From Candidatus Stoquefichus sp. SB1 (GTDB lineage Bacteria; Bacillota_I; Bacilli_A; Erysipelotrichales; Coprobacillaceae): a stretch of DNA of 32,000 bases. The stretch is taken from positions 288,656-320,655 of the forward strand of contig NZ_LN852693.1 in the NCBI RefSeq assembly GCF_001244545.1. Direction: 5' to 3'. Both the position numbers and the translations under genes were made by a program. The number at the start of each line of letters is the position of its first letter. Position 1 is the stretch's first letter. Below, one piece after another: positions 1 through 32,000 of this stretch. The notes under the pieces are model-generated. The model was not told the origin of the DNA. It made no database searches and was given only the letters and a program-made list of their open reading frames with translations.

Positions 1-304
1 CAGTTGCTTCATCAAATTGCTTATGACATGTTAAACGACCACGGCGCAAATCATCATTATCCATGCCTGGTAAATCATCATGAATCAAAGAATATGTATG
101 AATCATTTCAATTGCACAAGCAACATCAAGATACAAATGATAATCTAAGCCATAAGAACGTAATACATTCAAAAAAATCAATGGGCGTAATCTTTTTCCA
201 GGGGCAAGCAAAGAATAATGCATTGCTTCCTTAACCAAACCATCTTTTAATGGCTTAAGAAGTTCGTCTAAACGTTGATTTAATTCTTCTTTTAGTGTAT
301 CCAT
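1..304 (-). CDS. ispA: Polyprenyl (farnesyl/geranylgeranyl) diphosphate synthase, N-terminal part; truncated by window edge
   Basis: Not in the supplied ORF track. Manual translation from ATG at 304..302 gives MDTLKEELNQRLDELLKPLKDGLVKEAMHYSLLAPGKRLRPLIFLNVLRSYGLDYHLYLDVACAIEMIHTYSLIHDDLPGMDNDDLRRGRLTCHKQFDEAT, with the GKRLRP and HDDLPxMDxDxxRRG motifs. It lies directly downstream of xseB, a classic gene order. Confidence 0.95.
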   Translation of the reverse strand, partial: MDTLKEELNQRLDELLKPLKDGLVKEAMHYSLLAPGKRLRPLIFLNVLRSYGLDYHLYLDVACAIEMIHTYSLIHDDLPGMDNDDLRRGRLTCHKQFDEAT

Positions 305-306
305 AA

Positions 307-522
307 TTATTCCTCACTTTGAAATTCTTTTAATTGACCATCTTCATAGATTTGTGCAACCTTTGCTTGAATATTTTTCAATTTTTCATCACAATATTTT
401 GATAATTCAATTCCTTCTTGAAATAAAGCAATACTATCTTCCAAAGGAATTTCATTACTCTCTAATTTTGCAACAATTTCCTCTAAACGTGCAATTGCTT
501 TTTCATATGTCATTTTTTCCAT
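307..522 (-). CDS. xseB: Exodeoxyribonuclease VII small subunit
   Basis: 71 aa. MTYEKAIARLEEIVAKLESNEIPLEDSIALFQEGIELSKYCDEKL is typical of XseB. Adjacent to xseA. Confidence 0.95.
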   Translation of the reverse strand: MEKMTYEKAIARLEEIVAKLESNEIPLEDSIALFQEGIELSKYCDEKLKNIQAKVAQIYEDGQLKEFQSEE

Positions 523-530
523 CTTCTCAC

Positions 531-1787
531 CTACTTAATTTCTGCCTTTTGAAAGCCATCATAAAATTGTATTTCAACAATATCTCCCTTTTGTACACTT
601 TTAACTGATTTTATCATTTTTTCTTCTCTTCTCACTAAAGTATATCCTCTTTGCATCACTTTTAAGGGACTTAATGCATCTAAACTTGCAATTGTTTTTT
701 GCAGTTGATATTCTTTTAATTGAATGAGATTATCAGTTGACTGTTTTAACGTTAATTGATAATTTTTAAGTTGTTGAAATATTTTCATATCAAATATTTT
801 AAATTGATATGACAGTTGATCTTGTAATTTTGTTAATCTCAATATTTCATTAGAATATATTGCTTCTGGTGTTGTTAAATAATATGATTTCTGCAATCTT
901 GTCAAATATTGACGATGGATATCTAAATAATGTTTCATTTTATATATCAATTGCTGTTTGAGATCATAATTATATTTACGTAATTCATTTTGATCAGGTG
1001 TTGCTTTCATAGCTGCAGCCGTTGGCGTTGCACATCGACAGTCACTTACAAAATCACAGATTGTAAAATCTGTTTCATGCCCTATCCCTGTAACAATAGG
1101 CGTTTGACAGTTAAACAAACATCTCGCCAAAGCCTCTTCATTAAAATTCCATAAATCTTCAATTGAACCACCACCACGAGCCAAAATAAGTGTATCAAAA
1201 CCTAATCCATCAACTTGATTCAATGTTTCAATAATTTGTCTATAAGCATTTTTTCCCTGCACAGGAATAGGAAAAACAACAACCTGAGTAAATGGAAAAC
1301 GCAAATGAATTGTTCTTACAATATCTTGAACTGCTGCTCCTTGTTTAGCAGACAAAACGGCAATTTTACGTGGAAATTGAGGGATCATTTTCTTGAATTT
1401 TTCATCAAATAATCCTTCCGCATTCAGTTTTTTCTTAAGTGCTTCAAATTTTAGATAGAGTTGTCCGATTCCATCTTGTTGAATAGATTGTACATATAAT
1501 TGATATTGACCACTCACTTCATAAACTGATACACTAGCCCGAATAAAAACCTGCATGCCATTTTCTATTTCAAAATTCAAACGTCTGGCTTGTGAAGCAA
1601 ACATGACAGCACTCACTCGTGAATTTTCATCTTTAAGAGTGAAATAAAGATGACCACTAGGATGTGGTCTATAATTTGATATTTCACCTTTGATATAGAT
1701 ATTCTGTAATGCTACATCCTGATTCATTTTTGCTTTAATATACTTATTTAAAGCAAAAACAGTAATATATTTTCTTTCCTCCATCAA
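531..1787 (-). CDS. xseA: Exodeoxyribonuclease VII large subunit
   Basis: 418 aa. N-terminal OB domain (ISNYRPHPSGHLYFTLKDENSRVSAVMF) and catalytic region (ARGGGSIEDLWNFNEEALARCLF...TPIVTGIGHETDFTICDFVSDCRCATPTAAA). Confidence 0.97.
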   Translation of the reverse strand: MMEERKYITVFALNKYIKAKMNQDVALQNIYIKGEISNYRPHPSGHLYFTLKDENSRVSAVMFASQARRLNFEIENGMQVFIRASVSVYEVSGQYQLYVQSIQQDGIGQLYLKFEALKKKLNAEGLFDEKFKKMIPQFPRKIAVLSAKQGAAVQDIVRTIHLRFPFTQVVVFPIPVQGKNAYRQIIETLNQVDGLGFDTLILARGGGSIEDLWNFNEEALARCLFNCQTPIVTGIGHETDFTICDFVSDCRCATPTAAAMKATPDQNELRKYNYDLKQQLIYKMKHYLDIHRQYLTRLQKSYYLTTPEAIYSNEILRLTKLQDQLSYQFKIFDMKIFQQLKNYQLTLKQSTDNLIQLKEYQLQKTIASLDALSPLKVMQRGYTLVRREEKMIKSVKSVQKGDIVEIQFYDGFQKAEIK

Positions 1788-2209
1788 ATAACCTGACTCA
1801 AGACACCATTAATAAACTTATACGAATCATCATCACAGAATTTTTTAGCATTAAGAACAGCTTCATTAATAACTATTGTTTTTGGCAAATCAGATTCAAG
1901 CAATTCACATGTAGCAATTAATAGTATTGCTCTTTCCATCACACTTAATCTATCAAATGTCCAGCTTTTTTTCAAATGTTTTGCAATTAAATCCTGATAT
2001 GAATCTTTATGATTAATTGCATTTTCTACTAACCATTGACTAAATTTCATTGTTTCAGGATTTTTACTTAATGTTTTATCTTCATTTAAAAATATAACTA
2101 TTTCATCTATTGAACTTCCAACTAATAGGTTTTGATAAACTCCAATAGTTGCTTTTTCTCTTGCAATTTGTCTACGACTTTTTTCCATAAAATACAAATG
2201 CCTCCACAT
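1784..2209 (-). CDS. nusB: Transcription antitermination factor NusB; start may be internal (MEKSRRQIARE)
   Basis: 141 aa. NusB-like C-terminal region (LSVMERAILLIATCELLESDLPKTIVINEAVLNAKKFCDDDSYKFINGVL). Overlaps the xseA start by 4 nt. Confidence 0.93.
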   Translation of the reverse strand: MWRHLYFMEKSRRQIAREKATIGVYQNLLVGSSIDEIVIFLNEDKTLSKNPETMKFSQWLVENAINHKDSYQDLIAKHLKKSWTFDRLSVMERAILLIATCELLESDLPKTIVINEAVLNAKKFCDDDSYKFINGVLSQVI

Positions 2210-2289
2210 TCTCTAAATTACTCCTATTTTACCACAAATACTCCAAAAAATAAACAAAAGAAAAGTAAGAATCGACATTCTTACTTAAA

Positions 2290-2637
2290 CTATTCAAAAT
2301 CAATATTATCAACTTCAATATCAATATGTTTCACTTTTACATCTGTCATCTGTTTAATTGAAGTTGCTATTTTATCTTGAATCTCCTGTGTGATTTGAGA
2401 TACATTTACTCCATATTTAATACGAACATGAATACATATATAGACTTCATTTTCTTTAATAGAGCAAGACACAACTGCCTTTGTACCAGGAATTTGAATT
2501 CCCTTAGATGTATCCAAAGAAACATTTTTCATTTCATTAACAGTTCTTTTTGTAATTTCATCAAAGACTTGAACATTCATCAATATTTTACCATTTACAG
2601 AGCCTTGATCAAATGTATAATATTCATTATGTGCCAT
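2290..2637 (-). CDS. Asp23/Gls24 family envelope stress response protein
   Basis: 115 aa. Asp23-like pattern (GKILMNVQVFDEITKRTVNEMKNVS...VYICIHVRIKYGVNVSQITQEIQDKIATSIKQMTDVKVKHIDIEVDNIDF). Located upstream of nusB as in many Firmicutes. Confidence 0.85.
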   Translation of the reverse strand: MAHNEYYTFDQGSVNGKILMNVQVFDEITKRTVNEMKNVSLDTSKGIQIPGTKAVVSCSIKENEVYICIHVRIKYGVNVSQITQEIQDKIATSIKQMTDVKVKHIDIEVDNIDFE

Positions 2638-2693
2638 AACATTACCTCTTTTCTATATCTCTATTGTATATAAAATATCATAAAATTACAAGT

Positions 2694-3152
2694 TTATTCA
2701 CTAATAAATTTCACTTCAACCTGATAGTTATCACCAACAAGATTTAAAATTTCTTTTATAATTTTAGATGCGTCTGTCTGTGTTGCATCTTTTTTCATAA
2801 CAGTCACTTTAATTGTTTGATTCTCAATTTCAACATACGCATCCTTATATCCAAGTTCTTTGATTTTTGAAACAATACTCTTCTCTTTTTCACCTATATT
2901 TTTTGTTTCACTAATCGTTTCAAGTGCTTCATTAATAGAATCTGATGTACTTGATTCTTTTGCTATAATCTCATTGTTTTTAGAGATAATATCTTCTCTT
3001 TTCTTATTTAATTGCTCTTGTAATTGCTGAATTGTTGTTTGCGTACTGGTAACGACTTCTTCATTTGAACTTGGTGGCAACATAATATAATAGATTGATA
3101 AGACAAGTATTAAACTGAAAAGTGTTAAAAAAGTAAAAGCTTGTTTATTCAT
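2694..3152 (-). CDS. SpoIIIAH-like stage III sporulation protein
   Basis: 152 aa. N-terminal TM helix (MNKQAFTFLTLFSLILVLSIYYIMLPP) and C-terminal ring-building-type region (IVSKIKELGYKDAYVEIENQTIKVTVMKKDATQTDASKIIKEILNLVGDNYQVEVKFI). Synteny with asp23-nusB-xse-ispA. Confidence 0.8.
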   Translation of the reverse strand: MNKQAFTFLTLFSLILVLSIYYIMLPPSSNEEVVTSTQTTIQQLQEQLNKKREDIISKNNEIIAKESSTSDSINEALETISETKNIGEKEKSIVSKIKELGYKDAYVEIENQTIKVTVMKKDATQTDASKIIKEILNLVGDNYQVEVKFISE

Positions 3153-3203
3153 ATTCCATTCTCCTTTTTCTTATATACTATATGTTACAACAAGCTTAAA
3201 TAT

Positions 3204-3225
3204 GAAAAAAAGAGCTTACGCTCTT
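3204..3225 (-). terminator. Rho-independent terminator overlapping the efp stop codon
   Basis: Minus strand AAGAGC-GTAA-GCTCTT followed by a T-run (TTTTTC). Confidence 0.75.
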
Positions 3226-3779
3226 CCTTGATATTTTCCATCTTCTGTATTCACAATAACTTTTTCTCCTTCATTAATAAATAAAGGAACTTTGATTTGG
3301 TAACCTGTTTCAATAGTTGCATTTTTAGTTGCACCTGTTGCAGTATCACCTTTAACAGCAGGTTCAGTTTCAGTAACTGTAAAAGCCACATTGACAGGTA
3401 ATTGAACACCTAAAACCTCATTTTCAAAACTTGTGACTTCTACCTCATCAGATGGTTTTAAAAAGTTCATTTCCCATTTTAAATGATCAGCAGGAATTTC
3501 AATTTGATCATATGTTTCATTATCCATAAAAACTAACATATCCCCTGAATCATATAAGTATTGCATTTTTCTTTTTTCAATATGTGCTTTGGCAACTTTT
3601 TCACTATTTCCAAAAGTTACTTCAGTTGTAGAACCAGTTCTCATGTTTTTCATTTTCACTCTAATATTAGCAGCAGCACGTGCTGTTTTATTATGTGAAT
3701 ATTCTAAAACAACATATAAATTGCCATCATATTGAAAAGTCATACCTGGTCTTAAATCACCAACATTAATCATATTCAA
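3216..3779 (-). CDS. efp: Elongation factor P
   Basis: 187 aa. MNVGDLRPGMTFQYDGNLYVVLEYSHNKTARAAANIRVKMKNMRTGSTTEVTFGN... and the C-terminal GDTATGATKNATIETGYQIKVPLFINEGEKVIVNTEDGKYQGRA. Confidence 0.97.
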   Translation of the reverse strand: MNMINVGDLRPGMTFQYDGNLYVVLEYSHNKTARAAANIRVKMKNMRTGSTTEVTFGNSEKVAKAHIEKRKMQYLYDSGDMLVFMDNETYDQIEIPADHLKWEMNFLKPSDEVEVTSFENEVLGVQLPVNVAFTVTETEPAVKGDTATGATKNATIETGYQIKVPLFINEGEKVIVNTEDGKYQGRA

Positions 3780-3856
3780 TCTCTCCTTTGTAAGTTTCCC
3801 TACGCATTATAACAAATTTTTTCATATATGTAAAATAAATCTATTACTTTTTAGAC

Positions 3857-4009
3857 TCAAAATAAAATGACAAAAATGATATCAACACATAAGAGTATCC
3901 CAATAACAATACTGATTTGTTTTTTTCGTTTATCTGTATCACAAATTTTTTCACGATACACACTAAGTAAAAAACATATCATTAAAATAGCAAATAAAAT
4001 ATATAGCAT
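3857..4009 (-). CDS. Small two-TM membrane protein (50 aa), apparently the last ORF of the comG operon
   Basis: Not in the ORF track. Translation is MLYILFAILMICFLLSVYREKICDTDKRKKQISIVIGILLCVDIIFVILF*. The ATG is 2 nt after the comGG-like stop, with a GGAGGG Shine-Dalgarno inside the comGG 3' end. Confidence 0.6.
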   Translation of the reverse strand: MLYILFAILMICFLLSVYREKICDTDKRKKQISIVIGILLCVDIIFVILF

Positions 4010-4011
4010 AT

Positions 4012-4392
4012 TTATCCCTCCACATAGCTAAATTTTGTAACTTCAAACGTATCTGTTCGTATATTTAATATAAATGAATAGTTGATCTTTTCAGATGATA
4101 TATGCGTTGTAATTTCATAATAATCTCCTAAATCCTCAATGAGACTTTGAATTGAATATTCATCATCCATATAATCATCACTTAATAAAATATCATTTTG
4201 CATTTGATCAACATAATATTGAGTCAGTAAAATCTCTAGATTTTTTTGCTTCATGAGAAGTTGAATAGATGTATAGTTTTTGGCATTTTGTCGAATTAGA
4301 AATAATCCTACAGTTAGAGAAAATGTGAATACTAAAAAAGTCACAAGTACAATTTGTAATACGGATCCTTTATTGTTCTGTAATGATTTCAT
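4012..4392 (-). CDS. ComGG-like minor pseudopilin
   Basis: 126 aa. N-terminal hydrophobic helix (NNKGSVLQIVLVTFLVFTFSLTVGLFLI). Position is last among the pseudopilin ORFs. Confidence 0.6.
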   Translation of the reverse strand: MKSLQNNKGSVLQIVLVTFLVFTFSLTVGLFLIRQNAKNYTSIQLLMKQKNLEILLTQYYVDQMQNDILLSDDYMDDEYSIQSLIEDLGDYYEITTHISSEKINYSFILNIRTDTFEVTKFSYVEG

Positions 4393-4825
4393 CGTCTATC
4401 TCCTGTTTTTCTTTTGCAAAAGTAAGCAAGAACTGATATTCTTTTTCATTGCGAACGACATTCATATAAATCATATCATGCTTCATTTCAAAAGAAAGAT
4501 CATCGATATTGGTTATCATAATCTCAAATCCAGGCGTTTTAACAAGACGATGATTATCTATATCAAATGTCATGATTTCACCGTCATAATTATAAAAACT
4601 GTATTGCTCACCAACGTCTTCATAATTTGTTCCCAACACCTCCTGACTGATTTGTTTTGCAGCTATAAAAATATCTTCATCATATTGTGAAATGTTTTGA
4701 GCATGTGAAATCGTGCGATACATCCCAAACAAACTTGTTACAATAATCAATGAAATTCCAAATGAAAATAAGACTTCAATCAATGTAAAGCCATTTGAAT
4801 TAATTCTGTAAAATCTTCTGAAAAT
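4370..4825 (-). CDS. comGF: ComGF-like minor pseudopilin; start re-annotated upstream to a non-canonical codon
   Basis: The reading frame upstream of the track start encodes RRFYRINSNGFTLIEVLFSFGISLIIV, a class 3 prepilin signal (G^FTLIE). The frame is open back to a TGA at 4834..4832. Confidence 0.65.
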   Translation of the reverse strand: MFRRFYRINSNGFTLIEVLFSFGISLIIVTSLFGMYRTISHAQNISQYDEDIFIAAKQISQEVLGTNYEDVGEQYSFYNYDGEIMTFDIDNHRLVKTPGFEIMITNIDDLSFEMKHDMIYMNVVRNEKEYQFLLTFAKEKQEIDDEIITEQ

Positions 4826-4989
4826 GATATTTCACCCTCTTTCTTTAAAACATCTTGATAATACTGACTGATTTTCGTTTCATTGGAAAAAAGATTCGTC
4901 ATTAAACCCATATAGATTACCAATACAGATATAAAGATTTCAAAAGCAAACAAACTTTCAATCAGTGTCGAGCCTCTTTTACCTAACAT
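4780..4989 (-). CDS. comGE: ComGE-like minor pseudopilin
   Basis: Internal start MLGKRGSTLIESLFAFEIFISVLVIYMG within ORF 4780..5064. Prepilin-like N-terminus. Between the comGD-like and comGF-like ORFs. Confidence 0.6.
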   Translation of the reverse strand: MLGKRGSTLIESLFAFEIFISVLVIYMGLMTNLFSNETKISQYYQDVLKKEGEISFSEDFTELIQMALH

Positions 4990-5368
4990 AAAAGCACCCA
5001 CTGCCCACTTGAAAAACAAACTGATATTGTTTTTTAGAAGTATGTAAAACAACCGTCTTAGCACCTTTAATATTCCCTGAAAGATTAAAGGTCATTTCGT
5101 GTGGTTCAAAAAAACTTTGATCATATAATTGATATTCTTTATTAAAATCAACACTGTGGTAAACAATTTCAGAATTTGAAAATGTTAATGTTACTGTCTG
5201 TTTATACGTCATTGCTGTTAATTTTGCTTCATTTAAAAAACCAATGATTTCTTGAACAAGCATACTCTCACTCTTTTGTGGCATATGTAATGTTAAAGAG
5301 AGAGTTGATAAAATGCATATAACAAATAATACAAATAATGTTTCAACTAAAGTAAATCCTTTATTCAT
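4979..5368 (-). CDS. comGD: ComGD-like minor pseudopilin
   Basis: MNKGFTLVETLFVLFVICILSTLSLTLHM. The start codon overlaps the comGC stop (ATGAATAA). Confidence 0.75.
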   Translation of the reverse strand: MNKGFTLVETLFVLFVICILSTLSLTLHMPQKSESMLVQEIIGFLNEAKLTAMTYKQTVTLTFSNSEIVYHSVDFNKEYQLYDQSFFEPHEMTFNLSGNIKGAKTVVLHTSKKQYQFVFQVGSGCFYVR

Positions 5369-5666
5369 CAGCATAAGCTTGACCATCGCTTATAGATATT
5401 GATTTTCCATTTGGACATATTCCTTGCTTTTCTGTTAAATAGGGATGACTACCACTTGTTAAATCAGAAATACTTGTTGGTAACTCTCCATTTTCAATTT
5501 CATATAACAAAATCTGAGAATTCACAACTTCAACTTGTGCTTCACAACCTTTGTTTTTAACAACAGTATTTTTAGAAGTAACATTAGGTATAACAAGAAG
5601 CAAAATAACTAATATCACACTAATACAGAAAATCATTTCAATTAAAGTAAATCCTTTTTTGTTCAT
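5361..5666 (-). CDS. comGC: ComGC major competence pseudopilin
   Basis: 101 aa. MNKKGFTLIEMIFCISVILVILLLVIPNV...KGCEAQVEVVNSQILLYEIENGELPTSISDL. Confidence 0.9.
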   Translation of the reverse strand: MNKKGFTLIEMIFCISVILVILLLVIPNVTSKNTVVKNKGCEAQVEVVNSQILLYEIENGELPTSISDLTSGSHPYLTEKQGICPNGKSISISDGQAYADE

Positions 5667-5682
5667 TTTTATTCCTTCCTTT

Positions 5683-6714
5683 CTAAATATCTGAGATTAC
5701 ATTCATCATTGGAATAATAATCGAAACATAAATCGTAATAACAAAAACTGCTACAAACCCATAAATTGATGGAACAAGATATTTTAAAAATTGGGATATC
5801 CAAAGATCAATCTGTTCATAAGTCAAATCAATATAATGTGCTAAAGATTGCTTTTGAACTGGATTTTTCATATACATTTGAAAAAAGCTTAAAAACAAAC
5901 GATCAAAATACTCAAAATCTTCTAAAATATCTTCTAGTGCTTCACCTTCATGTAATCTGTTATTCATTTCATAAAGCACAATTTTTAAATCACTTTCTGT
6001 CATTTGTTCATTCAAAAGTGCAATAATACTTGTACTATCAATTTCTTCATTAAGAAGTTCATGATAATAAACAGCAAATTTAAGAGAAAAATATTTTTGC
6101 AAACAAATTTTAAAGACTGGTAATTTCAAATACCACTCAATAATTAAATAAGATTTATGACGTAGTGCAAAAAATAGTCGAATAAGTAAAAACACAATAA
6201 GACTCCCAATAGAAATAATTAAAATTGGCATAAAATAGAAAAAGAAAAACATAATTTGAATCATAAGACTCTTTTGAATTTGAAAAGAATCAAATAGCTG
6301 ATTGACATTTGGTAATAAAATAAATACAACAAAAATAGAAAAAAGAAGCAAAAAAGTCATTAAAATAAGAGGATAAGTTAATTTTGATTTTAATTGATTT
6401 TGATACTCTTCTTTCATCATACAAATATCTAAACTCTTTTGAATAGCTTCAGATAAACAATTCTTATTTTTAAAAAAATAAAAGTATTCTAAAAATAATT
6501 TTGGAAAATCCCCACTTATAATAACCGTTTCTAAAGATTCACCATAATGTAACTGATCAATCATTTTTGTTATTATAGGATGATGCATGATATGCTGACA
6601 AATATGTAATGTTTCTTCAATACTATAACCTGCCTCCAATAAAGTATATAGATTTTTTAAAAGCAGATAATCTTTATTCATATTGATATTCTCCTGTAAA
6701 TAACTCTCTATCAA
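5683..6714 (-). CDS. comGB: ComGB, GspF/PilC-type inner-membrane platform protein
   Basis: 343 aa. Multiple TM segments with duplicated T2SF-like halves. Between comGA and comGC. Confidence 0.88.
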   Translation of the reverse strand: MIESYLQENINMNKDYLLLKNLYTLLEAGYSIEETLHICQHIMHHPIITKMIDQLHYGESLETVIISGDFPKLFLEYFYFFKNKNCLSEAIQKSLDICMMKEEYQNQLKSKLTYPLILMTFLLLFSIFVVFILLPNVNQLFDSFQIQKSLMIQIMFFFFYFMPILIISIGSLIVFLLIRLFFALRHKSYLIIEWYLKLPVFKICLQKYFSLKFAVYYHELLNEEIDSTSIIALLNEQMTESDLKIVLYEMNNRLHEGEALEDILEDFEYFDRLFLSFFQMYMKNPVQKQSLAHYIDLTYEQIDLWISQFLKYLVPSIYGFVAVFVITIYVSIIIPMMNVISDI

Positions 6715-7660
6715 AACCTTGATTTATTAATTTTTGAGCTTGCTTTGCAAACGTTGAATAATTTGTTTCGTGATTTTGAAAGTAAGAGAAAATCTCTTCT
6801 TTATTCATATACTCTGATAAAACAATAACTCTTTGATTCTTTGAATCATATTTCATCCTTTGCGACATTGCACCTATAACAACATCACAGATATCTATTT
6901 CATTTACTTCTAGATTCATTAAACGTTTTAATGATAATAATGCATTGCTTGCATGAATAGTTGTTAAAACTAAATGCCCTGTCAAAGCACATGTAATCGC
7001 AATTTTAGCTGTTGTCACATCACGTATTTCACCAATCATAATAATATCTGGATCATGCCTTAATATCTGCTTTAAAGTATCCTGATAAGTAATTCCTAAC
7101 TTTTCATTTAGTTCAATTTGTAAACAGTTCTCTAATTGCATTTCAATAGGATCTTCAATTGTAATAACATTCTTATTATCATGACGAATAATTTCTTTAA
7201 GAACAGTATATAAGGTCGTGGATTTCCCTGATCCCGTTGCTCCACTAATTAAAAATAAGCCACTTTCCTGTTTTGTTAACCACATTAAATAATGAATAAT
7301 ATCATCTTGGTAAGAAAGTTGTTCAATTGTACCAATCTCATGATTGTTAAGAATCCTAATGACAATACTTTCAAAATTTTGTGATGGCAGATAAGAAATT
7401 CTCAAGAAATACTCTTTTTGATGTATAGTTGTTGAAAAATCACCAGTTTGAGGAAGAAGTCGATAATTTGTATTGATGAGCGCTCTATATTTAATATAAT
7501 TCATCAATTTACTTCCTAAATCATTTTCTAAACAATCATAATTTTTTAATTTCCCAAACAACCGAAAACGAATATAAAGACAATCTTTTAAAACCATATG
7601 TATATCTGTAGCTTTCATTTTCAAAGCCCGATACATCACCTTATCAAATAGTTCATCCAT
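6674..7660 (-). CDS. comGA: ComGA, GspE/PilB-type secretion ATPase
   Basis: 328 aa. Walker A GATGSGKSTTLY, Asp box TIEDPIE, Walker B ILRHDPDIIMIGEIRD, His box ALTGHLVLTTIHA. Confidence 0.95.
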   Translation of the reverse strand: MDELFDKVMYRALKMKATDIHMVLKDCLYIRFRLFGKLKNYDCLENDLGSKLMNYIKYRALINTNYRLLPQTGDFSTTIHQKEYFLRISYLPSQNFESIVIRILNNHEIGTIEQLSYQDDIIHYLMWLTKQESGLFLISGATGSGKSTTLYTVLKEIIRHDNKNVITIEDPIEMQLENCLQIELNEKLGITYQDTLKQILRHDPDIIMIGEIRDVTTAKIAITCALTGHLVLTTIHASNALLSLKRLMNLEVNEIDICDVVIGAMSQRMKYDSKNQRVIVLSEYMNKEEIFSYFQNHETNYSTFAKQAQKLINQGFDRELFTGEYQYE

Positions 7661-7833
7661 AATTACCCTCCTACTATATATATACGCAAAAAAAGTTCAT
7701 TTTTCTTTTTTTATTTTCAAAAAAATGAAATATTTTTTTAATTTATTCAAATACTTCTATAATTCAATAAAAATTAACCATATTAAGCAAAAAAAGATTC
7801 CATCCTTTATAAATAAAACGGATGAAATCTTTT

Positions 7834-8445
7834 TTATGATTTTAAATATGGGTTATTATTTTGTTCAAAAAGCAACGTACTTTCTTCACCATGGCCCGGC
7901 AATAATCTTGCATCAAAATCCATTGCTTTAATTGTATTTAAAGACTGCTTTGTTTGTAAATGAGAAGATGTAGGAAAATCAAATCTGCCAATTGAACCAG
8001 CAAATAAAACATCACCACTAAACATTGCATTCTCACTTTGAATATATATCATACAACTTCCTTGACAGTGTCCTTCTAACAAATACCATTTTAAATCAAA
8101 ATCAGCAATACGCATTATAGGCTTTGCTATTTGAATTGGTGCCTTAATAACAAATGGTTTTTCAAAACAGGACAAATTGTATTGAGGATTATTCATAATC
8201 TCTATAGATTCTTGATGAGCATATATAGGACAATGATAATGCTCATAGAGATAGTCAACAGCACCAATATGATCAAAATGTCCATGAGTTATCAATATAG
8301 CACATAACTTTAATTCATTTTCTGATAAATACTTTAAGACTTTTTGACCATTTGCTCCTGGATCAATAATGATACATTCATTTTTATCATTATATACAAT
8401 ATAACAATTGGTTTGCATTGAACCTAAGATCAATTTTTTTATCAT
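7834..8445 (-). CDS. MBL-fold metallo-hydrolase (hydroxyacylglutathione hydrolase-like)
   Basis: 203 aa. THGHFDHIG, LEGHCQGSCMIY, SGDVLFAGSIGRFDFP and LLPGHGEEST motifs. Confidence 0.93.
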   Translation of the reverse strand: MIKKLILGSMQTNCYIVYNDKNECIIIDPGANGQKVLKYLSENELKLCAILITHGHFDHIGAVDYLYEHYHCPIYAHQESIEIMNNPQYNLSCFEKPFVIKAPIQIAKPIMRIADFDLKWYLLEGHCQGSCMIYIQSENAMFSGDVLFAGSIGRFDFPTSSHLQTKQSLNTIKAMDFDARLLPGHGEESTLLFEQNNNPYLKS

Positions 8446-8470
8446 ATCAACAAATCCTTTCTATTAAAGA

Positions 8471-8490
8471 AAAAAAGCCATATGGCTTAT
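8471..8490 (-). terminator. Putative terminator overlapping the rpmG stop
   Basis: Minus strand AAGCCATATGGCTT followed by TTTTTTC. Short stem. Confidence 0.4.
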
Positions 8491-8636
8491 TTCTTTTCTT
8501 TATGAGCAGTTTTTTTATTACATCTTGGACAGTATTTTTGAACTTCCATTCTCTCTGGATGATTTCTTTTATTTTTAGTATTAATGTAGTTTTCTTCACC
8601 ACATTCAGTACATTTTAAAATGATGTTTTCTCTCAT
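8487..8636 (-). CDS. rpmG: 50S ribosomal protein L33
   Basis: Not in the ORF track. Translation is [49 protein letters not shown], with two CxxC zinc knuckles. Confidence 0.96.
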
Positions 8637-8700
8637 TATTACACCTCCATTGTGACTTCGCCATACTATAATAGCATAAAGTTTCTAAAAATGCTACACT

Positions 8701-10746
8701 TTATTTATTTTTTACACCATATTTATCAAAATATTTTGTTAAAGCCTGTTTTGAGATACTATTGCAGGCACTAGATGAACTTGAAGTTTGTGTTTCAGAT
8801 ATACAGGCAATTGAAATCTGTGGATCATTATAAGGAGCATAACCAACAAATGCACGGTTTTGATACTCCACATTATTAATAAAGACCTGAGCAGTACCTG
8901 TTTTTCCAGCCGCCTGATAATAGCCATTCATAGCCTTTGCCAAACCAGTGACACAACCTTCTCTAAAACCTGTTTGAACACGATCGAATGCTAATGTATA
9001 ACTAGATACATCATCAAGAACCTTAACTTTATGTTGTAATAAAGAAATTTTTTGACCTTCATCATTTTCATCAAACGATTCTAAGAAAAGATGTGGCTGA
9101 ATTCTTTTTCCACCATTTGCAATTGTAGAAACATATTGTGCCATTTGAATTGGTGTGTAAGTATCATATTGTCCAATTGCAAAATCGAGTAAATTACCAC
9201 CTTGGCGACTTGTAACCGGTCCACGATAACCTAAACTCTCACTTGGAACATCTATTCCTGTTTTAACACCTAGTCCTAGTTCACCGACATCTTTTCTAAG
9301 AATATCAAATGCTTCAGAATTAACACTTAAAGGTTGATCTCTTACATATTTTCCACCACCTAAACGGATGGCTACATGGAACATATAAACGTTTGAAGAC
9401 TTAGCTAATGCTTGAACTTCATTAACACGCCCTAAAGGTTTATATGATTTTTTAGCATTTGTTCCCGCAATCTTAATACCAGCTGCGTCATCCATAAAAG
9501 ACTCACCTTTGCTAACAAGTCCTTCCTTAAAAGCCATATAAACAGTTCCACCCTTAAAAGTTGAACCAATAGCATATGCAGAAAGATAATTTCCAGATGC
9601 ATAATCTGAAATTTCACCAGTTTTTGTATCTCTTTGTTTCCCAGCCATTGCAATAATCTCACCATTATTTGGATCCATCATTGTCACAAAAATATGATTA
9701 TTGTATGTCCCACCTTGGCGACTTTTTAAAAAGCTCTCAATTAAATTGTTTAAATACTCTTGCATTTCCCAATCAATTGTAAGACGTATATTGTCTCCTT
9801 TAGAGCCACTTGAAACTGACTTTATAATAGGATTCCCATCACTATCATAGGTCATTGAATATTTTGCAGCAGACCCTGCTAAAATATTTTCATATTGTGC
9901 TTCAATTCCACTCACACCAACACGTGAATCATTGTTATAATCTTGAGCCAAAAGAATATCTTTTGTACTTGCTGGCAACCCTTGTTTTTTCGTTGTTACT
10001 CTTCCTAATACAGATTTAAAAGTATTATCATATGTGTATTCGCGTGACCAATCATTTGTCACTTTTATTCCTCTTAATATGTTTGAATTTTCCCCAATCA
10101 GACTTGCTTCTTTAATTGAAAGATTTTCAAGCAATACAACTGAACCATTTGTACAATTTTGAATTTTTGCATATAACATATAATATTTAATATCATTATG
10201 ACTTAATTTCTCATTAAGTATATCATCAGTAATACGATCCAACTGTAATTTATAAACAACATCATCATCCTGCTTTAACTCTGCCTCAGATAAAAGACTT
10301 TTAACATATGTACTATCTTTCATTATTAAATAATCTTTTTTATCACGTTGTGTAACAGTGCCAGTATCCACACTGACGTTGTTAATTAAAAAGTTAACTA
10401 TGACTTTGATTTCTTCTTCACTGATATTCTTAACGGCATAATAAGTCGCACAATTAATATTTTTATTATATACTAAACGATTATAATCACGATCATAGAT
10501 ATTGCCTCTAAAAGTATCAGCTGTAAAAATACTTGTGTTATATTGTGCTAATTTCGTTGTGTAATAATCTTTTTGATTAATCTGTGTCATAAACAAACGA
10601 ATTAATAAAATAACACCCATAATCGCAACACTTATCATCAATATTTTAAATCTTCTAGAGATAACATTATCAGTTTGATTTTTTATCTTTGATTCAAGTT
10701 CTTTTTTGCCATCAAACTTGATTTGACTTTTTTTAAAAAGACCCAT
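8701..10746 (-). CDS. Class B penicillin-binding protein (peptidoglycan D,D-transpeptidase, PBP2 type)
   Basis: 681 aa. N-terminal TM, RGNIYDRDYNRLVYN, active-site STFK, SSN and AGKTGTAQ motifs. Confidence 0.93.
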   Translation of the reverse strand: MGLFKKSQIKFDGKKELESKIKNQTDNVISRRFKILMISVAIMGVILLIRLFMTQINQKDYYTTKLAQYNTSIFTADTFRGNIYDRDYNRLVYNKNINCATYYAVKNISEEEIKVIVNFLINNVSVDTGTVTQRDKKDYLIMKDSTYVKSLLSEAELKQDDDVVYKLQLDRITDDILNEKLSHNDIKYYMLYAKIQNCTNGSVVLLENLSIKEASLIGENSNILRGIKVTNDWSREYTYDNTFKSVLGRVTTKKQGLPASTKDILLAQDYNNDSRVGVSGIEAQYENILAGSAAKYSMTYDSDGNPIIKSVSSGSKGDNIRLTIDWEMQEYLNNLIESFLKSRQGGTYNNHIFVTMMDPNNGEIIAMAGKQRDTKTGEISDYASGNYLSAYAIGSTFKGGTVYMAFKEGLVSKGESFMDDAAGIKIAGTNAKKSYKPLGRVNEVQALAKSSNVYMFHVAIRLGGGKYVRDQPLSVNSEAFDILRKDVGELGLGVKTGIDVPSESLGYRGPVTSRQGGNLLDFAIGQYDTYTPIQMAQYVSTIANGGKRIQPHLFLESFDENDEGQKISLLQHKVKVLDDVSSYTLAFDRVQTGFREGCVTGLAKAMNGYYQAAGKTGTAQVFINNVEYQNRAFVGYAPYNDPQISIACISETQTSSSSSACNSISKQALTKYFDKYGVKNK

Positions 10747-10909
10747 ATCTGCACCTCCATGACTTATTATATTATAAACGATATTGAAAGTAAATCAACC
10801 CAAAAGAAAAAGAGAATTTCACAAATTCTCTTCATCATTTTTAAAAATATTTCATATTTCTAAATTTTACGCACAATACAAATAAATTATATCCATATTT
10901 TTGGCTTTA

Positions 10910-12724
10910 TTAGTCATCATCAACTGATAAAATAGCCATAAAAGCTTCTTGAGGAATTTCTACACTTCCAACAGCTTTCATTCGTTTCTTTCCTTCTTTT
11001 TGCTTTTCTAGAAGTTTTTTCTTACGAGAAATATCACCACCATAGCATTTTGCTAAAACGTTTTTACGCATTGCCTTAATATTTGTACGGGCAATAACTT
11101 TACCCTGAATGGCAGCTTGAATCGGCACTTCAAACATTTGTTTTGGAATAATATCTTTTAATTTTTCACAGATAATACGACCACGATTATATGCAAAATC
11201 TTTATGAACAATTGTTGATAAAGCATCAACAACTTCTCCATTTAACAAAATATCCATACGTGTCAGACGACTTTCTTTATAACCATTGAGTTCATAATCA
11301 AAAGAAGCATAACCTTTTGTACAAGATTTTAATTTATCAAAGAAATCATAAACAATTTCACTTAATGGAACCATATAGATGACATTACGTCTTAAATCAT
11401 CAATATATTCTATATCCTGATATTCACCACGCTTTGCCTGACACAACTCCATGATAGGCCCAACATATTCATTAGGTGTCATAATAGAAGCTTTAACATA
11501 AGGTTCTTCAATACAATCTATTTTCTGTGGATCAGGCAACATAGCAGGATTGTCAATCTCAATCATGCTTCCATCAGTGAGATGACAATGATAAACAACC
11601 GAAGGCGCCGTAGCAATTAACTCTAAATCAAATTCACGTTCTAATCTTTCCTCAATAACATCCATATGTAATAAGCCTAAAAAACCACATCTAAATCCAA
11701 AACCTAATGCTTGTGATGTTTCAGGTTCAAAAATCAATGCAGAATCACTTAATTTCATCTTCTCAAGTGCTTCTCTTAAATCTTTGTATCTTGCATTATC
11801 TACTGGATACAAACCACAATAAACCATTGGATTTAATCGACGATATCCAGGTAACTGTTGTGTTGATTCTTGTGATAAAGTTGTAATCGTATCTCCAACA
11901 TGTACATCTTGAATAGATTTAATTGAGGCAGCTATCCAACCAACCTCACCTGTCACAAGTTTGTCTTTTTTGACTTCTTTTGGTGTTCTGACACCTACCT
12001 CAACGACTTCATAAGTTGCACCAGTTGCCATAAACTTGATTTCATCACCAACACGAATACAACCTTCTTTGATACAAACAAAAACAATAACACCACGATA
12101 ACTATCATATAATGAATCAAAAATAAGGGCCTGAGTAGGATGATGAATATCCCCCTTTGGTGCAGGAACATTTTTGACAATATCCTCTAAAACATCAACA
12201 ACATTCAAACCTGTTTTAGCAGAAATAAGTGGAGCCTCATCGGCTGGCAATCCAATAACTTCTTCTATTTCATGAATAACTCTCTGTGGATCAGCACTTG
12301 GTAAATCAATTTTATTAATGACTGGCAATATTTCAAGATCATTATCCAATGCCAAAAAGACATTAGCAAGCGTTTGAGCTTCCACTCCCTGGGCAGCATC
12401 AACAACCAAAACAGCCCCTTCACAAGCCGCTAATGAACGTGAAACTTCATATGTAAAGTCGACATGTCCCGGTGTATCAATAAGATGCAATAAATATGTT
12501 TCACCATTTTTAGCTGTATATGTTAATTGAACTGCATTTAATTTTATAGTGATACCACGTTCTCTTTCCAAATCCATACTATCAAGGAGTTGCTCTTTCA
12601 TTTCTCTGTCACTCACCGCACCAGTAAGTTGTAGAATTCTATCTGCTAAAGTTGACTTTCCATGATCAATATGTGCAATGATAGAAAAATTTCTTATATG
12701 TGATTGATCTATATTCATAATCAA
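10910..12724 (-). CDS. lepA: Elongation factor 4 (ribosomal back-translocase LepA)
   Basis: 604 aa. [37 protein letters not shown], and LepA C-terminal [42 protein letters not shown]. Confidence 0.98.
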
Positions 12725-12879
12725 ACTCCTTTCTTTTTACCTAATCTATTTTACACAATTATGACCTAAAAAGAAATAAAAAAGTAATATAAAGGACAGT
12801 TTTTCAACTTTTTTAAAAGAAATAAGGTTTTAGTATATAAACATTAAATTTCTTTATATTATAATCCATATAAATAATG

Positions 12880-12912
12880 AGCATCTTAGAAAAATATCTA
12901 AGATGCTTTTTT
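12880..12912. terminator. Hairpin between lepA and the SSB gene, likely terminator
   Basis: Perfect 11-bp stem AGCATCTTAGA / TCTAAGATGCT with 6-nt loop. The T-run is present only on the + side although the flanking genes are minus-strand, so direction is ambiguous. Confidence 0.5.
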
Positions 12913-12917
12913 ATGTT

Positions 12918-13250
12918 TTATCTATTCATTAGATATTTATCTACGAACTCAACGTGTTCGACTTTCACTTCCATCACAGTGGTTGTCTGATGATCTGATG
13001 ATTCAAAAGTTTTTGATTGTAACCGTCCTTTTATTCCTATATAGCTTCCAATCTCACAACAATCCATCACTGTTTGGCTAATTCCTTTCCATAATACACA
13101 ACTGATATAATCATGATCTTTAATTCCCAGATTATTTCGATAAGGTCTTTCAACATCCAAAACCATTGTTGCAAGTTTTACACCGTTGCTTGTTTCTTTT
13201 AAAACTGGTTCATTTGCTAACTTCCCAATAACAATTATTTCATTAAACAT
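12918..13250 (-). CDS. Short single-stranded DNA-binding protein (SsbB/YwpH-like, OB fold only)
   Basis: 110 aa. MFNEIIVIGKLANEPVLKETSNGVKLATMVLDVERPYR...DYISCVLWKGISQTVMDCCEIGSYIGIKGRLQSKTFESSD. No acidic C-terminal tip. Confidence 0.88.
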   Translation of the reverse strand: MFNEIIVIGKLANEPVLKETSNGVKLATMVLDVERPYRNNLGIKDHDYISCVLWKGISQTVMDCCEIGSYIGIKGRLQSKTFESSDHQTTTVMEVKVEHVEFVDKYLMNR

Positions 13251-13437
13251 TTTTATTTTCCTCCTTTTTCTTTAAGTATATACGAGAATAGAGAAATAAC
13301 CTAATTTGAAGAAATAGAGGCAATTTTAATGAATTTTAACATATTTCAAGAAGGTTATTCTTAAAAACTGGCATTTAGGATAGGATTTAAGAACATATCT
13401 TGTCGAAATTGATGAATTTCGATTTAACAAATAAAAA

Positions 13438-13461
13438 AAACATCAATAAAATGATGTTTTT
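13438..13461 (-). terminator. Terminator downstream of acpS
   Basis: Minus strand AAACATCA-TTTTAT-TGATGTTT followed by TTTTT. Confidence 0.65.
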
Positions 13462-13464
13462 CAG

Positions 13465-13794
13465 CTATTTTTCTACAATTACAAAAGCCACAGCATATTT
13501 TTTTTCATGAGAAATAGAAATTTGGGCATTTTCATCATTAAGAAAAGGACATCCACTCTCATCATTAAGAATTTCAATATCTTGAAAATTAATTCCACCT
13601 ATTCCTTTATGATAAGCTTTCAAATATGCTTCTTTACCTGCAAATCTTCCACCTAAAAATTCTAATCGGCGCTGATCAGACTTCATTTGATGATAAAGTT
13701 GAAATTCTCGATCACTTAAAATTCTTTTAACGAAATGCAGATTATTAATATCCAAGCGTTCAAGATCAACGATATCGACTCCAATTCCTTTCAT
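13465..13794 (-). CDS. acpS: Holo-[acyl-carrier-protein] synthase
   Basis: 109 aa. MKGIGVDIVDLERL, RILSDREFQLY, RLEFLGGRFAGKEAYLKA, ISISHEKKYAVAFVIV. Confidence 0.96.
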   Translation of the reverse strand: MKGIGVDIVDLERLDINNLHFVKRILSDREFQLYHQMKSDQRRLEFLGGRFAGKEAYLKAYHKGIGGINFQDIEILNDESGCPFLNDENAQISISHEKKYAVAFVIVEK

Positions 13795-14402
13795 TAATCT
13801 TTAAACTTCTTTTCATAAAGACTCATCAATTCATCTAAACTCATTGAATCATCTATCTCATCAATAAAAGAGTCCTCTTCTTTATTTTGAAAATCAAGTT
13901 TAAACTCTCCAGTTCTCTCTTCAATAATCTTTAATTGATCTTGTTCTTCTTCAACAATATGTGCAATATTACGTAAATTTTCTTCTACACTTGGTTCCTT
14001 TGTTTCCTTTTCAATAGGTTGACTTTCTTCAGGTTGCTTTTTTTCATCCTTAAGATTATCAGCAGGTCCATAAAAAGGACTAATAATTGGAATAAGTTCA
14101 TCTGTTTCTTTTTTGATTTTCTTTGTTTTAGGTCTTGCAACTTTTACTTCTTTTTTTCTTTCTTCTTTGATTCCAGTTATTGGTGAAATGATTTCACTCA
14201 TACGATAATTTGTTTCTAAAGGAACTTTTTTAGGCTCAGGTTTCTTAATTTCTGGTTTTTTCTCCTCTTTTTTTTCTTCCTCATCATCATTATAAATGAG
14301 AGGTGTACTAAATTTTTCTTTACGTCTTTGTTCCAAAACAGGATCAACTGTTTCAAAAACTTCTTCTTCATCTTCTTCTTTAGTAAACCATTTTTTAAAC
14401 AT
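13794..14402 (-). CDS. Predicted intrinsically disordered, highly charged protein of unknown function
   Basis: 202 aa. Lys/Glu/Pro-rich with no recognised domain. Overlaps the acpS start by 1 nt and sits next to the ytpR-like gene, so likely co-transcribed. Confidence 0.75.
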   Translation of the reverse strand: MFKKWFTKEEDEEEVFETVDPVLEQRRKEKFSTPLIYNDDEEEKKEEKKPEIKKPEPKKVPLETNYRMSEIISPITGIKEERKKEVKVARPKTKKIKKETDELIPIISPFYGPADNLKDEKKQPEESQPIEKETKEPSVEENLRNIAHIVEEEQDQLKIIEERTGEFKLDFQNKEEDSFIDEIDDSMSLDELMSLYEKKFKD

Positions 14403-14413
14403 ATCTCTTCCTC

Positions 14414-15016
14414 CTATTGAAAAAACGAATCTCCAACTTGATAATCTTTTTCATCCAAAACAAGGATACCACGGACTTGTGGTGCATTCGCTAAAGCCAG
14501 TTCTCGTGCAGAACACAACATACCAGACGATGGAATTCCTCGTAATTGTGATGGTTTAATGACTAATCCCGAAGGCATCACTGCACCCGGTTTTGCCACA
14601 ACAACCAATTGATTCAAAGCAACATTTGGAGCTCCACAGACAATTTGCAAAGTTTCACTTCCTACATCAACCTGGCATATATGCATATGGTCTGAATCTG
14701 GATGTTCTTGAATATCAATAATTTTGCCAACATGAAAACCATCATCATAATCACTTTCTACATGTGACTGTTGATATTTTTCCAATACTTGATTCATTTC
14801 ATTTACAAAATCCACTGTTATTTTTACTTTTCCTTGAGTCAACTGACTTATATATTGAGAAGCATGAAATAAATTATACCCAATAACTTGATTATCCTGA
14901 TATAAAACATATAAATCATCATTTCTTTCATATTTATCTACTTTAGCTGAATCAGTTAATCTTACTAATAACACATCACCAATATGATCTAAATTATAAA
15001 AAGCATGTAAATTCAT
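14414..15016 (-). CDS. ytpR: YtpR-family tRNA-binding domain protein
   Basis: 200 aa. EMAP/tRNA-binding domain pattern (VGKIIDIQEHPDSDHMHICQVDVGSETLQIVCGAPNVALNQLVVVAKPGAVMPSGLVIKPSQLRGIPSSGMLCSARELAL). Confidence 0.9.
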   Translation of the reverse strand: MNLHAFYNLDHIGDVLLVRLTDSAKVDKYERNDDLYVLYQDNQVIGYNLFHASQYISQLTQGKVKITVDFVNEMNQVLEKYQQSHVESDYDDGFHVGKIIDIQEHPDSDHMHICQVDVGSETLQIVCGAPNVALNQLVVVAKPGAVMPSGLVIKPSQLRGIPSSGMLCSARELALANAPQVRGILVLDEKDYQVGDSFFQ

Positions 15017-15026
15017 CTTATCCCAC

Positions 15027-15347
15027 CTATTCTATTGCATCAATAAATGCTTGAATTTCATTTTTTGTTTTACGTAATTTATTAACCAGTCTTGCAACTT
15101 CTTTTCCTTCTTTGTATGCAATAAACGAAGGAATACCCATTATTTCTAAATCAATACATAAATCAACCATTTGATCACGATCAATATAATAAAACTTCCA
15201 ATCTGGATTTTCTGTTACTAACTCATCAATAAATGTTTTTAAAAAGTGACAATCAGGACACCATGTCGTTGAAAAAACCATCATAGATTGTCCTAAAATA
15301 GCCTTTTGATAATCTTCTACACTATTAATACTTACTAAATTATTCAT
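15027..15347 (-). CDS. Thioredoxin family protein
   Basis: 106 aa. Active site STTWCPDCHFLK and the cis-Pro region IMGIPSFIAYKEGKEVARL. Confidence 0.9.
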   Translation of the reverse strand: MNNLVSINSVEDYQKAILGQSMMVFSTTWCPDCHFLKTFIDELVTENPDWKFYYIDRDQMVDLCIDLEIMGIPSFIAYKEGKEVARLVNKLRKTKNEIQAFIDAIE

Positions 15348-15349
15348 CT

Positions 15350-16015
15350 TTATTTTTCTCCTTTAAACGCTGTAACAATACGATAAATAGGTCCAAACGG
15401 TGAGAACTTACGTTCATATTCTGTTTGAATATTATCTTCGTATCCCTCACTATGGTGTAAATCTAAACAAACATCTACAAAATCCATTCCATAATGCTGA
15501 AATGAAATCAATGAATATTCAAATAAAATACGATTATCTGTTTTTAAAATCAGTTCACCATCTTCATTCAAGATATTTTGATAAATAGGCAAAAATACCT
15601 CAGATGTCAAACGACGTTTCGCATGTTTCTTCTTTGGCCATGGATCACTGAAATTAAGATAAATTCGACTTACTTCATTTTCTTTGAAGACATCATTTAA
15701 AACAAGAGCATCTTCTTTCATAAGTTTCAAATTAGGAAGAACTTGTGGTTCTTCATCAAGTTTTTTGATAGCACCAACTAAAACACTTGGAAATTTCTCA
15801 ATCCCAATAAAATTGATATCTGGATATCGTTTGGCGTTTTCAATAATAAAATCACCTTTCCCCATTCCTATTTCAATAAAAATAGGATGGTCATTTGCAA
15901 ATAACTGATGCCATTTCCCTTTATAATCCTTTGTATTTAGCACAACAAACTCTTTGTGATTTTCTAAAATCTCGTTTGCTTTTGGGTTATTTCTTAAACG
16001 CATATTTTCCTCCAA
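15350..16015 (-). CDS. trmB: tRNA (guanine-N7-)-methyltransferase
   Basis: 221 aa. FIEIGMGKGDFI, FIGIEKF, LNFSDPWPKKKHAKRRLTS. Start probably at the internal MRLRNNPKA. Confidence 0.96.
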   Translation of the reverse strand: MEENMRLRNNPKANEILENHKEFVVLNTKDYKGKWHQLFANDHPIFIEIGMGKGDFIIENAKRYPDINFIGIEKFPSVLVGAIKKLDEEPQVLPNLKLMKEDALVLNDVFKENEVSRIYLNFSDPWPKKKHAKRRLTSEVFLPIYQNILNEDGELILKTDNRILFEYSLISFQHYGMDFVDVCLDLHHSEGYEDNIQTEYERKFSPFGPIYRIVTAFKGEK

Positions 16016-16024
16016 TATTTTTTA

Positions 16025-16747
16025 TTATTGTAGCACAGATTCATCCTTTAATCTATCTAATTCTTCATCAGTTAATCTGCGATATTCACCTAGCTGTAAA
16101 GAAGTGTCTAAATAAAGTTCTTTCATTCGAATTCGCTTTAAATATGTCACTTCTTTTCCCAGCGCTAAAAACATTTTTTTCACTTGATGAAATTTTCCTT
16201 CATAAATTTCTACTTCAATCTCACTTTCCCCATGATTGATTGATAAAATGGTTAAATGAGCACTTTGACATTGATAATCATCATTAATAACGATGCCTTT
16301 TAAAAACTTTTGAACATCATCCTCTGTTACAATTCCTTTAATTTTTGCATAATAGACTTTTGGACAATGTCTTTTAGGTGATAAAAGCTGATGAGCTAAA
16401 ACACCATCATTTGTTAAAATTAATAATCCTTCGGTATCAACATCAAGTCTACCTACTGGGAATAAATCATCTCGATAATAATCATCAATTAATTCTACTA
16501 CCGTTGGATAGACATTATCTTCTGTTGCACTAACATAGCCGCTTGGCTTATTAAGCATATAATAAACATATTCCTCGTAAATAATTTTTTCATCATCAAC
16601 ACGTATCTCATCACGCATTGGATCAACATGTGCTTTATCTTTTTTTATAATTTCACCATTAACAGTGACATATCCTTTTCTAATTAATTCCTTCACTTCT
16701 TTTCTTGTTCCAAAACCACTATGGGCTAAAAGTTTATCTATTCTCAT
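16025..16747 (-). CDS. RsuA/RluB-family pseudouridine synthase
   Basis: 240 aa. S4 domain (MRIDKLLAHSGFGTRKEVKELIRKGYVTVNG), YYMLNKPSGYVSATED, LFPVGRLDVDTEGLLILTNDG. Confidence 0.95.
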   Translation of the reverse strand: MRIDKLLAHSGFGTRKEVKELIRKGYVTVNGEIIKKDKAHVDPMRDEIRVDDEKIIYEEYVYYMLNKPSGYVSATEDNVYPTVVELIDDYYRDDLFPVGRLDVDTEGLLILTNDGVLAHQLLSPKRHCPKVYYAKIKGIVTEDDVQKFLKGIVINDDYQCQSAHLTILSINHGESEIEVEIYEGKFHQVKKMFLALGKEVTYLKRIRMKELYLDTSLQLGEYRRLTDEELDRLKDESVLQ

Positions 16748-17214
16748 GATGGACTCACCTCTATATATTTAACCTTCTTTTCTGTCTTTTCTTCATCAAT
16801 ATAATAACTGATATAAACCTTAACTGTTCTTTTCATTTCGCATTCACCAGATAATTGTATTCCTTTATAAAAATGTTCTGCTTTATTAACATAATTTTTA
16901 TGTAAATGATAAGGTTCCTGATCAAAGAGTCCAATCACTGGGCAGGTTTGTTCATCTGTTTCCTGAGCATATGCTAAAGCCATAATATTATACATATTTA
17001 TTTGTGGCTGATCAATGATAATATCATACCGATATTTTTGATCTAATTGATTGAAAATCAATTGAATACGAAAAGGAAAATCTTTATCAAAATTCTGCTG
17101 ATTCTTCAAATCATTCTTAATCTCTTCATACATTGTAAACTGTGAATTTTGCTGTGTTTGATTACATGCCACACACAATAACAGAACACTTATGAACAGA
17201 ATTGTTTTTTTCAT
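16744..17214 (-). CDS. Hypothetical lipoprotein
   Basis: Start re-set to MKKTILFISVLLLCVACNQTQ, which has a lipobox-like signal peptide, within track ORF 16744..17286. Confidence 0.7.
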   Translation of the reverse strand: MKKTILFISVLLLCVACNQTQQNSQFTMYEEIKNDLKNQQNFDKDFPFRIQLIFNQLDQKYRYDIIIDQPQINMYNIMALAYAQETDEQTCPVIGLFDQEPYHLHKNYVNKAEHFYKGIQLSGECEMKRTVKVYISYYIDEEKTEKKVKYIEVSPS

Positions 17215-17254
17215 ATTATCACCATCTTTTATTATAGCATTTTTCACCAAATGA

Positions 17255-17276
17255 AAAAAGGCTATTTCTAGCCTTT
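17255..17276 (-). terminator. Terminator downstream of the DUF1540-like gene
   Basis: Minus strand AAAGGCTA-GAAA-TAGCCTTT followed by T residues (TTTTC). Confidence 0.65.
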
Positions 17277-17432
17277 CTACTGACATTTACATTCAAATGT
17301 ATCACAAGCTGTTTCAGCAACATCTTTTGCTTCTTTACAGCGACAGTTATTCACATGAATGCAATTTGCTTCACAACATCCATCACAATAGTATTTACAA
17401 GTATCCACGCTACATTTTACATCTTTAGCCAT
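17277..17432 (-). CDS. DUF1540-like Cys-rich small protein
   Basis: Not in the ORF track. MAKDVKCSVDTCKYYCDGCCEANCIHVNNCRCKEAKDVAETACDTFECKCQ*, 11 Cys in 51 aa. The CxVxxCxYY...I.V...C...TF.C layout resembles DUF1540. Confidence 0.75.
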   Translation of the reverse strand: MAKDVKCSVDTCKYYCDGCCEANCIHVNNCRCKEAKDVAETACDTFECKCQ

Positions 17433-17465
17433 GGTTTCACCTCCATATTTTATTATGGCAGAAAC

Positions 17466-17639
17466 CTAAGATAAATATACAATCAAACAACTAAAACTGT
17501 ACTCTAGTTCACCATTATGAGATGTCATAGCAACCTGATAATGAATATTTTGAATATCAGGATTTTCTTTACAAATAAAATCATTTAAAGCATCTTCTAA
17601 ATCAAGTTCATGTGTTTTTTCAATAATTTTTATTTTCAT
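17466..17639 (-). CDS. Cse60-like small sporulation-associated protein
   Basis: Not in the ORF track. MKIKIIEKTHELDLEDALNDFICKENPDIQNIHYQVAMTSHNGELEYSFSCLIVYLS*, resembling the Cse60 pattern (short, DLExxxNxF...Y.....Y.FSALI.Y). Confidence 0.6.
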   Translation of the reverse strand: MKIKIIEKTHELDLEDALNDFICKENPDIQNIHYQVAMTSHNGELEYSFSCLIVYLS

Positions 17640-17677
17640 GCATTCATATTAACACACATCACTTAAAAATTTTGTCA

Positions 17678-18556
17678 TTATTGGTTAATCTCAATTGTAA
17701 ACTGACACATAAATTCTTCTTGCTTCGCTAATGCAACAACGCCTTCTTTTTCTTTAAATTCACCTGTGAATCCAACATAATCACTATGTCCTACCCATGG
17801 TTCAATTGCTAATAAACCACCAACATGTTTACTTGTCCAAATTCCTAAATGATTAAAGTTATCCATATAAAAACGAATAGATTTATCATGATTTAAAGAT
17901 TTTAAAGTCACATAGTGTGAATGAAAATTCTTAACAACAATAGCATCATTATTAAATAGGGCCTGTCTTACAAAAAAGCGTCTTTCATTATCAAATAACA
18001 ACTCTGTTTTATCTGACATGCCACGATGTTCAACATCAATAATTTTCTGATATAAAGATTCATTTTTTTCAAATTCGATATAATAATCATTGCTTGATTC
18101 ATTTTCCATAAATGGACATGCAAATGCAGGATGTCCACCAATTTGAAAATAAATAACACGCTCATCAGTATTTGTTACAACACAACGACATTCTAATTGA
18201 TTTTCTTTTAATGTATAAATCACTTTTAAATCAAATAAATATGGATATTGTTTTAATATCTCTTCATTTGGTGTTAATTCAAATTCAACACATGTATCTG
18301 ATAATTGATGTGTTAAATATTCATTATGTCTTGAAAAACCATGTTGTGTCATTGTATATGTTTTTCCATCAATACGACATTCATTATTTTGTAAAGCACC
18401 AACAATTGGAAATAATATAGGTGCACTACTTGCCCATAATGATGGGTCTCTACGCCACATATAATTCAAACCATCTTTTAACCCAACAATTTTAATAATT
18501 TCAGCACCCTTTGGATTTAATTCAACTTCCAAAATATCATTTTTTAAAATCGCCAT
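17678..18556 (-). CDS. Aldose 1-epimerase family protein (YeaD/LacX-like)
   Basis: 292 aa. AQIIK-like N-terminus (VELNPKGAEIIKIVGLKDGLNYMWRRDPSLWASSAPILFPIVGAL), MTQHGFSRHNEY, IGGHPAFACP, LAIEPWVGHSDYVGF. Confidence 0.92.
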   Translation of the reverse strand: MAILKNDILEVELNPKGAEIIKIVGLKDGLNYMWRRDPSLWASSAPILFPIVGALQNNECRIDGKTYTMTQHGFSRHNEYLTHQLSDTCVEFELTPNEEILKQYPYLFDLKVIYTLKENQLECRCVVTNTDERVIYFQIGGHPAFACPFMENESSNDYYIEFEKNESLYQKIIDVEHRGMSDKTELLFDNERRFFVRQALFNNDAIVVKNFHSHYVTLKSLNHDKSIRFYMDNFNHLGIWTSKHVGGLLAIEPWVGHSDYVGFTGEFKEKEGVVALAKQEEFMCQFTIEINQ

Positions 18557-18567
18557 TTTATAATCTC

Positions 18568-19698
18568 CTATTTTATTTGACCTTTAATCATTGTTTTTTG
18601 AATATTAATATCTTCATCAAAGAAAATAATATCAGCATATTTACCTTCTTTAATTTCTCCAATACTATCCTCACCTAAACTTTGTGCCGGATTATAACTT
18701 GCTAAATTGACAGCCTCATTTAAAGTTAATCCAAGATGTTTATATGCATTATTAACACATTCATTCATATTGGCAATACTTCCAGCTAATGCTCCATTGG
18801 CTAAACGTGCTGACCCATCTTTCACATAGACAGGTTGTGTTCCAAGTTTATATGTTCCATCAGGTAATCCAGCAGCTTCAATAGAATCAGTAATCAAAAT
18901 CAGCTTATCTTTGCCTTTAGCACGAAGCAAAGCCTTTGCAGCAGCAAAATTAACATGAATACCATCTAAAATCAATTCAGCATAAACTGTATCATTGATC
19001 ATAATCGCCCCAACAACACCTGGTGCACGATGTGTCAATGGAGTCATTGCATTATACGTATGTGTTCCAGAAGTTGCACCGGCATCAATAGCTACTTGTG
19101 CTTCCTCATAAGTTGCATTAGTATGTCCTAAAGAAACAACAGTGTTTTTATCTTTTAAGTAAGTAATTAAATCAATTGAATGTTCTAATTCTGGAGCAAT
19201 TGAAATTTTTCTAATAACATCCTGATGATCTTTCACAAATGATAAATAATTTTCAACTGTTGGTAAAATCATACATTCTTCTGGTTGTGCCCCTTTATAC
19301 TGTTTATTAAAAAATGGTCCTTCTAAATGAGTACCTAAAATCTGTGCCCCAGTTACTTTGTCTTTATTGAGTGCAATGTTTTCTACTGCTTTTGTAATAT
19401 CATCAACTGGCATTGTCATTGTTGTTGGCAACAATGTTGTTACACCTGTTTTTAAAGCCGCGTTTGAAATGGTATTTAAATCTTCAAAAGTCGGATACAT
19501 TGTGTCGCTTCCACCTCGACCATGTGTATGCACATCAATAAATCCTGGACTTACATACATTCCTTTCGCATCAATAATATCTTCATCAGTGGGTTGACGA
19601 TCACTGATTTCAACGATTTTATCATCGTCAATGAAAACGTTTTTTTCAACAATTTCATCATGTAAAATAATTTTCCCGTTCACAATACATTTTTTCAT
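18568..19698 (-). CDS. nagA: N-acetylglucosamine-6-phosphate deacetylase
   Basis: 376 aa. PGFIDVHTHGRGGSDTM, GAHLEGPF, VSLGHTNATYEEA, GTHTYNAMTPLTHRAPGVVG, LITDSIEAAG. Confidence 0.96.
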   Translation of the reverse strand: MKKCIVNGKIILHDEIVEKNVFIDDDKIVEISDRQPTDEDIIDAKGMYVSPGFIDVHTHGRGGSDTMYPTFEDLNTISNAALKTGVTTLLPTTMTMPVDDITKAVENIALNKDKVTGAQILGTHLEGPFFNKQYKGAQPEECMILPTVENYLSFVKDHQDVIRKISIAPELEHSIDLITYLKDKNTVVSLGHTNATYEEAQVAIDAGATSGTHTYNAMTPLTHRAPGVVGAIMINDTVYAELILDGIHVNFAAAKALLRAKGKDKLILITDSIEAAGLPDGTYKLGTQPVYVKDGSARLANGALAGSIANMNECVNNAYKHLGLTLNEAVNLASYNPAQSLGEDSIGEIKEGKYADIIFFDEDINIQKTMIKGQIK

Positions 19699-19788
19699 TT
19701 TCTTTGTCCTCCTTGCTTTATTATACCACGTCTTGATATATCTTCAAATAAAATACACAAGAAAAGGTATACATCAGTATACCCATAA

Positions 19789-20538
19789 TTATGACATTGT
19801 TGCTCCATCCACCGATAAAATGACACCAGTAATATAACTTGCCATATCACTTGCTAAAAACACAAAAGCATTCGCAATATCTTCCGGCTCACCTACACGT
19901 CTTAAAGGGATTGAATTAATGATTGGCTGAATAATTTCATCAGGCAAGGCTGCCACCATATCTGTTTTAATAACACCTGGCGCAACAGCATTCACACGAA
20001 TATGATCTTTACCAAGTTCACGAGCTAATGACTTTGTCATACCATTAACTGCAAATTTAGATGTAGGATAACCTGCACCGGCTGGTTGTCCATATAATGA
20101 TACCATTGAACTCGTATTTAAAATAACGCCTCCACCTTGTTCTTTCATCAAAATAGCAGCCTCTTTTGAACAGATAAAAACAGCATTGACATTAAGATTC
20201 ATAATCATTTCAAAATCTTCTAAATTATAATCAAAGAGTTTATCACGTTGTGATATACCAGCATTATTAACAAGAATATCTAAACGACCAAACTGTTTGA
20301 CAACCATTTGGAATGCTTCCTTGACTTCTTGAGCATTCATTAAATTAGGATGTAATCCAATCACTTGACAATTTTCATTTTCTTCATGTAGTTTTTCTAA
20401 TGCAATGTCAACAGTCTCCTTACGTGAACCAAACAATGCAACTTTAGCTCCTTGTTCTAAAAAAGCTTTGACAGTCGCAAAACCAATTCCTCTTGTTCCA
20501 CCTGTAACAATTGCAACTTTTCCTTCTAACAATTTCAT
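19789..20538 (-). CDS. Short-chain dehydrogenase/reductase (FabG-like)
   Basis: 249 aa. VTGGTRGIGFA, LVNNAGI, catalytic S and YPTSK, INAVAPGVIKTDM-type C-terminus. Confidence 0.93.
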   Translation of the reverse strand: MKLLEGKVAIVTGGTRGIGFATVKAFLEQGAKVALFGSRKETVDIALEKLHEENENCQVIGLHPNLMNAQEVKEAFQMVVKQFGRLDILVNNAGISQRDKLFDYNLEDFEMIMNLNVNAVFICSKEAAILMKEQGGGVILNTSSMVSLYGQPAGAGYPTSKFAVNGMTKSLARELGKDHIRVNAVAPGVIKTDMVAALPDEIIQPIINSIPLRRVGEPEDIANAFVFLASDMASYITGVILSVDGATMS

Positions 20539-20630
20539 TTTTTTCCTTCTTTCATTTCAATATAAATTTATTTTATGCTAATTAGCCTTGTTTGTCAAAT
20601 ATTTCACAAGTATTTCAAATAAAAAAGACA

Positions 20631-20978
20631 TTAACTGTCTTTTTCATGTAATTCGTCAATAATACTCTCAATTTTATTTCCATATTCTAAAGAAGTATCT
20701 AATATGAAGTGAATCTCAGGACATTTACGGATTGTAAGACGTTTTGCTAATAAAGAACGAATAAATCCTTTTGATCTTTCTAATGCTTCCATACTCTTTT
20801 TTGTGTTTTTATTCATAAATGATACATAAATTTTAGCAATTGATAAATCATTTGTAATATCTACACCTGTAATTGTACAAAAGCCAATATCTGGATCACG
20901 GACTTCCGTCTGCAATATACCTGAAAGTTCTCTTTGAATAATATTATTCATTTTCTCTTTCTTCAATACCACTTTCAA
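20631..20978 (-). CDS. rbfA: 30S ribosome-binding factor A
   Basis: 115 aa. IQRELSGILQTEVRDPDIGFCTITGVDITNDLSIAKIYVSFM. Directly downstream of infB. Confidence 0.95.
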   Translation of the reverse strand: MKVVLKKEKMNNIIQRELSGILQTEVRDPDIGFCTITGVDITNDLSIAKIYVSFMNKNTKKSMEALERSKGFIRSLLAKRLTIRKCPEIHFILDTSLEYGNKIESIIDELHEKDS

Positions 20979-20985
20979 TCAACTC

Positions 20986-22845
20986 CTATTTTCTTTCGAC
21001 TTCTTTCATGATATAACCTTCAACAATATCGCCTTCTTTGATATCATTATAGTTTTCAATTGTCATACCACATTCATAACCTGTTGCAACCTCTTTTGCA
21101 TCATCTTTAAAACGTTTTAAAGAAGCTAATTTCCCTTCATAAATAACGACACCTTCACGAATTAAACGAATTCCACAATCTCTTCGAATATATCCATCAG
21201 TGACATAACATCCAGCAATATTACCAACTTTAGAAACCTTGATAACTTGTCTAATTTCTGCTTGTCCAGTAATCACTTCTTCTAATTCAGGTGCTAACAT
21301 ACCTTTCATAGCAGCTTCAATTTCTTCTACCATTTTATAGATAATATTATGCAATCTGATTTCAACGCCTTCTTCTTCCGCTTTACGTCTTACATTTGCA
21401 TCAGGACGCACATTAAAGCCATAGATGATTGCTTTTGAGGCACTTGCCAATAAGACATCAGATTCACTAATAGCTCCTACAGTAGAACGGATAACATGAA
21501 CACGTGCACCATCAATATCAATCTTTTCTAATGATCCTCTCACAGCTTCTGCCGTTCCATTAACATCAGCTTTAACAATAATGTTTAAATCAACCATTTG
21601 TCCTTCTTTGATTTGATTAAATAAATCATCCAAACTCATAGCCGAATTGACTCCACGATCAATTTCCTGTTTTGCTTTTTGTCTTTCTTCACCAACATGG
21701 CGAGCCATTTTTTCAGTTTCAAAAGCCATAAATTTATCACCAGCAACAGGAACTTCATTTAAACCAGTAATCTCTACTGGTGTTGATGGTGCAGCTTCTT
21801 TTAAAGGACGCCCACTATCATCTAACATTTGTCGTACACGACCAAAGGCAGTTCCAACGACAATTGGATCCCCTGCTCTTAAAGTTCCGTTTTCAACTAA
21901 TAATGTTGCAACTGGTCCACGACCTTTATCTAGTCTACCCTCGACAACACTACCATATGCATAACGTTTTGGATTTGCTTTTAAATCAGCCAATTCCGCA
22001 ACAACTGTTAATGTTTCTAATAATTCAGGAATACCAGTTCCCTTTTTTGCAGAGATATTACAATAAACTGTATCTCCACCCCAATCTTCAGGCATTAATC
22101 CCAATTCACTCATCTCTGATTTAATACGATCAGGATCAGCACCTTCTTTATCAATCTTATTAACAGCAACAACGATTGGAACTTGTGCTGCTAATGCATG
22201 ATCAACAGCTTCTTTTGTTTGTGGCATAACACCATCATCAGCTGCAACCACAATAATAACAATATCTGTAACCTGTGCTCCACGTGCACGCATTGCTGTA
22301 AATGCTTCATGACCTGGGGTATCGAGGAATGTAACTTTTTTTCCATTCACATCAACCTGATAAGCGCCAATATGCTGTGTAATACCTCCAAATTCACCAT
22401 CAACAACTTTTGATTTTCTAATTGAGTCTAATAATGTTGTTTTCCCATGATCAACATGTCCCATAATTGTAACAACTGGGGGACGACTTGTTAAATCAGC
22501 TTCATTATCAACAATCTCAATATTTTCAAAATTAATTTCATTAACAACAACATTTTTCTTTGGTTCATAACCATATTCAAGACAAATCAATTCAACTTGT
22601 TCATCATCTAAAGATGAATTAATTGTGACCATTGTCCCTAACATAAATAAAACTTTAATAACATTGGCAGGTGTTTGCCCTATTTTCTCAGCAAGTTCAC
22701 CAACAGTAATTCCTTCTTCATATTCAACAATACCATCACCAATGATTTTTTCTTCTTTCTTTCCTGCCTTATTAGGAATATTTGAAATAAGTTTCTTTTT
22801 ATGCTGATTACCTTTCTTTTTTGTTGAAGTATTCTTTTTTGCCAT
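20986..22845 (-). CDS. infB: Translation initiation factor IF-2
   Basis: 619 aa. [67 protein letters not shown]. Confidence 0.98.
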
Positions 22846-22849
22846 AACA

Positions 22850-23152
22850 TCAACCTCCTAACTTTGATTTGATTTTATCTGCAAAACCTTTATCTTTAAT
22901 CCCCACAGCAACGCGGTTGCTTTTCCCAATTGCTGCTGATAGATCATCAATCGTACCATCAATCAAAACATCCCTACCATAGTATGAACATTTATCAGTA
23001 TATTTTTTCTTTGTATTTTCACTTGCATCTTGAGCAATAATGACCAGAAAAACCTGTTGTGAACGAATATCTTTTAATAATACATCACCACAACTGATTT
23101 TTCTTGCTCTTGATGCTAGACCCAACAAAGATAACACATCTTTATTTAACAT
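22850..23152 (-). CDS. ylxQ: YlxQ-like L7Ae-family RNA-binding protein
   Basis: Start re-set to [30 protein letters not shown]7Ae-like fold pattern. Between ylxR and infB as in other Firmicutes. Confidence 0.88.
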
Positions 23153-23405
23153 ATGTTTTAAGTTCCTCATATATTGCATCAGGAATATCAATTTCCAAAG
23201 CACGTTTCAATGCGCCTTTTTTTTGGGCTGTTTCAATAGCTTCAAGACTTCTTTTTAAATATGCCCCTCGACCATTCATTTTACCCGTTGAATCTACAAA
23301 AACTTCGCCTTCCTTATTCTTAACAACACGAATAAGTTCTTTTTTGGGAAGCTGTTCTCCTGTTGCCACACATTTTCTTAAAGGTATTTTTTTCATGAGA
23401 ATCAC
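23142..23405 (-). CDS. ylxR: YlxR family protein (DUF448)
   Basis: 87 aa. KKIPLRKCVATGEQLPKKELIRVVKNKEGEVFVDSTGKMNGRGAYLKRS is the typical YlxR signature (RKCVAT, GRGAYL). Confidence 0.93.
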   Translation of the reverse strand: MILMKKIPLRKCVATGEQLPKKELIRVVKNKEGEVFVDSTGKMNGRGAYLKRSLEAIETAQKKGALKRALEIDIPDAIYEELKTYVK

Positions 23406-23407
23406 CT

Positions 23408-24868
23408 CTATTTTTCATCATAATATTTATCAAATTCATCATAATCAATATCTTCATCATACTTAGGATCATAATCATAGTCATAATCATCATCAAATTC
23501 TTCACTATCATCTTCTTCTAAGTCTGTGACAAATGTTTCTTCTTCATCATCTGCGACAAAAGTTTCCTCTTCATCAATTGATTCAGAAACTTCATCTTCA
23601 TCCATTGAATCATCTTCTTCAATCATTTCCTCAAATTCTTCAACTGGCTCTTCAGTTAATTCTGGTTCAGAAATGATATCTTCAAATGTTTCTTCCTCAT
23701 CTGCTTCTTCAATAATTGGCTCAGATGAAACAGTTTTCACTAATGTTTCTACAATTGGTTCATCTTTTGTCATTTCAGTTTCAAATGATTTTTCAAATTC
23801 AGCATCTTGACCATAAATAATACCTTCAGCAGCTGCTTCACTCACAGATTTAATATCAATTTTCCAACCAGTTAAACGTACTGCTAATCTTGCATTTTGT
23901 CCTTTTTTTCCAATTGCTAGAGATAATTGATTATCTGGTACAATCACAAGTGCACTATGATCTTCTTCACAAATCTCAACATGTACCACTTCTGAAGGTG
24001 ATAATGCATGAGAAATAAAGATAACTGGATCTTCATTCCATTCAATAATATCGATCATTTCACCATTAAGTTCATTGACAACATTGCGTACACGACTTCC
24101 TTTAGGACCAACACAAGATCCAATAGGATCGACATTATCATTTGTTGTATACACAGCAATTTTGCTACGATCTCCTGCTTCACGCGAAACAGATTTAATT
24201 TCAACTGTTCCATCATAAATTTCAGGCACTTCCATTTCAAACAATCTTTTGACAAGACCTGGTTCTGTTCTTGACACACCAATATGTGTTCCTTTAGTGC
24301 TTCTTTCAACATCACTGACATAAACCTTTATATGCTGACCTTCATAAATTTTTTCACCTGGAATCTGTTGATTTAAAGGCAACAATGCACCTGTTCTGCC
24401 AATATTTATAATTGCGAAACGTTCTTCTACACGATCAACAACACCTGTAATAATATCATCTTTTTTATCAATATATTCATTATATAAAGTTTCTTTCTCA
24501 GCTTCACGAATCTTTTGTTTTAATAACTGTTTTGTTTGAATTGCAGCCAAACGACCAAAAACCTCAGGATCAATTTCAGTGACAACATCATCTCCTACTT
24601 GATATTTAGGATTAATGACTTGTGCTTCTTCTAAAGATAATTCGAAATCTTCATCATTGACATCATCAACAACATGTTTGATTTCATATAAACGAATTTT
24701 ACCAGTATTCTCATTAATATCAACACGAATAATTGATTCAGAACCACCATAATTCTTTTTATACGATTTTTCTAAAGCCTCTTTTAAAGCTTCTAAAACA
24801 ACTTCCTTTTGAATCCCTTTTTCACTCTCCAATAGCTCTAAAGCCTGGATAAATTTTTTACTAGCCAT
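23408..24868 (-). CDS. nusA: Transcription termination/antitermination protein NusA with long acidic C-terminal extension
   Basis: 486 aa. NusA N-terminal domain, S1 region (DIITGVVDRVEERFAIINIGRTGALLP), KH domains (GSCVGPKGSRVRNVVNELNGEMIDIIEW, AIGKKGQNARLAVRLTGWKIDI). Confidence 0.97.
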   Translation of the reverse strand: MASKKFIQALELLESEKGIQKEVVLEALKEALEKSYKKNYGGSESIIRVDINENTGKIRLYEIKHVVDDVNDEDFELSLEEAQVINPKYQVGDDVVTEIDPEVFGRLAAIQTKQLLKQKIREAEKETLYNEYIDKKDDIITGVVDRVEERFAIINIGRTGALLPLNQQIPGEKIYEGQHIKVYVSDVERSTKGTHIGVSRTEPGLVKRLFEMEVPEIYDGTVEIKSVSREAGDRSKIAVYTTNDNVDPIGSCVGPKGSRVRNVVNELNGEMIDIIEWNEDPVIFISHALSPSEVVHVEICEEDHSALVIVPDNQLSLAIGKKGQNARLAVRLTGWKIDIKSVSEAAAEGIIYGQDAEFEKSFETEMTKDEPIVETLVKTVSSEPIIEEADEEETFEDIISEPELTEEPVEEFEEMIEEDDSMDEDEVSESIDEEETFVADDEEETFVTDLEEDDSEEFDDDYDYDYDPKYDEDIDYDEFDKYYDEK

Positions 24869-24883
24869 TTTTTATTTTCCTCC

Positions 24884-25345
24884 TTAAAACTTAACAGCTA
24901 ATCTTATAAAAGCAATATCTTGATATTGCAAAGTACAAGTCTTCTTAATATTTTTCACTAAATATTGAAACTCAATTGTTTCATTATCAACACTTAAAAT
25001 AGTTCCATAAACATCATCCATTCCCTGGGTTGGTTTTTTAAACTGGATATAGACATATTCACCAACTGACTGTTGTACTTTTTCTAATGTTTTTAATGGC
25101 TTTTCAGCACCTGGAGATGAGATTTCCAAATAATATTCATTGGTAATGATATCAGCTTCATCAAGCTTTTCGCTAATCTCCTCACTTACAGCAACACAAG
25201 TATCCATATCTAAGTGATCATTATTTTTTTCAATGAATATTCTTAGATACCACTCATTTTTTTCATTCACATATTCAATATCATCAAGATAGACATCATG
25301 ATTATCAAGAATAGGTTGAATTAATTTTTTAATTGTCTCTAGCAT
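24884..25345 (-). CDS. rimP: Ribosome maturation factor RimP
   Basis: 153 aa. EWYLRIFIEKNNDHLDMDTCVAVSEEISEKLDEADIITNEYYLEISSPGAEKPL. Upstream of nusA. Confidence 0.94.
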   Translation of the reverse strand: MLETIKKLIQPILDNHDVYLDDIEYVNEKNEWYLRIFIEKNNDHLDMDTCVAVSEEISEKLDEADIITNEYYLEISSPGAEKPLKTLEKVQQSVGEYVYIQFKKPTQGMDDVYGTILSVDNETIEFQYLVKNIKKTCTLQYQDIAFIRLAVKF

Positions 25346-25370
25346 ATAATCCTCCGTTTACAAATATAAA

Positions 25371-25390
25371 CGAGAGGGTTGCCCCTCTCG
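25371..25390 (-). terminator. Hairpin upstream of rimP, probably the ancestral polC terminator
   Basis: Perfect 8-bp stem CGAGAGGG / CCCTCTCG with 4-nt loop, followed on the minus strand by TTTATATTT. Confidence 0.6.
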
Positions 25391-25451
25391 TAAATCACTG
25401 ATTACATGTATAATATAACATAGTTCAATACAAAAAACAATGCTTTCATCA

Positions 25452-25525
25452 ATATTTTCCTACAAATCAAATAAAGACAGCTGATTTTCATCAGACATAT
25501 TCTCAAAGACACCGATTTTTGTTAA
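25452..25525 (-). repeat. Copy A of a 74-bp direct repeat: displaced duplicate of the polC 3' end, including stop codon
   Basis: 72/74 identical to 27027..27100 by eye. On the minus strand it still reads K I G V F E N M S D E N Q L S L F D L stop. Confidence 0.95.
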
Positions 25526-25628
25526 ATTTTATCCATTAAAAAGTTTTTTATAAATAAACAATCATGAAATCTTTATAACTCTTTGCACTTCTTTCACTAT
25601 AATTGAAAGCACCCTTATATCCAATTAA

Positions 25629-26309
25629 TTAATGAAATAAGTTTTCAAATTGATTAAAATTCATTTCATTTGAAAAATCATTTATGCGACCATATTCAGA
25701 CCTAATGATAATATTTTTAGAATTGACCTTATATTCTTTTTCAATTGTTCCATCCGTATTCATAAGCTGAGACTCTAATTTTAACTCATTATTTGTTATA
25801 GAAACCATGAAAGGATAAACAGCACCATAATAATTATGTTGAGTGGGTTCATTATTTAAGAATAAAATATATTCTTTATTTAAATCAGGTTCAATATAGG
25901 TTTGATCCAATGCAATAACTTTTGGTGTGTTTTTATTAATATCAGCCATGTCAGGAATATCATTATGAGCTGTATAATAAATTGTTTCACTATACCTTTG
26001 ATTAACCTGAATATTTGATACATTTTTAGCAAGCCCTTTATAGATATGAGTGATTTCAAAATTGTAAACACGTCCTATTGTCTCATATATATCACTTGGG
26101 TTGTCATCAATATCTCTTGCCATATTCCATTCATGGCTAAATTTAGTAAAATGACCTTTAACAACAACCTCACTTTGAGTAATTAAATCAGTATATGAAT
26201 TAGCAATAGGTAAATCAAATTTACTAACGATAACTTGTGGCTTATATAATAAATATATGGCAAAACATAAGACAAATAATATTGGAATAAAATATTTTAA
26301 TTTTTTCAT
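25629..26309 (-). CDS. Membrane-anchored extracytoplasmic protein, unknown function; candidate partner of the metalloprotease
   Basis: 226 aa. N-terminal TM (MKKLKYFIPILFVLCFAIYLLY) and beta-rich ectodomain (SEVVVKGHFTKF...GRVYNFEITHIYKG...NIQVNQRY...KEYILFLNN). Starts 8 nt after the protease 3' ORF. Confidence 0.75.
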   Translation of the reverse strand: MKKLKYFIPILFVLCFAIYLLYKPQVIVSKFDLPIANSYTDLITQSEVVVKGHFTKFSHEWNMARDIDDNPSDIYETIGRVYNFEITHIYKGLAKNVSNIQVNQRYSETIYYTAHNDIPDMADINKNTPKVIALDQTYIEPDLNKEYILFLNNEPTQHNYYGAVYPFMVSITNNELKLESQLMNTDGTIEKEYKVNSKNIIIRSEYGRINDFSNEMNFNQFENLFH

Positions 26310-26317
26310 ACTCTCAC

Positions 26318-26842
26318 CTACTTATATAAAGATTTTACTCGACTAATATCGATACTTTGTGGTGTGTATAGACTGCCTCTATTTCTATTACCATTCATAA
26401 TTGAAGTCCCCGAAGTCAAATCGTCCAATCCCCATGAATGACCCAATTCATGAGTAGCCGTACTTCTTGCCACATTTGTTGAATAAACTTTGCTATTACC
26501 AATATTCACTCTTGCTAAATATGATGTCATAGTTTCCCATATGTTGACTGGATAATTAATTTAACCGTATAAAGTTGAACTTGTTTCTTTCATAAGTCCT
26601 TGTTTATAATTACTGTCAGACATATAGTAATATGTAACACCCACCAAAGATGTCCATGAGCTTCTTGCTTGATTCCACGCTGTCTGTAAACTATTATCCA
26701 TACTCATAGAAGAATCCCAACGATAAGAAGTTGCAAATGCAGGTAATTTTTGTCCTAATTCCCAATCAGCAGCAACAATAGAAATATTAAACAAACATAA
26801 AGTAAATATAATTATAAAGAGTTTTAACTTTTTAAATTTCAT
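26318..26842 (-). pseudogene. Secreted zincin-type metalloprotease interrupted by an in-frame TAA (or a split gene)
   Basis: The track ORFs 26561..26884 and 26318..26530 are in the same frame. The joined reading is MKFKKLKLFIIIFTLCLFNISIVAADWELG...SSTLYG*INYPVNIWETMTSYLARVNIG...VARSTATHELGHSWGLDDLTSGTSIMNGNRNRG. Features are a signal peptide, an HExxHxxGxxD zinc site and a Met-turn-like SIMN. Confidence 0.8.
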
Positions 26843-26989
26843 ATAACTCCTTTCCAAACCCCTTATATCTCTTTCTAATTTCATTATATCATTATTTTAA
26901 TAAAAATTATGGAATTCATATAGAATTTTACATATTTTTATCATTTTATATGACAATCATCAATTGAATAAATACTCAAAGTTGTATTT

Positions 26990-27027
26990 TAAAACGTATA
27001 AATCTATGACAAGATTTATACGTTTTA
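26990..27027. repeat. 16-bp perfect inverted repeat abutting the polC-side insertion junction
   Basis: TAAAACGTATAAATCT (26990-27005) - ATGACA - AGATTTATACGTTTTA (27012-27027). May act as a terminator for polC. Confidence 0.85.
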
Positions 27028-27100
27028 TATTTTTCTACAAATCAAATAAAGACAGCTGATTTTCATCAGACATATTCTCAAAGACACCAATTTTTGTTAA
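27027..27100 (-). repeat. Copy B of the 74-bp direct repeat (in situ polC 3' end)
   Basis: Matches 25452..25525 with two mismatches, at 27034 and in the ATT/ATC codon near 27090. Confidence 0.95.
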
Positions 27101-30100
27101 GAAGTCAATTTGGTTATTCGTCAGTTTTGTCCTTTTTGTGACATCTTCTTTAGATAAGAAAGAATTGTGTTTACGGGCTTCAATCACACTATCACCTACT
27201 GAAGCACCCAAACCATCTATAGAAGTAAATGGTGGCAATAAACCTTGAGGATCATCTGGATCTAATATAAAATTACGTGAATCAGATTTCTCTAAAGAAA
27301 TATTATTAAAATGAATATCTCTTTCATACATTTCTAAAGCAATTTCAAAAACAGAAATCAATGCTTCTTCCTTATTAGAAATTTTTACACCATTTTGTTT
27401 ATCAGATAAAATCTGTTGATATCTTGCCAGAATAGATTCTTTACCTTGAATCATAATTTCAATATCATATGCATCACAGCGTGTTGTAAAATAGACTGCA
27501 TAATATTCTCGAGGATAATAAAGTTTCCACCATGCCACACGAATGGCACTCAATACATAAGCAGCCGCATGTGCTTTAGGGAACATGTATTTAATTTTCT
27601 TACATGATTCAATATACCAAGAAGGAACATCATGCTCACGCATTAATTCTTCATATTTCTTTTCTGGGAATACAGCAGGTGACTTCCCTTTACGTACACA
27701 TTCCATAATATCAAAGGCATCTTTATTAGGCAATCCTTTTTCAATTAGATAAACCATGATATCATCACGACATCCAATAACCTCTTTTAATGTACATGTT
27801 CCAGAACTAATTAAGGTTTCAGCATTTCCTAAATAAACATCTGTTCCGTGTGATAAACCAGAAAGAATAACCAAATCGCTAAATGATGTTGGATGTGTTT
27901 GTTCAAGCATTCCGCGGACAAACTTTGTACCAAATTCGGGTAATCCTAAAGCCCCTGTTTTACAGTTCAAATAACTTAAATCTATACCTAATGCCTCAGT
28001 TGAATTAAAAAGACTCATAACACGAGGATCATTAGTTGGAATATCTTTTGGATTCACACCAGTTAAATCCTGAAGCATCCTAATCACAGTTGGATCAACA
28101 TGACCCAATATATCAAATTTCAAGACATTATCATGAATCGCATGGAAATCAAAATGAGTGGTTTTCCATTCAGCGCTTAAATCATCAGCTGGATATTGAT
28201 AAGGTGTAAAATCATAGACATCCATATTTTCCGGAATAACAATAATTCCTCCTGGATGCTGACCAGTCGTTCTTTTCACACCTGTACATCCTTTAGCAAT
28301 TCTTTCAAGTTCAGCTGCTCGAATAGTATTTTCTTTTCCCATTAATTCAGCATATCCCTTGGCATATCCATACGCTGTCTTTTCTGCTACAGTTGAAATT
28401 GTTCCAGCTCGATAGACATGGCTTTCTCCAAAAATCTCTTTTGTATAAGCATGTGCTGTTGGCTGATAATCCCCAGAGAAATTTAAGTCAATATCAGGAA
28501 CCTTATCTGCATTAAATCCCAAGAAAGTTTCAAATGGAATATTATGTCCATCTCCTTTTAATGGTTTTCCACAGACAGGACAAACTTTATCTGGTAAATC
28601 AAATCCATTCGCAATATATCCTTCTGGTAAAAACTCATTGTACTGACAATGCGGACAATAATAATGTGGAGGCAATGGATTCACTTCAGATATGTCAGCC
28701 ATTGTTGCAACAAACGAAGAACCAACTGAACCACGGCTTCCTACAAGATAACCAGCATCATTTGATTTTTTAACCAATTTATGAGCAATATAATAAATAA
28801 CGCCAAATCCATGTTTGATAATATTATCTAATTCCTTTGACAGACGCTTTTCAACAATATCAGGTAAAACCTCCCCATATTGTTTATGAGCATTTTCAAA
28901 ACACAATTTTCTTAAATTTTCATCTGCATTATCAATATGTGGCGTAAATAATTTATCATGAACAACATGAAAATCACCATCAATCATATCAGCAATCTTA
29001 TTGGTATTTTCTATAACATATTCATATTTTTCATTATCATTTAAATAGTCAAGAGAATCCATCATTTCTTGGGTTGTTCGAAGGTATTCATCTGGCGTCC
29101 AAGCCATAGGATTATTACGATCAGTCAAAGGATGTAATGTTCCTCCCAGCCCTATTTTTGGGTTACATGTGAATACATCACGGAAAATTTTATCTTTTTG
29201 ATCAACATAATGAACATCACCTGTCGCAACAATCAATTTTCCCATTTCTTTAGCTGTATCAACAATACGACGTAATATACGCTTTAAATCATCTTCTGTA
29301 TCAACACGTCCTCTTTCTACAAAATAACGGCAGATATCAAATGGTAAGATTTCAATATAATCATAAAATGCCATAGCCGCTTTTAATTCATCAATACTTC
29401 TTGTCATAGCCAATTCAAAAATTTCTGAATTGTAACATCCACTTCCAAACAATAAACCTTCACGATAAAATTCTAAGCGTTCACGTGGTATACGTGATGT
29501 TTTTTGATAATATGTTGTATTGGCTTCAGAAACGAGCTTAAACATATTCTTTAAACCTGTTTTATTTTTGGCAAGTACACACATATGTTTTGGTCTAACA
29601 ATCTTATATGCGTCTTCACATTCCATTGCATTCATATCTAAAAGATTGTATTTTTGGTTTTGCATCATATCATGTAACATCATGTTAAAAACACCTGCAA
29701 GAACTTCGGCATCATAATCAGCACGATGGGCCTCATCACCATCATAAGCAATACGATAATTACGGGCAACATTTCCTAAACGATATCCTTTAAGTTGTGG
29801 TAATAGTTTCCATGCTAATGTCAAGGAATCGACAGCTGGGTTTTTTAATTTTTGATAGCCATGTCGCTGTAAAATTTCATTTAAAAATCCAACATCAAAA
29901 GTTGCATTATGGGCAACAATAACATCATCACCAAAGAAATCTAAGATTTTTGGAATGAATTCTTCTATTGTTGGTGCATTTTTTACATCTTCATTTGTGA
30001 TATGTGTTAAATTCGTGATTTTTTGTGAGATGCGCTTATTCGGTTTAATTAAGCTTTGAATACGACCAATCTCTTGACCATTTTTAATACGTACTGCACC

Positions 30101-31351
30101 AAATTCAGTAATATCATCATCCATTACAGAAAGTCCTGTTGTTTCAAGGTCAAAAGAAACAAATGTCATGTCCTTTAAAGAAACATCTTTCTCATTATAA
30201 ACAACTGTAAATGATGGATCAATCATATACATTTCTACACCATAAATCATCTTAATCTTATTTTTGATACTTGCCATCTGGGCCTCAGGAAACGACTGAA
30301 CATTTCCATGATCTGTTACAGCAATAGCAGAATGTCCCCAAAAAGCAGCACGTGATATGTAATCGCTAATTGTTCCTATACCATCCATGGCAGACATTTT
30401 AGAGTGAACATGAAGTTCAACACGTTTTTTATCTGCATTGTCTTGTCTCACTTTAGGGGTAGGAATAATTTCTACTTCTCTTGCAATAATAACGGTATCT
30501 TTAGCAAAGGTATCATATTCAACATTGCCTTTAATTCTAACCCACATTCCACCTTTTTTAACTTTATTTAATTCTTCAAGGCTATTAGCTCCTTTATTTT
30601 CAAAACGTTTAACCACAATACTATTAGTATAATCAGTCACATACAATGATTGAATTGTCTTGCCTGTCTTTACTTTTTTAGAATCTTCTTTAAACACATA
30701 TCCTTGGATCATAACTTCTTTCACTGTTTCATCAATTTCATCAATAGTTAAAGAAAAATAATCTTTTTTATAACTTTGATATTTAGGCTTTTTGTCAACC
30801 ACAGTTTCCTCTACCTGATCAAAAGTCTGACTATCAACTTGAACCTCGTTTAAAGCATTCATTTCCTCTTGAATTGACTGATAAATCTCATTGTTATGAT
30901 CAATATAAGCATTGAAACCAATTTGAATACCAAACTTATTAAAATATTTATCAAATATTTTATAAAGATGCTGTAATTGACTTAATTGTATCTCATTAAG
31001 AACTTCAATATTTAAAGTATTCTCTTCAAAAGATAAACTTTCTTCTTTAATAAACTCAAGTTGAGGAAAACGACTTTTTAAACCATTAAAAATAAACAAT
31101 GCATATTCTTTTACATCTGTTGGTGTATAAGATGACATCCAGTCAAAAATAAAATCACATGGATATGGAAATTCTTTTTTAGCTGAAAAAAGAACCCTTA
31201 TTTCATTTAAAGGAACAATATGTGATGCAACAACATAAAACACATATGAATTATCTGCATTCACAATAACTTTTTCAATATTGGCCTGTTTTAATTCAAC
31301 AACTTCATCTTCTAAATGCAGTTGCTGAAGCAAAATTAACATTTTATTCAT
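27035..31351 (-). CDS. polC: DNA polymerase III PolC-type alpha subunit
   Basis: 1438 aa. PHP motif RVELHVHSKMSAMDG, exonuclease FVSFDLETTGLS, polymerase region VPDIDLNFSGDYQPTAHAYTKEIFGESHVYRAGTISTVAEKTAYGYAKGY, C-terminus NQLSLFDL. Confidence 0.98.
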   Translation of the reverse strand: MNKMLILLQQLHLEDEVVELKQANIEKVIVNADNSYVFYVVASHIVPLNEIRVLFSAKKEFPYPCDFIFDWMSSYTPTDVKEYALFIFNGLKSRFPQLEFIKEESLSFEENTLNIEVLNEIQLSQLQHLYKIFDKYFNKFGIQIGFNAYIDHNNEIYQSIQEEMNALNEVQVDSQTFDQVEETVVDKKPKYQSYKKDYFSLTIDEIDETVKEVMIQGYVFKEDSKKVKTGKTIQSLYVTDYTNSIVVKRFENKGANSLEELNKVKKGGMWVRIKGNVEYDTFAKDTVIIAREVEIIPTPKVRQDNADKKRVELHVHSKMSAMDGIGTISDYISRAAFWGHSAIAVTDHGNVQSFPEAQMASIKNKIKMIYGVEMYMIDPSFTVVYNEKDVSLKDMTFVSFDLETTGLSVMDDDITEFGAVRIKNGQEIGRIQSLIKPNKRISQKITNLTHITNEDVKNAPTIEEFIPKILDFFGDDVIVAHNATFDVGFLNEILQRHGYQKLKNPAVDSLTLAWKLLPQLKGYRLGNVARNYRIAYDGDEAHRADYDAEVLAGVFNMMLHDMMQNQKYNLLDMNAMECEDAYKIVRPKHMCVLAKNKTGLKNMFKLVSEANTTYYQKTSRIPRERLEFYREGLLFGSGCYNSEIFELAMTRSIDELKAAMAFYDYIEILPFDICRYFVERGRVDTEDDLKRILRRIVDTAKEMGKLIVATGDVHYVDQKDKIFRDVFTCNPKIGLGGTLHPLTDRNNPMAWTPDEYLRTTQEMMDSLDYLNDNEKYEYVIENTNKIADMIDGDFHVVHDKLFTPHIDNADENLRKLCFENAHKQYGEVLPDIVEKRLSKELDNIIKHGFGVIYYIAHKLVKKSNDAGYLVGSRGSVGSSFVATMADISEVNPLPPHYYCPHCQYNEFLPEGYIANGFDLPDKVCPVCGKPLKGDGHNIPFETFLGFNADKVPDIDLNFSGDYQPTAHAYTKEIFGESHVYRAGTISTVAEKTAYGYAKGYAELMGKENTIRAAELERIAKGCTGVKRTTGQHPGGIIVIPENMDVYDFTPYQYPADDLSAEWKTTHFDFHAIHDNVLKFDILGHVDPTVIRMLQDLTGVNPKDIPTNDPRVMSLFNSTEALGIDLSYLNCKTGALGLPEFGTKFVRGMLEQTHPTSFSDLVILSGLSHGTDVYLGNAETLISSGTCTLKEVIGCRDDIMVYLIEKGLPNKDAFDIMECVRKGKSPAVFPEKKYEELMREHDVPSWYIESCKKIKYMFPKAHAAAYVLSAIRVAWWKLYYPREYYAVYFTTRCDAYDIEIMIQGKESILARYQQILSDKQNGVKISNKEEALISVFEIALEMYERDIHFNNISLEKSDSRNFILDPDDPQGLLPPFTSIDGLGASVGDSVIEARKHNSFLSKEDVTKRTKLTNNQIDFLTKIGVFENMSDENQLSLFDL

Positions 31352-31370
31352 ACAATTCCTCCCGCAATTT

Positions 31371-31393
31371 GAAAAGGGATATAATCATCCCTT
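31371..31393 (-). terminator. Terminator-like hairpin at the rseP 3' end
   Basis: AAGGGAT-(6 nt)-ATCCCTT, followed on the minus strand by TTC. Short T-run. Confidence 0.4.
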
Positions 31394-32000
31394 ATCCAAA
31401 CATTCTCGATATATCTTGATATGTGACAAAAACCATTAAAAGCATAACAAGGCCTAAACCTACCATCTGCAATCCTAATCTCAACTTACTAGGAATTTCA
31501 CGTCCAATCATTTTTTCAACCAACGCAAAGAGCACCTGACATCCATCAAGTCCAGGAATAGGCATAAGATTAAAAATACCAACATTCACGGAAAGTAATG
31601 CTAATAAGTTTAATAAATAAGCCACTTGCCCTGTCTCAGTCACCTGAGCAGTAATTTGATATATTCCAGCTGGACCAGATAATTGTGTCACTGTCTGAGA
31701 AAATTTAGTAACCAATTGCCCTAAAGCCGAAAAAATAGCCATACTCATAGTTCCTAAAGAAACAAAAGTATATTGGAATGATTCAGCAATATTCATATGA
31801 CGTGTTGCTTGTGTTATTCCTAATTTATATTTTCCATCATCTTGATTATAATTGACTTTGACATCAACAACTTCCTTTGCTTCACCACGTAAAACAGTTA
31901 CCTTTAAATTTAAAGTTTGTGAAGTTGTTTTTAAATAATCCTGAGTTAATTGAAGATCATCAAAATTAGAAACCAATAATGTTTGACCTGTTTCTTGCAC
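31392..32000 (-). CDS. rseP: RIP/site-2 metalloprotease RseP, C-terminal part; truncated by window edge
   Basis: Ends in LSGPAGIYQITAQV...LLNLLALLSVNVGIFNLMPIPGLDGCQVLFALVEKMIGREIP, the typical S2P C-terminal NLxPxPxLDG motif. Confidence 0.93.
   Translation of the reverse strand: MQETGQTLLVSNFDDLQLTQDYLKTTSQTLNLKVTVLRGEAKEVVDVKVNYNQDDGKYKLGITQATRHMNIAESFQYTFVSLGTMSMAIFSALGQLVTKFSQTVTQLSGPAGIYQITAQVTETGQVAYLLNLLALLSVNVGIFNLMPIPGLDGCQVLFALVEKMIGREIPSKLRLGLQMVGLGLVMLLMVFVTYQDISRMFG

Follow-up and report, generated by a model that had tools for sequence, protein, structure and literature searches.

The window, a 32-kb stretch of DNA from Candidatus Stoquefichus sp. SB1, carries on its minus strand polC (27035..31351) and, downstream of it, rimP (24884..25345), the first gene of a rimP-nusA-ylxR-L7Ae-infB-rbfA operon. 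A ComG competence pilus operon is encoded in the window as well. The polC reading frame specifies DNA polymerase III PolC of 1438 aa, and the identical gene on contig L001 exhibited the Pfam domains PHP, RNase_T, DNA_pol3_alpha and HHH_6. The protein ends with ...ENQLSLFDL*, in which we take QLSLF to be a clamp-binding-type motif. Immediately upstream of rimP, a minus-strand spacer that is conserved in all relatives (25346..25451) comprises a TGATGAAAGCATTGTTTTTT block, a variable stretch, GTAATCAGTGATTT, a GC-rich hairpin with a T-run (25370-25391, minus strand) and the rimP ribosome-binding site; it did not match any Rfam family. Farther upstream, on the polC side, lie 1,501 bp of inserted DNA (25526..27026, minus strand) with a GC content of 20-34%, compared with 29-38% in the flanks.

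A repeat search of the window revealed that this DNA is bracketed by a 74-nt direct repeat (25452-25525 and 27027-27100) with 72/74 identity and a start-to-start distance of 1,575 nt. The right copy (DR-R, 27027..27100, minus strand) is the functional end of polC and contains the last 21 codons, the TAG stop and 8 further nucleotides, thus regenerating the 3′ end of the gene including its stop codon. The left copy (DR-L, 25452..25525, minus strand) is a displaced, non-coding copy of the polC end that is contiguous with the ancestral leader. One of the two mismatches is a synonymous ATT/ATC exchange, the other affects the base directly 3′ of the polC stop. The same two fixed differences were present in conspecific contigs spanning both copies, and DR-L has acquired private mutations in some strains (L003/L004 and L128). 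Homology stops sharply at both edges, as seen in the window sequence and in the comparison with relatives. An earlier note on this DNA had described the repeat with the same coordinates, mismatches and abrupt ends, and we recovered it exactly so. The repeat shows no obvious dyad-symmetric core. A palindrome with a perfect 16-bp stem (26990..27027; dG about -20 kcal/mol; z -4.7 and -5.7) begins on the final base of DR-R. With a T-run on the plus strand and an A-rich stretch following it on the polC-sense side, this palindrome looks like a terminator for plus-strand transcripts only.

The 74-nt pair is the sole high-identity direct repeat of at least 30 nt in the window. A survey of 1.34 Mb of Bacillota loci for dispersed repeats (≥55 nt, ≥88% identity, 0.3-8 kb spacing) yielded this pair, its counterpart in a second species (see below), an intragenic repeat in L017, and no others. 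A chance origin of the pair is excluded. An assembly artefact was ruled out as well, since contigs L001, L002 and L006, which stem from independent samples and assemblers, span the polC-insert-repeat structure with both copies.

The insert contains two genes, which apparently form an operon with its own promoter. A candidate extended -10 element, TGATATAAT (26883..26891, minus strand), was read from the sequence ~40 nt upstream of an AAGGAG ribosome-binding site and an ATG at 26842; it was not among the matches listed by a consensus promoter scan. The first gene (26318..26842, minus strand) encodes a small secreted, mtz-like metzincin with an N-terminal signal peptide, the zinc motif HELGHSWGLDD (HExxHxxGxxH/D) and, after it, a SIM Met-turn. 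Its true start is the ATG at 26842, and a start at 26884 was rejected. Pfam matches to Reprolysin_5 and Peptidase_M10 were both under the Pfam cut-off; homologues on Bacillus plasmids carry the annotation 'matrixin family metalloprotease'. The earlier note had assigned a metalloprotease and a membrane-anchored partner to about 1.5 kb of inserted sequence. This content was confirmed, except that the metalloprotease frame is a pseudogene in the window strain, interrupted by an in-frame TAA at 26561-26563; in other strains the gene is intact (174 aa).

The second gene (25629..26309, minus strand) encodes a tim-like partner of 226 aa with an N-terminal membrane helix and a beta-rich ectodomain. 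The sequence of this partner had no match in Pfam or the PDB. As judged by the predicted structure (pLDDT 94.6), the ectodomain may have a TIMP/NTR-like fold: at E < 1e-3, the model retrieved exclusively TIMP-2 entries from the PDB (1br9, 2e2d_C), with TM-scores of just 0.33-0.40. TIMPs chelate zinc via an N-terminal Cys, which the partner does not possess. Homologues of the partner form 156 representative clusters and include natural fusions with Peptidase_M10, while the adjacency of protease and partner is kept down to 29% identity. The same gene pair occurs on megaplasmids of the Bacillus cereus group, on a plasmid-like contig beside a tyrosine recombinase, and elsewhere adjoining an IS4-type transposase; the insert DNA had no match in plasmid or phage collections. 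The cargo extends a little-studied bacterial metzincin/TIMP-like pair to gut Erysipelotrichales, and a confident structural model is now given for a partner family that has no Pfam entry. Some strains harbor, in addition, an IS605-type element that represents a later, separate insertion.

In more than 15 related species, a single copy of the polC end was found together with the same leader, hairpin and rimP (L011, L104-L108, L109-L111, L113-L118 and L122-L124). At these empty sites the polC end directly joins the TGATGAAAGCATTGTTTTTT block, which is followed by the hairpin and the rimP leader, while 25526..27026 and one repeat copy are absent. Among them is L122, the closest relative found at the DNA level, which is known from one 1.2-kb contig. 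The GC-rich terminator-like hairpin had been claimed before, as had an ancestral order of polC end, hairpin and rimP, and both agree with the arrangement at the empty sites. The earlier note had further weighed an insertion against an old shared duplication; relatives with exactly one copy, lacking 25526..27026 plus one repeat, support insertion. As judged by this comparison, the lineage of Candidatus Stoquefichus sp. SB1 gained 1,501 bp of foreign DNA at the 3′ end of polC. The last 21 codons of the gene were preserved, and its former end survives as a dead copy joined to the rimP leader. All contigs of the same species that reach the site either carry the cassette or break inside the repeat, and no excised circle, empty-site contig or presence/absence polymorphism was detected among the conspecific assemblies read. 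Within the species, the cassette looks fixed and decaying. Across the genomes compared, the polC-rimP spacer has at least five different contents, and three other lineages carry inserts in this spacer without any duplication.

A search for other cargo between polC 3′-end duplicates, as suggested in the earlier note, retrieved one case. In a second species (L099-L102), a gene of 246-248 aa that is unrelated to the window cargo lies between 81-nt polC-end repeats. This insert of 0.9 kb holds one gene, and its repeats duplicate that species' own polC end. Among 76 other Bacillota loci, none had a polC-end duplicate. Homology between the two inserts is absent, non-coding ends included. In both species the left repeat boundary falls at a Leu codon 21 codons before the stop, with an offset of 1 nt, while the right boundaries, at +11 (window species) and +22 (second species) relative to the polC stop, are 11 nt apart. 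Our main reason for inferring site-specific insertion is that an unrelated cassette in another species sits at the same position of polC, to within 1 nt, and is built in the same way. A repeat that runs from a fixed point through the stop, with a variable end beyond it, is the pattern expected of an element that replaces the 3′ end of its target gene.

The explanation we tentatively favor, at somewhat less than an even chance, is a non-autonomous, att-flanked, CIME-like cassette that is now fixed and decaying and whose repeats were homogenised by gene conversion. The insertion would be the result of conservative site-specific recombination, with the 3′ end of polC serving as attB, and the two repeats would represent attL and attR. 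The recombinase of the cassette would have acted in trans or would have been lost, and gene conversion after integration would have kept the repeat interiors identical and host-like. CIMEs, or cis-mobilizable elements, are elements without integration and transfer genes that retain attL and attR (PMC5704250). By analogy, the polC cassette appears to fit this class definition, which speaks for att-mediated insertion, as does the linkage of the cargo to mobile elements (megaplasmids, tyrosine recombinase, IS4-type transposase and the Listeria analogue discussed below). Selection for the sole permissive spot could partly explain the apparent site specificity, because the three lineages mentioned above have spacer inserts without duplication. 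If att-mediated insertion is true, polC has at its 3′ end an integration site that had not been recorded before, and an unseen partner moves a family of tiny, recombinase-less cassettes in gut Coprobacillaceae; this partner would be an added site-specific system targeting an essential replication gene.

The repeats themselves have continued to exchange sequence. In the second species, a codon-changing G/A polymorphism in polC is matched in the dead copy of the respective strain, and in both species the copies differ at the edges of the repeat. At the level of sequence, this demonstrates that gene conversion acts between the repeat copies; the locus illustrates cleanly, in nature, how a coding gene end and a dead copy of it evolve in concert. 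With conversion at work, the age of the event cannot be read from the high repeat identity, and a single old duplication in a shared ancestor of both species could be considered, followed by replacement of the cargo between repeats that conversion kept alike. Empty lineages would then reflect precise deletion of the whole structure via repeat recombination, a mechanistically easy loss. The shared left boundary would simply be inherited, and a neighbour-joining tree (about 790 aa) weakly pairs the two repeat-bearing species. DNA identities over short regions (357 nt of polC and about 750 nt of rimP-nusA) point the other way: the window species is 88.6% identical to L122 but 84.6% identical to the second species, which in turn is 88.8% identical to L111, an empty-site relative. 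Because each repeat-bearing species has a closer empty-site relative in DNA, the two are apparently not sister species, and an ancestral duplication would need at least three independent precise losses. Moreover, the inserts share nothing and yet both sit exactly at the copy junction, the right boundaries differ by 11 nt, and a cargo swap that keeps the left boundary to the nucleotide needs a donor already equipped with the same repeats. We thus regard a single old duplication as improbable.

Comparison with the closest relative found showed ~82% identity in the repeat segment and 83-84% in upstream polC, and the copies are host-like in both species. The repeats look host-derived rather than element-derived. 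This argues against att-mediated insertion, in which a copy brought by the element would be expected to appear foreign, barring erasure of the signal by conversion. Host-like copies in both species, and an identity to the closest relative found that does not fall across the repeat, are what would be expected of RecA-dependent, Campbell-type integration, in which a small circle with the cargo and about 75-80 bp of conspecific or closely related polC 3′ end entered the chromosome by one crossover at the polC end. The product would have the order polC-[repeat]-cargo-[repeat]-leader, and such a circle could pop out between the repeats of another cell's locus and be passed on by natural transformation. 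That the repeats undergo homologous exchange is attested by the mirrored polymorphism; the window encodes the ComG competence pilus operon, and no recombinase was found anywhere. About 70 bp is the reported minimal substrate for homologous plasmid integration in Bacillus subtilis, and repeats of 74-81 bp are near this length. Random homologous fragments should, however, differ greatly in length, with many of them longer, and here unrelated cargos in two apparently non-sister species have repeats that start within 1 nt of each other. By our own estimate, this coincidence is roughly 1-in-100 for random fragments with boundaries anywhere in the last 300 nt. The origin of the polC fragment in the first circle is also left unexplained by the model. 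Overall, we consider a single crossover of this kind unlikely, though a contender to be taken seriously.

The earlier note had reported no integrase in the insert, which is correct, and a recombinase gene was likewise lacking from the rest of the 32-kb window and from the polC-rimP region of every relative, where the note had recommended looking. Neither was an autonomous element flanked by polC-end repeats found, nor an attP-like copy of the polC end in IMG/VR, INPHARED or PLSDB, and polC was not named as an attB in the literature. These negative results count against att-mediated insertion. So do the length of the repeat, which exceeds that usual for att identity blocks in protein-coding genes, and the missing dyad-symmetric core and excision polymorphism among conspecific contigs. 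The failure to find a recombinase-type att partner in any collection searched would be in line with a transposition-like event, in which staggered cuts about 75-85 nt apart were filled in after joining of the cargo, giving an unusually long target-site duplication. Duplication and insertion are coupled in both cases, and host-derived repeats flank the cargo exactly in both species. Yet to our knowledge no transposase produces duplications of 74-81 nt, the known ones being about 2-15 bp, and the duplications differ in length (74 and 81 nt). Terminal inverted repeats and shared ends are missing from the inserts, as is a transposase, the IS605-type element of some strains being later and separate. 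A transposition-like origin is therefore very improbable in our judgment.

As a further and quite improbable option, a previously undescribed process might deliver single-operon, recombinase-less cassettes to the polC 3′ end of this clade, copying about 75-80 bp of host target from a fixed start and using no element-borne att. Such a host-copying process would constitute a new route for adding genes behind an essential gene without damage. If the repeats are host-made or RecA alone was at work, accessory genes can slip into the tail of an essential gene and remain exchangeable without dedicated machinery, which bears on how small 'hotspot' islands form.

Several known systems share features with the polC cassette. 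With respect to the cargo only, the closest parallel is the mtz-tim pair of Listeria, which consists of a secreted metzincin and a TIMP-like lipoprotein, was reported beside integrases, transposases and prophages, and sensitises the cell wall via Tim cleavage (Boichis et al. 2021, PMC8235301). The two pairs agree in gene order, sizes and features, with a small signal-peptide metzincin that bears HExxHxxGxxH/D and a Met-turn, directly followed by an envelope-associated protein of predicted TIMP-like fold, and both are associated with mobile elements. In contrast to Tim, the partner described here has an N-terminal membrane helix that looks uncleaved and no lipobox; the protease is a pseudogene in the window strain, and any functional parallel would be by analogy only. 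No sequence similarity was detectable between the cargo pair and phage records.

Regarding architecture, a conserved gene whose 3′ end hosts recombinase-less cassettes between direct repeats is also known from staphylococci, where pseudo-SCC elements occupy the 3′ end of rlmH (orfX) and are probably moved in trans by the recombinases of related elements. Pseudo-SCC elements have short sites for Ccr serine recombinases (about 15-20 bp) and abundant autonomous SCC relatives, whereas the polC locus shows neither. Minimal mobile elements, e.g. of Neisseria, likewise place varied small cargos at one intergenic spot in hosts with competence genes. They move via homologous recombination in the flanking genes and do not duplicate their target, whereas the polC cassette carries a target duplication. 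The third comparison concerns streptococcal CIMEs at gene 3′ ends and, more broadly, decayed remnants of ICEs or IMEs with flanking attL and attR. We know of no ICE, IME or integrase specific for the polC 3′ end, and, in contrast to CIMEs, no cognate ICE/IME or polC-3′-end integrase was found for the cassette. The repeats also differ: att identity blocks in protein-coding targets measure roughly 10-30 bp, compared with 74-81 bp of protein-coding sequence here. In other respects the resemblance is close. As in CIMEs, a small accessory segment without integration and transfer genes lies at the 3′ end of a housekeeping gene, direct repeats bracket the segment with one of them completing the gene, and different cargos occupy the same site in related species.

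The polC gene runs from 31351 to 27035 on the minus strand of the window. Its last 21 codons, the TAG stop and the following 8 nt constitute the polC-side repeat copy DR-R (27100..27027, 74 nt). In polC direction it is followed by an inserted segment of 1,501 bp (27026..25526), the second, rimP-side copy of the same 74 nt (DR-L, 25525..25452), a spacer of 106 nt containing a GC-rich hairpin with T-run (25391..25370), and rimP-nusA-ylxR-L7Ae-infB-rbfA. The two copies were identical at 72/74 positions, the differences being a synonymous ATT/ATC exchange and the base directly 3' of the stop codon. No other extended direct repeat exists within the 32-kb window, and in 1.34 Mb of related loci only its counterpart in a second species was comparable. 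The repeat and cassette structure is real. The insert has a GC content below that of its flanks and carries two genes in the same orientation. Upstream of them, a palindrome with a 16-bp perfect stem and a 6-nt loop (26990-27027) abuts the repeat and begins on the last base of DR-R. Since a T-run follows the stem on the plus strand only, it would terminate transcription heading into polC, not polC itself. A candidate extended -10-like element (TGATATAAT) and an AAGGAG ribosome-binding site upstream of the insert genes could be read off the sequence. DR-L also keeps a predicted 12-codon mini-ORF (25455-25493, minus strand), ATG TCT GAT GAA AAT CAG CTG TCT TTA TTT GAT TTG TAG (MSDENQLSLFDL), including a clamp-binding-type motif, QLSLF.

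The earlier note had proposed an insertion at the polC 3' end, rather than an old tandem duplication, and had suggested looking for empty sites in related genomes. Relatives were gathered by a PolC C-terminus scan of species-representative genomes, by RimP-homologue look-ups and by searching metagenomes with a degenerate polC-end pattern. More than 15 related species had just one copy of the polC end. It leads straight into TGATGAAAGCATTGTTTTTT, after which come a variable segment, the hairpin known from the window and finally rimP, at a polC-rimP spacing of about 115-120 nt. Among these species was L122, the nearest relative found by DNA comparison (88.6% identical across rimP and the nusA start, 84.3% across the polC end), which is known from one 1.2-kb contig. 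Its junction, ...GATTTATAGAAAAATAT|TGATGAAAGC, corresponds exactly to the window minus 25526..27026 and minus one repeat copy, the outcome that the note had named as support for insertion. These single-copy sites show that the structure arose by insertion: foreign DNA entered the locus, coupled to a duplication that preserved the end of an essential gene.

The earlier note had also suggested looking for other cargo between polC-end duplicates, and such cargo was present in a second species (L099-L103; MAGs GCA_047008925.1 and GCA_902471365.1), whose RimP is 87% identical to that of the window. Here, the polC-rimP insert comprises one gene of 246-248 aa, which gave no family match, flanked by an 81-nt repeat of the species' own polC end. 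Comparison of the two inserts revealed no common sequence, coding or non-coding. Both repeats begin at one and the same Leu codon, which lies 21 codons ahead of the stop, with a 1-nt offset; they end 11 nt past the stop in the window species versus 22 nt in the second species. In both, a hairpin begins right at the repeat/cargo junction; that of the second species (L099 5920-5955) is a proper polC-sense terminator. Thus, the same nucleotide position was used again with unrelated cargo. If the polC end had been duplicated just once, in an ancestor, with its cargo later exchanged and the structure precisely lost more than once, the shared boundary would be explained; this reading requires several losses and a cargo swap exactly at the copy junction, and we regard it as improbable. 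Compared at the DNA level over short stretches (357 nt of polC, about 750 nt of rimP-nusA), the window species was nearest to the empty-site L122 and the second species to the empty-site L111 (88.8%), suggesting that the two are not each other's closest relatives; a protein neighbour-joining tree paired them, but only via a very short branch. Three further lineages contained other spacer contents lacking a duplication, namely a 1,248-aa repeat-rich surface protein (L112, 3175-7050, reverse complement), xpt-pbuX with a similar surface protein (L017, 6904-12900), and an oppositely oriented gene for a 239-aa lipoprotein (L012, 6895-8164). Wherever the conserved leader was recognisable (window, L099-L102, L112), the insert lay upstream of the CATTGTTTTT block. 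The short interval of a few bases that separates this block from the polC stop acts as an insertion hotspot. No polC-end duplicate was found among 76 other Bacillota polC loci.

Within the second species, a G/A polymorphism alters a PolC codon (Asp/Asn) and recurs in both repeat copies: L099 reads GATGAT twice (5871-5876, 6846-6851), L100-L102 read GATAAT twice (L100 5875-5880, 6846-6851). This mirrored polymorphism directly demonstrates gene conversion between the polC end and the dead copy. Those differences between copies that remain (positions 12 and 67 of 74 for the window species; positions 4 and 12-14 and an A-run near the right end for the second species) sit at the repeat edges in both cases, completing the signature of conversion. 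Repeat identity (97% and 95%, respectively) therefore provides no date for the insertions. By our own count in both species, the repeat segment was ~82% identical to the closest relative found, compared with 83-84% for upstream polC, so that neither copy looks foreign; gene conversion weakens this as an argument for a host-derived duplication. Such host-like repeats would be accounted for by the main rival explanation, one RecA-dependent crossover between the locus and a small circle that carries the cargo and a polC fragment. It would also account for the missing recombinase, and spread by transformation would be possible given the presence of a comG operon. It leaves the shared repeat boundary unexplained, and we consider it rather unlikely. 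The ComG-type competence pseudopilus operon occupies window 4012-7660 (T2SSE ATPase, T2SSF platform, N-methyl prepilins, ComGF), and the host may be naturally transformable.

The RimP of the window and that of Candidatus Stoquefichus sp. SB1 are 100% identical, and we examined ten places with identical RimP. In three region-spanning contigs (L001, L002, L006), the cassette is accompanied by both repeats, which show the two fixed differences described above. Five more carried the cassette and the rimP-side copy, either beginning inside the cassette (L005, L008) or running into an IS element within it (L003, L004, L007). L009 and L010 begin inside the repeat, and so does L128, whose RimP is 99% identical; assemblers behave in this way at repeated k-mers. 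No empty site was seen among these contigs. Strain lineages diverged by 1.6-1.9% in the cassette versus 0.35-0.45% in polC, rimP and nusA, indicating that the cassette is at least as old as the present species diversity and under relaxed constraint. It is fixed and decaying. The protease gene (26318..26842, minus strand), intact in L001, L002 and L096, carries a stop in place of a Gln codon in the window and in L005, L006 and L008; the in-frame TAA (26561-26563) splits it into ORFs of 93 and 70 aa. In L003 and L004, Glu replaces Gly in the zinc motif HExxHxxGxxD. In L003, L004 and L007 the signal-peptide region holds the 3' end of an IS200/IS605-family element (L003 1-240, L004 1-220, L007 40-165; insertion point at about window 26800), made up of the C-terminal part of TnpB (Pfam Cas12f1-like_TNB, E 1e-9) and a right end with structure; the contigs break at this point. 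Hence the protease was inactivated independently in different strains, while the partner ORF was kept intact in all strains examined.

A fixed start, a repeat running through the stop and a variable end just past the gene together make up the textbook arrangement for elements that insert into gene 3' ends and bring a replacement end. For this reason we rank first, albeit tentatively, a CIME-like cassette, trans-mobilised or orphaned, moved by a presumed enzyme. CIMEs retain attL and attR after loss of integration and transfer genes (PMC5704250). Such an element would have inserted into the polC 3' end, supplying a new gene end; the later homogenisation of the repeats and the fixation and decay of the cassette in this species are shown by the data. 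The evidence against this reading is serious: for a coding target the block of identity is of unusual length, the repeats are host-like, and excision polymorphism was not found among the conspecific contigs examined. Neither a recombinase nor an autonomous relative was found in the window or in viral, phage and plasmid collections, and the literature searched did not name polC as a target. A very long target-site duplication made by a novel transposition-like process is a further reading, which we judge highly improbable. The cassette is best described as att-flanked, without recombinase, at a previously unrecorded target; its recurrence, the host-like 74-81-bp repeats and gene conversion lift it above the routine.

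The first cassette gene is predicted to encode a secreted metzincin of 174 aa that contains HELGHSWGLDD and a Met-turn (Pfam matrixin and reprolysin matches, both under cut-offs), the second a 226-aa protein with a putative N-terminal membrane helix, for which Pfam, NCBIfam, PADLOC and the PDB gave no sequence match. The two genes stay together in homologous pairs down to 29-35% identity; these occur on Bacillus cereus-group megaplasmids, on the plasmid-like contig L094 and, in another gut bacterium (L091), beside an IS4-type transposase. On L094 (6360-7620), the distant homologue is immediately followed by a tyrosine recombinase gene (Phage_integrase, E 4e-14) of 55% GC in a plasmid-like background of 30% GC (Replic_Relax, AbiEii); this recombinase-only patch of roughly 1.2 kb is compositionally foreign. 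The partner family comprises 156 representative clusters, including natural fusions with a Peptidase_M10 domain N-terminal to the partner domain. Two of these, P0148 (420 aa) and P0159 (387 aa), with matrixin domains at ~120-180 and partner domains at ~180-384, support a functional link between the cassette proteins. An AlphaFold model of the partner (pLDDT 94.6, 40-sequence alignment) matched only human TIMP-2, free and MMP-13-bound, at E < 1e-3 in the PDB, an NTR domain ranking next; TM-scores were modest (0.33-0.40). In Listeria, the mtz-tim pair of phage origin encodes a secreted metzincin and a TIMP-like lipoprotein, Mtz cleavage of Tim leads to cell wall modification, and in other Firmicutes the pair has integrases, transposases and prophages as neighbours (PMC8235301). 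The cassette cargo had no detectable sequence similarity to phage records. With its secreted metzincin and a partner with a TIMP-like model, it matches the Listeria pair and may work like mtz-tim, of which it is a possible member.
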